64,000 nucleotides of DNA from Escherichia phage OLB35. Under the pieces are notes generated by a model. It searched no databases. It saw only the letters and a list, made by a program, of their open reading frames with translations, and was not told the origin of the DNA. The translations under genes were made by a program, and so were the position numbers. The stretch lies in sequence record MH992122.1; one strand, 5' to 3'. Position 1 is the first letter of the stretch. Each line of letters begins with the position of its first letter. This document shows positions 1 to 64,000 of this stretch, piece by piece.

Positions 1-12
1 TGATATGTTTTC
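1..12 (-). CDS. 5' end of an internal-protein-like gene (MKTY...), continues beyond window start
   Basis: RC of 1-12 reads ATG AAA ACA TAT; an early promoter lies just upstream at 46-75; only 4 codons are in the window. Confidence 0.3.
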
Positions 13-45
13 ATTTTTTGTTTCCTTGTTTGTTTTGATAGAGTA

Positions 46-75
46 ATTATACCATATTAATACTTAAGCGTAAAC
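46..75 (-). promoter_or_regulatory. T4-type early (sigma70-like) promoter
   Basis: minus strand reads GTTTAC (70-75), 18-nt spacer, TATAAT (46-51). Confidence 0.5.
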
Positions 76-81
76 AATTTA

Positions 82-339
82 AGCTTTACCGCCAGAAATA
101 ATTCCGAAGTTGTTAAAATCGTATCCAATATCGTCAACATCTACTTTAGGATTTACTACAACATAAGCAATTTCACTACGTTTTGCATAGGTGTTGATTT
201 CTTTACCATCGCCACCTAAGAAAGAATACCCATTACGTTTTAATGAGCCAAAGTCTTCGGCATCACCAATTTACTTCGATAGCAGCTTTCTGTTCCGCAG
301 ATAATGTACTTCAGTGATAAACTCTTGATATGTTTTCAT
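82..339 (-). pseudogene. internal-protein-like gene with capsid targeting sequence, interrupted
   Basis: starts MKTYQEFITE; in-frame TAA at 271-273; the downstream segment IGDAEDFGSLKRNGYSFLGGDGKEI...GIISGGKA continues in the same frame; the short segment before the stop reads sensibly in another frame (LSAEQKAAIEVN), suggesting paired indels. Confidence 0.45.
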
Positions 340-345
340 TTTTCC

Positions 346-759
346 TTAGTAAATTGATTTACCATAGTATTTGTACCAAGTCGGACGTTGAGCAATTTTT
401 TCATCTAAGCGTGCTTGACTTATCGCAATGGACGCTTCGGACGGGACATAATTATTACGAAATTCGGCAGGGATGTCGGAAATATCCTGGACTGTCGTGT
501 CCTTGATTTTGAAACCACGTTTCAAACATTCAGCGATTAGCTCGATTTGACGTAAACGTAAAAATTCGAGTTTGTCGTAAAAGAATGTTACGTGACCTGT
601 GCCTAAGATAAATGTTGGAGAGATTTTAAAATCCTTTACACATTTACCATTTTGAACATGTTTACGGACTGCACCAAATACGCGTGGTAATTCACGATAC
701 TCAGCCATAAGATGTTGGTCGGACAGTTCAGAAACAAGTGTTAAATTGATACGAGTCAT
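346..759 (-). CDS. denV: endonuclease V, pyrimidine-dimer DNA glycosylase
   Basis: [12 protein letters not shown]...[16 protein letters not shown]... closely matches remembered T4 DenV; about 138 aa. Confidence 0.9.
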
Positions 760-786
760 AATTTCCTCCAAGTAGTTGATGAATGT

Positions 787-816
787 ATAGTATCAAAACT
801 CTTGGAGGAAGTAAAC
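787..816 (-). promoter_or_regulatory. early promoter upstream of denV
   Basis: minus strand GTTTAC (811-816), 18-nt spacer, TACTAT (787-792). Confidence 0.45.
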
Positions 817-817
817 A

Positions 818-1099
818 CTATTTTTCTGAAGCGCCTGAAATATATTTTTCAAGACGTTGTTTCATCAGCGAGCCGTTCTTAGCGATTTCTTCCGGTTTAT
901 CGCACATACGCAACAAGGCTTCAAGCTTAGCGATATCACTGGTGCGCTCAAATTTGCGAGTATCTATCTTACTAGCAAGTTCAGAAATACGTGCTAATAG
1001 ACTTTCAGCTTCAACCAAAGCTGCACCTAGCTTAGTTGCAAATGTGTCAGTAGCTTCGTTAAGAATAGATTCTGATAAAAATTCACTATATGTTTTCAT
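818..1099 (-). CDS. internal protein (ipII/ipIII-like) with capsid targeting sequence
   Basis: starts [10 protein letters not shown] (CTS-like, L-x-E site); lies between denV and e as the ip genes do in T4; ATG overlaps the e stop. Confidence 0.55.
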
Positions 1100-1557
1100 A
1101 TATACGCTTTCCAAGTTCCTGTTTTAAATGTTGAGATTACGCGTTTCGCGCGATTAGGTGTCTGACGATACCATTTAGATTGGGCTAGATTTACTGCCGC
1201 TTCATCCCAACGTTTCTGTTGAAGCATACGAAGAGAATTAGTAAAACCAGCGACGCCTGCTACACCCATTTGGAAGACCATATTGACCAATGCACACCGA
1301 CGAACTGCATCTAAAGAATCATATACCGGTTTAAGTTTAGCATTAACGTCTTCATTAAATAGCTTTTCAGCCTCATCAAGGGTAATTGTACCGTTGCATT
1401 TACGACCGATCATTCTGTCAAGTTCAGCTTTAGCTACGGCTAAAGACGGGTTCTTTGTTACTAAATGGCCTATGCCAATCGTCCAAAAGCCTTCAGTGTC
1501 TTTGTATAAAGTCAGTCTAAGACCTTCGTCATTACGAAGCATTTCAAATATATTCAT
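1096..1557 (-). CDS. e: lysozyme (endolysin), T4 e family
   Basis: [15 protein letters not shown]...TIGIGHL...; T4 lysozyme homolog with a roughly 10-residue deletion relative to T4. Confidence 0.95.
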
Positions 1558-1591
1558 AATACCTCCCACGTTTATAGGAGGTATTTATTAC

Positions 1592-2050
1592 TTATATGAC
1601 GGTAGTGAGCACCTTATATAATGATTTGCCCATTACATATTCCCATTGAGAAGGTTTAATTAAAGCGTATGCATCAAATTCAGGAATCTGTCGTCCGTCT
1701 GGGAATGTATGATAGGAATTACAAACACTGTTTCTGAATTGCTCGTGCTCTACAGGGATGGTATATAGGAACAGATGAATATTCTTATTGTCTGAGTAAT
1801 GATGTTCACCTAGGTCTTTCAGGAAGGCAGGGTCATATTGTGTAAACCCAGTTTCTTCTTCGCATTCACGAATAGCGGCTTCAATAGGAGATTCGCCAGG
1901 TTCGACACGGCCTTTAGGAATATCCCACCGATGAGCTAAAGAACCTTTAGGACGAGAACCAGTTACACGGCCCATGAATAACTCTTTATCTTCGGTAAGG
2001 AAAATAATACCGGCTGATAGCTCTTTCACTTTATTTTTCTTACTCATCAT
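1592..2050 (-). CDS. nudE: Nudix hydrolase
   Basis: Nudix box GRVEPGESPIEAAIRECEEETG; 152 aa; position next to e as in T4. Confidence 0.85.
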   Translation of the reverse strand: MMSKKNKVKELSAGIIFLTEDKELFMGRVTGSRPKGSLAHRWDIPKGRVEPGESPIEAAIRECEEETGFTQYDPAFLKDLGEHHYSDNKNIHLFLYTIPVEHEQFRNSVCNSYHTFPDGRQIPEFDAYALIKPSQWEYVMGKSLYKVLTTVI

Positions 2051-2276
2051 CTCGGTCCCATGATTTGGCCATTAATTCGGACATAAATTCTTCAATGCGC
2101 GTTTCTTTAGATGGACTTTCACTATTAGAGACCGCAAGTTTGTAATCTGCAATAGGACAGAACATATCAAGGTCCATATTAAGATCGTCTTTGATTTTTT
2201 CTTCTGACACATCTTTATCATATGTGTACAGATAACTATCACATGATTCTGATTTAATGTAAATTGCTATACTCAT
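2040..2276 (-). CDS. hypothetical protein
   Basis: ORF with likely ATG at 2276 (MSIAIYIK); overlaps neighbours by a few nt. Confidence 0.4.
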   Translation of the reverse strand: MSIAIYIKSESCDSYLYTYDKDVSEEKIKDDLNMDLDMFCPIADYKLAVSNSESPSKETRIEEFMSELMAKSWDRDDE

Positions 2277-2764
2277 CTCAAATTCCTGCATTCGGTAATA
2301 AAACGTTCAACTTCATTATTCTTGGCCTTTATCTTGTCTTTACGTTCCTGTAAACTACTTTTAACAAGATTAATAATGATGCCTATAGTACCTCCACCAA
2401 TAATACCACCAATAATACTTACGATAGTAGATGCTAATAAGATAGCGATAATATCTAATATAGCAAAGGCACTTACTTTAGTACTAAAAAACCACACCGA
2501 TGGTACAAATATAATCCATCCTGTTATCCATTGGCACTTATTGAAAAACTTTTCAAGCTCAGCTTGAGTTGTTCGTATTACTTCATCGATAGGTTGATAT
2601 CCATTAATGTATCTGTTCACGATAATACCTGCTGGTTTGTCGATTTTAAATGCTTGACATTGGTGTTTCACTAAATAAGATGGACATCCTGTCCAATCTA
2701 CTGAATAGTATGAAATACCTTCGTTGCCATCGTCTATATTAGACCAATATGTTTTGTTAATCAT
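2273..2764 (-). CDS. hypothetical membrane protein
   Basis: 163 aa, long hydrophobic stretch (GWIIFVPSVWFF...IIGGIIGGGTIGIII); C-terminus FITECR is part of the junction motif. Confidence 0.5.
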   Translation of the reverse strand: MINKTYWSNIDDGNEGISYYSVDWTGCPSYLVKHQCQAFKIDKPAGIIVNRYINGYQPIDEVIRTTQAELEKFFNKCQWITGWIIFVPSVWFFSTKVSAFAILDIIAILLASTIVSIIGGIIGGGTIGIIINLVKSSLQERKDKIKAKNNEVERFITECRNLR

Positions 2765-3450
2765 TACCAGCCTTCCATAGGGAATTCCAGATAAACTTGG
2801 GCATTGACACGAATTTCATTGGTGATCTTTTTAACTCGGTCTGTATTACGAGATACACGTCCGAACCAACGCCATCCATTACTAATTGCACGAGAACCAG
2901 TGTGCCATGTTTGCCAATCGAACTGAAGAAGAGTACGGTCTGGAGCTTCCCATTTCTCTAGTTCGCCTTTTTCAATTTTTTCGAGGACTTCTTTGTGCCA
3001 TTGGCGATAGATAAGTTCGCCATCAGGAATCTGACTGAACTCTGCAGTTCCTGTTGCAAAATGAGTAGGACACACGTCAGCGTTAACAAGACCAAGAATA
3101 TGTTCAGACAAATAGCGAGGATTGTCATAGTCAGGTTGTCCTGCAGTAATAAAATGTTGACCAACCGGAATATCCCGGCGCGGTACATCATCATGGTGAT
3201 AACCTGGAATAGCAGGATACCAACCAGGCATCAGCATATGAACCCGAGAATCAAATACAACATGTTGATTAGTCCAATCAATTGGGAGATTGACAATAAA
3301 GCTACGAGTAATAGGACCGCCGTTATCCTAAGCAAATTTTAAACTACAGTTAAAGAACATAGGCTCGTTCTTGATTTGATCATTAGAAATACCGCCGGCA
3401 AAACCACCTACTGCACGAGCTTGACTATTAAACACTTTAGAACTATTCAT
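2764..3450 (-). pseudogene. hypothetical protein interrupted by in-frame amber codon
   Basis: ATG at 3450 with SD GAGGA; in-frame TAG at 3328-3330 after 40 codons; same frame continues to 2764 (the 157-aa ORF of the track). Confidence 0.4.
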
Positions 3451-3451
3451 A

Positions 3452-3757
3452 TTATTTTCCTCGACATTCTTTAATGAAATTTTCTAGATTGGTAGATTCA
3501 ATAGCTTTTTTACGAGCTTCTGCGTGTTCTTCTTCAGACAATTTACATTTATAATTAACCCAGACGTTATGGTCAAAACTAGTCGTGGCATATAATAACA
3601 AAGCCCCGACGAATAATAAAAATGGTGATAAGAATACAAAACCAGGAACACCATCCATATCGTAAGCCTTTTGTAATACTGCAACAGAAAGAGCTACGTA
3701 AAAAGGTGATACAAATATAGTTAAAAGACCAATTCGGTTGGTTTCGCCTAATTTCAT
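3452..3757 (-). CDS. hypothetical membrane protein
   Basis: 101 aa, two hydrophobic segments; C-terminus NFIKECRGK is part of the junction motif. Confidence 0.5.
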   Translation of the reverse strand: MKLGETNRIGLLTIFVSPFYVALSVAVLQKAYDMDGVPGFVFLSPFLLFVGALLLYATTSFDHNVWVNYKCKLSEEEHAEARKKAIESTNLENFIKECRGK

Positions 3758-3777
3758 AATATTCTCCTCATGTTTTA

Positions 3778-3815
3778 ATAGGACTACTATAACATAGTCC
3801 TATAATTGTGTAAAC
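3778..3815 (-). promoter_or_regulatory. early promoter in a stem-loop (PeSL-like)
   Basis: minus strand GTTTAC (3810-3815), 18-nt spacer, TATAGT (3786-3791); inverted repeat ATAGGACT/AGTCCTAT flanks the -10. Confidence 0.5.
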
Positions 3816-3827
3816 AGTTTTGCGAAA

Positions 3828-4784
3828 TTATTTGAAAGGTTTTACCATATGGAAATTTTGTTTAAAACGTTTTACATAATCGTCATGTCCTAAGCTTTGG
3901 TACATACTTACAACTTTGCTGTAGTTTTCCCAAGCGTATTCACGGAACCAGCCTGACGTGATTGAAGTACAGACTTTTTCTAATGCCATCATAAAACTAT
4001 CACGTGGATGGATTTCAAAGTTATTAGGAATCTGAGAACGTTCTAACGCTAGTACACATGATTCTTCGTATACGCCGGCTAATTTGACCATTTCTGGTAA
4101 TGATTCGAACTTCTCGCGTGAGGTCATGACTTCAGAACCATCTTTCATATAAAATGTATACGCTGGACGGTCTGTTAGTGCAATGGCTTCGTGAATAGTA
4201 TCATGGTCATACGTATAGATGTCATCTTTAAAGAATGCGCTTTTAGAAGTGTCAAGAACTGGGTGAGCATAGTTCAAGGTTTCTTTCTGGCGTTTCAGCA
4301 TAATTTCAGTAAGTTCATCGTTCAGTGTAACACCTTTACCACGAAGATACTGAATATGGTTCATAGTCTTTAAAAAGAATGGATTATTTTTCTTGAAACG
4401 ATGAGACATCTTAATTGCAAGACACATCTCAGGAGTTGCCCAGTAAAACCCGTTCAAACGGTCTTTAGTCAAATTTTTCTTGGCGTATTTTAAAAGGTCA
4501 TAAGAAGACGTGAAATCTTCAGGAGTGAGTTCACCGACTAATTCACGGACATTAGTGATTGCCGGAACAATATATGCTTCAAAATGAGTTTCGCGTCCAT
4601 TATGGAAGCATTTGAAAACTTGGACATCAGGGTTATCTTGGTGAACATATACACCCATCATTTGATTTTTGAATACATTCCAAGAACCTTGGTCCGCAAT
4701 AAAGTCCCAATCACTATTTTTGATAGCGCTAGAATCAATAAGGCCGTGATAGTGAAGTGCACGAGAACCAATAACTAACATCAT
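3828..4784 (-). CDS. hypothetical protein, possible minimal nucleotidyltransferase fold
   Basis: 318 aa; N-terminal GS...SDWD resembles the GS-x(n)-D-x-D NTase motif (spacing longer than typical); no confident homolog recalled. Confidence 0.55.
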   Translation of the reverse strand: MMLVIGSRALHYHGLIDSSAIKNSDWDFIADQGSWNVFKNQMMGVYVHQDNPDVQVFKCFHNGRETHFEAYIVPAITNVRELVGELTPEDFTSSYDLLKYAKKNLTKDRLNGFYWATPEMCLAIKMSHRFKKNNPFFLKTMNHIQYLRGKGVTLNDELTEIMLKRQKETLNYAHPVLDTSKSAFFKDDIYTYDHDTIHEAIALTDRPAYTFYMKDGSEVMTSREKFESLPEMVKLAGVYEESCVLALERSQIPNNFEIHPRDSFMMALEKVCTSITSGWFREYAWENYSKVVSMYQSLGHDDYVKRFKQNFHMVKPFK

Positions 4785-4812
4785 AATATTTTCCTCGGAT
4801 TAATTCATTAAC

Positions 4813-5064
4813 TTAAATTTCGCGACATGCGATATTATATTCATCCCAGAGGTCGTCATGTGAAGCCTCTACCAATGGAACGATTGTGCCGTTTATGTCT
4901 TCATTATAAGGGCAAATTGTACAGTGCGCATCTTCGAATCGGATGCCTTTGTGTTCAGATTTTTTATAACGCATATCGAATATCTTTGCAAACTTTTCAC
5001 GAGTAATAGTTTTAGCAACTACTTCTGTTCCTATACTTTCGTAATAAACCATTGTTGTCTCCAT
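4813..5064 (-). CDS. hypothetical protein
   Basis: 83 aa ORF downstream of the PeSL-like promoter at 5074-5110. Confidence 0.45.
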   Translation of the reverse strand: METTMVYYESIGTEVVAKTITREKFAKIFDMRYKKSEHKGIRFEDAHCTICPYNEDINGTIVPLVEASHDDLWDEYNIACREI

Positions 5065-5073
5065 TTAATTTGA

Positions 5074-5110
5074 TAGGACTACTATAACATAGCCCTATCT
5101 TGTTGTAAAC
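5074..5110 (-). promoter_or_regulatory. early promoter in a stem-loop (PeSL-like)
   Basis: minus strand GTTTAC (5105-5110), 18-nt spacer, TATAGT (5081-5086); GATAGGACT...AGCCCTATC inverted repeat. Confidence 0.5.
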
Positions 5111-5114
5111 TGTT

Positions 5115-5312
5115 TTAGCAAGAATAACTAGATGATACCCAGCCTTGAACAGTAATACTATTATTTGATAACGAGATTGCGTCCTGGAGATTCAGACCTG
5201 CATTATCTTCAATCCACAATGTAACTTCTTCACGCTCTTCGGTTGCAATCTGGAACAGGTTTTCTAGAGCAGCTACTGCCGTACGTACAGCACAATCTAA
5301 TTCACGAGACAT
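5115..5312 (-). CDS. small protein, paralog family member P3 (C-terminal GWVSSSYSC)
   Basis: 65 aa; conserved C-terminal tail shared with the ORFs at 5322-5595 and 5605-5910. Confidence 0.5.
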   Translation of the reverse strand: MSRELDCAVRTAVAALENLFQIATEEREEVTLWIEDNAGLNLQDAISLSNNSITVQGWVSSSYSC

Positions 5313-5321
5313 ATGATTTCC

Positions 5322-5595
5322 TTAACAAGTGTGAGAAGATGCAACCCAACCACCATCTTCAAGGCTCAAGTTGTAGTCGTATTGGTAAACGTCGGCCCAT
5401 TCAGCATAACCGTTTTTTTGTACAACGTTCAAGATCGGCTTTAAGATGTCCTGGTGAATGATAGGTTCCACCCATGCCATAAGCTGGATACAAGTTGAAT
5501 GTTGTGTTTTGTTTATTAGCAATTTCTTTGGCAGCCTCAATAGCTGCATAGATTTTTGCTACAGCTTCAGCCAGTTCGGTTTGTTCTTTAGACAT
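5322..5595 (-). pseudogene. paralog P2 with frameshift at a homopolymer
   Basis: N-terminal frame (5401-5595) and C-terminal frame (5322-5549, ending GGWVASSHTC) differ by one nt; the switch maps to a 7-nt homopolymer at plus 5413-5419. Confidence 0.45.
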
Positions 5596-5604
5596 AATGA
5601 TTCC

Positions 5605-5910
5605 TTAGCACAACGCAGAAGACGAAACCCAAGCACCTTCAGTAATAACGTAACCATTACCTTCACGCTTAACATCGCCACCATTATTTTCAATTTCATC
5701 TTTCATCCACTGGGATACGATTTCACCCTTAGGATAATAAGTACGACCGCTACCATAATCACCTACAGAAAATGATACTGCATATTGGTCTGCGATCTTT
5801 GTTGCTTCTTCTTCGATACGTTCAGCTTGATTCAGAAGTTTATAAATTGCATCTGAAGCGGATTTGGCATCATTAAACTCTGGTACTTTAATTTCAATAA
5901 TCTTACTCAT
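5605..5910 (-). CDS. small protein, paralog family member P1 (C-terminal AWVSSSALC)
   Basis: 101 aa; shares MSK start, YGxGxTY and NGY motifs and the C-terminal tail with P2. Confidence 0.55.
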   Translation of the reverse strand: MSKIIEIKVPEFNDAKSASDAIYKLLNQAERIEEEATKIADQYAVSFSVGDYGSGRTYYPKGEIVSQWMKDEIENNGGDVKREGNGYVITEGAWVSSSALC

Positions 5911-5942
5911 TTTCTACATTCCTTAATAAAGTTTTCGATTGT

Positions 5943-6332
5943 TTCATTTTCACGTTTAGCTAGGAGTTCATTATAACTAATCATTTGAGAAGCGTAAACA
6001 GCATAAATTCAGTTAAGGCTTTTGCATCTTATTTCCTTAACGAATTCCATAGCTTCTTCATATTCATACTTTTTAACAGCTTCGATTGTTTCATTTTCAC
6101 GTTTAGCTAGGAGTTCATTATAACTAATCATTTGAGAAGCGTAAACAACGCCGTCAATAAGAAATCCAACTAATCCAAAGGCAAATCCCATGCCAATACT
6201 CATAATAAAAATTAGAATGTTCTCACCAAGAGAAGGCCAGCATAAATTCAGTTAAGGCTTTTGCATCTTATTTCCTTAACGAATTCCATAGCTTCTTCAT
6301 ATTCATACTTTTTAACAGCTTCATCATACTGA
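5943..6332. repeat. nested direct repeats A (about 66 bp) and B (about 83 bp) in order A-B-A-(93 bp)-B
   Basis: A at 5943-6009 and 6090-6156; B at 6009-6091 and 6250-6332, near identical by eye. Confidence 0.8.
6009..6203 (-). CDS. small membrane protein (chimeric: unique N-term + repeat A + repeat B)
   Basis: 64 aa; C-terminal 22 aa identical to the C-terminus of the ORF at 6248-6640. Confidence 0.4.
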   Translation of the reverse strand: MSIGMGFAFGLVGFLIDGVVYASQMISYNELLAKRENETIEAVKKYEYEEAMEFVKEIRCKSLN

Positions 6333-6640
6333 GCTTGGGCTTTTGCGCACTGAACTTTCCATTCTCTTAATCGGGCTCTGTGATGACGTCCTTGGTACCA
6401 ATATCCCATCCAGTTAATAGGCATTAATAAAAACGGTACAATAAGTGGTGCGACGAACATTAATGAAAATGCTGCATCAGACGATATAACTTCACTAGAA
6501 TCTAAAACGGCTCCTATAATCATAAAGATTAAAAATGCTAAAGCTAAAATAGGGCCAAATAGTACTTCATTTGGGATTAATTTACGCTTGTATTCATACG
6601 CCCAGGGCTTACTTGGCATGTATAGGGTTGGCTTTGACAT
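6248..6640 (-). CDS. hypothetical membrane protein
   Basis: about 130 aa from ATG at 6640 (the track start at 6670 is TTG); two hydrophobic segments; C-terminus encoded by repeat B. Confidence 0.45.
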   Translation of the reverse strand: MSKPTLYMPSKPWAYEYKRKLIPNEVLFGPILALAFLIFMIIGAVLDSSEVISSDAAFSLMFVAPLIVPFLLMPINWMGYWYQGRHHRARLREWKVQCAKAQAQYDEAVKKYEYEEAMEFVKEIRCKSLN

Positions 6641-7211
6641 ATTCTCTACATTCCATAATAAATTGCTCAAGGATTAAATTGTTAGTGAAATTAGGACTAA
6701 CAACCATAGTTTCATAAAGCGCATCAATAGCACTTAAAGCATCAACTCTCTTAAGCAAAGGCTTGCCTTCATACATAGTTTCAGAATCGACGATTAACGT
6801 AAAGTAGTATTTTTTATTATCGACTAGAACTTCTGTATCGATATAAAACATATTAGTCCTCAGAAGCTTATCTCTAAAACCATAATAATCTTCAGAGCGT
6901 TCGCTGATATATTCCCATTCAGTGTTTAAACAACAAACAGACCACGTAGGAGCAACGAAATCAGTGAATCTAATATCATGGTCTGCAACTAGTTTAGCAA
7001 TAGCTCCGATATCATGAATCATAATACCTGGGGCTAATAAAGATTTTCTGCTATGGCTAGCCGTTTTCTCGGTGGTCTCATAAGAAGACGACCAGTACCA
7101 TTTACGTCCGGTTGCAACATATCGTAATGAATCAACTAAAGACGTAGGTGGATTTACCTTATCTCGGAACTCTTCGAACATTGAGTCAATATCATTATTT
7201 TGGTTTCGCAT
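6609..7211 (-). CDS. hypothetical protein
   Basis: about 200 aa from ATG at 7211 (MRNQNN) with SD AAGGAG; C-terminal region FIMECR is part of the junction motif. Confidence 0.5.
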   Translation of the reverse strand: MRNQNNDIDSMFEEFRDKVNPPTSLVDSLRYVATGRKWYWSSSYETTEKTASHSRKSLLAPGIMIHDIGAIAKLVADHDIRFTDFVAPTWSVCCLNTEWEYISERSEDYYGFRDKLLRTNMFYIDTEVLVDNKKYYFTLIVDSETMYEGKPLLKRVDALSAIDALYETMVVSPNFTNNLILEQFIMECREYVKANPIHAK

Positions 7212-7228
7212 GTTAACTCCTTTATTAT

Positions 7229-7252
7229 CCAAAAGGAGGACCGGAGTCCTCC
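7229..7252 (-). terminator. hairpin followed by T-run on minus strand
   Basis: stem GGAGGAC/GTCCTCC, loop CGGA, then TTTTGG on the minus strand; directly precedes the RBS of the next gene. Confidence 0.4.
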
Positions 7253-7260
7253 GTATTATT

Positions 7261-7854
7261 TTATTTCAAAGAGTTAATATATTCTTGTACATCAGCAGAA
7301 GTGGTTTCGACACCGGCTGGAGTGCCATTGAACGTTTCAACACGAGTCAGAGTGTCTTCGATATCAACCTTAGTCAGTGCAGCAATTTCAATCACATCAT
7401 CAGCCGTAGAGATACCAAGGGCATTGGCTGCTCGAGTTTCACGAATGTATTCGAGTTTGATTGCCAGATTCTGACGAGCATCATCAAGTTCAACCACCTT
7501 ACGAGCAATTTCAATTCGCATAGCGGCATAACCGTCAGCTTTTGTATTAAGTTGTTCGGCAGTTCGACGATACAGAAGACCAAGCTTAGCATGCATGGTA
7601 ACATCTTGTCCTTCAGCCAGGAGCTTACGAATTTCACGTTCCTTAGAAGCGGCTTGCTTGTTCTTTTCATTAACAAGTTCGCGAATACGTTTTTCTTCAT
7701 TAATAGATTTAACAGAAGCCGTTTTTAGTTCTTTGATTTGGGTAATCAACTTATCTGCAGCTGCGTTATACTGTTCTTCGACAGTCAGATTTTTAGCCAT
7801 AGCAGTACCCAGTTTAGTGCGGATGAATTCAACAAGTTTCTTCAGTGTGTTCAT
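7261..7854 (-). CDS. coiled-coil protein, PspA/IM30-like (tentative)
   Basis: about 197 aa, heptad-rich, charged; loose resemblance to E. coli PspA by eye; ATG at 7854 with SD AAAGG. Confidence 0.5.
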
Positions 7855-7924
7855 ATTATTACCTTTCAATTGGTGGTTTATTATCCAATGAGAGCATTAT
7901 ACTCTGCTCTCAAGAGTTTGTAAA

Positions 7925-8152
7925 TTATTTTTTAATCAAATTGACATAAAACTTGGCGTCTTCCGGGTGCATGCCTTCGCAGTATTCTTCAACCATGAAC
8001 TTCTTAACAGCTTCATAAGGACCACTCAGATTAAGCTCAGTTGTCCAAAACTTGGAATCTTGGGCTGAATCGATACGAACTTCAGGGTGTCGGTTGCGAA
8101 TAACTTCTTCGGTGTATTCATAATCAACGACATCAATACTAACTTTAGCCAT
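7925..8152 (-). CDS. hypothetical protein
   Basis: 75 aa; preceded by module M copy 1 (promoter plus conserved leader with GAGGAG). Confidence 0.45.
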   Translation of the reverse strand: MAKVSIDVVDYEYTEEVIRNRHPEVRIDSAQDSKFWTTELNLSGPYEAVKKFMVEEYCEGMHPEDAKFYVNLIKK

Positions 8153-8161
8153 TTTGTTTCT

Positions 8162-8635
8162 CCTCTGTAGTTGATAAGTCTTAACTATAGTATCACCATC
8201 ATTGGTGTTTGTACATCATTATTTTTAATTTTTCCAACTTAACAACCTTCAGCCAAGATACAACAGAGTTTTTATCTGAGGATTCAAATTCAGGCATTGG
8301 ACTTTCACCGCGAATAACTTCTTCGGTGTATTCATAATCAACGACATCAATACTAACTTTAGCCATTTTGTTTCTCCTCTGTAGTTGATAAGTCCTATAG
8401 TATCACCATCATTGGTGTTTGTACATCATTTATTTTTAATTTTTCCAACTTAACAACTTGTAGTGTCCTTCATTCATACGTGGTTTATCCCAAGAAATAC
8501 TAATATATGATTCGCCATCAATAGCTTTTTCTTCACCACCACCACTGATAGTCCTCTGTAGTTGATAAGTCCTATAGTATCACCATCATTGGTGTTTGTC
8601 AACTATTATTTTTAATTTTTCCAACTTAAAACTTG
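8162..8635. repeat. three tandem copies of a roughly 90-bp promoter/leader module (M) separated by partial gene duplicates
   Basis: module CCTCTGTAGTTGATAAGTC...TATAGTATCACCATCATTGGTGTTTG...TTTTTAATTTTTCCAACTTA at 8162-8255, 8376-8456, 8549-8635; 8300-8375 duplicates the 5' end of the 7925-8152 gene; 8457-8530 duplicates the 3' end of the 8626-8916 gene. Confidence 0.8.
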
Positions 8636-8916
8636 TAGTGTCCTTCATTCATACGTGGTTTATCCCAAGAAATACTAATATATGATTCGCCATCAATAGA
8701 AGTCGCCGGGTTTTTCTCTACCGTAAGACCTTCACTTTCCAGCCATTCAATAGTATTTGCGCATAAATCTGAAGAACACCTCATCGGAAACTGGCAAGAT
8801 TTTTCACCTTTAGATGCAGCGTTATACATCTTTTCTAAAATACGCTTTTGCACGTTTTTAAAAATGGTTTCAGCAGATTCTTCAGATTTTTTATTCAGTT
8901 CAGTATAAAGACTCAT
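8626..8916 (-). CDS. hypothetical protein
   Basis: about 96 aa from ATG at 8916 (MSLYTELNKK) with SD GAGGAG. Confidence 0.45.
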   Translation of the reverse strand: MSLYTELNKKSEESAETIFKNVQKRILEKMYNAASKGEKSCQFPMRCSSDLCANTIEWLESEGLTVEKNPATSIDGESYISISWDKPRMNEGHYKF

Positions 8917-9042
8917 AATATTCTCCTCATTAATAGGGCTCATAATATCTCAATCATTAGCTCATTTACGTATTTATAGTAACAGCATTCTCTGAGAGAT
9001 TCAAACTAAAAAGCCCCAACCTTTTGGCTAGGGTACAGAATG

Positions 9043-9507
9043 TTATTTGATTTGTTTAGCAGACCAAATGCGGTCTTTAATAAGTTTTTGGATATCTTCA
9101 ACATACTCAAGGCTATGAGCGTGAGGATTATCTTTGAAGCTATGTGCTCGTGCCAGTTTCTGGCCTTCAGTTTTGATTACCAAAAGTTCTTTAAGAATTG
9201 CTTCATACTTAGAAATAATTCCTTTGGCGATATTTTTTTCTTGAGCTGCTTTAGGGCCCGCTTTTGGTGCTGGTGCTTTACCTGTAGCTTTCTGGAACAA
9301 TTCACCTGATGCAGCTAGGCTTTTAAAAACTCGGCTAACAGTATTAGCATTAGTAAAACCTTCGGCTTTAAAATCTCTAATAAAACGGAAACGTTCTTCA
9401 TCAGAGGCGTCTTTGTAAGAATATTTACCTGCTTGAATTGCTGCAATCGCAGCGGCTTTTACATCTGAACTAGATTGTTCAGTCAAAAATTCTGCATATG
9501 ATTTCAT
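9043..9507 (-). CDS. internal-protein-like protein with CTS-like leader
   Basis: starts MKSYAEFLTE (compare T4 IP leader MKTYQEFIAE, L-x-E cleavage site); 154 aa, Lys/Ala-rich. Confidence 0.5.
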   Translation of the reverse strand: MKSYAEFLTEQSSSDVKAAAIAAIQAGKYSYKDASDEERFRFIRDFKAEGFTNANTVSRVFKSLAASGELFQKATGKAPAPKAGPKAAQEKNIAKGIISKYEAILKELLVIKTEGQKLARAHSFKDNPHAHSLEYVEDIQKLIKDRIWSAKQIK

Positions 9508-9551
9508 GTTACTTTTCCTAAGTTAATTAACTTATCTATTTATTATTATGC

Positions 9552-9580
9552 AAAAAAGCCCCAACCTTTCGGAAGGGGCT
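9552..9580 (-). terminator. rho-independent terminator (minus strand)
   Basis: stem AGCCCC/GGGGCT followed by a T-run on the minus strand; 3' of the tRNA / small-RNA region. Confidence 0.5.
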
Positions 9581-9631
9581 AAGCCTTGCGGTAACCTTGT
9601 CGGGGTTCCACCTGCTAAGGCAAGTGTTTGT

Positions 9632-9723
9632 ACGAAACGCCGGGATTCGAACCCGGTTATTAAGCAGTTGACGCTACTCAATATTTTTAAAAGGCCATAT
9701 CTCGACCATATCCGAACGTTCCG
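9632..9723 (-). ncRNA. tRNA-like element or small stable RNA (possible T4 RNA C/D analogue)
   Basis: minus strand has a canonical T-arm CCGGG-TTCGAAT-CCCGG followed by a 7-nt strand that pairs with CGGAACG about 85 nt upstream; no standard D or anticodon arm could be folded by hand. Confidence 0.25.
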
Positions 9724-9886
9724 TCAAAAACGCTACTCGGCTTACGGCAAAGATATTTCCTCGAATCGATAATTCGGTGCGCCGTTTCTGCTGTGATAGT
9801 AAAGAATCAGAACACAGTAAAACTGTGGGAGAAACTATACTCCAGGGAACATCAGTCCGACGACTTACCGGTAGCGACCCGGTTTC

Positions 9887-10231
9887 TCATTTTGGCATAT
9901 CATCAATTTGCTCTCGACGCCGACGCCATAGATTAATCGCTTCATTAACACATTCGGCGTTTGGTATATGACGGCAATAATATAATGATTCGCGTTTCTG
10001 GAACCGATGTTGCAACGGGATTTCGTTTAAAAGATCTTTACGATCAAAGTATTCAAAACTAGTTAACCCTGAACGGTTTTTAATGAACTTCCAATGTCCG
10101 AATTCGTTTTGAACATAGATGTAATCGGCATGCTGATACAGCGAATTAATCAACCGGTCGGAAATAACTGTATCCTGTTCGTTAAAATAAAACGTTAAAT
10201 CATGAACTACCAGATAAATATTACCTTTCAT
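9887..10231 (-). CDS. hypothetical protein
   Basis: about 114 aa from ATG at 10231 with SD GAGGAAA; the track start at 10279 would overlap tRNA-Arg. Confidence 0.45.
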   Translation of the reverse strand: MKGNIYLVVHDLTFYFNEQDTVISDRLINSLYQHADYIYVQNEFGHWKFIKNRSGLTSFEYFDRKDLLNEIPLQHRFQKRESLYYCRHIPNAECVNEAINLWRRRREQIDDMPK

Positions 10232-10249
10232 ATTTTCCTCACTTGAAGT

Positions 10250-10326
<77 letters not shown>

Positions 10327-10329
10327 AAT

Positions 10330-10404
10330 TGGTGACCCTGGCTGGTTTCGATCCAGCTACCTATCAGTTATGAGCTGACAGCTCTCCCATTGAGCTACAG
10401 GGCC
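10330..10404 (-). tRNA. tRNA with anticodon CAT (Met-type; likely the AUA-reading tRNA-Ile as in T4)
   Basis: hand-folded cloverleaf: acceptor GGCCCTG/CAGGGTC, D stem GCTC/GAGC, anticodon loop CTCATAA, T stem GCTGG/CCAGC; 75 nt, CCA encoded. Confidence 0.75.
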
Positions 10405-10466
10405 TAAATAACTTTCTATTATGAAAGGCACTTTAGAGCACCTTTGGTAATAGAGGGTATGAATTA

Positions 10467-10492
10467 ATAATAACACATAATTCTTAAAGCAA
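10467..10492 (-). promoter_or_regulatory. candidate MotA-dependent middle promoter upstream of the tRNA cluster
   Basis: minus strand TTGCTTTA (MotA-box-like) then 12 nt then TATTAT. Confidence 0.25.
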
Positions 10493-10999
10493 ATCAATCA
10501 TTTTAACGGTTGGCAAAACGATTTCTTCTTCAATATAAGCAAATTCGACACGTTCAACTACACGCAAGAAATCGTAATCATAGTATTCAGAAGCATAGCC
10601 AAGAATATCAATAAGTCCTTGAGATATCTCATCGCCTTTCACAAAGAACAGGTCGAATACGCGGGCTTCGTCTTCTTCAGATTTATCACCAAGGTCTACT
10701 TCGATGCCAAAGACCTTTTTAATAAATTCCGGTTGGAGTTGGTCTGAGAACAGTCCTTCAACCAGATATTCGTAGATAATAAGCGAGCAACGACCGAATG
10801 GTGTATTACCGCAATAACGTTCGGCTTTGGTGCTAGAATGACGGCTCTTAAATTTCTTCAAGAGATATTTAAACTGTTGGAGCTCATGCTCTTCCACTTC
10901 AAACAATGTTTTGGTTTTATAGTTGTCACCATCACTTTCATAGGTAGTGACATCAATTACGTAGCCCTTAGGAATTGTACTGCCTAATCGAATATTCAT
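10484..10999 (-). CDS. hypothetical protein
   Basis: 171 aa ORF, tightly packed with upstream ORFs. Confidence 0.5.
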   Translation of the reverse strand: MNIRLGSTIPKGYVIDVTTYESDGDNYKTKTLFEVEEHELQQFKYLLKKFKSRHSSTKAERYCGNTPFGRCSLIIYEYLVEGLFSDQLQPEFIKKVFGIEVDLGDKSEEDEARVFDLFFVKGDEISQGLIDILGYASEYYDYDFLRVVERVEFAYIEEEIVLPTVKMIDLL

Positions 11000-11003
11000 T
11001 TAA

Positions 11004-11294
11004 TCACCGTACCATATTAATGTAATTATATTCAATGCAACGTAATTTCAAAGGATTCTTGAAAATATCATATTCAAGAGGGCCTTTTTCTGTTTCAATA
11101 AAGAAATCAAAGTTAACTGTGTTAAATTTATCATCTTCACAGAGTAATTTAACCTGTGAAGACGAACGGTCAATGTAAACCTTTTCAACTTCAAAATATG
11201 TTAAAATGCCATAATCATCGATCAATGCTTTAGCTGCACGTTGATCGCTTTCGTATCCATTCTCGACAGATTTTACTTTAGCATAAAGAATCAT
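11004..11294 (-). CDS. hypothetical protein
   Basis: 96 aa ORF; start overlaps the stop of the upstream ORF. Confidence 0.45.
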   Translation of the reverse strand: MILYAKVKSVENGYESDQRAAKALIDDYGILTYFEVEKVYIDRSSSQVKLLCEDDKFNTVNFDFFIETEKGPLEYDIFKNPLKLRCIEYNYINMVR

Positions 11295-11653
11295 GAGTGT
11301 TCCACCGCTTCAAAAGTATGTGCATTTACAATCTGGTACCAGTCAAAATTTTCTTCAGCATTTTTGTAGATTTCACGAAGAGCTTCAACAGTTTTTCCTG
11401 TAGCAACAAGATCATCAATACCACCAAGAGGATAACAGTCATAACCAGCAAACAGAAGGAAATTAATAGTTTCTGTAGGTTCTGGATGCAGTGTACCATT
11501 GTCATCGACTACTTCAAAGAACATATAACCAGGCGATTTAGATTTAATCCAAGCCCATGCTTGAGCTGCTGAATCAAATGGTCTGCGTATCAAACGACAA
11601 TCAGGGTCTTTAGAAGGATTTGCTTCAAAATCTGCATATACATGATATTTCAT
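11291..11653 (-). CDS. hypothetical protein
   Basis: 120 aa ORF. Confidence 0.5.
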   Translation of the reverse strand: MKYHVYADFEANPSKDPDCRLIRRPFDSAAQAWAWIKSKSPGYMFFEVVDDNGTLHPEPTETINFLLFAGYDCYPLGGIDDLVATGKTVEALREIYKNAEENFDWYQIVNAHTFEAVEHS

Positions 11654-11839
11654 TTACTCACCTTTTGCAATTTTATCCATAACGATAGCGATTAAGCCGA
11701 TTAGAAATGCTACTACCAATGAGATAGAGTTTTCAGTTGTTGTCAGTAGTCCACAAATGAATCCTACAAACATCGAAAAGCTAAAAGCCATTGAAGCAAT
11801 TACTACAGCAACATTACGAATCAGTTCAGCGCGTTTCAT
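11654..11839 (-). CDS. small membrane protein
   Basis: 61 aa, mostly hydrophobic (MAFSFSMFVGFICGLL...LVVAFLIGLIAIV). Confidence 0.45.
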   Translation of the reverse strand: MKRAELIRNVAVVIASMAFSFSMFVGFICGLLTTTENSISLVVAFLIGLIAIVMDKIAKGE

Positions 11840-12270
11840 TTTATTTCTCCTTTACTCATTTTGTTTTGATAGGACTACTATAACATATCCATATAGGCTT
11901 GTATATCTTTATTTCAAATATATTGCGTATTTTTTATAGCCACCAGGCTCGTGTCGAAGACCTTTATCATTCGCAAAACGTTGAATGTTATTGAACTGGT
12001 TTTCATCGAATGATGATTTAATCTTAGCTTTAGATCCTTTAGTTATAGAAATAAACATCTCGGAAGACCCTTTCTTAAAGTCTGATGCAGATACTTCAAC
12101 ACCGTTCTTAGCAAGTGACCTCAGAATTGCATCTGCGTACACTTCATATGTGTCGAATATGAAAAAGTTTTGTTAGCTACCAAGCGTGATATATTGAGAA
12201 TCAGTTCAGCGCGTTTCATTTTATTTCTCCATTTACTCATTTTGTTTTGATAGGACTATTATAACATAGT
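11818..12270. repeat. direct repeat pair (about 70 bp each) carrying a PeSL-like promoter, leader and first 7 codons (MKRAELI)
   Basis: copies at 11818-11890 and 12198-12270 differ at a few positions. Confidence 0.75.
11909..12213 (-). pseudogene. hypothetical gene with probable frameshift
   Basis: ATG at 12213 (MKRAELI...) stops after 32 codons; the 77-aa track ORF (11909-12142, GTG start, no SD) is in another frame; frames merge at a 5-nt homopolymer near 12162-12166. Confidence 0.35.
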
Positions 12271-12287
12271 CCTATCGGCATGTAAAC
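12258..12287 (-). promoter_or_regulatory. early promoter in a stem-loop (PeSL-like)
   Basis: minus strand GTTTAC (12282-12287), 18-nt spacer, TATAAT (12258-12263); flanking inverted repeat GATAGGACT/AGTCCTATC. Confidence 0.5.
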
Positions 12288-12290
12288 TAC

Positions 12291-12578
12291 TTACAGAAGA
12301 GTTTTTGCAATAATTTTAAGCTGAGCTACAGAAATGTGCTTAGCTTTAAACAGTGCAGTCTCTTCAGCCGGAGAGATAACAATAGTAGCGCCATCTTTCT
12401 TAGCAGACCATCCATCCCCTAAGTAAACAGTACCTTTTACTTCTTCGCCGTCAGCCAGACTAATCATTGGTTTGCCCTCACGTCCTTTATTTGCTTTAAT
12501 AACTTCGGAAGTAAGGGTTGCTTCAGTCAGAGTAGAAACGTTAGCATCAGGTGATATAAATTCTTTATAGGTTTTCAT
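12291..12578 (-). CDS. internal protein I-like (CTS-bearing)
   Basis: 95 aa, starts MKTYKEFIS...; sits immediately next to 57B as ipI does in T4. Confidence 0.55.
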   Translation of the reverse strand: MKTYKEFISPDANVSTLTEATLTSEVIKANKGREGKPMISLADGEEVKGTVYLGDGWSAKKDGATIVISPAEETALFKAKHISVAQLKIIAKTLL

Positions 12579-12623
12579 TTTATTTCCTTGAGGCTGTTTA
12601 TTTGATAGGATGATAGTAACACA

Positions 12624-13395
<772 letters not shown>

Positions 13396-13399
13396 TTTA

Positions 13400-14134
13400 T
13401 TACCTTAAGATTTTTTCAATTTTATAATAAAGCTCTTCTAACGAGCCGTCGTTTGTAATAACTAAATCGCCTTCTTCAATAGGCAACCCAGCTTCTGTAA
13501 TATGTTTATCAGTGGATTCCGTACCAGAGCGAACCACATGAATAACTGTAGCACCCATCGCTCTAGCGGTTTCCATTTCATGGACTTGGCGTGTATCGGT
13601 TACAACATAGTAATCGAAATCACTTCCAATATAATCCATATAGTTTAATGCAAAAAGCTTAACCCAATACATACGGTCAAATAAATTAACGACAACATCC
13701 GTACCGAGGGCTTGCATAAGACGGCGGATCGACCATGTGTCGTTGATATTATTTATAGCTTCACGCAGGGCTTCATATGGTTTAATATCTAGATATGAAT
13801 ATCCACCTTCTAACGATGATAATACTTTAACATTATTAATTGGTAAATATTGACTTTGTAAATAAATTAGCGCTTCTTCCAATAATTCAATAACATCCAA
13901 CTTATTGAGATTTAATGGTGTTTCACGGTCGTATCCAATGCCTTCAAAGTATTCGTATTTCAACTCTGTGAATACATCAGGATTTTCAGCATGTCTACGT
14001 CCCCAGGCTATTGCTAGAGCGTCTTTAATTGGATATGCTAATTGGTATTTTACGGATTTAAAGTTTGAATTGATGTAATCAGCAGTAGTGTCTTTACCAC
14101 TACGTTTGATGCCACTTAAAAAGATTAGCTCCAT
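13400..14134 (-). CDS. 1: deoxynucleoside monophosphate kinase (gene 1)
   Basis: 244 aa, P-loop GIKRSGKDT; size and position match T4 gp1. Confidence 0.85.
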   Translation of the reverse strand: MELIFLSGIKRSGKDTTADYINSNFKSVKYQLAYPIKDALAIAWGRRHAENPDVFTELKYEYFEGIGYDRETPLNLNKLDVIELLEEALIYLQSQYLPINNVKVLSSLEGGYSYLDIKPYEALREAINNINDTWSIRRLMQALGTDVVVNLFDRMYWVKLFALNYMDYIGSDFDYYVVTDTRQVHEMETARAMGATVIHVVRSGTESTDKHITEAGLPIEEGDLVITNDGSLEELYYKIEKILR

Positions 14135-14161
14135 AGGTTTTCCTCATATAATTTATAAGTG

Positions 14162-14187
14162 ATTATAACATACGGAGCTAGAAGCGA
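14162..14187 (-). promoter_or_regulatory. candidate middle promoter upstream of gene 1
   Basis: minus strand CGCTTCTA (imperfect MotA box) then 12 nt then TATAAT. Confidence 0.25.
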
Positions 14188-14772
14188 TTAACGCAAGGAA
14201 GGGTGTCTAGAAATGGATTTAGATTCGGCTGCTTGACGAGGCTGTTGAGATACAATGACTTCGCCGTCTTTTTCTATCGTCATATACGCGTAGTGAATAG
14301 TTGCTACGCACGTAACGGCAGGGTCAGAATCTTCAGTGTAACTAAATTCAATTTCGCTCAAATCAGAAATCCATGGTTTATAGAAATTTGCCGTCAAAAC
14401 GACTTCAGTCTTATTGTTGTTTAAAATGTGCAAAGTAACAAACTCAGGACCATCAGCATGGGCCGTATTATGTCCGGTTATATAGTTATTAGTGCTGAGC
14501 ATCCATTTATACATGTTCATCCAGGACGTCATGTCTTCATCAACTATAAATCGTACAATAAAAGGGTCATATTCAAATGTTGTGCCTGCACGCATTGCAC
14601 GCCCTAGCCCCATTGTGCCTGTCACAGTTTCAACAACAGGAATTCTCACACCTGGCAGTGGAGCCGTTTGGGCATTGAGCACAAAACCTGAAGTTCGTGT
14701 ACTATCCGGGATATCCACAACAAAGTTTGTTATATTTGTTTGGTTAAAAATCTGTCTCGCTGGACGAGTCAT
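14188..14772 (-). CDS. 3: gp3 tail completion / sheath stabilizer (by position)
   Basis: 194 aa from ATG at 14772 with SD GAGGTG; gene order 1-3-2-4 as in T4. Confidence 0.55.
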   Translation of the reverse strand: MTRPARQIFNQTNITNFVVDIPDSTRTSGFVLNAQTAPLPGVRIPVVETVTGTMGLGRAMRAGTTFEYDPFIVRFIVDEDMTSWMNMYKWMLSTNNYITGHNTAHADGPEFVTLHILNNNKTEVVLTANFYKPWISDLSEIEFSYTEDSDPAVTCVATIHYAYMTIEKDGEVIVSQQPRQAAESKSISRHPSLR

Positions 14773-14874
14773 AAGCACCTCAAAAACGCTTTAATAAAAA
14801 TGCAGTATAATGGTTTTAGGTCTCTTCCATTAATCCGGTTCAACAGAATATCAGAAGAACGGAAGAGAATAGAA

Positions 14875-15696
14875 TTAAGATTTCCAAACAGTATTCGCAG
14901 AGAAACGTTTTCCTTTTGACATAAATTGCTGAGTAGGTAACATGATTATGTTAGCCCAGTCTTTAGGAGCGATTTCTGTTATTGTTCCTCTAATGTGTCC
15001 TGGTAGGTATGCTTTAATCATTTTGTCAGCACCTTGAAATCCTTTCACCTTGCTCCAGTCTATCTTCAACTTTGTGTTATTAGTAATAGTAGTTGTGCTA
15101 GCATATTGCTTCAGCAATTCTTCAAGAAACTGTTGACGTGCTTTAGGTGGGATATAGTGCAAGTTTAACCCGTACATCAAATTATGTTTACCTAATCCTA
15201 AATAAATAATCAAAGGATATCGGTCCCAATACGGCAGAGTATCTTTATGTTTGGCATCATACATGTAAGTATAAATTTTGCCTGGCGTAGGCTTGACTAC
15301 TTTATGACCTTTTACACTTTTCTTAATTGTTTCAACGAACCACTTAGATGATTTGTTGTTTACTGCTGCGCCTTCATTTCTAATCTTTTCTCGTATTGAA
15401 CTGCGAAACGAGTTTATCATCAGAAGTTGACGTTCTTGCTTATTTAGTTTATTTTTAGGTTTAGATTCAAGCGTTTCAATTTTCTGTGCAGTCTTAATAG
15501 ATGATGCATATCTAGACATTGCAGATGTAAACGATGAGTATTTTATTCCTTTTGATTCTGCAAATGCTTTTGCAGTGATTCCTTTCTCTTTAGCTTTCTT
15601 GTATTCTAATCCTATCTCAATCCATTTTCTTTCATTCATAGACTGAGCAATCTTAGGGGCTTGTACGCCTTCAGATATAATTTGGAATATGCTCAT
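14875..15696 (-). CDS. 2: gp2 DNA end protector
   Basis: 273 aa (T4 gp2 about 274 aa), Lys-rich, correct position. Confidence 0.7.
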
Positions 15697-15698
15697 AA

Positions 15699-16148
15699 TT
15701 ACCCCTTGTATCCGAGTTTCCTAAGTCCGTCTTCGGTTAAAACTCGAAATTTTATATTTCTCTTTTCTGCGACAGCAGAAGCAGCTTTCCATTTGTCACA
15801 GTTCACAGACCACACGTAGATCTCGTTCATATAACGTTTCTTTGCTGCGGTCGTAAGATTTACAGGCTTAATAGGTGGTTGAGTTTCTTTCTTTGGTTTT
15901 ATTTCTACAAAGAACTCTTGACCTGATGCATCTTTCATCCATATGTCCATATAGTATCGACGTTTCTTACCTTCAGCATTACAAAAATATGGAATTACGG
16001 CTGTTTCACTACCCCATGCAATAATTTCCGGATTTTTATCCAACCATTCGAAAAAGAATTTTTCCCAGTTTGAACGATACGTTATTTTGGTATGGTCTCC
16101 ACGGTATTTTTTTAAATTTTTTGGGACCCATTTACCAGAGTAGGCCAT
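15699..16148 (-). CDS. 4: gp4 head completion protein
   Basis: 149 aa (T4 gp4 about 150 aa), correct position. Confidence 0.7.
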
Positions 16149-16160
16149 GTTGTCCTCCTT

Positions 16161-16168
16161 ATAAATAG
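16161..16168 (+). promoter_or_regulatory. late promoter TATAAATA (for gene 53)
   Basis: exact TATAAATA 42 nt upstream of the gene 53 start. Confidence 0.5.
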
Positions 16169-16175
16169 TATTATT

Positions 16176-16183
16176 ATTTATAC
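16176..16183 (-). promoter_or_regulatory. late promoter TATAAATA on minus strand (for gene 4)
   Basis: plus-strand TATTTATA 28 nt upstream of the gp4 ATG; divergent with 16161-16168. Confidence 0.45.
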
Positions 16184-16209
16184 CAATTTAATATTGGAAG
16201 GAGACTATT

Positions 16210-16785
16210 TTGTTATTTACATTCTTCGACCCAATAGGATATAGTGCTAAAACAGTTGATAAGAATGCACCTACTATTCCTATGACAGACATATTTCGTA
16301 ACTATAAAGAGTACTTTAAACGTGTTGCTGCCAATTATAGATTACGTTCTTATTACATTAAAGGCTCTCCACGTCCTGAAGAACTAGCAAACATAATTTA
16401 TGGCAACCCTCAATTATACTGGGTCCTTTTGATGTGTAATGATAACTATGATCCGTATTATGGTTGGATTACATCTCAGGAAGCAGCGTATCAAGCGTCT
16501 ATTCAGAAATATGCAAATGCTGGCGGAGACCAAATTCTTTACCATATTAACGAGAACCGTGAGAAATTTTACAATTTAGTTTCATATCCAGACGAGCCTT
16601 TAGTATGGTATGATAAAGGTGATGAAGCTCGTAAGTATCCGCAATATAAAGGACCTTTGGCTGCAGTAGATACTTATGAAGCAGCTGTACTAGATAACGA
16701 AAAACTTCGTAAAATAAAAATTGTTGCAAAGGAAGATATAAACTCGTTTATCACTGATTTGATTCGTGAGATGGAGATTGCATAA
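16210..16785 (+). CDS. 53: gp53 baseplate wedge
   Basis: 191 aa MLFTFFDPIGY... matches remembered T4 gp53; start codon is TTG with SD GGAAGGAG. Confidence 0.8.
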   Translation: MLFTFFDPIGYSAKTVDKNAPTIPMTDIFRNYKEYFKRVAANYRLRSYYIKGSPRPEELANIIYGNPQLYWVLLMCNDNYDPYYGWITSQEAAYQASIQKYANAGGDQILYHINENREKFYNLVSYPDEPLVWYDKGDEARKYPQYKGPLAAVDTYEAAVLDNEKLRKIKIVAKEDINSFITDLIREMEIA

Positions 16786-18518
16786 TGGAAATGATTAGTA
16801 GTAGCCTTAATTGGTTCGTGGGTGTTGTCGAGGACAGAATGGACCCATTGAAACAAGGGCGTGTTCGAGTACGAGTCGTAGGACTTCATCCAGCGCAGAG
16901 AGCACAAGGTGACGTACAAGGTATTCCTACCGAAAAACTTCCATGGATGACTGTTATTCAACCTATTACATCGGCATCAATGTCGGGTATTGGTGGTTCT
17001 GTTACAGGCCCTGTCGAAGGAACTCGAGTATATGGTCATTTCTTAGACAAATGGAAAACAAACGGTATTGTACTCGGTACATATGGTGGAATTGTACGCG
17101 AAAAGCCTAATAGACTAGAAGGTTTTTCCGACCCTACAGGTCAATATCCACGACGTTTAGGTAATGATACGAACGTATTAAACCAAGGTGGTGAAGCTGG
17201 TTATTATTCGAATTCTAACGTAATTCAAGACAACAACTTGGATTATGGTATAAACCCAGATGATACAGATTTAGCAAATATTCCAGAAGATGATGACCCT
17301 AATTTTACAATAACAGAAATGTTACGTCGTGATGAAGGTCTTCGTGATAAAGTGTATTGGGACCATCTAGGGTATCCTACAGTAGGTATTGGACACCTTA
17401 TCGTAATGGAAAAGACCCGAGATATGTCTCGAATTAATAAATTATTATCTGATCAAGTAGGGCGTGAAGTAACAGGAAATCCCGGGACTATTACATTAGA
17501 AGAAGCAACAGCGTTATTTGAGAAAGACCTTGCTAAGATGCAGAAAGACATTCGTTCTAATTCTAAAGTAGGTCCTGTTTATGCTAAAATGAACAGGTCT
17601 CGTCAAATGGCATTAGAAAACATGTGCTTCCAAATGGGCGTTGGCGGTGTAGCAAAATTCAATACTATGCTTAAAGCAATGGCCACAGGTGATTGGAAAA
17701 CTGCATACAAATCTGGGCGTGATTCATTATGGTTCCAACAGACTAAAGGACGTGCTTCACGCGTAACAACAATTATTTTAACTGGTAACATGGAATCATA
17801 CGGTGTTCCTGTTAAAACACCACCTTCGCCTGGTGTTGGTGCCGATTTAGTTACTAGAAATACAGATCCAGAAGACCCGGCTGGTCCTCCTGTTCCATTA
17901 GATTCGCGTATCCTTTTTAAAGAACCTGAATCAAGTTATCGCGGTGAATACCCGTATGTTCATGCTATGGAAACAGAAAGCGGTCATATCCAAGAATTTG
18001 ATGACACTCCAGGTAACGAACGTTATCGCTTAGTTCATCCAACAGGGTCATATGAGGAAGTTTCTCCATCCGGGCGTCGTACTCGTAAAACTGTAGAAGA
18101 CCTTTTTGACATCACTAATGGTGATGGGAATTTCCTGGTTTCTGGTGATAAACTTGTTAACGTTGGTGCTAATGAAATATATTATAACATGGCAGACCGC
18201 CTCCATCAAATAGATGGCAGCGACACAATCTTTATTCGTGGTAACCAAACTAAAACTGTTGAAGGCGATGGAACTCTTTACGTTAAGGGCAATATCAAAA
18301 TAGTTGTTGACGGAAATGCAGATATTCTTGTTAAAGGTGATGCTAAGACTCAAGTTGAAGGGAATCATGACTATACTGTCAATGGTAATGTTAAATGGAC
18401 TGTCAATGGTAATGTTGATATGACTGTTGCTGGCAATTGGTCTGAGACAATGACTACAATGAGCTCAATAGCTTCAGGACAATATACTGTTGACGGATCT
18501 CGTATTGATATTGGGTAA
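16785..18518 (+). CDS. 5: gp5 baseplate hub with lysozyme domain
   Basis: 577 aa; internal lysozyme segment MLRRDEGLRDKVYWD...GIGHL; beta-helix repeats VxGNxx at the C-terminus. Confidence 0.9.
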   Translation: MEMISSSLNWFVGVVEDRMDPLKQGRVRVRVVGLHPAQRAQGDVQGIPTEKLPWMTVIQPITSASMSGIGGSVTGPVEGTRVYGHFLDKWKTNGIVLGTYGGIVREKPNRLEGFSDPTGQYPRRLGNDTNVLNQGGEAGYYSNSNVIQDNNLDYGINPDDTDLANIPEDDDPNFTITEMLRRDEGLRDKVYWDHLGYPTVGIGHLIVMEKTRDMSRINKLLSDQVGREVTGNPGTITLEEATALFEKDLAKMQKDIRSNSKVGPVYAKMNRSRQMALENMCFQMGVGGVAKFNTMLKAMATGDWKTAYKSGRDSLWFQQTKGRASRVTTIILTGNMESYGVPVKTPPSPGVGADLVTRNTDPEDPAGPPVPLDSRILFKEPESSYRGEYPYVHAMETESGHIQEFDDTPGNERYRLVHPTGSYEEVSPSGRRTRKTVEDLFDITNGDGNFLVSGDKLVNVGANEIYYNMADRLHQIDGSDTIFIRGNQTKTVEGDGTLYVKGNIKIVVDGNADILVKGDAKTQVEGNHDYTVNGNVKWTVNGNVDMTVAGNWSETMTTMSSIASGQYTVDGSRIDIG

Positions 18519-18521
18519 TAT

Positions 18522-19037
18522 ATGGCACAAATACTTCCTTTAAATACCGACTTAGGAGAAGACATGGAAGGGGCGTCTATTGACGTCCTTTTTACTCCTC
18601 AGCTAGAAACGTCCGAAACTTTAGTGTCAATAAATATAACAGATTATGAACCGACACAAGGCATTACGGTAGATGGTAATCGTTTATATGGAACATATGA
18701 AAGTGTGTTTAGCTTTTCTTCGGATGCATTGAAATATCGATTAAATGATGATTTTAAAACTGCATCTTCATGGGATGATTTACCGAAAGATGAATCCGCA
18801 CAGTTATATTTGTGGAGAGCTCCTCAGAATCTTCGTAAAGTGTTTAGTTATACGGTTGAAATGATTTATAACTACCAAGAAGAAAGTTCATCAGGCGGCA
18901 CAAGAAGTGACTCTGGTGCAGAACCTCCACCGGCTCCAGTACAAAAAACTCTTACTAAGGTTTATACAAAAACTATAGTAGGAAATTGGAGCAAATGGGC
19001 ACAACAATTACGAAACTATGTTTATATGAGGCCATAA
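18522..19037 (+). CDS. 5.1: gp5.1-like protein
   Basis: 171 aa ORF in the T4 5.1 position. Confidence 0.5.
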
Positions 19038-19039
19038 AA

Positions 19040-19333
19040 ATGTCTGGCTTAAGTTACGACCAGTGCGTTACAACAGGTCATGAAGCATGGCCTCCTACGG
19101 TAATTAACGCTTCTCAATCTAAAGTATTCACCGGTGGTATTCCTGTTCTTGTAGCAGGAGACCAAATAACACCTCATACAGAAATTAAAAAACCATACGA
19201 GACTCATGGAGGTGTTACTGAACCTCGTACATCTAAAGTATATGTCACCGGTAAAAAGGCCGTTCAAATGGCTGACCCAATTTCATGCGGGGACACTGTT
19301 TCTCAGGCCTCGTCAAAAGTCTTTATCAAATAG
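19040..19333 (+). CDS. 5.4: gp5.4 PAAR-repeat spike tip
   Basis: 97 aa from ATG at 19040 ([14 protein letters not shown]...); size and position match T4 gp5.4. Confidence 0.7.
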
Positions 19334-19341
19334 GAATTAAA

Positions 19342-21312
19342 ATGGCAAACACTCCTGTAAATTATCAATTAACCCGAACAGCGAATGCTATTCCCGAGAT
19401 TTTTATCGGGGGCACATTTGCCGAAATCAAACAAAACATTATCGAATGGCTCAATGGACAGAACGAATTTCTTGATTATGATTTTGAAGGTTCGCGTTTA
19501 AACGTATTGTGCGACCTTTTAGCATATAATACTCTTTATATCCAACAGTTCAGTAATAGTGCGGTGTATGAAAGCTTTATGCGCACTGCAAACTTGCGTA
19601 GCTCTGTTGTACAAGCGGCTCAAGATAACGGATACCTGCCTTCATCTAAATCGGCAGCACAAACAGAAATTATGCTCACATGTACGGATGCATTAAATAG
19701 AAACTATATCACTATTCCACGTGGTACTCGTTTCCTGGCGTATGCTAAAGGTACTTCTGTAAATCCATATAACTTTGTTTCCACAGAAGACGTCATTGTA
19801 GTTAAAGACAAAAATAATCAATATTTCCCACGTCTTAGGTTAGCTCAGGGACGTATTGTTCGTACTGAATTAACATTTGATAAATTAAAACCTATCATTA
19901 TTCGTGATAAGAACATTGACCGTAATTTGGTTAAATTGTATGTTGACGGAGCAGAATGGATTAACTGGACTCGCAAATCGATGGTTCATGCTGGTTCTAC
20001 TTCAACCATTTATTATATGCGAGAAACTGTTGACGGGAACACTGAATTTTATTTTGGTGAAGGTGAAATCTCTATTAACACATCAGAAGGTGCTTTAACA
20101 TCTAACTACGTTGGCGGCCTTAAACCTGTCCAGGGTTCTAAAATCGTAATTGAATATATTTCTACTAATGGTGCTGAAGCAAATGGTGCAGTAGGATTCT
20201 CTTATGCTGATACATTAGCTAATATCACAGTTATTGGAATTAATGAAAACCCAAGTAATAACCCTGACTTCGTTGGTGCGGATGGCGGTGGCGACCCTGA
20301 AGATATTGAACGTATCCGTGAATTAGGTACAATTAAACGCGAAACTCAACAACGATGTGTGACTGCGACAGATTACGACACATTCGTCTCTGAACGATTT
20401 GGTTCTATTATTCAAGCGGTTCAGACATTTACGGATTCATCTAAGCCTGGGTACGCATTTATTGCTGCTAAACCTAAGTCTGGGTTATATTTGACTTCCG
20501 TCCAACGAGACGATATTAAAAATTATCTTAATGAGTATAACTTAGGGACGATAACTCCTGTTGTTATTTCTCCTGATTATTTGTTTATTAAAATGAATAT
20601 TCGCGTTACGTATGCATTGAACAAATTACAGGAATCTGAACAATGGTTAGAAGGCCAAATTATTAATAAAATCGACCGGTATTATATTGAAGACGTGGAA
20701 ATTTTTAACTCGTCATTCGCAAAATCTAAAATGCTAACGTATGTCGATGACGCAGATATTTCTATCATTGGTTCGTCTGCGACTATTCAAATGGTTCGCG
20801 AGGTACAGAACTTCTACAAAACACCTGAAACAGGTATTAAATACAATAACCAGATTAAAGATAGAACATTAGAATCTAACGTGTTTTCATTTGATAGTTT
20901 ACGCGTTGACCCTGAAACGGAAGATACTATTAAATATGACGTTCGCATTGTAGGTTCAGATAGAAATGACCGTGGCATTGGACAAGTTATTATTGGCCCG
21001 TTTGCAGATGGCGACGTTATAGAAAATGCTTATATTCAACCATATACTGGTGACGATTTTAATAAACTTCATGTTACGGACGGAAGAAACAAATATTACT
21101 CTATAGGTGAAGTAAATTATCCGGCTGATTCAATTTATTGGAATATAGCTAAAATTGATTTAACTTCCGATAGATTTGAAGTTCAAACTATTGAACTCTA
21201 TTCAGACCCAGCTGATGATGTTATCTTTACTAAAGACGGGTCATTAATTGTATTTGAAAATGACTTACGTCCACAATATTTAACCATAGATTTGGAGCCT
21301 ATTTCACAATGA
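19342..21312 (+). CDS. 6: gp6 baseplate wedge
   Basis: starts MANTPVNYQLTRTANAIPEIF as T4 gp6; about 656 aa. Confidence 0.85.
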   Translation: MANTPVNYQLTRTANAIPEIFIGGTFAEIKQNIIEWLNGQNEFLDYDFEGSRLNVLCDLLAYNTLYIQQFSNSAVYESFMRTANLRSSVVQAAQDNGYLPSSKSAAQTEIMLTCTDALNRNYITIPRGTRFLAYAKGTSVNPYNFVSTEDVIVVKDKNNQYFPRLRLAQGRIVRTELTFDKLKPIIIRDKNIDRNLVKLYVDGAEWINWTRKSMVHAGSTSTIYYMRETVDGNTEFYFGEGEISINTSEGALTSNYVGGLKPVQGSKIVIEYISTNGAEANGAVGFSYADTLANITVIGINENPSNNPDFVGADGGGDPEDIERIRELGTIKRETQQRCVTATDYDTFVSERFGSIIQAVQTFTDSSKPGYAFIAAKPKSGLYLTSVQRDDIKNYLNEYNLGTITPVVISPDYLFIKMNIRVTYALNKLQESEQWLEGQIINKIDRYYIEDVEIFNSSFAKSKMLTYVDDADISIIGSSATIQMVREVQNFYKTPETGIKYNNQIKDRTLESNVFSFDSLRVDPETEDTIKYDVRIVGSDRNDRGIGQVIIGPFADGDVIENAYIQPYTGDDFNKLHVTDGRNKYYSIGEVNYPADSIYWNIAKIDLTSDRFEVQTIELYSDPADDVIFTKDGSLIVFENDLRPQYLTIDLEPISQ

Positions 21313-24300
21313 CAGTAAAAGCGCCAGCAGTCACGAGTCTCAGATTATCTAAATTGTCCGCAAACCAAGTTCAAATTCGCTGGGATGAGGTTGGCGCTAA
21401 TTTCTACTATTTTGTGGAAATAGCTGAGACCAAAACAGCTAATGGGGAAGCAATTCCCCGTAATAGCTATAGATGGACTAATTTAGGATATACCGCTGAT
21501 AACAATTTCTTTGAGTCTGGTTTAAATTCATTAACAACATATATGATGCGTGTGGCTACAGCAGCGGAGGGATTTGAGCAGTCTGATTGGAGATACACCG
21601 AAGAGTTTGAAACATTTGAAATAAACGCTTACACATTCCAACATATGATTGAAATGCAATTAGCTAACGAGTTTATTTCTGAAAAATTTACAAAAAATAA
21701 TACAAACTACGTTGATTTTAATAATGACACTATCATGGCAGCACTGATGAGCGAGTCGTTCCAATTTAGTCCTGCATACACCGATGTGTCATCGATTAGA
21801 AATTTTATAATTGGTGAAAATCGGTATCATGAAATCCAGGGGCATATCCAGGACGTATGTAAAGATATAAATCGAGTATATCTAATGGAATCTGAAGGAA
21901 TTCTTTACCTTTTTGAAAGATTCCAACCTATTGTAAAAGTGTCTAATGATAAAGGCCAAACATGGAAAGCGGTTAAATTGCTTAATGACCGTGTAGGATA
22001 TCCACTTTCACGAACTGTATATTACCAATCAGAATATACGACGTATTTGCTCGGCTATGATAAGATTTTTTACGGGCGTAAATCATCCGATATTCGTTGG
22101 TCTGCTGATGATGTTCGTTTCAGTTCACAAGATGTAACATTTGCTAAAATCGGGGACCGATTAAATTTAGGTTTTGATGTAGAGATTTTCGGTACATACG
22201 CATCATTACCAGGAAACGTATCACGTATTGCAGAAGCTATTACTTGTAATGATGACTATGTTTATATTGCGGCCAGAGATAAAGTTCGCTTCGTTAAAAC
22301 CAGTAACGCTCCTATTGATTCAGATCCATTATCTCCGACCTATTCCGAACGGTTGTTTGAACCTGAGACGTTTACAATAACAGGCAACCCTAAAGCAGTT
22401 TGTTATAAAATGGATTCTGTTGGTGGAAGAATATTCGCTCTTATTATTGGTGAAGTCGAAAACGTTAATGACGACCCAAGAACAAAGCCTATTTTAGATT
22501 CCGTTGATAAAGGTGTATACGTTTTAGACCATGACGCTGGAAAATTTAAAAGGATATTTGGTAATACCGAAGAAGAACGCCGTCGTATAGAACCGGCTTT
22601 CACCAATATGTCTACTGATGGTGTTGAGCTTTATATCTCTTCTAGTAATTTTAAATTTTTAGAATCTGATATTGTTGACGACCCAGAAACGCAATCTAAG
22701 TATGGACTTTTAGGAGCAGTTAAGTATGAATATCCTAGAGAATGGCTCGCAGATAAACATTACCATATGATGATTTTCGCATCAAACGAAGAAAGTAATT
22801 GGGAAACTTTTTCACCAACTCCTATGCAGTATTATGCAGAACCTTTCTTTAGTTATTCTAGAAAATCAGGCACACGTTCTTGGATTAATAACTCTGATAG
22901 AGCGGTAGTGATTTATTCTGATTTGCTTTACACAAAGGTAGTGGAAAGCCACCCTAGCACTTCACCTGATCGTAAAGTTCATGAATACTGGAATGATGGC
23001 GATTGTAAGATTGTTATGCCGAATATAGAATTCACTGGATTTAAAAAATACGCATCTGGTATGTTGTTTTATAAATCATCAGGTGAAATAATTTCATATT
23101 ACGATTTTAGTTATCGTGTTAGAGATAACGTTTCTATAATTTGGAAGCCCACTAACGTATTTTTGACCTCCTCATTACAAAACCAAGAAAAAGAAACTTC
23201 TTGGGTTCCTGTTGAAGAGACTGGTCTAGCTGACCCGGATTTACGCCCATTACTCACTACAATGATGCCAGAGTCTTATCTGTTGGATAATACAAACTTT
23301 GAAGCATTTTGTGAAGCGTATATTCAATATCTTTCTGATGGATACGGGACTCATTATAATAACTTATTGAATTTGATTAAAAATAAATACCCACGAGAAG
23401 AACACGCATGGGAATATCTTTGGTCTGAAATTTATAAACGGAACATTTATTTGAATGCTGAGAAACGTGATTTAGTTTCTAGGTTCTTTGAGTCCAGAAG
23501 TTATGATTTTTATTCTACTAAAGGAACTGAAGCGTCGTATAAGTTTTTGTTTAAAGTTCTTTATAACGAAGACGTTGAAGTGGAAATTGAGTCATCTGCT
23601 GGAACAGAGTACGATATCATAATTCAATCTGATTCTATAAGTGAAGATTTGGTTGGACAAACTATATACACCGCTACAGGTAGATGTAATGTTACATATT
23701 TAGAAAGAAGCTATTCTAAAGGTAAATTACAATGGACTGTGACTATTCATAACCTTTTAGGTAGGCTTTTAGTCGGTCAAGAAGTAAAAGCCGAAAGACT
23801 AGCAGATTTTGAAGGTGAAATAGTTCGCGGTATTAAAGGTAAAGAACTTGCCCAAAACACTATCGATTATTTTAATCGTGGTAGAGCTTATTACGTCATG
23901 AAAATAAAGTCAAATCTTCCATCCTCTCGTTGGAAATCTGACGTACTACGTTTTGTACATCCGGTAGGATTTGGATTTATTGCAATAACCTTATTAACAA
24001 TGTTTATTAATACAGGATTAACGCTTAAACATGTTGAAACTATTATTAATAAATATAAAAATTATAAGTGGGATTCCGGACTGCCTACGGAATATGCAGA
24101 CCGCGTCGCTCGTTTAGACCCTCAAGGTAATGTAGAATTCAATCCTGTTACAGGTGAAGTAATTTATGATGCTGGTCCTTATGCCGGTATCGAATACCCT
24201 TTACCTGCAAATTATAACGAAGAAAATGATAACTCTATTTTCCAAGGACAATTACCGTCCGAACGACGCAAGCCAATGAGCCCATTATTTGATGCATCAG

Positions 24301-24407
24301 GTACAACGTTCTCTAGATTTAGAGAGCTTGTTAATGAAAGATTGTTAGATAACGTGGGAAATCCTAGAGACCCGATTAATCCACCACAGGTTAAATTAGA
24401 TGAATGA
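21309..24407 (+). CDS. 7: gp7 baseplate wedge
   Basis: 1032 aa, same length as T4 gp7; position. Confidence 0.85.
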   Translation: MTVKAPAVTSLRLSKLSANQVQIRWDEVGANFYYFVEIAETKTANGEAIPRNSYRWTNLGYTADNNFFESGLNSLTTYMMRVATAAEGFEQSDWRYTEEFETFEINAYTFQHMIEMQLANEFISEKFTKNNTNYVDFNNDTIMAALMSESFQFSPAYTDVSSIRNFIIGENRYHEIQGHIQDVCKDINRVYLMESEGILYLFERFQPIVKVSNDKGQTWKAVKLLNDRVGYPLSRTVYYQSEYTTYLLGYDKIFYGRKSSDIRWSADDVRFSSQDVTFAKIGDRLNLGFDVEIFGTYASLPGNVSRIAEAITCNDDYVYIAARDKVRFVKTSNAPIDSDPLSPTYSERLFEPETFTITGNPKAVCYKMDSVGGRIFALIIGEVENVNDDPRTKPILDSVDKGVYVLDHDAGKFKRIFGNTEEERRRIEPAFTNMSTDGVELYISSSNFKFLESDIVDDPETQSKYGLLGAVKYEYPREWLADKHYHMMIFASNEESNWETFSPTPMQYYAEPFFSYSRKSGTRSWINNSDRAVVIYSDLLYTKVVESHPSTSPDRKVHEYWNDGDCKIVMPNIEFTGFKKYASGMLFYKSSGEIISYYDFSYRVRDNVSIIWKPTNVFLTSSLQNQEKETSWVPVEETGLADPDLRPLLTTMMPESYLLDNTNFEAFCEAYIQYLSDGYGTHYNNLLNLIKNKYPREEHAWEYLWSEIYKRNIYLNAEKRDLVSRFFESRSYDFYSTKGTEASYKFLFKVLYNEDVEVEIESSAGTEYDIIIQSDSISEDLVGQTIYTATGRCNVTYLERSYSKGKLQWTVTIHNLLGRLLVGQEVKAERLADFEGEIVRGIKGKELAQNTIDYFNRGRAYYVMKIKSNLPSSRWKSDVLRFVHPVGFGFIAITLLTMFINTGLTLKHVETIINKYKNYKWDSGLPTEYADRVARLDPQGNVEFNPVTGEVIYDAGPYAGIEYPLPANYNEENDNSIFQGQLPSERRKPMSPLFDASGTTFSRFRELVNERLLDNVGNPRDPINPPQVKLDE

Positions 24408-25404
24408 TTCAAGTGTTGTCTATCGTTCGATAGTTACTTCAAAATTTAGAACTGAAAAAATGTTGAATTTCTACAATTCAATAGGTGATGGTGATAATAA
24501 AAACACCATCTTTATAACGTTTGGTCGGTCTGAACCATGGGCTGCTAATGAAAATGAGGTGGGCTTCGCCCCACCGTATCCAACAGACTCGGTTTTAGGT
24601 GTAACAGATATGTGGACTAACATGATGGGTTTAGTTAAAGTTATCCCATCTATGTTAGACTCGGTTATTCCTAGACGTGACTGGGGAGATATTCGTTATC
24701 CGGACCCTTATACGTTCAAAATAAATGATATAGTCGTATGTAATACAGCCCCATATAACGCCACTGAAGTCGGAGCTGGATGGTTAGTATACCGTTGCGT
24801 AGATGTTCCTGATGTTGGGATGTGTTCTATTGAGTCTCTCGACAACAAAGAAGAATGTCTTAAATTAGGCGGTAAATGGACTCCATCTGTTAGGTCTTTA
24901 ACCCCTCCTGAAGGCCGTGGAGATGCTGAAGGGATTATCGAAGTTGGTGATGGATATATATGGGAGTATCTTTATGAGATTCCACCCGATGTGTCTATAA
25001 ACCGATGTACTAATGAATATATAGTCGTTCCATGGCCGGAAGAAGTTAAAGAAGATCCTGCTCGTTGGGGATATGAAAACAATCTAACCTGGCAACAAGA
25101 TGATTTTGACCTTGTGTATAGAGTTAAAGCAAACATAATTCGTTTTAAAGCCTATTTAGACTCAGTTTATTTCCCTAATGCAGCACTGCCTGGTAATAAA
25201 GGATTTAGACAAATTTCTATTATCACAAACCCCTTGGAAGCTAAACTCCGTCCTAATGACCCTAATATAAAAGCTGAAAAGGATTATTATGACCCCAGAG
25301 ATTTACAGCGTCATTCTGGTGAAATGATTTATATGGAAAACCGTCCACCTATTATTATGGCAATGGACCAAACCGAAGAGATCAATATTTTGTTTATGTT
25401 CTAA
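24400..25404 (+). CDS. 8: gp8 baseplate wedge
   Basis: 334 aa, same length as T4 gp8. Confidence 0.8.
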   Translation: MNDSSVVYRSIVTSKFRTEKMLNFYNSIGDGDNKNTIFITFGRSEPWAANENEVGFAPPYPTDSVLGVTDMWTNMMGLVKVIPSMLDSVIPRRDWGDIRYPDPYTFKINDIVVCNTAPYNATEVGAGWLVYRCVDVPDVGMCSIESLDNKEECLKLGGKWTPSVRSLTPPEGRGDAEGIIEVGDGYIWEYLYEIPPDVSINRCTNEYIVVPWPEEVKEDPARWGYENNLTWQQDDFDLVYRVKANIIRFKAYLDSVYFPNAALPGNKGFRQISIITNPLEAKLRPNDPNIKAEKDYYDPRDLQRHSGEMIYMENRPPIIMAMDQTEEINILFMF

Positions 25405-25408
25405 TTTA

Positions 25409-25430
25409 GGGAGACTTCGGTCTCCCTTTC
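25409..25430 (+). terminator. hairpin GGGAGAC-TTCG-GTCTCCC plus T-rich tail
   Basis: perfect 7-bp GC-rich stem with a UUCG loop directly after the gp8 stop. Confidence 0.5.
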
Positions 25431-25433
25431 GCG

Positions 25434-25441
25434 TATAAATA
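25434..25441 (+). promoter_or_regulatory. late promoter TATAAATA (gene 9)
   Basis: exact TATAAATA 26 nt upstream of the gp9 ATG. Confidence 0.55.
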
Positions 25442-25466
25442 GTATAAACTATTAAGGATTAGCCAC

Positions 25467-26330
25467 ATGTATATTCAAACTCCAAAACAATTGATTGACG
25501 TTGGCGAAATTGGTAACGCTTCTACAGGCGATATCCTTTTTGACGGCGGTGTTAAAATAAACAATGATATAAATGCTATTTACAATGCGTTTGGTGACCA
25601 ACGAAAAATGGCAACTGCTAATGGGACAGGACCAAATGGACAAATAATCCATGCTACTGGATACTACCAAAAAGGAGGTCCTACTGATTATTTCACCCCT
25701 GTTCCAGTAGGAAGTAGACACGACATAGATGCTTCTACCGGTGGTGTTATTGTTACTGTTGCTAGAGGTGAACTCGGCGATTCCGTGGAATTTATAAATT
25801 CAAACGGGTCAATTTCGGTAAACAACCCATTAAGTATCCAAGCATTAGATTCTATTAAAGGTGTTGCAGGTAATTTAGTTATAACTACACCTTATACTAA
25901 AGTTACTCTTCGTTGTATTTCTTCTGGTGCAGGCGGTTCAATATGGGATTATTCTACAGAAAGTATGTTTAGTCATACCGAAATTCCTGTAGACGGGACA
26001 TGGAATATTATTTCAGACTATGTCAATATTCCTCTATTTTATAAAACTGAATATAATGCTGCTAAACTTTTGGTTACATGCCAATCTGCCAATGGCAGAA
26101 AAATTAAATCATGCGAAATAAATATTCTAATAGATACAATTAATTCAAGAGTTATTTCAACCGAATACGCAGTGATGCGCGTTGGTAATGATAACGAAGA
26201 AGATGAAATTGCGAATATTAGTTTTTCGATAATTAACAATTTTGCCACTATGACAGTTTCTTCACGTATAAATGGTCTTCGAGTGGCAGCTAAAGTTATT
26301 TCAACTCAGAAAATTAGGGTCGCTCAATAA
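25467..26330 (+). CDS. 9: gp9 baseplate wedge / long tail fibre socket
   Basis: 287 aa; ...LIDVGEIGNASTGDILFDGG... matches remembered T4 gp9. Confidence 0.85.
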   Translation: MYIQTPKQLIDVGEIGNASTGDILFDGGVKINNDINAIYNAFGDQRKMATANGTGPNGQIIHATGYYQKGGPTDYFTPVPVGSRHDIDASTGGVIVTVARGELGDSVEFINSNGSISVNNPLSIQALDSIKGVAGNLVITTPYTKVTLRCISSGAGGSIWDYSTESMFSHTEIPVDGTWNIISDYVNIPLFYKTEYNAAKLLVTCQSANGRKIKSCEINILIDTINSRVISTEYAVMRVGNDNEEDEIANISFSIINNFATMTVSSRINGLRVAAKVISTQKIRVAQ

Positions 26331-28144
26331 TGAAACAAAATATTAAAATTGGGAACGTCGTTGATGACGGACAAGGCGATTACCTTCGTCGTGGTGGTGC
26401 AAAAATTAATGAAAACTTTGATGAGTTGTATTATGAATTAGGCGATGGCGAAGTTCCATATTCCGCTGGTGCCTGGAAAACATACCATTCTTCAGATGGA
26501 CTTAATTTAGCTGCTGAATGGGGTAAATCATACGCAATTGATACTTCAACAGGGCGTGTTTCTATAAATTTACCTAAAGGAACAGTGGAAGATTATAATA
26601 AAGTAATTAGAGCCCGTGATGTATTCGCCACATGGAATATTAACCCTGTAACATTAATTGCTGCCAGTGGTGATACTATTAAAGGTTCTTCTAGCCCAGT
26701 AGAAATCAATGTGCAGTTTTCAGACTTAGAATTAGTTTACTGTTCTCCTGGACGCTGGGAATACGTTAAAAATAAACAAATAGACAAAATTACTAGTTCT
26801 GATATTAGTAGTGTAGCTCGTAAAGAATTTTTAGTCGAAGTTCAAGGTCAAACTGATTTTCTTGATGTATTTGGGTCTGTTTCTTATAATGTGAATAATA
26901 TCCGTGTAAAACATCGTGGTAACGAATTATACTACGGTGATGCGTTCAGTGACAATAGCGACTTTGGTTCTCCAGGAGCTAATCCTGGAGAAATCGTTGC
27001 ATTAGATGGTAAAAACATCCGTTTAAGACAACCATGTAATATTGGCGACACCGTACAAATTGAAACCTTTTTGGATGGGATTACACAATTACGCAGTTCT
27101 TATTCTCGCCGCCAAATACGTATTTTAGATTCAAAATTAACAACCCGTCCTTCCTTAGAAGGAAGTGTATATGTCGCTGATTTGTCAACTTTGAAATCTA
27201 TTCCTTTTTCCGCATTTGGAGTTAATCCTTCAGAACCGGTCAATACCAATTCTTTAGAAGTTCGTTTTAACGGTATTCTTCAAGAATTAGCTGGTACTGT
27301 TGGTTTACCTATGTTCAGATGTGAAGGAGCTGACGCAGAAACTTCTACTGAGTGTTCAGCTTTAGGTGGGACTTGGGTTACATCTAACACAGATTATTCT
27401 ATTGAATATGATGATAACGATGCAACTATCGCACGTGCTTTAGTCTTTGACCGTAAGTTTGAAGACCAAGACATTATTGATATTACATGGTTTAATAACG
27501 ATTTAGGCACTTTATTAAGTATCGATGACATTTTAGATACAACTGATGAAAGGTATGTCGCACAAGGTGCAACCGTAAATGTGACAGGCGATGTGGCTTT
27601 GACCGATTTCAATAATATCGGATGGCCTAATGTAGAACCTGTTCCGACATATAGCAGGGAATTCTCGTCTATTGCAAATATTTTTAACACTATTTACCCT
27701 GTCGGTACTATTTACGAAAATGCAGTGAACCCTAATAACCCAGCCACATATTTAGGATTTGGCTCTTGGAAATTATGGGGACAAGGAAAAGTATTAGTTG
27801 GATGGAACGACGATATTAGCGATCCTAATTTTGCATTAAATAATAACGACCTTGATTCTAGCGGGAATCCTACACATACCGCCGGTGGAACAGTCGGAAC
27901 AACGTCTAACACACTAACTAATTCTGATTTACCTCCTACTCAAACTGACGAGAAAGTTCTTATTTCCGATGAGAACGGTACAATTATTATTGGTGGTTGT
28001 CAATATGACCCTGATGCGGAAGGTCCTATATACACCAAATACCGTGAAGGCCACGCCACAACGAATAGTACACACGTACCGCCTCAAGCTGTAAATAATA
28101 TTCAACCGTCAATTACCGTATACCGTTGGGTAAGGATTGCATAA
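26330..28144 (+). CDS. 10: gp10 baseplate wedge / short tail fibre attachment
   Basis: 604 aa (T4 about 602). Confidence 0.85.
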
Positions 28145-28803
28145 TGACCATACTTAATACTAAAGCGGGAGTAATATCCCGCGAAGCAGATTTTTTAGGA
28201 TTTAGAAAAAATCCTACTCAAATTGATATTTTAAACAACCAAGGCGTAGGTTCTGTAACTATTTCTCAATTGGCAAAAGGATTCTACGATGATAACGTGG
28301 AATCTGCAATAAACGATGTTCATAATATTGCTAGAGCAGATGTAGGAACAGTTACAATTAACACCTCAGGTGTATCTCCTGAAGGAACTTCACAGGTAGA
28401 TTATTGGTCCTTTAGTGGAAGTGTAACTGACCCTAGTTTGCCCGATGGAAGCCCTGTTATTGTAAAAGTTTACGGGCTTCCTGTTAACGCTACTGTAGGT
28501 ATGACAGCCGACGAATTTGTTGTACAATTACGTACTACTCTCCGGAATGCGATTTCCGACCAATTGGCTATTGCAGAGTATAAAGATGACCCTACTGTTG
28601 GGACTAAATTACAAATAACATATTTAGATAACCAAAGACACATACTCCCAACGTATTCCGCTTATGGTATCACGGTTTCTCAAGAAATAGTGTCTCAGGC
28701 TAAGTCCGGATACGGCACTTGGAATTTACTAGGTGCGCAAACCATTACTCTTGACAACCATACTTCACCTACAACCTTTTATTATTTTGTGAGAAGCGCA
28801 TGA
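28144..28803 (+). CDS. 11: gp11 baseplate wedge / short tail fibre connector
   Basis: 219 aa from the ATG overlapping the gp10 stop (TAATG). Confidence 0.8.
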
Positions 28804-30350
28804 GTAACAATACATATCAACACGTTTCGAATGAATCGGTATATGTTGAATTTGACCCTGCAGGGTCAAATTTTGATAGTTCAATAACCAATGTCCAGGC
28901 AGCCTTAGCCTCAATTAGCGCATATGGTGTTAAAGGTGTTCCGGACGCAAGCGAAGCAGAAAAAGGTGTAATTCAATTAGCGACAGAACAAGAAGTTCTT
29001 GATGGATTTAATAGTACTAAAGCCGTTACACCCGCCACATTAAATGCAAGACTTCAGTATCCGAACGCGTCAGAAACACAATACGGTGTAACTAAATATG
29101 CAACACAAGAGGAAGCCATTGCCGGCACTTTAGACACTGTTTCTATTACTCCACTTAAATTAAACCAAACTATTGATAACACGTTCTCTACTCGTTATTC
29201 CACCGAAACAACTAATGGTGTTATTAAAATTGCAACTCAAACCGCTGCACTTGCCGGGTCTGATGATACCACAGCAATGACACCGCTTAAAACTCAGCAA
29301 TTAGCAATAAAATTAATTTCTCAAATAGCTCCTAATAACGACCCGGCTTCAGAATCTATTACCGGTGTTGTGCGTTTAGCTACAGTGGCTCAAACACGTC
29401 AAGGAACTCTTCGCGAAGGATATGCAATTTCCCCGTATACCTTTATGAATTCTGTTGCAACACAAGAATATAAAGGTGTTATACGTCTAGGAACACAAGC
29501 AGAAATTAATAGTAATTTAGGAGATGTTGCTGTAACGGGTGAAACGCTAAATGGTAGAGGAGCTACCGGTTCTATGCGTGGAGTCGTAAAATTAACGTCA
29601 CAGGCCGGTGTTGCACCCGAAGGCGATAGCTCTGGAGCATTAGCATGGAACGCAGATGTAATTAATACACGCGGTGGGCAAACTATTAATGGTTCTTTAA
29701 ATTTAGACCATCTCACAGCAAATGGAATTTGGTCACGTGGCGGAATGTGGAAAAACGGTGACCAGCCGGTTGCAACAGAGCGATATGCATCTGAACGTGT
29801 TCCTGTTGGAACAATTCAAATGTTCGCAGGTGATAGCGCTCCTCCGGGTTGGGTTTTATGTTATGGCGGGACCATTTCTGGAGACCAATTTCCGGACTAT
29901 CGAAATGTGGTTGGAACGAGATTTGGCGGTGATTGGAATAATCCTGGAATTCCAGATATGCGCGGCCTTTTTGTTAGAGGAGCTGGTACAGGTAGCCATA
30001 TTTTAAATAATCGCGGACAAGACGGCTATGGAAAGGATAGATTAGGTGTAGGATGTGACGGCATGCATGTTGGCGGTGTCCAAGCGCAGCAAATGTCATA
30101 TCATAAACACGCTGGTGGATGGGGCGAATATCAACGTCACGAGGCACCATTCGGAGCATCCGTATATCAAGGTTATTTGGGTACTAGAAAATACTCTGAT
30201 TGGGATAATGCGTCGTATTTCACAAATGACGGCTTCGAATTAGGTGGTCACCGTGACGCAACAGGCACTCTTAACCGTGAAGGACTTATCGGATATGAGA
30301 CTCGTCCATGGAATATATCTTTAAATTATATTATTAAAGTCCATTACTAA
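28800..30350 (+). CDS. 12: gp12 short tail fibre
   Basis: 516 aa; repetitive G(V/T)(I/V)(K/R)LAT motifs typical of gp12. Confidence 0.85.
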
Positions 30351-30359
30351 GGGTAAAAA

Positions 30360-31802
30360 ATGATCGAATTAAAAAGTCTACCATACGTTGATGGCCCTCC
30401 TGATGAGGGTCAAAAACGTTTAAACTGGATTAAAAATTCAGAAGAAATAACTGGCGCTGATACGTTATACGGTTCTGAAGGAGTAATGAACCGTCCAATA
30501 ACAGAAGTTCAACGAAATGTAGAAACAATTAACGATAACGTTAAGACTATAGCAGAATCTTTAGATACCGCTAATGCTGATATTGACACAATTAAAAGTA
30601 TCTTGGATGTTTCTGGTGACGTAGATGCTTTAGCACAAATTGGACATAACACTGATGATATTGAAGTATTAAAACACACTGTAAATTCACACGGTGTTGA
30701 TATTTTAAACACTGAAGAAAAACTAGATGATACTATTGCTAATATCGGAGTAGTTAATCCAGAAACAGATTCGGTGTATCGTACGGTGCGTAACGACCTT
30801 CTTTGGATTAAAACCGAATTAGGGCAATATACTGGACAAGATATTAATGGTGTCCCAACCGAAGGTAATGAAAGCACCGGTATGAAACGACGTATTATTA
30901 CTAACAGTTCAGTGTTGGTTGACCAAGGCGTTCGTTTAACCGAGTTAGAAAATAAATTTGCCGATTCTGATGTTGGGGCTCTGACAACCGAAGTTGAAAA
31001 CCTCCGTCAAGAAATAGGTCCTAGACCATCGTTAACAGTACCGGTTTACACTCGTTTATCCGGTATTGATTCATCCATTTCTATCCAAACTAGAGATATT
31101 GCGGCATTAAAAGATTTTGTTGGATATCCTAATTCAACCGCTATTAAAACTCAAGTCGAGGCCAATAGTCTTTCTATATCAACAATAAATTCAGTCATTA
31201 ACTCGACTGGCGGTATTAAACCACGTTTGACAACGTTAGAAACTACTATAGGCTCTCCAGATTTACCAACTACTCTTCAGGGTAAGATCAAATTAAATAC
31301 CGATTCCATTTCAGGTATTAACACAGTTTTAGGTGTTGATTCTTCTAGTGGTTTACGTTTTAACGTAGCATGGCTTAATCAGGTGGTTGGAGTTGATTCA
31401 AACGGTGGACAACCTGAACCGGCTGGTTCACTTTTATATAGGACTCGTATTCTTGAAACTGGTGTTACCGACCTAGGCAATAACATTCAAAACGTTCAAA
31501 CCGAATTGGGAACTAATTCGTCTGGTATTAAAGGACAAGTAACTAGTTTAAATAAACTTATAAGCGGCACCAACCCAAACGGTCAAACCATAGAAGAACG
31601 TGGTATATTGCCAACAGTTAAAAACCACGACACGACAATTACGGATTTAACTACGCGTGTTACCACTTTAGAAACAGACCTTGCTGCAGCAGAAGCAGAA
31701 ATTCAGGCCCTTGAAGAGGCTGGATATATCGAAGATGCTCCTTCAGACGGTAAATTCTATGTTCGTAAAGATGGTGCTTGGGTTGAACTTCCTACAGCTT
31801 AA
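30360..31802 (+). CDS. wac: fibritin (whisker antigen control)
   Basis: 480 aa coiled coil; C-terminal foldon GYIEDAPSDGKFYVRKDGAWVEL. Confidence 0.9.
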   Translation: MIELKSLPYVDGPPDEGQKRLNWIKNSEEITGADTLYGSEGVMNRPITEVQRNVETINDNVKTIAESLDTANADIDTIKSILDVSGDVDALAQIGHNTDDIEVLKHTVNSHGVDILNTEEKLDDTIANIGVVNPETDSVYRTVRNDLLWIKTELGQYTGQDINGVPTEGNESTGMKRRIITNSSVLVDQGVRLTELENKFADSDVGALTTEVENLRQEIGPRPSLTVPVYTRLSGIDSSISIQTRDIAALKDFVGYPNSTAIKTQVEANSLSISTINSVINSTGGIKPRLTTLETTIGSPDLPTTLQGKIKLNTDSISGINTVLGVDSSSGLRFNVAWLNQVVGVDSNGGQPEPAGSLLYRTRILETGVTDLGNNIQNVQTELGTNSSGIKGQVTSLNKLISGTNPNGQTIEERGILPTVKNHDTTITDLTTRVTTLETDLAAAEAEIQALEEAGYIEDAPSDGKFYVRKDGAWVELPTA

Positions 31803-31808
31803 TGAAAA

Positions 31809-31822
31809 GGGCCTTCGGGCCC
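31809..31822 (+). other. stem-loop GGGCC-TTCG-GGCCC between wac and gene 13
   Basis: perfect hairpin with no following T-run; likely an RNA stability or processing element. Confidence 0.4.
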
Positions 31823-31834
31823 TAAAGGATTTAT

Positions 31835-32761
31835 ATGTCAGGTTATAATGCACAAAACCCTAAAGAATTAAAGGATGTAATATTACGTCGTTTAGGCGCT
31901 CCTATTGTAAATGTTGAATTAACTACAGACCAAATTTATGATTGTATTTCACGAGCGTTAGAACTTTACGGCGAATACCATTTTGACGGGTTGAATAAAG
32001 GTTTCCATGTATTTTTTGTTGATGACGAAGAAAAATACCGTCATGGCGTATTTGATATGCGTGGTTCTAATGTATTTGCTGTAACAAGAATTATAAGAAC
32101 AAACGTTGGCTCTATTACTTCAATGGATGGTAACGCAACTTATCCATGGTTCACCGATTTCCTTTTAGGAATGGCTGGTGTTTCAGGTGGTATGGGCAGT
32201 AATTGTGGTAAATTCTACGGCCCGAACGCTTTTGGCGCTGACCTCGGATATTATTCTCAATTAGTATCTTATATGGGTATGCTTCAAGATATGATTGCTC
32301 CTCTTCCGGATTTTTGGTTTAACTCTGCAAACGAGCAATTAAAAGTAATGGGTAACTTTAGACAGAAAGATGTCATTATCGTTGAATCGTATGTTCGCTC
32401 TTATATCGAGACCCATAAGATGGTAGGAAATACAGTAGGGTACGGTCAGGTCGGTCCTCGTGATTCATGGTCTATTTCTGAACGTTATGATAATCCAGAC
32501 CATAATTTGGTAGGACGTCGAGTTGGTGAAGATCCTGCAACTAAACAAGGCGCATATAACAACCGCTGGGTTAAAGATTATGCAACTGCATTAGCTAAAG
32601 AGCTTAATGGACAAATTCTTGCTAAACATCAAGGTATGATGTTACCTGGTGGTGTCACTGTTGATGGTGTTCGATTAATTGAAGAGGCTCGTTTAGAGAA
32701 AGAAGCTTTACGAGAAGAGTTATATTTACTGGACCCTCCTGCAGGTATTTTGGTAGGTTAA
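31835..32761 (+). CDS. 13: gp13 neck protein
   Basis: 308 aa (T4 309). Confidence 0.85.
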
Positions 32762-32762
32762 T

Positions 32763-33527
32763 ATGGCAACTTATGATAAAAATCTTTTCGCCAAACTAGA
32801 AAATCGTGGTGGCTATTCTAAAACTAATGAAACCGAGATTTTAAACAAATACGTGAACTTCAACAAATACGAAAATAGTCAAACCCTAGCTGATGTGTTA
32901 GTAGCAGAAAGCATACAGATGCGCGGTATTGAATGTTTTTATGTTCCACGTGAATATGTTGCCGTGGACCTTATCTTTGGTGAGGACCTTAAAAATAAAT
33001 TTACTAAAGCATGGAAATTTGCTGCATATCTGAACTCTTTTGAAGGTTATGAAGGAGCGAAATCATTCTTCAGTAACTTCGGAATGCAAGTTCAAGACGA
33101 AGTTACATTATCTATTAACCCAGGTCTTTTTAAACACCAGGTCAACAATCAGGAGCCTAAGGAAGGTGATTTAATATACTTCCCAATGGACAACAGTTTG
33201 TTTGAGATTAACTGGGTTGAACCATATGACCCGTTCTATCAAGTAGGTAAAAATGCGATTCGTAAAATTACTGCAGGCAAGTTTATTTACTCTGGCGAAG
33301 AAATCAATCCGGTGCTTCAGAAAAATGAAGGTATCAATATACCTGAATTTAGTGACTTGGAACTTAACCCTGTTAGAAATCTTGACGGTATCCATGACAT
33401 TAATATCGATGAATATTCTGAAGTTGAGCAAATCAATTCAGAGGCAAGTGAATACGTTGAACCATATGTAGTAGTTAACAACCGTGGTAGACAAAATTCA
33501 CCATTTGACGATGGGTTTATGAATTAA
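32763..33527 (+). CDS. 14: gp14 neck protein
   Basis: 254 aa (T4 256). Confidence 0.8.
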
Positions 33528-33550
33528 TAAATAGATAAGATAAAGCAAAC

Positions 33551-33568
33551 ACCGGTCGAAAGGCCGGT
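33551..33568 (+). other. stem-loop ACCGGTC-GAAA-GGCCGGT immediately upstream of the gp15 RBS
   Basis: 7-bp stem with GNRA-type loop. Confidence 0.35.
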
Positions 33569-33576
33569 TAGGAGAA

Positions 33577-34401
33577 ATGATGTTTGGTTATTTTTACAAC
33601 TCGTCGTTCAGGCGATATATCACAATGATGGGCGATTTGTTTTCAAATATCCAAGTTAACCGTCAATTGACTACAGGCAATAAATTAATTAGAGTTCCTA
33701 TTACGTATGCATCTAAAGAGCACTTTATGATGAAACTTAATAAATGGACCTCTATAAACTCACAAGAAGATGTGGCTAAAGTCGAAACTATTCTACCACG
33801 TATAAATCTCCAAATGGTAGATTTCGTTTATAACCCAACGTTTAAAACGAATATATTGAATAACTCTCTTTTGAGTAAATCGACTAAGGATATTGTAGAC
33901 CAATACAACCCATCACCAATTAAAATGATTTTTGAACTGAGCATCTTTACTCGTTATGAAGATGATATGTTCCAAATCGTTGAGCAAATTATTCCATATT
34001 TTCAGCCGCATTTTAATACGACTATGATTGAGCAGTATGGACAGGATATTCCATTTGAAAGGGATATTAAAGTCGTATGGATGGCAGCAGCAATGGATGA
34101 ACAAATAGACGGTGATAATTTATCCCGTCGACGTTTAGAGTGGTCATTAACATTTGAAGTAAATGGATGGATGTATCCTCCGGTAGGCGCAGCTGAAGGC
34201 CTTATTAAAACGACTTATCTTGATTTTCATGCTAATGAACGAGACCTTCAAACAGCCGCCAGCGTTTTTGAATCAGTTGATACAGAAATTAAACCGAGAG
34301 ACGTTGAAGCACAAGATTGGAATGGTGAAGTTGAACAAACTTATACTCATGATATTCCAATCCCGACTCCACCAACCCCTCCTGGTCCTAGAAAACAATA
34401 A
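33577..34401 (+). CDS. 15: gp15 tail sheath stabilizer / tail terminator
   Basis: MMFGYFYNSSFRRY... matches T4 gp15 (MFGYFYNSSFRRY); the start could be the second ATG at 33580. Confidence 0.85.
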   Translation: MMFGYFYNSSFRRYITMMGDLFSNIQVNRQLTTGNKLIRVPITYASKEHFMMKLNKWTSINSQEDVAKVETILPRINLQMVDFVYNPTFKTNILNNSLLSKSTKDIVDQYNPSPIKMIFELSIFTRYEDDMFQIVEQIIPYFQPHFNTTMIEQYGQDIPFERDIKVVWMAAAMDEQIDGDNLSRRRLEWSLTFEVNGWMYPPVGAAEGLIKTTYLDFHANERDLQTAASVFESVDTEIKPRDVEAQDWNGEVEQTYTHDIPIPTPPTPPGPRKQ

Positions 34402-36727
<2,326 letters not shown>

Positions 36728-36754
36728 AAATAAAGCAAATTAAGAGGAATTAAA

Positions 36755-38737
36755 ATGGCACTTCTCTCTCCGGGCGTTGAGCTCAAAGAAACTACCGTAC
36801 AGAGTACTGTAGTTAATAACTCCACTGGTACTGCTGCTCTGGCTGGAAAATTCCAATGGGGCCCTGCATTCCAGATTAAACAAATCACTGATGAAGTTGC
36901 ATTGGTTGATATGTTTGGTACTCCTAATACGGATACAGCAGATTATTTCATGTCTGCTATGAACTTCCTTCAATACGGTAATGACCTTCGTGTTGTACGC
37001 GCAGTTGATCGTGATACTGCTAAGAACTCATCTCCTGTAGCAGGCAATATCGAATTCACAATCTCAGCTGCAGGTAGTAACTATGCGGTTGGTGATAAAA
37101 TTATCGTTAAGTATTTGTCCGAAACTGTTGAAGCAGATGGTTATGTCACTTCAGTTGATGTCGATGGTAAAATCCTTAACATTTATATCCCAACCGGTAA
37201 AATTATTGCTCGTGCAAAAGAAATTAATGAATATCCGGCATTAGGTTCTAACTGGACCGCCGAAGTTGCCGGTTCTTCTTCTGGACTCTCTGGCGTTATT
37301 ACAATTGGTTCTATCGTAACCGATTCAGGTATTCTGTTGACTGAAGTTGAAACTTCAGAAGAAGCTATTACTTCTCTAACTTTCCAAGAATCTATTAAAA
37401 AATATGGTGTCCCAGGCGTAGTTGCTCTTTATCCTGGTGAACTTGGCGACCGGCTCGAAATTGAAATCGTATCTAAAGCAGACTATGACAAAGGTGCTTC
37501 AGCCCAGTTAAAAATTTATCCTGATGGTGGTACTCGCGCATCTACTGCTAAAGCAATCTTTGGGTATGGCCCACAAACTGATGACCAATATGCGATTATC
37601 GTTCGTCGTAACGATGCTGTAGTCCAGAGTGTAGTTCTTTCTACTAAACGCGGTGAACGCGATATTTATGGTAGTAATATCTTTATTGATGATTTCTTTG
37701 CTAAAGGCGCAAGCAATTATATTTTCGCTACTGCACAAGGTTGGCCAAAAGGTTTCTCTGGTGTAATCAAACTGAGTGGTGGCTTATCATCTAATGAAAC
37801 GGTTGACGCTGGTGATTTAATGGAAGCTTGGGATTTGTTTGCGGACCGCGAATCTGTTAATGCGCAGTTGTTTATTGCCGGTTCTTGTGCAGGTGAATCT
37901 TTAGAAGTTGCTTCTACAGTTCAGAAACATGTTGTAGCAATTGGTGATTCTCGACAAGATTGCTTGGTTCTTTGCTCACCACCACGTGCAACTATAGTCG
38001 GTATTCCTGTTAATCGTGCAGTTGATAATCTGGTTGATTGGCGTACTGCATCAGGATCTTACACTGATAATAACTTTAATGTAAGTTCTACTTATGCTGC
38101 TATTGACGGTAACTATAAATATCAATACGACAAATATAACGATGTGAATCGTTGGGTTCCGTTAGCTGCTGATATTGCCGGTCTTTGTGCTCGCACAGAC
38201 AATATTTCTCAGCCTTGGATGTCTCCGGCCGGTTATAACCGCGGACAAATTCTTAACGTTATTAAGCTTGCAATTGAAACTCGTCAACCACAACGTGATC
38301 GTTTGTATCAGGAAGCTATTAACCCTGTTACTGGTACCGGTGGTGACGGATATGTTCTGTACGGCGATAAAACTGCCACTTCCGTTCCTTCACCATTTGA
38401 CCGTATTAACGTTCGTCGTTTGTTCAATATGGTTAAAACGAACATTGGTTCAGCATCTAAATATCGCCTGTTTGAATTGAACAACGCATTTACCCGTTCT
38501 TCTTTCCGTACAGAGACTTCTCAATATCTACAGGGTATTAAAGCTCTCGGTGGTGTATATAACTTTAAAGTTGTTTGTGATACTACCAATAACACCCCAG
38601 CAGTTATCGACCGTAATGAATTTGTAGCTACTTTCTACTTACAACCTGCCCGCTCGATAAATTATATTACGTTGAACTTTGTAGCAACAGCAACTGGTGC
38701 CGATTTCGACGAACTGATTGGTGCTGTAGGTGGTTAA
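36755..38737 (+). CDS. 18: gp18 tail sheath
   Basis: 660 aa (T4 659); MALLSPGVELKE start. Confidence 0.9.
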   Translation: MALLSPGVELKETTVQSTVVNNSTGTAALAGKFQWGPAFQIKQITDEVALVDMFGTPNTDTADYFMSAMNFLQYGNDLRVVRAVDRDTAKNSSPVAGNIEFTISAAGSNYAVGDKIIVKYLSETVEADGYVTSVDVDGKILNIYIPTGKIIARAKEINEYPALGSNWTAEVAGSSSGLSGVITIGSIVTDSGILLTEVETSEEAITSLTFQESIKKYGVPGVVALYPGELGDRLEIEIVSKADYDKGASAQLKIYPDGGTRASTAKAIFGYGPQTDDQYAIIVRRNDAVVQSVVLSTKRGERDIYGSNIFIDDFFAKGASNYIFATAQGWPKGFSGVIKLSGGLSSNETVDAGDLMEAWDLFADRESVNAQLFIAGSCAGESLEVASTVQKHVVAIGDSRQDCLVLCSPPRATIVGIPVNRAVDNLVDWRTASGSYTDNNFNVSSTYAAIDGNYKYQYDKYNDVNRWVPLAADIAGLCARTDNISQPWMSPAGYNRGQILNVIKLAIETRQPQRDRLYQEAINPVTGTGGDGYVLYGDKTATSVPSPFDRINVRRLFNMVKTNIGSASKYRLFELNNAFTRSSFRTETSQYLQGIKALGGVYNFKVVCDTTNNTPAVIDRNEFVATFYLQPARSINYITLNFVATATGADFDELIGAVGG

Positions 38738-38748
38738 TAAGACGCCTG

Positions 38749-38832
38749 ATGGGCTATTTCGGTAGCCCATATAAATATACTATATCGTTTAAAAATTAAT
38801 TCTATGGGCATCTGGTTAATCCTAAGCCCATA
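38749..38832 (+). promoter_or_regulatory. gene 18-19 intergenic control region: hairpin, late promoter TATAAATA (38770-38777), second hairpin
   Basis: hairpin ATGGGCTA-TTTCGG-TAGCCCAT (38749-38770), then TATAAATA, then TATGGGC...GCCCATA (38803-38832). Confidence 0.5.
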
Positions 38833-38849
38833 TTACTACAGAGGCTAAT

Positions 38850-39341
38850 ATGTTTGTAGATGATGTAACTCGCGCCTTCGAATCTGGTGATTTCGCTCGC
38901 CCTAACCTGTTCGAAGTAGAAATCTCTTATCTTGGGCAAAACTTTAGCTTCCAGTGTCGTGCTACGGCTCTTCCTGCTGCAATTGTTGAAAAGGTTCCTG
39001 TTTCTTATATGAACCGTAAAATTAACGTGGCCGGTGATCGTACATTCGATGATTGGACTATTACAGTAATGAACGACGATGCTCATAGTATTCGTCAGAA
39101 ATTTGTTGATTGGCAAGGTATTGCAGCAGGTCAAGGTAATGAAATTACCGGTGGTAAACCTGCTGAATATAAAAAGACTGCTATCGTTCGTCAATTTGCT
39201 CGTGATGCTAAAACGGTCACTAAAGAAGTTGAAATTGTTGGCTTGTGGCCTACTAACGTTGGTGAAGTATCTCTTGACTGGGATTCGAATAACGAGATTG
39301 AAACGTTCGAAGTAACTCTTGCTCTTGATTGGTGGGAATAA
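38850..39341 (+). CDS. 19: gp19 tail tube
   Basis: 163 aa, same length as T4 gp19. Confidence 0.9.
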   Translation: MFVDDVTRAFESGDFARPNLFEVEISYLGQNFSFQCRATALPAAIVEKVPVSYMNRKINVAGDRTFDDWTITVMNDDAHSIRQKFVDWQGIAAGQGNEITGGKPAEYKKTAIVRQFARDAKTVTKEVEIVGLWPTNVGEVSLDWDSNNEIETFEVTLALDWWE

Positions 39342-39347
39342 TCTGGT

Positions 39348-39363
39348 TGGGGAGAAATCCCCA
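39348..39363 (+). other. stem-loop TGGGGA-GAAA-TCCCCA after gene 19
   Basis: 6-bp stem with GAAA loop. Confidence 0.35.
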
Positions 39364-39389
39364 GCTTCCCGTGATGACGGAGAAGTCCA

Positions 39390-39397
39390 TATAAATA
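39390..39397 (+). promoter_or_regulatory. late promoter TATAAATA (gene 20)
   Basis: exact TATAAATA 29 nt upstream of the gp20 ATG. Confidence 0.55.
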
Positions 39398-39425
39398 TAA
39401 CTATAATTCCCATTCGGAGAATACA

Positions 39426-40997
39426 ATGAAATTTAATATCTTAAGTTTGTTTGCTCCATGGGCAAAAATGGACGAACGTGATTACAAAGACCAAGAAAAA
39501 GAAAATTTAGAATCGATCACCACACCAAAATTGGACGACGGTGCGAAAGAATACGAAGTATCTGAAAATGAAGCACAGCAAACATATAATGCTATGTTTC
39601 AGAGAATGTTCGGTAGCCAAGAACCTGGGCTCAAATCAACCCGTGAATTAATCGATACGTATCGAAATTTGATGACGAACTATGAAGTGGATAATGCAGT
39701 CTCTGAAATAGTTTCCGATGCTATCGTATATGAAGATGATACAGAAGTCGTTTCTATAAATTTAGACAACACAAAATTTAGCCCAAATATCAAATCAATG
39801 ATGTTGGATGAATTTAACGAAGTGTTAAATCATTTATCTTTCCAACGTAAAGGTTCAGACCATTTTAGACGTTGGTATGTGGATTCTCGAATTTTCTTCC
39901 ATAAAATTATTGACCCTAAACGCCCTAAAGAAGGTATTAAAGAGCTTCGTCGTTTAGACCCACGTCAAGTTCAATATGTCCGTGAAGTTATTACAACCAC
40001 TGAAGCCGGTGTTAAAATAGTCAAGGGTTATAAAGAATATTTCATTTATGACACATCACACGAATCTTATGCTTGTGATGGTCGCATATATGAAGCTGGC
40101 ACAAAAATAAAAATCCCTAAAGCCGCGATTGTTTATGCCCATTCTGGTTTAGTTGATTGCTGTGGTAAAAATATCATTGGTTATTTGCATCGGGCTATTA
40201 AGCCGGCGAACCAATTAAAACTTCTTGAAGATGCCGTCGTAATTTATCGTATTACTCGTGCTCCAGATCGTCGTGTATGGTACGTTGATACAGGTAATAT
40301 GCCTTCAAGAAAAGCAGCAGAACATATGCAACATGTTATGAATACGATGAAAAACCGTATTGCATATGATGCTACTACAGGCAAGATTAAAAACCAGCAG
40401 CATATTATGTCGATGACCGAAGATTATTGGTTACAACGACGTGATGGTAAAGCAGTAACAGAAGTTGATACATTACCGGGTGCAGATAATACCGGAAATA
40501 TGGAAGATGTACGTTGGTTCCGTAATGCGCTTTATATGGCTTTACGTATTCCTATTACCCGTATTCCAAGCGACCAAGGTGGTATACAGTTTGATGCTGG
40601 TACTTCTATTACACGAGATGAATTGTCATTTGGTAAATTTATTCGTGAGCTGCAACATAAATTTGAAGAGATATTCCTAGACCCGCTTAAAACTAATTTA
40701 ATTCTTAAAGGAATTATTACAGAAGATGAGTGGAATGATGAAATAAATAATATTAAGATAAAATTTCATCGGGATAGTTATTTCTCGGAATTAAAGGATG
40801 CTGAGATTCTGGAGCGTCGCATTAATATGCTTCAGATGGCCGAACCATTTATTGGTAAATATATTTCTCACAGAACAGCTATGAAAGATATTCTTCAGAT
40901 GTCTGACGAGGAAATTGAACAAGAGGCTAAGCAAATTGAAGAAGAGTCGAAAGAGGCTCGTTTCCAAGACCCCGACCAAGAACAAGAGGATTTTTAA
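39426..40997 (+). CDS. 20: gp20 portal vertex protein
   Basis: 523 aa (T4 524). Confidence 0.9.
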
Positions 40998-41236
40998 TGG
41001 ACGATTTAATTCAAGCTATTAAATCAAACGACCTCGTTGCTACTCGAAAGTTTTTTGAAAGTGCAATGGCAGAAAAAACGGTTCGTTTGATTGAAGCACG
41101 CAAAGCAGAAATCGCTTCTCAATTTTTGATTGAAGGCGAAGAACCTGAAGAAGAAGAAAAGAAAGCTAAAGCTTCGGAAGACGACGCTGATGAAGGCGAT
41201 GACGACGAAGACGAAGATGATGAGGACGATGAATAA
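40997..41236 (+). CDS. 67: gp67 prohead core protein
   Basis: 79 aa with poly-acidic C-terminus; position. Confidence 0.7.
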
Positions 41237-41661
41237 TGTATCTTATCCCTGAATCTTATGAATTGGTACTCGAAAATGTCGAAGCACTTATTCCTGAAGC
41301 ACAGGGCCGAATCGATGCATTGTCTTCTGCTCTCGATATTGACGATATAAATACTATTATCGAGAACATGCTTGAAACTGAAACGGATTTAGCTGTTGCA
41401 ATGGCTTCCATTATTAATGAAGAGCAGTTAAATGAGTTTATCGTTAAACATGTTTCTTCTCGTGGTGAAGTCACCCGCACTAAAGACCGTAAAACTCGTG
41501 AACGTAACGCGTTCCAAACAACCGGTCTTTCTAAAGCAAAACGTAGACAAATCGCTCGTAAGGTCGTTAAAGCTAAAAAAGCTAACCCTTCAGGCCAAGT
41601 TAAAGGCATGCGTAAGCGTAAAAAAGCTCTTAAACGTCGTAAAGCATTAGGATTAAGCTAA
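41236..41661 (+). CDS. 68: gp68 prohead core protein
   Basis: 141 aa, same length as T4 gp68. Confidence 0.7.
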
Positions 41662-42302
41662 TGAATAAACCCGAGTTACTTATTGAAACTTGGGGTCAAC
41701 CCGGTGAGATTATTGATGGCGTTCCAATGTTGGAATCTCATGATGGAAAAGATTCTGGCTTAAAACCAGGGCTTTATATAGAAGGTATTTTTCTTCAGGC
41801 AGAGGTTGTTAACCGAAATAAACGTTTATATCCTAAACGTGTTTTGGAAAAAGCCGTAAGCGACTATATTAAAGAACAAGTCGCAACCAAACAAGCCCTT
41901 GGAGAATTAAATCATCCACCTCGTGCAAATGTTGACCCTATGCAAGCCGCTATCATTATTGAAGATATGTGGTGGAAAGGAAACGATGTATATGGACGTG
42001 CTAGAATTATTGAAGGTGACCATGGTCCCGGCGATAAATTAGCTGCTAATATACGAGCTGGTTGGATTCCAGGTGTTTCCTCTCGTGGTCTTGGTTCTTT
42101 AACCGACACCAATAAAGGGTACCATATCGTGAACGAAGGATTTAAATTAACCGTCGGTGTAGATGCCGTATGGGGTCCTTCTGCTCCAGATGCTTGGGTT
42201 ACTCCTAAACAAATATCAGAATCAGAAAATTCGGTGGAAATCACCAAAAACAGTGCTGATGAAGCATTTAAAGCTCTCGCAGAGAGTTTAAAAGCATTAT
42301 AA
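41661..42302 (+). CDS. 21: gp21 prohead core protease
   Basis: 213 aa (T4 212); position. Confidence 0.85.
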   Translation: MNKPELLIETWGQPGEIIDGVPMLESHDGKDSGLKPGLYIEGIFLQAEVVNRNKRLYPKRVLEKAVSDYIKEQVATKQALGELNHPPRANVDPMQAAIIIEDMWWKGNDVYGRARIIEGDHGPGDKLAANIRAGWIPGVSSRGLGSLTDTNKGYHIVNEGFKLTVGVDAVWGPSAPDAWVTPKQISESENSVEITKNSADEAFKALAESLKAL

Positions 42303-42305
42303 ATA
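42298..42305 (+). promoter_or_regulatory. late promoter TATAAATA (gene 22)
   Basis: exact TATAAATA overlapping the gp21 stop. Confidence 0.5.
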
Positions 42306-42335
42306 ATAATGTAATCTAAACCACAGGACACTAAA

Positions 42336-43148
42336 ATGATCAAAGAACAACTTTTGAAAGAAGCTCAGAATATCGAGACTTCAGTTGCTCTTAATAGTGT
42401 TTTCGAATCAGTAGAACTGTCTCCGGACGTTAAAGCTAATTTCAGCACTGTATTCGAAGCCACCGTTAAGCAGGAAGCAGTCAAACTAGCTGAATCTCAT
42501 ATCAAAGCTATCGCCGAAAAAGCCGAAGAAGAAGTTGAAAAGGCTAAAGAAGATGCTGAAGAGAAAGCTGATAAAAAATTGGCTGAACAAGCTTCTAAAT
42601 TCCTGGACCATCTTGCAAAAGAATGGCTCGCAGAAAACCAAATCGCAGTTGATAAAGGCATTAAAGCTGATTTGTTCGAATCCATGCTTGGTGGTCTGAA
42701 AGAACTGTTTGTTGAACATAACGTTGTTGTTCCAGAAGAATCTGTAGATGTTGTAGCAGAAATGGAAGAAGAGCTGGCCGAACATAAAGAAGAAACCGCT
42801 CGTTTGTTCGAAGAAGTTACCAAACGTGATGCATATATCAATTACGTTCAGCGTGAAACCGCTATTAATGAAAGCGTAAAAGACCTGACTGAATCTCAGA
42901 AAGAAAAAGTTATTGGCCTGGTTGAAGGTATGGATTATTCTGACGCATTTGGTACTAAGTTAACTGCTATTGTAGAAATGGTTAAAGGTTCTACTAAAGA
43001 AGAAGCCGCTATTACCGAAAGTATAAATACAGTTGACAATGACGCTGCCGGTCTTAATTTTGTTGCCGAAGCAGTTGACACTACCACAACTCAGGTAGAA
43101 CAGAATTCTAATGTAAGTTTATATGCGAAAGTCGCATCTCGTTTCTAA
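42336..43148 (+). CDS. 22: gp22 prohead core scaffold
   Basis: 270 aa, Glu/Lys/Ala-rich helical protein (T4 269). Confidence 0.8.
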   Translation: MIKEQLLKEAQNIETSVALNSVFESVELSPDVKANFSTVFEATVKQEAVKLAESHIKAIAEKAEEEVEKAKEDAEEKADKKLAEQASKFLDHLAKEWLAENQIAVDKGIKADLFESMLGGLKELFVEHNVVVPEESVDVVAEMEEELAEHKEETARLFEEVTKRDAYINYVQRETAINESVKDLTESQKEKVIGLVEGMDYSDAFGTKLTAIVEMVKGSTKEEAAITESINTVDNDAAGLNFVAEAVDTTTTQVEQNSNVSLYAKVASRF

Positions 43149-43165
43149 TTTAAAGGTTAACACAA

Positions 43166-44734
43166 ATGACTACTATCAAAACTAAAGCTCAGCTCGTAGA
43201 CAAATGGAAAGAACTGCTGGAAGGTGAAGGCCTGCCGGAAATCGCTAATAGCAAGCAGGCTATTATCGCTAAAATCTTCGAAAACCAGGAAAAAGATTTC
43301 GAAGTATCCCCTGAATATAAAGACGAGAAAATCGCTCAGGCATTTGGTTCTTTCTTGACCGAAGCTGAAATTGGTGGTGACCATGGTTATAATGCTCAGA
43401 ACATCGCAGCAGGTCAAACCTCTGGTGCAGTAACCCAAATTGGGCCGGCAGTTATGGGTATGGTTCGTCGTGCTATTCCTAATCTGATCGCTTTTGATAT
43501 TTGTGGTGTTCAGCCTATGAACAGCCCGACCGGTCAGGTATTTGCTCTCCGTGCAGTATATGGTAAAGACCCTATCGCTGCTGGCGCTAAAGAAGCTTTC
43601 CATCCGATGTATGCCCCAGACGCGATGTTCTCTGGTCAGGGTGCTGCTAAGAAATTCCCAGCTCTGGCTGCTGACACTACTACTGTTGTAGGTGATATCT
43701 ATACTCACTTCTTCCAAGAAACTGGTACTGTATATCTGCAAGCTTCTGCTGTCGTAACACTTGATTCTGGTGCAACTGATGCAGCTAAATTAGATGCAGA
43801 AGTTAAGAAACAAATGGAAGCTGGTGCACTGGTAGAAATCGCTGAAGGTATGGCTACTTCTATCGCTGAACTCCAGGAAGGTTTCAACGGTTCTACCGAT
43901 AACCCATGGAATGAAATGGGCTTCCGTATCGATAAACAAGTTATCGAAGCTAAATCTCGCCAGCTGAAAGCTGCTTACTCTATCGAATTAGCACAAGACC
44001 TCCGTGCAGTACACGGTATGGATGCTGATGCTGAACTGAGCGGTATTCTGGCTACAGAAATTATGCTAGAAATCAACCGTGAAGTTGTTGATTGGATTAA
44101 CTACTCAGCACAGGTCGGTAAATCTGGTATGACCCTGACTCCTGGTTCTAAAGCTGGTGTATTTGACTTCCAGGACCCGATTGATATCCGTGGTGCTCGT
44201 TGGGCCGGTGAAAGCTTTAAATCTCTGTTGTTCCAGATTGATAAAGAAGCAGTTGAAATTGCTCGTCAAACCGGTCGTGGTGAAGGTAACTTCATTATCG
44301 CTTCCCGTAACGTAGTTAACGTACTGGCTTCAGTTGATACTGGTATTTCTTACGCTGCACAGGGTCTGGCTTCTGGTTTTAATACCGACACTACTAAGTC
44401 TGTATTTGCCGGTGTACTTGGTGGTAAATACCGCGTATACATCGACCAGTATGCTAAACAGGATTACTTCACCGTTGGTTACAAAGGCGCTAACGAAATG
44501 GATGCAGGTATCTACTATGCTCCTTACGTTGCACTTACCCCACTGCGTGGTTCCGATCCTAAGAACTTCCAGCCGGTAATGGGCTTTAAAACTCGTTACG
44601 GTATCGGTGTTAACCCGTTTGCTGAAAGTTCCCTGCAGGCTCCAGGTGCTCGCATCCAGTCCGGTATGCCGTCTATCCTGAACAGCCTTGGTAAGAACGC
44701 TTACTTCCGCCGTGTATATGTAAAAGGCATCTAA
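43166..44734 (+). CDS. 23: gp23 major capsid protein
   Basis: 522 aa; ...LLEGEGLPEIANSKQAIIAKIFENQEKDF... near identical to remembered T4 gp23. Confidence 0.95.
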   Translation: MTTIKTKAQLVDKWKELLEGEGLPEIANSKQAIIAKIFENQEKDFEVSPEYKDEKIAQAFGSFLTEAEIGGDHGYNAQNIAAGQTSGAVTQIGPAVMGMVRRAIPNLIAFDICGVQPMNSPTGQVFALRAVYGKDPIAAGAKEAFHPMYAPDAMFSGQGAAKKFPALAADTTTVVGDIYTHFFQETGTVYLQASAVVTLDSGATDAAKLDAEVKKQMEAGALVEIAEGMATSIAELQEGFNGSTDNPWNEMGFRIDKQVIEAKSRQLKAAYSIELAQDLRAVHGMDADAELSGILATEIMLEINREVVDWINYSAQVGKSGMTLTPGSKAGVFDFQDPIDIRGARWAGESFKSLLFQIDKEAVEIARQTGRGEGNFIIASRNVVNVLASVDTGISYAAQGLASGFNTDTTKSVFAGVLGGKYRVYIDQYAKQDYFTVGYKGANEMDAGIYYAPYVALTPLRGSDPKNFQPVMGFKTRYGIGVNPFAESSLQAPGARIQSGMPSILNSLGKNAYFRRVYVKGI

Positions 44735-44758
44735 TCTTAATTGATTAAATCTTATTTT

Positions 44759-44788
44759 GGGAGACTTCGGTCTCCCATTTTTGGTTTT
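44759..44788 (+). terminator. rho-independent terminator after gene 23
   Basis: GGGAGAC-TTCG-GTCTCCC followed by ATTTTTGGTTTT; identical stem-loop to the one at 25409. Confidence 0.6.
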
Positions 44789-45056
44789 ATTTCTGTGCAA
44801 TTTCGATGTAAGTTTTCAAAATATTTTGCCAATTAGGCATACCTTCTTGGACATATGCTGGAGAACCGTCTTTGTTTTTGAATGATGCAAGTTTATCAGT
44901 GGCCCAATAGCCTTTAGCTCGAGCTTCAGAATCAACTTTCATCCATACTTTGTTGAAGGCATTACCATTAACTTTTGCACCATATTTTTCTACTAACTTA
45001 ACTGCTTCAGCTTCCAGAACTTTTAAAGTATCTCGTAAGAAACGTGCTTTAGTCAT
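44787..45056 (-). CDS. hypothetical protein on an early-promoter cassette, antisense to the late cluster
   Basis: 89 aa; preceded by the module M leader GACTTATCAACTACAGAGGAG and a promoter. Confidence 0.5.
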   Translation of the reverse strand: MTKARFLRDTLKVLEAEAVKLVEKYGAKVNGNAFNKVWMKVDSEARAKGYWATDKLASFKNKDGSPAYVQEGMPNWQNILKTYIEIAQK

Positions 45057-45086
45057 TTTGTTTACTCCTCTGTAGTTGATAAGTCT

Positions 45087-45116
45087 ATAGTATCACATAC
45101 CAAATACGTTGTAAAC
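45087..45116 (-). promoter_or_regulatory. early promoter plus conserved leader (module M copy)
   Basis: minus strand GTTTAC (45111-45116), 18-nt spacer, TACTAT (45087-45092); the leader matches the modules at 8162-8635. Confidence 0.5.
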
Positions 45117-45122
45117 AATCTT

Positions 45123-45130
45123 TATAAATA
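45123..45130 (+). promoter_or_regulatory. late promoter TATAAATA (gene 24)
   Basis: exact TATAAATA 27 nt upstream of the gp24 ATG. Confidence 0.55.
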
Positions 45131-45156
45131 ATCTATATCACATAAGGAAAAATGCA

Positions 45157-46440
45157 ATGAGTAAAATCCAAAAATTATTGCGTGAATCTACAACGTCTAC
45201 TAGCAACTCAATTGGTCGCCCAAATCTCGTTGCTTTGACTCGCGCTACGACTAAATTAATATATTCTGACATTGTAGCAACACAAAGAACTAATCAACCT
45301 GTTGCTGCTTTTTATGGTATTAAATATCTTAACCCAGACAACGAATTAACGTTTAAAACTGGTGCTACTTATGCAGGTGAAGCTGGATATGTAGACCGAG
45401 AAAAAATTACCGAGCTCACAGAAGAATCAAAAGCCACACTAAATAAAGGTGATTTTTTCAAATATAATAATATCGTTTATAAAGTGTTAGAAGATACACC
45501 ATTTGCAGATATTCAGGAAAGTGATCTAGAATTAGCTCTTCAGATTGCGGTCGTTCATTTAAAGGTACGGCTATTTTCAGATGCAGCGGTAACAAGCAAA
45601 TTTGAAAGCTCTGGTAGCGAAATTTCTGATGCAAGATTCCAGATTAATAAATGGCAAACTTCAGTCAAATCTCGTAAACTTAAAACTGGCCTCACGGTTG
45701 AATTAGCGCAAGATTTAGAAGCGAATGGATTTGATGCCCCTAACTTCTTAGAAGATTTGCTTGCTACTGAAATGGCTGATGAAATTAATAAAGATATTCT
45801 TCAGTCTTTAATTACTGTATCGAAACGTTATAAAGTTACTGGAATTACTGACACCGGATTTATTGACTTGAGCTATGCTTCCGCTCCAGAAGCAGGTCGT
45901 TCGTTATATCGAATGGTGTGTGAAATGGTATCACACATTCAAAAAGAGTCAACTTATACTGCAACGTTTTGCGTAGCTTCAGCTCGTGCAGCTGCTATTC
46001 TTGCTGCTTCAGGTTGGTTAAAACATAAACCAGAAGATGATAAGTATCTTTCACAAAATGCTTATGGATTCTTGGCAAATGGATTACCTCTTTACTGCGA
46101 TACTAACAGTCCATTAGATTATGTGATCGTTGGCGTAGTAGAAAATATCGGCGAAAAAGAGATTGTAGGGTCCATCTTTTATGCTCCATACACTGAAGGA
46201 ATGGATTTAGACGACCCGGAACATGTCGGTGCATTTAAAGTTGTAGTTGATCCGGAAAGCTTACAACCGTCTATAGGTTTATTGGTTAGATATGCTTTAT
46301 CAGCAAATCCTTACACAGTAGCAAAAGATGAAAAAGAAGCGAGAGTAATTGATGGCGGGGACATGGATAAAATGGCAGGACGTTCAGACTTGTCTGTTTT
46401 ACTCGGTGTTAAATTGCCTAAAATTATTATAGATGAATAA
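45157..46440 (+). CDS. 24: gp24 head vertex protein
   Basis: 427 aa, same length as T4 gp24. Confidence 0.9.
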   Translation: MSKIQKLLRESTTSTSNSIGRPNLVALTRATTKLIYSDIVATQRTNQPVAAFYGIKYLNPDNELTFKTGATYAGEAGYVDREKITELTEESKATLNKGDFFKYNNIVYKVLEDTPFADIQESDLELALQIAVVHLKVRLFSDAAVTSKFESSGSEISDARFQINKWQTSVKSRKLKTGLTVELAQDLEANGFDAPNFLEDLLATEMADEINKDILQSLITVSKRYKVTGITDTGFIDLSYASAPEAGRSLYRMVCEMVSHIQKESTYTATFCVASARAAAILAASGWLKHKPEDDKYLSQNAYGFLANGLPLYCDTNSPLDYVIVGVVENIGEKEIVGSIFYAPYTEGMDLDDPEHVGAFKVVVDPESLQPSIGLLVRYALSANPYTVAKDEKEARVIDGGDMDKMAGRSDLSVLLGVKLPKIIIDE

Positions 46441-46442
46441 AC

Positions 46443-46470
46443 GAAAAAGGGACCTTACGGTCCCTTTTTC
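46443..46470. terminator. bidirectional rho-independent terminator
   Basis: AAAAAGGGACC-TTAC-GGTCCCTTTTT between convergent genes 24 and rnlB. Confidence 0.55.
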
Positions 46471-46471
46471 G

Positions 46472-47479
46472 TTATGATACTAATTCAATCCATGCAGGAC
46501 GCAGAACATCTTGCACCATTCGGACTAATTCTTTCTTAACAAGATTCGGATTATCAGATGATGTTAATACAATACCTTCACGAGAAGTTTCTTCCAGAAT
46601 ATCTTGAACAGTCAATCCCATCACTTTGCCAAAATCTTTTGGCGTTACAGCCCCAATCTTAGAAATCACATTGTTAACACGATTTAATGTAACATAACAA
46701 GCTAGAACATCAAGCAAGTTTTTGTCAATTTCGGTTAATGGAACCTGAGTTTTAATAGGCTTATCAGACTTTTTCTTTTCACTGAATTTAGAGTTCTTGC
46801 ACTTAATAGCTACACGAGTACCGTTTGGCAGCCATTTAGGGAAACAAGGCTTCAGAACATAACCTTCTGCAGTATTATCACCAATAACATTAGCATCAAA
46901 TACACAATTATTTGCTTCGACAAGGTCTTCCGATGCCGTAGTGTTATAAGCGGCTAAGACGGAATCAAGGTCATTTGGAATCATGATAAGAGAATCAAAT
47001 GTTCCACGACCAAGCATTGGTGCCATTTTAAAACCGAATTCATTACAGAAATCTTGCATTTCGTAATCACTCATGTAATAAGTATCACCGCTTTCCGTGT
47101 TTATGATGATATCGAATACATAGAAATCTTTTTCACCGTAGTCAACACCTTTCTGAATTCCACCACCAGCGAATTCACCAAAGATTTGATATGTCACTGG
47201 CACTGAAGTTGAAATACTGCCCATGACTTCTTGAACACCTTTAATAGCCTTATCATACTTCTTGAGTACGATTTCATAACCATAAAAATCTTCTGCTGGA
47301 AGAATAGGGCCTGTGCGCTTGGCGCATGTGACGTTGTCACGTTCAATTATTAACGAGAAGTTAGTCCCATGGATTTTCTCACGTGCTACCCAAACACCAG
47401 TAGTCAAACCATTAGTGTAGAGTTTTTCAATAAACTTAGAGTTGTAGTGGTTTTCAAGACTGCTGTATTTCTTAAACAT
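46472..47479 (-). CDS. rnlB: RNA ligase 2
   Basis: 335 aa; [20 protein letters not shown]...KIHGTNFS (KxHG ligase motif) closely matches remembered T4 Rnl2. Confidence 0.9.
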
Positions 47480-47570
47480 AAATCACCATTATAAATAATA
47501 ATATCAAAATAATTAGCAGAGACTCTATCTCCGACCCGATGTTTAATTTGAATGGATAGAACCTAGATTC

Positions 47571-47597
47571 ATTATACCATCAAAAAATGTAAAGCAT
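47571..47597 (-). promoter_or_regulatory. candidate MotA-dependent middle promoter for rnlB
   Basis: minus strand ATGCTTTA then 13 nt then TATAAT. Confidence 0.3.
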
Positions 47598-47598
47598 A

Positions 47599-47850
47599 TT
47601 AGAACTTGATTTCTATCCAATGTCCATCACGTTGGTCATGATTAATTTTGTACTGAAAGCCGTTATCACGAAGCCATTGACCGACTTGCTCGGTGATAGT
47701 TAAATCATTCTTTGATGGATAGTACGTGAATTGTGTCTGGCCTTTGTCAGCGGCTTTCTCTGCCATCACAGAGAAGTTAGTAATAAAATCACTCAACAAA
47801 TTGGCTTTAGTGGCCAGAGCCCTTTCTCTTAATTCCTGTGCAAAACTCAT
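47599..47850 (-). CDS. hypothetical protein (T4 24.2 position)
   Basis: 83 aa ORF. Confidence 0.5.
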   Translation of the reverse strand: MSFAQELRERALATKANLLSDFITNFSVMAEKAADKGQTQFTYYPSKNDLTITEQVGQWLRDNGFQYKINHDQRDGHWIEIKF

Positions 47851-48047
47851 TTCTTCACCTTTTTGTTAATCAAACGTTTACGGTATACAACTTTTTCTTT
47901 TGCTTTAAACTTTGACCGAGCTGTCTCGGCTTTAGTCCATAGTAATCCAACTTCTTTAGGTTGTAAACCAATTTTTTGAGAAATTTCTACGAATGAAAAT
48001 CCCGCCTCATGTAATGTATAAACTTCAACTTCAGCTCTCATAATCAA
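47847..48047 (-). CDS. hypothetical small basic protein, possible HTH (T4 24.3 position)
   Basis: 66 aa, Lys-rich C-terminus. Confidence 0.45.
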   Translation of the reverse strand: MIMRAEVEVYTLHEAGFSFVEISQKIGLQPKEVGLLWTKAETARSKFKAKEKVVYRKRLINKKVKK

Positions 48048-48121
48048 TCCCGTATTATTTGGTTTGTGCCATTATATACATCAATCTCAAGTTGTGTTTT
48101 GTATGCTTTAAAAACGAAGAA

Positions 48122-48137
48122 AGGGGCCGAAGCCCCT
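48122..48137 (-). terminator. hairpin AGGGGC-CGAA-GCCCCT downstream of hoc
   Basis: 6-bp GC stem with tetraloop; T-rich on the minus strand. Confidence 0.4.
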
Positions 48138-48142
48138 TACGA

Positions 48143-49273
48143 TTATGGATATGTATAGATGATACCAGTTTCCAAAGCAGTTTTATGGATGATGTATCCA
48201 TTACGTGATTCTTGAACATCAACTTCTGGATAGTCTTTCATCATCTTCTGAAGAGTGTAACGATCCAGGTAGTATTTACTATCTGGATCTTCAGTTTTCC
48301 AATCTTTACCTTCTTCAGTCATTTTTTGGATTTCATCCATAACCCACCAACCGCACCAGATGTAAGCTGAAGTACGATGTGGAAGAGGATGAACATAAGG
48401 TAATTCACCTTCTGGTTCAATTGGAGTCCGTTCAGCAATAACAACTTCAGCGGTTGAACTAATTGTCTTTGAAGTATAATTATCTTTAGTTAATACTGCT
48501 TCAACTTTAATTGTATGAGTACCCGCTGAGGAGGTATCAATACTGTAAGTATCGGTAGAATTACTTTCTGCTACGTTGTCTTTCTTCCAAGTATAAACAA
48601 TAGCAGTACCACTAGGTTGACTGCTTACAGATGCTGTTAAAGTTGTTGCTGTTCAATAATGTTGCCGCCGGAGAAGCCGGAGTAACAGCGATGGTAGAAT
48701 TATTGTCTTCTTATTAACAGTGATAGTTGTTGACGCTTCAGCTATTTCTGGATTTCCTGCGGAAAGTGCCGTAATTTGGGCAACACATTTAATTTTTTTA
48801 ACTCCGCTTGTGGTAGGAGTGTAATTGAATGTAGCAGAAGTTGCTTCGCTCACAGGAGAACCGTCAACGTGCCATTGATACGTAGCAGATGCGCCTGACG
48901 GTTGAGAAGCTAAAGCCGCAGTAAATTTAACAGCTGTTCCGATTACTCCAGCAGCAGGGCTATCAGGAGTTATAGCCAGAGTAGTTGTCTGAGTTTTATT
49001 TTTAACTGTGATAGTTGCAGTAGTTTCTGCTGTTTCAGCTTCAGCTTCTGGAACTGTATTTGTTGCAACTACTTTAATAGTCTTTTGACCGGCAGGTCCT
49101 TTTAGAGTATAATCCATTGTAGCAGCCGTAGAATCCTGCGCTATACCATCCAAAGTCCAGACGTTAGTAATAGTACCATCTGGAGTTTCACCTGCAGGTG
49201 TAGCAGTGAATGTTTGTGAACCTCCAATAACCCCTGTAGGAGTTAAAGGAGATAACGTGACAGTGAACGCCAT
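48143..49273 (-). pseudogene. hoc: hoc (Ig-like outer capsid decoration protein), disrupted
   Basis: N-terminal Ig-like repeats and the C-terminal capsid-binding domain (MDEIQKMTEEGKDWK...) are in one frame, interrupted by TGA at 48653-48655; about 17 codons before the stop read as an Ig-like segment only in another frame, implying a -1/+1 indel pair; total span 1131 nt as I remember T4 hoc. Confidence 0.7.
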
Positions 49274-49282
49274 AAGTTATCC

Positions 49283-49951
49283 TTATTTTAATGTTACGAA
49301 AGAAGAATTACGAGTTTCACGAATTAGAACTGATCCATCGCGATTAATATAATAAATTAAGCTAAATAATGTTTGGTGGGCAGAAGCGTGCACAAAACTA
49401 GTTGGGCGAGATTTCCAATCTGGGGTTTCGGCTATCCATTGATAAATCCACCAAGGAACAGTAACATACCCTGGGCCTTTGCCTAATTTAATGAGTGTAG
49501 GACTAAAATTTTCAGGCAGAACAAATTTTACTTCTTTATTTACCTCTGACTCAGGCTCTTTTTCAGATTCAACAACCTGAGTAATTGCTTCTTCGAATTT
49601 ATCATGGTCGAATTCTTTTTCTTGTTCGACAACTTCTAATACTTCAACTTGGTCTGTTGGAGAATCAAACAACAGAATAGCTTCTTCTTTAACTTCTTCG
49701 TTGGTGAAATTAACACCGTCCACATCATCTGCGGCAGTAATTAAATCGGTGATAGATAATCCATCAGTTTCAGGTAACGGTTCATCAGCCAGTGCGTTAA
49801 GAGCTTCTTCGATATCAATAACAATATTATCGAATGATTTTGTTTTCTTAACACTAATGCCAAATTGTTCCGCATATTCAAACAGTTTAGCTTTGGCTTC
49901 CTTTTTATCAGAAAGAGCACGTAACTCTTCAATATAGTCTTTATCGATCAT
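49283..49951 (-). CDS. inh: inh-like protein (by position)
   Basis: 222 aa acidic protein between hoc and uvsW, as inh is in T4. Confidence 0.45.
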   Translation of the reverse strand: MIDKDYIEELRALSDKKEAKAKLFEYAEQFGISVKKTKSFDNIVIDIEEALNALADEPLPETDGLSITDLITAADDVDGVNFTNEEVKEEAILLFDSPTDQVEVLEVVEQEKEFDHDKFEEAITQVVESEKEPESEVNKEVKFVLPENFSPTLIKLGKGPGYVTVPWWIYQWIAETPDWKSRPTSFVHASAHQTLFSLIYYINRDGSVLIRETRNSSFVTLK

Positions 49952-49964
49952 GGTATTTCCTCAT

Positions 49965-49972
49965 TATAAATA
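49965..49972 (+). promoter_or_regulatory. late promoter TATAAATA (uvsW)
   Basis: exact TATAAATA 30 nt upstream of the uvsW ATG. Confidence 0.5.
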
Positions 49973-50001
49973 TAACTATATTTATTACATGGTAATTTGA
50001 C

Positions 50002-51516
50002 ATGACTGACATTAAAGTACATTTTTATGATTTTAGTCACGTGCGCATTGAATGCGACGAAAGCGTGTTCTATGAATTACGCGACTTTTTTAGCTTTGAA
50101 GCCGATGGGTACAAATTCAACCCGCGTTACAAATATGGGAACTGGGATGGTAGAATTCGACTTTTAGATTACAATCGTTTGTTACCATATGGACTTGTAG
50201 GACAAATAAAAAAGTTCTGTAACAATATGAGTTATTCTGTATGGATTGACCCTAAAATCTTTGAGACCGAAGACCTTACCAGGGAAGATTTTGACGCATG
50301 GCTTTCTAAACAAGAAATTTATTCAGGCAACGCCAAAATCGAACCACATTGGTATCAAAAAGATGCAGTATATGAAGGTCTAGTTAATCGTCGTCGAATT
50401 TTAAACCTTCCGACATCAGCAGGTAAATCACTAATCCAAGCACTTTTAGCTCGATATTATCTAGAGAACTATGAAGGTAAAATTCTCATTATCGTCCCTA
50501 CAACAGCATTGACAACCCAGATGGCTAATGATTTTGTTGATTATCGCTTGTTTAGTCATTCGATGATTAAGAAAATTGGCGGTGGTGCCGATAAAGCGGA
50601 CAAATCTAAAAACGACGCTCCAATTATTGTTGGCACATGGCAAACGGTAGTTAAGCAGCCTAAAGAATGGTTCTCTCAGTTCGGTATGATGATGAACGAT
50701 GAATGCCACTTAGCAACAGGCAAAAGTATTTCTTCAATCATCTCAGGATTAAATAATTGTATGTTTAAATTCGGTTTATCCGGCTCATTAAGAGACGGAA
50801 AAGCCAATGTAATGCAGTACGTAGGTATGTTCGGCGAAATCTTCCGTCCTGTTAGCACGTCTAAATTAATGGAAGACGGACAGGTAACTGAGCTTAAGAT
50901 TAATAGTATTTTCCTTCGTTATCCGGACGAATTCGCCACTAAATTAAAAGGTAAAACATACCAAGAAGAAGTTAAAATTATTACCGGACTAAAACGACGT
51001 ACAAAGTGGATTGCCCAACTTTCAGTCAAATTGGCCAAGAAAGACGAGAACGCCTTTGTAATGTTTAAACACGTTACACACGGTAAAGAAATATTTGAAG
51101 CTATTAAAGAGCTTGGATACGAAAAAGTTTATTACGTATCAGGTGAAGTTGATACTGAAACACGTAACGCGCTTAAAGTCATGGCAGAAAATGGTAAAGG
51201 CATTATTATTGTCGCATCATATGGAGTATTCTCTACTGGTATTTCAGTCAAGAATCTTCATCATGTTATTTTTGCCCATGGTGTTAAATCAAAAATTATC
51301 GTACTTCAAACAGTAGGTCGTGTGCTTCGTAAGCATGGTTCTAAAGCTGTTGCTACAGTTTGGGATCTCATCGATGACGCAGGTGTAAAACCTAAATCAT
51401 TAAATACTAAAAAGAAGTATACTCATCTTAATTACTTGTTAAAACACGGTATTGATCGTATCCAACGTTACGCTGATGAGAAATTTAACTATGTAATGAA
51501 AACAATTAATTTATAA
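50002..51516 (+). CDS. uvsW: UvsW DNA/RNA helicase
   Basis: 504 aa; MTDIKVHFYDFSHVRIECDE... matches T4 UvsW; helicase motifs. Confidence 0.9.
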   Translation: MTDIKVHFYDFSHVRIECDESVFYELRDFFSFEADGYKFNPRYKYGNWDGRIRLLDYNRLLPYGLVGQIKKFCNNMSYSVWIDPKIFETEDLTREDFDAWLSKQEIYSGNAKIEPHWYQKDAVYEGLVNRRRILNLPTSAGKSLIQALLARYYLENYEGKILIIVPTTALTTQMANDFVDYRLFSHSMIKKIGGGADKADKSKNDAPIIVGTWQTVVKQPKEWFSQFGMMMNDECHLATGKSISSIISGLNNCMFKFGLSGSLRDGKANVMQYVGMFGEIFRPVSTSKLMEDGQVTELKINSIFLRYPDEFATKLKGKTYQEEVKIITGLKRRTKWIAQLSVKLAKKDENAFVMFKHVTHGKEIFEAIKELGYEKVYYVSGEVDTETRNALKVMAENGKGIIIVASYGVFSTGISVKNLHHVIFAHGVKSKIIVLQTVGRVLRKHGSKAVATVWDLIDDAGVKPKSLNTKKKYTHLNYLLKHGIDRIQRYADEKFNYVMKTINL

Positions 51517-51524
51517 GGGCTTCG

Positions 51525-51540
51525 GCCCTTAGGAGATAAA
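51525..51540 (+). other. stem-loop AAGGGC-TTCG-GCCCTT upstream of the uvsW.1 RBS
   Basis: perfect hairpin with UUCG loop. Confidence 0.35.
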
Positions 51541-51541
51541 A

Positions 51542-51775
51542 ATGGTACTTGAATTTAAACAATTTTTATACGAAGCATCTATTGACGAATTCATGGGTAA
51601 AATTGCTAGTTGTCATACCTTAGAAGGGCTTGAAGAATTGGAAGCTTATTATAAGAAACGTATAAAAGAAACGGAATTAAAAGATACAGACGATATTTCT
51701 GTCAGGGATGCCTTAGCAGGTAAGCGTGTCGAACTTGAAGGCGACAATGATGAGGATGAGGAAGAAGACTTCTAA
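51542..51775 (+). CDS. uvsW.1-like small acidic protein
   Basis: 77 aa; position after uvsW. Confidence 0.55.
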   Translation: MVLEFKQFLYEASIDEFMGKIASCHTLEGLEELEAYYKKRIKETELKDTDDISVRDALAGKRVELEGDNDEDEEEDF

Positions 51776-51784
51776 TTAAAAAAA

Positions 51785-51806
51785 GGCCCGACCTTTTTGG
51801 AAGGGC
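51785..51806 (-). terminator. hairpin GGCCC...GGGCC with a T-run on the minus strand
   Basis: flanked by an A7 run on the plus strand; 3' of the minus-strand small ORF. Confidence 0.35.
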
Positions 51807-51833
51807 CAAAAACCATAGGCAAAAAAGGTAACA

Positions 51834-52001
51834 CTATAGTAAAAGTTGGGTTTCGTTCAATTGCTCTTCTGAACTTTCTGAAACCGGCAATTGTTGTACA
51901 TAATTATAACAAGGACCAGGATGTGCTGGACCTTTGTCTGTTTCAACAACCAATGCAGAATCGATTGGAGTTTTACAGACAACACAAATCTTATCTGACA
52001 T
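51834..52001 (-). CDS. small Cys-containing protein (uvsY.-2-like)
   Basis: 55 aa MSDKICVVCKTPIDS...PGPCYNY; late promoter just upstream; not in the ORF track (under 60 aa). Confidence 0.4.
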   Translation of the reverse strand: MSDKICVVCKTPIDSALVVETDKGPAHPGPCYNYVQQLPVSESSEEQLNETQLLL

Positions 52002-52030
52002 GATTGCCTCCTAAGTTGAAATTACATATC

Positions 52031-52038
52031 TATTTATA
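52031..52038 (-). promoter_or_regulatory. late promoter TATAAATA on minus strand
   Basis: plus-strand TATTTATA 30 nt upstream of the ATG at 52001. Confidence 0.4.
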
Positions 52039-52258
52039 CTACTCGCATGCACATATCAATACCCATATCTTTTGTATAAAAATACTCGTCGATGTACCCG
52101 GCAAACTTCCCTTTAATATAAAGGACGTCTTCACCACAAGGGTGGTCTGCCAGGATACGAATATCCTGACGTCGTAGACGATACTTTTCCATTAAGAATT
52201 TAATTTCTGTTTCAAATTCTTCATCATTATTAAAGGCATCTTCAATTGAATAACGCAT
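52034..52258 (-). CDS. uvsY.-1-like protein
   Basis: 74 aa ORF immediately downstream of uvsY. Confidence 0.5.
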   Translation of the reverse strand: MRYSIEDAFNNDEEFETEIKFLMEKYRLRRQDIRILADHPCGEDVLYIKGKFAGYIDEYFYTKDMGIDMCMRVV

Positions 52259-52671
52259 TATTGCCCCGCTTCAAATTCTCGCATATCTTGGATATGTTTA
52301 AGTGCAAAACTACGAGACTTGACTGCATCAAGTGCACCACTACAGAACTCAAGTAAAATTCCCCAGTATTGTAAAGTAGTCTCTATTTTAAGCACATCTT
52401 TATCTGCAGCCAGGACAGTTTTCATTTCAGATTTCTCATATCGGTCCATACTGAATTCATCACCGTCACCTCGTCCCGAGTAGTAGTCTAATCTTGCTTT
52501 TAGAGCAGTTTTCTTCTGAGTCTCTATACGCAACATTTCTTTACGAATAAATGAGTGTTTACGCAGCCATTTGCTGTATAACTTAACATTATTCGCCGTC
52601 TCATATTGCAACTTTGTCGTATCAATAGCTAAGTCTGCGTCTAACTCTTCCTGTAAATCTTCCAGCTTCAT
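52258..52671 (-). CDS. uvsY: UvsY recombination mediator
   Basis: 137 aa from MKLEDLQEEL; ...EMLRIETQKKTALKARLDYYSGRGDGDEFSMDRYEKSEMK... matches T4 UvsY. Confidence 0.85.
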   Translation of the reverse strand: MKLEDLQEELDADLAIDTTKLQYETANNVKLYSKWLRKHSFIRKEMLRIETQKKTALKARLDYYSGRGDGDEFSMDRYEKSEMKTVLAADKDVLKIETTLQYWGILLEFCSGALDAVKSRSFALKHIQDMREFEAGQ

Positions 52672-52726
52672 AATGTTCTCTCTTTTAACTAATAATCTCC
52701 CGGCTGTATCGGAAGGACCTAAAACC

Positions 52727-52752
52727 ATTATACATAGGTTGCCTTGAAGCAT
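52727..52752 (-). promoter_or_regulatory. MotA-dependent middle promoter for uvsY
   Basis: minus strand ATGCTTCA (MotA box) then 12 nt then TATAAT, inside the 3' end of gene 25. Confidence 0.55.
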
Positions 52753-53150
52753 TACACTCTATTGCTTGATGCTAACTGAAGTTTGATTTGTTCGATATCA
52801 TCAGGGTTATCTACGACCGAAAATCTAATCTCTACTATAACCGTATAGTCATCATATACTGGCGTTACACTTACAGAAAGTTTGTCGATGCGTGGCTCAT
52901 AGTTACGGACGGCTGCTTGGATATTACGCTCAATAGTATCGGCTGTAAGTGGTGTCATGTTCTCGAAAAGTTCATCAACCAAATCGCATCCAAATTCAGG
53001 GTCGAAGGGGCGTGAGCCTTTTCTAGTTGTCACTATGCCAAGAAGACTATTTTTAATAGAACGAAGTCCTACAGAACGAGCAACGTCCTTGTTCCAATCC
53101 ATACGCATTTCTGGGTCGATATCTGAATAAAGTTTATTGATATTAGACAT
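52752..53150 (-). CDS. 25: gp25 baseplate wedge
   Basis: 132 aa, same length as T4 gp25. Confidence 0.85.
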   Translation of the reverse strand: MSNINKLYSDIDPEMRMDWNKDVARSVGLRSIKNSLLGIVTTRKGSRPFDPEFGCDLVDELFENMTPLTADTIERNIQAAVRNYEPRIDKLSVSVTPVYDDYTVIVEIRFSVVDNPDDIEQIKLQLASSNRV

Positions 53151-53776
53151 TATAGTAACTCAAAGAATTCTTTGAGGCCTCGTATTGTGTGAACGTGTGA
53201 CGCCCCACATTTGGGACATTTAATAGGGGTTGCCAGATAAATTGATGGCGACACCAAAAGATTTTTAATATTGATCATGTCATCTTCTGTTATAAGGCCG
53301 TAAAGGTCGTTTATTTCTGCTTCAGTTAAATCTTCAACAGGGATGGACTCTCCATTGACAAAAACAGCCTCAATACATGAAGCAATCATTAATGCGATAT
53401 TTTTATCATCAAATAATTTAGGTTGACGGAACTTAATTTTAATACCGCTGAACGAATACCAGGGATCGGCCTGTTCATCTAATTGAGTGTGCAATAAATT
53501 CATATAGACTTGAAATGAATGCCCACAGGAACAATTCCAGGTGTGTTCTTGATTCACTTCACCTAATGAATGCGCCCAAAGATTTACCAACAATAGCTCG
53601 GCTTCTTGTTTAGACAAGTTTTTAGCATTAGAGCAATTAGTGATAATATTGTTCACTGCTGATTCAATAGTACCAGTAGCCCGAGCACCTATGAGCCCTA
53701 AATATTCTTTTAAAGTAAAGGCCCTACAATTCACTTCTTTATCACCTAAACGTACGGTAAACGTATATTTGTACAT
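53150..53776 (-). CDS. 26: gp26 baseplate hub
   Basis: 208 aa, same length as T4 gp26. Confidence 0.8.
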   Translation of the reverse strand: MYKYTFTVRLGDKEVNCRAFTLKEYLGLIGARATGTIESAVNNIITNCSNAKNLSKQEAELLLVNLWAHSLGEVNQEHTWNCSCGHSFQVYMNLLHTQLDEQADPWYSFSGIKIKFRQPKLFDDKNIALMIASCIEAVFVNGESIPVEDLTEAEINDLYGLITEDDMINIKNLLVSPSIYLATPIKCPKCGASHVHTIRGLKEFFELL

Positions 53777-53794
53777 GTTAACTCCTTTATTGTG

Positions 53795-53806
53795 TATTTA
53801 TAAATA
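53795..53806. promoter_or_regulatory. overlapping divergent late promoters (TATTTATAAATA)
   Basis: plus-strand TATAAATA (53799-53806) for gene 51 and minus-strand TATAAATA (53795-53802) for gene 26 share 4 nt. Confidence 0.5.
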
Positions 53807-53823
53807 ATAGAAAAGGAGTAATT

Positions 53824-54576
53824 ATGGCTAATATAATTCGTTGTAAATTACCGGATGGTGTTCATCGTTTTAAGCCGTTCACTGTGGCGGATTATAGAGA
53901 CTTTTTACTAGTTAGAAATGATATCGAACATCGTTCGCCGCAAGAACAAAAAGAAATAATTGCCGATCTGATTGATGATTATTTTGGCGAGTACCCTAAA
54001 ACATGGCAACCATTTATATTCCTGCAAGTTTTTGCAGGATCTATAGGCAAAACAAAAGTTCCCGTTATTTTCACTTGCCCTAAATGCTCTAAAGAAAAAA
54101 CTGCACCATTTGAGATATATCAAAAAGAACTAGTCGAACCTGAACTTGATGTTGCTGGTATAAAAATACGTTTTTCTTTCCCTGAAAAGTTTTATGACAA
54201 TAAAGCATTAATGATAAGTGAAAACATAAAAGAAATATATTATAATGATGAATGGTACCCATGGAATGATTTGACTGAAGAGAACCAAATCCAAGTAATA
54301 GAAGCAATAGACATTGACTCTCTCGAGAAGGTTATTGCTTCTATGAACCCTATTAATTTGACCCTTAGATTAGGTTGTTGTGAACGCCATGTTAAAACAT
54401 ATACTGATATCTTAGAGGTTTTTAAATTGTTAGTTAACCCTGATGAGATTTTTACATTCTATCAGATAAACCATTCACTAGTAAAGAGTCAATACACATT
54501 GGATTCTATTATGCAAATGATTCCTGTTGAACGTGGTATTGCTTTAACATTAGTAGAAAAGGACCATAAAAAATGA
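53824..54576 (+). CDS. 51: gp51 baseplate hub assembly catalyst
   Basis: 250 aa (T4 249); position. Confidence 0.8.
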
Positions 54577-55745
54577 CAGTATTCCAACGTCCAGGATATC
54601 CTAACTTAAGCGTTAAATTATATCAAGATTATTCGGCTTGGCAAGAAAATAGATACGTTGAACTCGCGGCAACAATAACAACTTTAACCATGCGAGATTC
54701 ACTATATGGAAGAAATGAAGGGATTCTTCAATTTTATGACACTAAAAACATCCACACTAAAATGGATGGTAGACAGATAGTCCAAATCTCTGTTTCAAAT
54801 TCAAACACACCTCTCCAAGTTAGAACTCGAATTTACGGATGTAGACATTATTCTGTGTCTGTGGACTCAAAAGGTGACAATATTATTGCAATTGAGCTTG
54901 GAACAATACATTCTATAGAGAACCTTAAATTTGGGCGACCATTCTTCCCAGACGCAGGCGAATCTATACGTGAAATGCTAGGTGTCATATACAAAGACCG
55001 TACGTTAATTACTCCGCCAATAAACACTATTAATGCTTATGTTCCTGATATTCCTTGGACAAGCACATTTGATGATTATTTGGCATATGTCAGAGAATTA
55101 GGACTTGCTACAGCGAGTGATAAGTTCGTATTCGTATGGCAAGATATTTTAGGCGTAAACATGATTGACTATGATACTCTTATTGGTCAGGAAGGCATTA
55201 AGATGATTGTAGGTGAGCCAAATACCGTAGGTCAGTATATTCAAGAGCTTGAGTATCCATTAGTATGGGATTTTACCTGGATGACTAAAGCCAACCAATT
55301 TACAAGAGACCCTATTAAAAACGCCACAATATTCGCCCATTCATTTTTAGATACATCTATTCCGGTTATTGTTACAGGTGATGGTGATAATGCTATTCTT
55401 GTGTCAAGATCTGGTGGATATTCTGAAATGACCTATCGTAATGGATTTGAAGAAGCAAGTCGTCTTCAGACAATGGCTCAATACGACGGTTATGCTAAAT
55501 GCACTACTACAGGCAATTTTAACATAACGCCTGCTACTAAAATTATATTTGTTGACCAAAAGAACCAATTCAAATCCGAATTTTACGTGGATGAAGTTAT
55601 TCATGAGTTATCAAATAACAACTCACAAACTCATCTGTACATGTTTACCAACTCAATGGTGTTAGAACCTGTTAACCCAGTTAAGGTTAAAAATGAACTT
55701 AAATCTGATTCTACCTCTAAAGAAAATAATTCTACCACAGTCTAA
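54573..55745 (+). CDS. 27: gp27 baseplate hub
   Basis: 390 aa (T4 391). Confidence 0.85.
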
Positions 55746-56226
55746 TAAAAAGGTAATGATTCCCAAATTAGGGCTCAAACATTATAATCTTTTAAAGGAC
55801 GTTAAAGGCCCTGATGAAAACATGAAAATCTTAGCTGATTCTATTTGTAAAAATATGAGTCCTGCTGATTTTGATTTTGCATGTCTACATATATTGGAAT
55901 TTAATAACAAACTTAAGTCTGAAGTTGAAAAAGACGGATTCATATATAAGCTAGATGACGTCTATGTATGCCAACGAACAGAATTCCAATTCCAAGGCAA
56001 TACTTTTTATTTTAGACCTCCAGGCAAATTTGAACAATTCGCTACAATCAGTGAAATGTTATCAAATTGCTTAATAAAAGTTAATGACGAAGAGAAAGAA
56101 ATTTCTTTCCTTGAGATGCCTGCTTTTGTAATCAAATGGGCAGAAGACCTTTCGACAACTATTGCTATTCCAGGCCCTAATGGTCCTATTAAGGGTATAG
56201 CAGAAATTATTGGATTGCTTGAATGA
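55693..56226 (+). CDS. 28: gp28 baseplate distal hub
   Basis: 177 aa from ATG at 55693 (53-nt overlap with gp27); alternative start at 55756. Confidence 0.7.
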
Positions 56227-57998
56227 AACCTGAAGAAATGAAATCCATGCGTAGAAATAAGGTCATTGCCGATAATAAACCACAAAAAGTAGCTGCATCA
56301 GCAGCTACCGATTCATTAGAAGCATTGAATGACATTTCATCAAAACTAGACGATGTCCAAGCCGCGTCTGAACTCACATCACAAAGTGTAGAAGATAAAG
56401 GCAATGGAATTATTGAATCAATTGGAGACTTAAAGAATTCGACAGATAATACTGCTGAAGGCACAGAGCTTATCGCAGAAGTTATTGAAAAACAAACTGA
56501 AGTCACTAAAAGTATAAACGAAGTTTCTAGTGCAATAAGCTCTAAGTTAGACCGATTAGCTACATTATTAGAGCAAAAATTACAAACATCTACCGCTATT
56601 CAAAATACAGGAGGCACCTCTCTTGAAGTAATTGAGAACGCAATACCTGTTAAAGTGGTTGAGAATGAAACTTCTGATGAGTTGTTTAAAGCATTCCCTA
56701 CACCTGAAAAGATTGATAATAAGCCAGACGAAGATTTCTTCCCGGCTCCGGTTCAAGAAAGTGCTAATTCTACTTCTTCTGATTCTAAAGGTGGAATTAG
56801 CTTTAAATTGAGCGATAAAATTGCAATGCTCACCAAAACAGTTCAAACCGGGTTTAATAAATCAATATCAATTTCAGACAGAATTGCTGGAATGCTTTTC
56901 AAATACACTATAACGGCTGCTATTGAAGCAGCAAAAATGGCCGCACTTATTCTTGGTATTGTTATCGGTATTGATTTATTGATAGTCCATTTCAAATATT
57001 GGACAGACAAATTCACTTCTGCCTGGGATTTATTTGATGAAAACTTTACTAAATTCTCCGATGAAGCTAAAGAGTGGGGTAAATTCTTAAGTGATATATT
57101 CACTTCTATTGACTCGATAAAACAATTGTGGGAAGCTGGAGACTGGGGTGGTTTAACCGTTGCTATTGTCAAAGGTGTAGGAACAGCATTAATGAACTTA
57201 GGTGAACTAATTCAATTAGGAATGGCTAAACTCTCCGCGTCTATATTGCGTGCTATAGGTTTTGGTGATACCGCGGACGAAATAGAAGGACGTGCTTTGG
57301 AAGGATTCCAAGAAACTACTGGGAACAAATTAAAGAAAGAAGACCAAGAGAAAGTCGCTAAATATCAAATGAAGCGTGACGATGGGGAATTAGGAACCGT
57401 TTCTAAAGGTCTTGATATGTTACAACGCGGCAAAACATTCGTTACTAACTGGGTTCGTGGTAATGACAATAAAGAAGAGTTTAGTACAAGCGATGAGCGT
57501 GCTGCGGAATCAGCAAAATTAAAAGAGCTACCTGAAGAGGAGCGTAAAGAGGCATATATAAAAGCTAATGAAACTCGTGCGGCACTGGTTAGATTTGAGG
57601 ATTATATCGATAAAATCGATATGACTAATCCAGAAAATGCTAAAAACGTCGAGAAGTCTTATGCTGATTTAAGTAAACTTATTAAAGACCCTGAACTTAA
57701 TAAAACTCCTGTTGTTAAAAAGGAAATAGATGCTAGATTTGAAAAGCTAAATAATAAAATGGCTGAAGCCAAAAAGGCTCAGACAACAGTTAAGCCTGAA
57801 TCTTCAACTAAATCTCCGGAAGCAAAACAAGTTCAGTCAATAGAGAAAGGACGTGCTTCTGAATCTAAACAACAGCAACCGGTAGCGGCTATTAGTAACA
57901 CAAATAATGTCGTCAAAAAGAATACCGTAGTCCAGAATATGACCCCTGTAACAAGTACAACGGCTCCTGGAATTTTCCATGCCACCGGTGTTAATTAA
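56223..57998 (+). CDS. 29: gp29 baseplate hub / tail length determinant
   Basis: 591 aa (T4 590). Confidence 0.85.
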   Translation: MKPEEMKSMRRNKVIADNKPQKVAASAATDSLEALNDISSKLDDVQAASELTSQSVEDKGNGIIESIGDLKNSTDNTAEGTELIAEVIEKQTEVTKSINEVSSAISSKLDRLATLLEQKLQTSTAIQNTGGTSLEVIENAIPVKVVENETSDELFKAFPTPEKIDNKPDEDFFPAPVQESANSTSSDSKGGISFKLSDKIAMLTKTVQTGFNKSISISDRIAGMLFKYTITAAIEAAKMAALILGIVIGIDLLIVHFKYWTDKFTSAWDLFDENFTKFSDEAKEWGKFLSDIFTSIDSIKQLWEAGDWGGLTVAIVKGVGTALMNLGELIQLGMAKLSASILRAIGFGDTADEIEGRALEGFQETTGNKLKKEDQEKVAKYQMKRDDGELGTVSKGLDMLQRGKTFVTNWVRGNDNKEEFSTSDERAAESAKLKELPEEERKEAYIKANETRAALVRFEDYIDKIDMTNPENAKNVEKSYADLSKLIKDPELNKTPVVKKEIDARFEKLNNKMAEAKKAQTTVKPESSTKSPEAKQVQSIEKGRASESKQQQPVAAISNTNNVVKKNTVVQNMTPVTSTTAPGIFHATGVN

Positions 57999-58006
57999 GG
58001 ATTATT

Positions 58007-59116
58007 ATGATTAGTGTAAAAGAAATAGTAGTAGATGCAAAGGATTTAAATAAAGCAATCCCAGTCTCAGAAAGTGCTGGGCAAAGCACTAAAACCGAAA
58101 CAACTACTAAAACTTATGTTGCTCAATTTCCTACAGGAAGAGCAGCCGGAAATGACTCCACAGGAGACTTCCAGGTAACAGACCTTTATAAGAATGGATT
58201 ATTATTTACCGCGTACAATATGTCTGCACGCGATTCAGGATCCCTCAGGAATTTACGTCCGGCATACGCTGGTACTTCATCTAATGGTATCATATCAGAT
58301 TTAACTGATAATGTGAAAGATGCAGTGACTAAATTCTCTAATGGGTTGCTTCCTGCCGGAGCTAATAAATCTACTATAAATAAAACTCCTGTTGCTAATA
58401 TACTTTTGCCACGTTCCAAATCTGACGTTGATACAACTTCACATCGTTTTAATGATATCGGTGATAGCCTTATTACTAAAGGTGGAGGTACTGCTACAGG
58501 TGTTTTAAGTAACATTGCTTCTACTGCAGTTTTTGGTGCATTAGATTCTATTACTCAAGGGCTTATGGCTGATAATAACGAGCAGATTTATACGACTTCT
58601 CGTAGTATGTATGGTGGTGCCGAGAACCGTACTAAAGTCTTTACATGGGATTTAACTCCACGTTCAACTGAAGACCTTATGGCTATTATAAACATTTACC
58701 AGTATTTTAACTATTTCTCATATGGTGAGACCGGTAAATCACAGTACGCCCAAGAGATTAAAAGTTATTTAGACGAATGGTATCGTTCAACGTTTATTGA
58801 GCCTATGACGCCAGATGATGCAGTAAAAAATAAGACATTGTTTGAAAAGATTACTGCGTCATTAACAAATGTATTAGTTGTAAGCAACCCTACAATTTGG
58901 ATGGTTAAAAACTTTGGTTATACGTCTAAATTTGATGGATTAACTGACGTATTTGGCCCGTGTCAAATTCAAAGCGTACGTTTTGATAAAACTCCAAATG
59001 GACAATTTAATGGTCTCGCTGTTGCTCCTAACTTACCATCAACATTTACGTTAGAGATAACAATGCGAGAAATTATTACATTAAACCGTTCTTCACTTTA
59101 TGCGGGGACTTTCTAA
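58007..59116 (+). CDS. 48: gp48 baseplate tail tube cap
   Basis: 369 aa (T4 about 364). Confidence 0.85.
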   Translation: MISVKEIVVDAKDLNKAIPVSESAGQSTKTETTTKTYVAQFPTGRAAGNDSTGDFQVTDLYKNGLLFTAYNMSARDSGSLRNLRPAYAGTSSNGIISDLTDNVKDAVTKFSNGLLPAGANKSTINKTPVANILLPRSKSDVDTTSHRFNDIGDSLITKGGGTATGVLSNIASTAVFGALDSITQGLMADNNEQIYTTSRSMYGGAENRTKVFTWDLTPRSTEDLMAIINIYQYFNYFSYGETGKSQYAQEIKSYLDEWYRSTFIEPMTPDDAVKNKTLFEKITASLTNVLVVSNPTIWMVKNFGYTSKFDGLTDVFGPCQIQSVRFDKTPNGQFNGLAVAPNLPSTFTLEITMREIITLNRSSLYAGTF

Positions 59117-60078
59117 TGTACTCTTTAGAAGAATTTAATAACCAAGCTATAAATGCAGATTTCCAACGAAACAATATGTTTAGTTGTGTATTTGCTACTA
59201 CGCCATCGACCAAATCGTCTTCACTAATTTCGTCAATTGGTAGTTTTGCTTATAATAACTTAGGGTTGGATTCCGATTGGCTAGGATTGTCTCAAGGTGA
59301 TATCAATCAGGGCGTAACAACCCTGATTACAGCAGGAACACAGAAATTAATTCGAAAATCAGGTATAAGTAAATATCTGATTGGAGCAATGAGTCAACGT
59401 ACGGTACAAAGCTTGTTAGGTGAGTTCACAGTAGGAGCTTATCTGATAGACTTCTTCAATATGGCATATAATAATACAGGTTTAATGATTTATTCTGTAA
59501 AAATGCCTGAGAACCGATTATCTTATGAAACGGATTTCAACTATAACTCCCCGAACATCAGAATTACCGGCCGTGAAATGGACCCGTTAGTAATAAGCTT
59601 TAGAATGGATTCCGAAGCATCTAACTTTAGAGCAATGCAAGACTGGGTAAACTCGGTCCAAGACCCTGTAACAGGTCTTCGCGCTTTACCACAAGACGTC
59701 GAAGCAGATATTCAGGTTAATTTACATGCACGAAATGGTTTACCACATACCGCCGTCATGTTCACTGGATGTATTCCTGTTAGTGTCTCTTCTCCTGAGT
59801 TAACGTATGATGGTGATAATCAGATAACAGTTTTTGACGTAACATTTGCTTATCGCGTTATGCAATCAGGTGCTGTAAATAGACAGGCTGCTTTAGAATG
59901 GCTGGAATCAGGACTTATTAGTAGTGTTTCAGGAATGTTTGGAAATAATCAAAATGATTCTGGGCTAGGAAGTGCAGTATCAAGACTTTCTAGATTAGGT
60001 GGGACTGCTGGAGGTGTGTCTAATATAAACACATTGACAGGTGTGGTGAATTCTGCATCAAGAGTTTTAGGTCTATAA
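59116..60078 (+). CDS. 54: gp54 baseplate tail tube initiator
   Basis: 320 aa, same length as T4 gp54. Confidence 0.85.
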   Translation: MYSLEEFNNQAINADFQRNNMFSCVFATTPSTKSSSLISSIGSFAYNNLGLDSDWLGLSQGDINQGVTTLITAGTQKLIRKSGISKYLIGAMSQRTVQSLLGEFTVGAYLIDFFNMAYNNTGLMIYSVKMPENRLSYETDFNYNSPNIRITGREMDPLVISFRMDSEASNFRAMQDWVNSVQDPVTGLRALPQDVEADIQVNLHARNGLPHTAVMFTGCIPVSVSSPELTYDGDNQITVFDVTFAYRVMQSGAVNRQAALEWLESGLISSVSGMFGNNQNDSGLGSAVSRLSRLGGTAGGVSNINTLTGVVNSASRVLGL

Positions 60079-60079
60079 G

Positions 60080-60106
60080 AAAAAAAGGGAGACGTTGTCT
60101 CCCTTT
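60080..60106. terminator. bidirectional terminator-like hairpin
   Basis: A7 run, GGGAGAC-GTT-GTCTCCC, then TTT; between convergent genes 54 and the 60113-60406 ORF. Confidence 0.45.
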
Positions 60107-60112
60107 AGGGGT

Positions 60113-60406
60113 TTATTTACGGAATGAAAGGAATGCTGGTGCTCGGAATGGAGTATCATCTTTAGAGTATTTAACTAATACGACCATTGGTACCTCTGTT
60201 TCTAAATGACCTGTCAGTACACCGATAAAAATTTGATCAGTGTGCTCAGGGTCACGAAAGTTTTTAAGAGGTTCCATAGCAATATGGAATGCACCTGGGA
60301 ATACTCGATTCAATTCGTCAATCACAGCTTCGTTAAAAACATCATCCGCTGGGATAGCATCTTCAACTACTAGTTCTTGACCATTAAAGCGAAGCATAGA
60401 TTTCAT
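60113..60406 (-). CDS. hypothetical protein (alt-adjacent)
   Basis: about 97 aa from ATG at 60406 with SD GAGGAA. Confidence 0.45.
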   Translation of the reverse strand: MKSMLRFNGQELVVEDAIPADDVFNEAVIDELNRVFPGAFHIAMEPLKNFRDPEHTDQIFIGVLTGHLETEVPMVVLVKYSKDDTPFRAPAFLSFRK

Positions 60407-60435
60407 AACGTTTTCCTCATGTTGTTGATGGGATG

Positions 60436-60465
60436 ATAGTATCACACATCCATGTGCTTGTAAAC
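60436..60465 (-). promoter_or_regulatory. early promoter
   Basis: minus strand GTTTAC (60460-60465), 18-nt spacer, TACTAT (60436-60441); overlaps the alt stop. Confidence 0.45.
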
Positions 60466-62552
60466 TATCCTTGAACAAATTTAAATGGAACCGATTCCAA
60501 ATCCATTAAAGATGCTAACAGTTTCAATCCTTTAGGAGCACTAGTTTTTTCTACAAATGTGGAGAACGATACCGGCTCATCTGATTCGATTTCACCAGTC
60601 ATAGCAACCACCTCGCCTGTTTCCATGAGAACATCGCCATCGTAAATGACTGCTTCATCCAACTGGTCCGAGGACATGACTTCAGCTTGAATAAATTTAA
60701 GGTTGGATTCTAAACCTGCACCGGTGTCAGATGACGCATCTGTAATTTTATTTATCTGCAAGAGAATGCCTCTAGGCAAAATAATTTCTTGCTCATTAGG
60801 GTGATTACTCAACTGTCCTGGATAAATCACGTTAACTTTATGAGCGCCATCAATAGCCCATCCAACGTTAACACGGATTTGTTCTGGTGCATGCATAGCT
60901 GTTCTTACTTGACTAGGAGAAATAGTAACACCTTCGTCATTATTGTCAATGCTAAGCTCTTTGCGAACTTCTTCAGGAGCAAGTCCAAGGGCAACGTTCT
61001 CTTTAAACCCGCCGAAAATAATAGGAGCTAGTGAAGTAGAAACATAGTTTCTGAAGTAGAATACCTTATTTTTAACCATTGCTTCGTAAATAGGCATTCT
61101 GATAGACTGAGCTCTATACAACGTTAGTCCTTCAGGTAAACGGTCTCCATTTAAAAACGCCGAATCAAGACCATCAATAGCGCGTTTAACTTCATCTTCA
61201 TCTGCAACATCATAAAAATCCGGTTTATAACGTCCTAACAACATATTATTGATATCGGTATACGCAGAAGAGGCATATTCACGAATAGCTCGTTTTTCAG
61301 CAACAGAGTATTGTTTAGGGTCACGATTCATTGTTATATTAAAGGTGCCTCTAGCCGATTCTCGTGCATAAGTATACATCACATTAGACAAGAACGCTGA
61401 TTTACGTTGTTTCCAAGTTTTTTCAGATACTTCAGCTAAAACGTCGTCAGCCAGTTGGAAATTATCTCGTCTAAAATCTTCAAACCATTCGTCTCTAATA
61501 GAGTCTGCAATTTCGTTTGCAGCTTCAACAAAAGCAGCTAATGCTTTAACAGATGTTGTTTTTTCAGTTTTAATTTTCTTAGCAAACTTTTCTAAAGTCG
61601 GCTTAATAACACTACCATAAGAAACTTCATCAGCAAATCTAAAGGATTCATCAATACGATTATAAATCTTATTTTCGATATCAGCAACTAAAGTGCCTTT
61701 TGCTGTAGACGATGCTTGGGCTAGTACGATTTCATATGCTTCAGGAAGTAATTCAGCTGTAGCTGGGCCACTAACTTCTTTAGCAGAATTTTCGTATTTC
61801 TGGAATAGCTCACCTTCTTGGCGGTCAGCTTCTAAAGATTGACTTGCTGCAATAGCGCGACGAGAAATTTTAGTACGAGCAATAACAGGCTTATCTTTAC
61901 GTTTTTCTTCTACAGCAGCAATAGAACCAGCGATAGCCGTTTCTTTGGTGACTTTTTCGCCAGTCTTTTTACTCACATAAACTTCACCAACATCAGAATC
62001 TACTTTCGTGTACAACTCTGTGTTAATGTTAGGGATGCCTTTAATATCTTCAATGTTGGCATTTTTACGAACCATCATCACATATGTGTGTTTACCTGTG
62101 AATTGATACATTGCAGACAATACTTTAAAACGACCACCGGTTTTAGTAGAAACTAAACGAGCAAGAAGAGTTTGAAGTTGTTGTCCACGTCCTTTCAATT
62201 TCTTGGTAGGGAATCGGAACAAAACTGCATCCATACGAAGAGCTTTAACCTGTTCATACACTGTATTGAAAATGGTGTTGATTGCATCAATAGGAGCAGG
62301 ACCAAGACCATTTTTCAATTCAGCGAGATTACCCTTTTCAGAAAGACTCATAATAACGACATGAGCGTATTTGTCACCAAGTTTAACTTGTTTTACAGCA
62401 TCGCCTTCGGAAAGGTAAGAGAATAAACGAACTACGATGTTTGTATCGATATCACCAATTTTCCAGACTTGTGGAACTTTGGCTTTAGGGTTCAAATTGA
62501 CGACAGGAAGACTGCCTTCAGATTCAAACACTTCATTTAATTGTTCAGACAT
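60465..62552 (-). CDS. alt: Alt ADP-ribosyltransferase (virion-packaged)
   Basis: 695 aa (T4 about 682); position between gene 54 and DNA ligase. Confidence 0.75.
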   Translation of the reverse strand: MSEQLNEVFESEGSLPVVNLNPKAKVPQVWKIGDIDTNIVVRLFSYLSEGDAVKQVKLGDKYAHVVIMSLSEKGNLAELKNGLGPAPIDAINTIFNTVYEQVKALRMDAVLFRFPTKKLKGRGQQLQTLLARLVSTKTGGRFKVLSAMYQFTGKHTYVMMVRKNANIEDIKGIPNINTELYTKVDSDVGEVYVSKKTGEKVTKETAIAGSIAAVEEKRKDKPVIARTKISRRAIAASQSLEADRQEGELFQKYENSAKEVSGPATAELLPEAYEIVLAQASSTAKGTLVADIENKIYNRIDESFRFADEVSYGSVIKPTLEKFAKKIKTEKTTSVKALAAFVEAANEIADSIRDEWFEDFRRDNFQLADDVLAEVSEKTWKQRKSAFLSNVMYTYARESARGTFNITMNRDPKQYSVAEKRAIREYASSAYTDINNMLLGRYKPDFYDVADEDEVKRAIDGLDSAFLNGDRLPEGLTLYRAQSIRMPIYEAMVKNKVFYFRNYVSTSLAPIIFGGFKENVALGLAPEEVRKELSIDNNDEGVTISPSQVRTAMHAPEQIRVNVGWAIDGAHKVNVIYPGQLSNHPNEQEIILPRGILLQINKITDASSDTGAGLESNLKFIQAEVMSSDQLDEAVIYDGDVLMETGEVVAMTGEIESDEPVSFSTFVEKTSAPKGLKLLASLMDLESVPFKFVQG

Positions 62553-62587
62553 AGTGTTTTCCTTTTAGTAATAATTTATATTTATGC

Positions 62588-62608
62588 CAAAAAGAGCCCG
62601 AAGGCTCT
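62588..62608 (-). terminator. hairpin AGAGCC-CGAA-GGCTCT with T-run on the minus strand
   Basis: between the 62608-62817 ORF and the alt start. Confidence 0.45.
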
Positions 62609-62817
62609 TAATCCACAATCGGAAGCAAAGTACGATAAACTTCAAAATTAGGGCCTTTTTCGTACTTATCAAAATTGTCCATAAAAATATTATAGGAATC
62701 GTTATTAGGAAAATCTAATACAATTTGGGAACAAGAGGTGGAAACATCACCACCATCTTTATTAGCGACAACTACTGTTTCTAAATAAGCTTTCATTATA
62801 AACCTGTCTGGGACCAA
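62608..62817 (-). CDS. hypothetical small protein
   Basis: 69 aa ORF between ligase and alt. Confidence 0.4.
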   Translation of the reverse strand: MVPDRFIMKAYLETVVVANKDGGDVSTSCSQIVLDFPNNDSYNIFMDNFDKYEKGPNFEVYRTLLPIVD

Positions 62818-64000
62818 GGTCCAAATACGTCTTCAAATGAATCCGCTTCTGTTTTATCAAAACGGAACCCTTTAATAATTGGAAGGAAAATACCTACAGT
62901 ACCTTCACGGCCTTTAGAATGAACCCAACCATTACATTCGCAATCAGCAATACGTCCAATCAATTTACCTTCACGAGCTTCAGCCATTAATCGTTCACGG
63001 TCTAAATCATGACGCTCATCTAAAGGAATAAGAACCTTTACACCGTCAACTGTTTTATGAGTTGTATCTTTAAACCCTGAACCACAATCGGTTGTAATAC
63101 GACGACAACGTGATACAAGTTCGACACCACCTAATTTGTTAGGGTCTTTAGAGTGTTCATAGTATCCTACAACTTCTAAAGCGATATCAATAACTTCTTT
63201 AAATTTAATTAGGTTCTTAGAGCGTTTGTTTTCCCAATATGAATCACGGTTTTTAAGGATAATACCTTCAAGACCTTGGTCAACATATTTTTTATAAACC
63301 ACTTTAGCTTCGTCAAGATTACGAACTAACTGATTTTCAATTGGCTCAATTCGCTTAAAGCCTTCAGCCATATTTTCAAGAGCAGCAAAACGAACATCGT
63401 ATTTCTGACCTTTAATTTTGCCATCAGAATAGACTTCATCTAAAGGAACATAGTCCCAGGCTTGAAGAACCATACCTTCAGCTTCTTTAGGAGAAATAGT
63501 CCCTTGAAGAGATTTATTTGCTAAACCGTTTGAAGTGCTACGGTCTGCAACTTGTACTTCTTCGGATTCTTCATTATCGCCAAATAAGAACGACAGGTCA
63601 TTTCCTGAGCTCACAGCCTTTTTAATATCAAATGAATGATAAACTAATTCGCCGTCGATTAAAACCCCATTAGGGTGTCTTTCACGGGCTTCTTTAGTCA
63701 TTTCCATTAGTTCATCTGCTAATAGGGTAAGACCATGGTATTCGTTACCGGCACGAGAAAAGAATTGAACACCGTCATCACGAACTTCAGCGAAACAACG
63801 AGCACCATCTGCTTTTAATTGAGCAAATGCAGGCCATTTAATATTTTTAGTAATCAATTTCTCGTCATATGCAGATGCTAACATCTGCGGTTGCAATTGA
63901 ATAAGTCCAGGCCATACCTTATTCGCGATAGACACTGAAGCACCTACTTCAAGGTCTCGCATCATTACACGGCGTAGTACTTCAACATCATCAGGTTTAC
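62796..64000 (-). CDS. 30: ATP-dependent DNA ligase, 5'-truncated by window end
   Basis: KADG adenylation motif (AQLKADGARC); ...VMMRDLE(V)GASVSIANKVWPG... matches the interior of T4 gp30; frame stays open to position 64000. Confidence 0.85.
   Translation of the reverse strand, partial: KPDDVEVLRRVMMRDLEVGASVSIANKVWPGLIQLQPQMLASAYDEKLITKNIKWPAFAQLKADGARCFAEVRDDGVQFFSRAGNEYHGLTLLADELMEMTKEARERHPNGVLIDGELVYHSFDIKKAVSSGNDLSFLFGDNEESEEVQVADRSTSNGLANKSLQGTISPKEAEGMVLQAWDYVPLDEVYSDGKIKGQKYDVRFAALENMAEGFKRIEPIENQLVRNLDEAKVVYKKYVDQGLEGIILKNRDSYWENKRSKNLIKFKEVIDIALEVVGYYEHSKDPNKLGGVELVSRCRRITTDCGSGFKDTTHKTVDGVKVLIPLDERHDLDRERLMAEAREGKLIGRIADCECNGWVHSKGREGTVGIFLPIIKGFRFDKTEADSFEDVFGPWSQTGL

Follow-up and report, generated by a model that had tools for sequence, protein, structure and literature searches.

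Does the interrupted hoc gene of Escherichia phage OLB35 record a genuine loss of function, or does the interruption stem from an error in sequencing or assembly? An earlier note on this DNA had left the choice between real pseudogenisation and a sequence error, and these are indeed the two options that stay alive after the analysis presented here. OLB35 is a Mosigvirus, an RB69-like coliphage with a genome of 169,140 bp, and the stretch of DNA that was analysed (a 64-kb portion of that genome, hereafter the window) shares 97-98% identity with the Mosigviruses CCU7, TH12 and RB69. A literature search found no paper on OLB35.

The interrupted gene occupies positions 48143-49273 on the minus strand, 1131 nt including its TAA stop codon. 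Six-frame translation gives 376 codons in a single frame, with the TGA at 48653-48655 as the sole internal stop, and 17 and 37 stops in the remaining two frames of the same interval; the continuous 1131-nt frame carrying one in-frame TGA, as first described, is therefore confirmed. When the frame is repaired, its translation (residues 1-377) aligns end to end with T4 Hoc (residues 1-376; PDB 5vf3_Z) with E = 2.3e-153, both halves of the gene match PHROG 1149 'Hoc-like head decoration', and the neighbouring genes are inh and 24.3, in an order identical to that of RB69. On these three grounds the identity of the gene is secure and, to judge from its sequence, the interval is certainly hoc, in agreement with the original gene call. 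The Ig-like string of the repaired protein gives a Pfam PKD match above the cut-off together with weaker matches to Ig_2 and Ig_3, and its domains correspond clearly, one by one, to those of RB69 and CCU7 Hoc. Direct reading of the sequence places a Shine-Dalgarno-like AAGGA (49280-49284, minus strand) 6 nt 5' of the hoc ATG, and a terminator scan found an intrinsic terminator, a hairpin (AAGGGGCTTCGGCCCCTT) with a T-rich tail (48121-48138, minus strand), right after the hoc stop codon, as in phage NRG-P0074, where a terminator is annotated at the equivalent place after hoc.

In GenBank, hoc is already split into two CDSs, of 206 and 65 aa. The N-terminal ORF, which appears in the ORF list at 48653-49273 (minus strand), comprises Ig-like domains 1 and 2 followed by 17 out-of-frame residues. 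It was deposited as 'large head outer capsid protein' (AYR04099.1), matches PHROG 1149 (E = 1.5e-49) and Pfam PKD, and in an exact look-up constitutes a singleton cluster with OLB35 as its only member. The capsid-binding domain at the C-terminus (48146-48433, minus strand) lies intact 3' of the TGA, keeps the ESRN motif and shows 29-30/30 identity to RB69, UGJNEcP1 and CCU7 in 30-nt windows; it is the equivalent of residues 281-376 of T4 Hoc, the limits and the motif being those described for the T4 protein (PMC10385173). The second deposited CDS, a 65-aa ATG ORF of the same list (MDEIQKM...; 48143-48340, minus strand), covers the tail of this domain and bears the name 'capsid and scaffold protein' (AYR04098.1). 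Its start is the first ATG, GTG or TTG past the TGA, it is devoid of the first third of the capsid-binding domain, and a GGTGG just 3 nt before its ATG is poorly spaced. This ORF matches phrog_21694, a 66-position family of C-terminal hoc fragments.

What breaks the frame is a pair of small lesions. Before the TGA, frame 0 reads TIILPSLLLRLLRRQHY*, and an alternative frame reads DNNSTIAVTPASPAATLL, which matches the start of domain 2 in RB69 Hoc (ENNSTVAVTPASPAAVEIG); the observation that some 17 codons preceding the stop are out of frame, with an Ig-like segment lying in another frame, was accurate. Alignment to the hoc genes of RB69, UGJNEcP1 and CCU7 defines lesion 1 at 48706-48712 (minus strand), where a short A run is one nucleotide shorter (AAGAAAGAA is reduced to AAG-AAGAC, the gap falling between 48709 and 48710). 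An A-to-C change adjoins the missing base, the flanks are identical to UGJNEcP1 at 30/30 positions in 30-nt windows, and at this point the good reading passes from frame 0 to frame 2. It is back in frame 0 just 3' of lesion 2 (48653-48662, minus strand), a 10-nt sequence, ACATTATTGA, with the TGA inside it, which stands in place of 12 nt in both the D2-type and the D4-type repeats. This 12-nt counterpart lies between GCGGCA and ACAGCAACAAC, and its D2 version is GTAGAAATTGGA.

Every intact relative examined has four residues (VEIG or GVIG) between SPAA and T-A/P at lesion 2, so the two lesions would be most parsimoniously described as −1 and −2, a net −3 nt, with respect to the nearest intact alleles, those of UGJNEcP1 and RB69. 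The earlier note had seen a −1 followed by a +1 about 60 nt apart. The net restoration of the frame stands, and the sign of the second change is the less likely one, as a +1 would hold only against the spacing of the T4-type domain 3, which is one codon shorter at this place. With 3 nt lost in total, frame 0 returns downstream, and the gene 3' of the TGA retains 170 open codons with 29-30/30 identity to its relatives. The lesions are 48-57 nt apart; under random placement in the 1131 nt, an equally close arrangement has P ~0.10 for two indels and ~0.007 for three. The pair had also been termed compensating, a description that fails at the functional level: because the TGA sits within the shifted interval, where it overlaps lesion 2, translation is not rescued, whatever the order of events, and as written it stops at residue 206.

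The context of these lesions is an allele of mixed ancestry. In a sliding 30-nt window comparison with eight hoc alleles, OLB35 hoc is RB69-identical from nt 1 to ~100, RB69-like with C-type patches from ~100 to 165, and identical to CCU7 and Mizar from 171 to 495, the domain-1 head passing from RB69-type to CCU7-type via a patchy mosaic. It then follows the RB69/UGJNEcP1 domain-1 tail and domain-2 head from ~500 to 611, lacks a good match to any allele from 612 to ~688, and corresponds to the RB69/UGJNEcP1 domain-4 tail and C-terminal domain from ~688 to 1131. A three-way alignment of the poorly matching tract resolves it as a fine-scale D2/D4 mosaic of about 75 nt (48585-48662, minus strand), which makes the third Ig domain a hybrid and marks the place where 570 nt (two domains) of RB69-type hoc are deleted. 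In the 90 nt that begin at hoc nt 622, 41 sites are informative; 18 of them are D2-type, 23 are D4-type and none is private, with about nine D2/D4 switches within ~65 nt and pure D4-type sequence thereafter; over the tract, the D2 and D4 repeats share ~54% identity (49/90 positions). Lesion 2 lies at the 5' edge of this mosaic and lesion 1 lies 47 nt upstream. The position of lesion 2 at the edge of a hybrid tract, in an allele that is itself recombinant, speaks for a single complex event, or for a single problem of local assembly, and against two independent point indels.

The parental alleles are well recognizable. RB69 and UGJNEcP1 Hoc have 471 aa and four Ig domains, CCU7 Hoc has 567 aa and five, and OLB35 hoc is 29-30/30 identical to these source alleles over most of its length in 30-nt windows. 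OLB35 differs from them in that its pieces stand in an order found nowhere else, in the segment missing between the D2 head and the D4 tail, and in a finely mosaic join with 3 nt missing in it and just upstream. No other record contains either of the paralogous junctions, neither the one from the C-type D2 tail to the R-type D1 tail nor the D2/D4 join. When a 241-nt region was compared with 50,697 phage records, the best match reached 85%. A search of 5.8 billion proteins for an intact protein of the OLB35 architecture gave a best full-length identity of 73% among the matches listed, and the junction motifs were absent among the 120 protein matches listed. Exact and gapped DNA patterns over the lesions and the hybrid tract returned 0 matches in viral, metagenome and genome contigs; the sole control (RB69-type, in viral_contigs) was also 0, which makes the zeros from the viral contigs uninformative. 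OLB35 hoc is a recombinant allele, apparently found nowhere else. Since the Hoc lengths found in the protein database, 376, 472 and 568 aa, are whole-domain steps (96 aa), the gain or loss of entire domains is the normal mode of Hoc length variation, and the OLB35 junction would be of the same kind, but out of frame. The repaired OLB35 protein belongs to the same length class as T4 Hoc (377 vs 376 aa; PDB 5vf3, 8t1x), with which it shares three Ig-like domains, a C-terminal capsid-binding domain with ESRN and the neighbours inh and 24.3. Unlike that of T4, the OLB35 ORF is broken after domain 2, leaving the Ig and capsid-binding domains unlinked as written.

Our preferred reading, which we hold with belief and doubt in equal measure, is that the OLB35 hoc of the deposited record is a true loss-of-function allele, and we infer that the lesions are present in the phage DNA and arose together with the hybrid junction. 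The lineage would have acquired a private recombinant hoc in which an RB69-type domain-1 head was joined to a CCU7/Mizar-type domain-1 tail and domain 2, followed by an RB69-type domain-1 tail and domain-2 head. A homeologous join of domain-2-type and domain-4-type Ig repeats might have removed the 570 nt, and with them two domains, in an imprecise manner, costing 2 nt at the hybrid tract's 5' edge and a further 1 nt ~50 nt upstream. Ribosomes that initiate at the ATG of hoc would synthesize two Ig domains and 17 wrong-frame residues before meeting the TGA, and the 206-aa product, devoid of the capsid-binding domain, would not attach to gp23 hexamers. The T4 capsid carries 155 copies of Hoc. 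As written, no single polypeptide joins the Ig domains to the capsid-binding domain, and OLB35 virions would be expected to carry no Hoc at all. The phage would still be viable, since Hoc is dispensable in culture, as had already been remarked for this locus and in agreement with published work in which T4 survives without Hoc and the protein is not essential under laboratory conditions (PMC10385173, PMC10580926).

The principal alternative, to which we assign somewhat less than an even chance, is that the break is an assembly or sequencing artefact and that the true OLB35 hoc is intact. The gene could have the same three-Ig architecture with 3 more nucleotides, encoding 377 aa, or it could be a longer gene of four to five Ig domains from which the segment between the D2 tail and the D4 head was lost. 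In the latter case, two contig ends or two read populations would have been fused at the Ig repeats, both the mosaic and the gaps then arising from a column-by-column consensus. Several features tell for such an error and against a real lesion. The 206-aa ORF, the hybrid allele and its two paralogous junctions are confined to this single record, and the patchy shift from RB69-type to CCU7-type in the D1 head counts in the same direction. The three missing bases fall within 57 nt, sum to exactly 3 (the case with P ~0.007 for three random indels) and affect short runs (AAA to AA; a G of GG), and hoc shows no decay elsewhere, which resembles a local consensus error. The combination of no private substitutions with some nine switches in ~65 nt is likewise what would be expected from a consensus of two sequences. 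Furthermore, a second private gene-breaking change in the window, a TAG in the homologue of RB69ORF132c, also falls exactly at an allele junction and is a two-allele hybrid within one codon.

Other observations favour a lesion carried by the phage itself. Every informative base of the mosaic is of one parental type or the other, Hoc lengths differ by whole domains, the protein is dispensable, and broken hoc genes recur in a fragment named after T2, in phages a20 and NRG-P0074 and in a PHROG fragment family. D2 and D4 are far too dissimilar for assembler overlap, graph assemblers should be unable to jump at shared words of <10 nt, and switches every few bases at such identity would be impossible in a k-mer graph assembly unless they were present in the reads. 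The mosaic does not reach lesion 1, whose surroundings are otherwise identical to UGJNEcP1, and it switches less often than if each site were set by an independent coin flip (9 switches observed vs ~13.5 expected), its runs being somewhat longer. The large structural and replication genes of the window are all full length relative to RB69, so the OLB35 sequence is generally accurate, and a window-wide list of indels against CCU7 and RB69 contains no frameshift in essential genes (~50 kb). These intact genes argue against random errors, but not against a consensus artefact specific to the junction, and they are not decisive; the argument is weak because a mixed consensus does damage only where alleles differ strongly, that is, in accessory genes.

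Two further genes of the window are interrupted or frameshifted. The RB69ORF132c homologue (2767-3450, minus strand) has its TAG at codon 41 (3328-3330), where CCU7 has TGG and JS09 has TAT, so that the stop is a hybrid of both inside the codon, at the allele junction; the stop leaves a singleton fragment of 40 aa (AYR04040.1). In the RB69ORF137c homologue, an A7 run at about 5407-5413, which is A6 in CCU7 and RB69, shifts the frame and leaves ORFs at 5401-5595 and 5322-5549 (minus strand). It is the only other clean homopolymer frameshift in the window. The frameshifted product has 64 aa and ends in TKKRLC, and because the identical out-of-frame tail is shared by at least four independent Logan assemblies, the A7 call at ~5413 is probably real, a point that counts for a real lesion in hoc as well. 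A third form of 75 aa occurs in mar005P1, and this homopolymer seems to be naturally length-polymorphic.

We consider it very unlikely that the lesions are real and the gene is nevertheless partly expressed by decoding of the UGA by tRNA-Trp. Readthrough would yield a full-length Hoc with ~17 scrambled residues in strand A of domain 3 and the capsid-binding domain attached, and the upstream −1 would represent a selected intragenic suppressor of the junction frameshift. The net loss of 3 nt, the identity of the stop (UGA with A as the next base) and the absence of any other stop in frame 0 are compatible with this proposal, and a UGA readthrough of ~2-4%, measured in E. coli K-12 BW25113 reporters (PMC10570021), also counts for partial expression. 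However, a few per cent of a product with a disrupted Ig strand would be a poor candidate for selection, and a total of 3n is expected by chance in ~1 in 3 cases. Moreover, UGA readthrough in K-12 is unusually high relative to wild strains, which counts against partial expression. The narrower version, in which the upstream 1-nt deletion is the selected suppressor of an out-of-frame fusion and the leaky UGA allows partial decoration of the capsid by a small amount of full-length Hoc, strikes us as slightly less credible still; it would make OLB35 a case in nature of a decoration protein saved by a leaky stop codon. The classical +/− pairs of intragenic frameshift suppression in T4 rII are nearby indels summing to a multiple of three, like those of OLB35; unlike them, the OLB35 pair encloses an interval that ends in a stop, and suppression fails unless the UGA is read through.

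Programmed recoding, in the form of a −1 frameshift at lesion 1 and a +1 at lesion 2 or of a gene-60-style bypass of ~50 nt, has next to no probability and was rejected, the only point in its favour being a stretch of ~50 nt between in-frame coding parts of a T-even phage gene that resembles the 50-nt coding gap crossed by translational bypass in T4 gene 60: direct reading of 48640-48720 (minus strand) revealed no slippery heptamer (X XXY YYZ) in AAT AAG AAG ACA, no matched take-off and landing codons such as the GGA codons of gene 60 and no take-off stop after lesion 1, in another frame the stretch codes for a conserved Ig strand, which is translated in the ordinary way by intact relatives, and the OLB35 arrangement is present in no other genome.

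Deposited T-even genomes often contain a broken hoc, and OLB35 is one more case. A 141-aa fragment is named as the Hoc of phage T2, and PHROG 21694 gathers 66-aa C-terminal fragments. Phages NRG-P0074 and a20 are both annotated with a split hoc: the A8 run of RB69-type hoc (GTKKIKV; hoc nt about 190-197) is A9 in NRG-P0074 and A7 in a20, and in a20 an A5 run has become A6 at nt about 589, 394 nt downstream of the A7. As in OLB35, the −1/+1 pair of a20 restores the frame and leaves stops in between. The breaks of a20 and NRG-P0074 affect long A runs (A8, A5) in ordinary alleles, whereas those of OLB35 lie at a repeat-hybrid junction and in short runs.

Rearranged or alternative sequences were observed elsewhere in the window. 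The e.3/e.4 region (5907-6670, minus strand) contains internal duplications, with MISYNELLAKRENETIE present in each of two small neighbouring ORFs and AVKKYEYEEAMEFVKEIRCKSLN as the shared C-terminus of a 64-aa ORF (6009-6203) and e.4 (6248-6670), and the extra segment is absent from CCU7. Between 8150 and 8650, duplicated gene pieces (the N-terminus of frd.3 at 8298-8366 and the C-terminus of ORF146c at 8439-8525) are interspersed with copies of a repeated TGATAAGTCCTATAGTA-like motif, which suggests a segmental duplication in a hyperplastic region. In alt (60468-62552, minus strand), RB69 differs from both OLB35 and CCU7 by a +1/−1 pair at 60969 and 61138, 169 nt apart, so that about 56 codons of RB69 are read in a different frame; this could be either a frameshift and its compensation or an old error in the sequencing of RB69. 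The RB69ORF125c homologue (82-339, minus strand) has an N-terminal patch that diverges from CCU7, contains a stop and has no ATG. As this patch is ~97% identical to phage ECO26.1 3-1, it would be an alternative natural allele and not damage specific to OLB35. Apparently scrambled patches at 271-301 and 3388-3398 were likewise considered as damage and rejected, being ordinary alternative alleles ~97% identical to other phages.

The break in OLB35 hoc is in itself an ordinary finding, either the disruption of a gene that the phage can do without or a local error of assembly, and under either outcome the understanding of Hoc or of T-even genomes is unchanged. An artefact would call for correction of the GenBank record, whose two hoc CDSs feed into families of fragments such as phrog_21694. 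A real lesion would make OLB35 a natural or laboratory-derived Hoc-less RB69-like phage, a circumstance relevant to its use in mucus-adherence, immunogenicity or display work, and the unequal recombination between Ig repeats that changes the number of domains in Hoc would have yielded here a failed, out-of-frame product.
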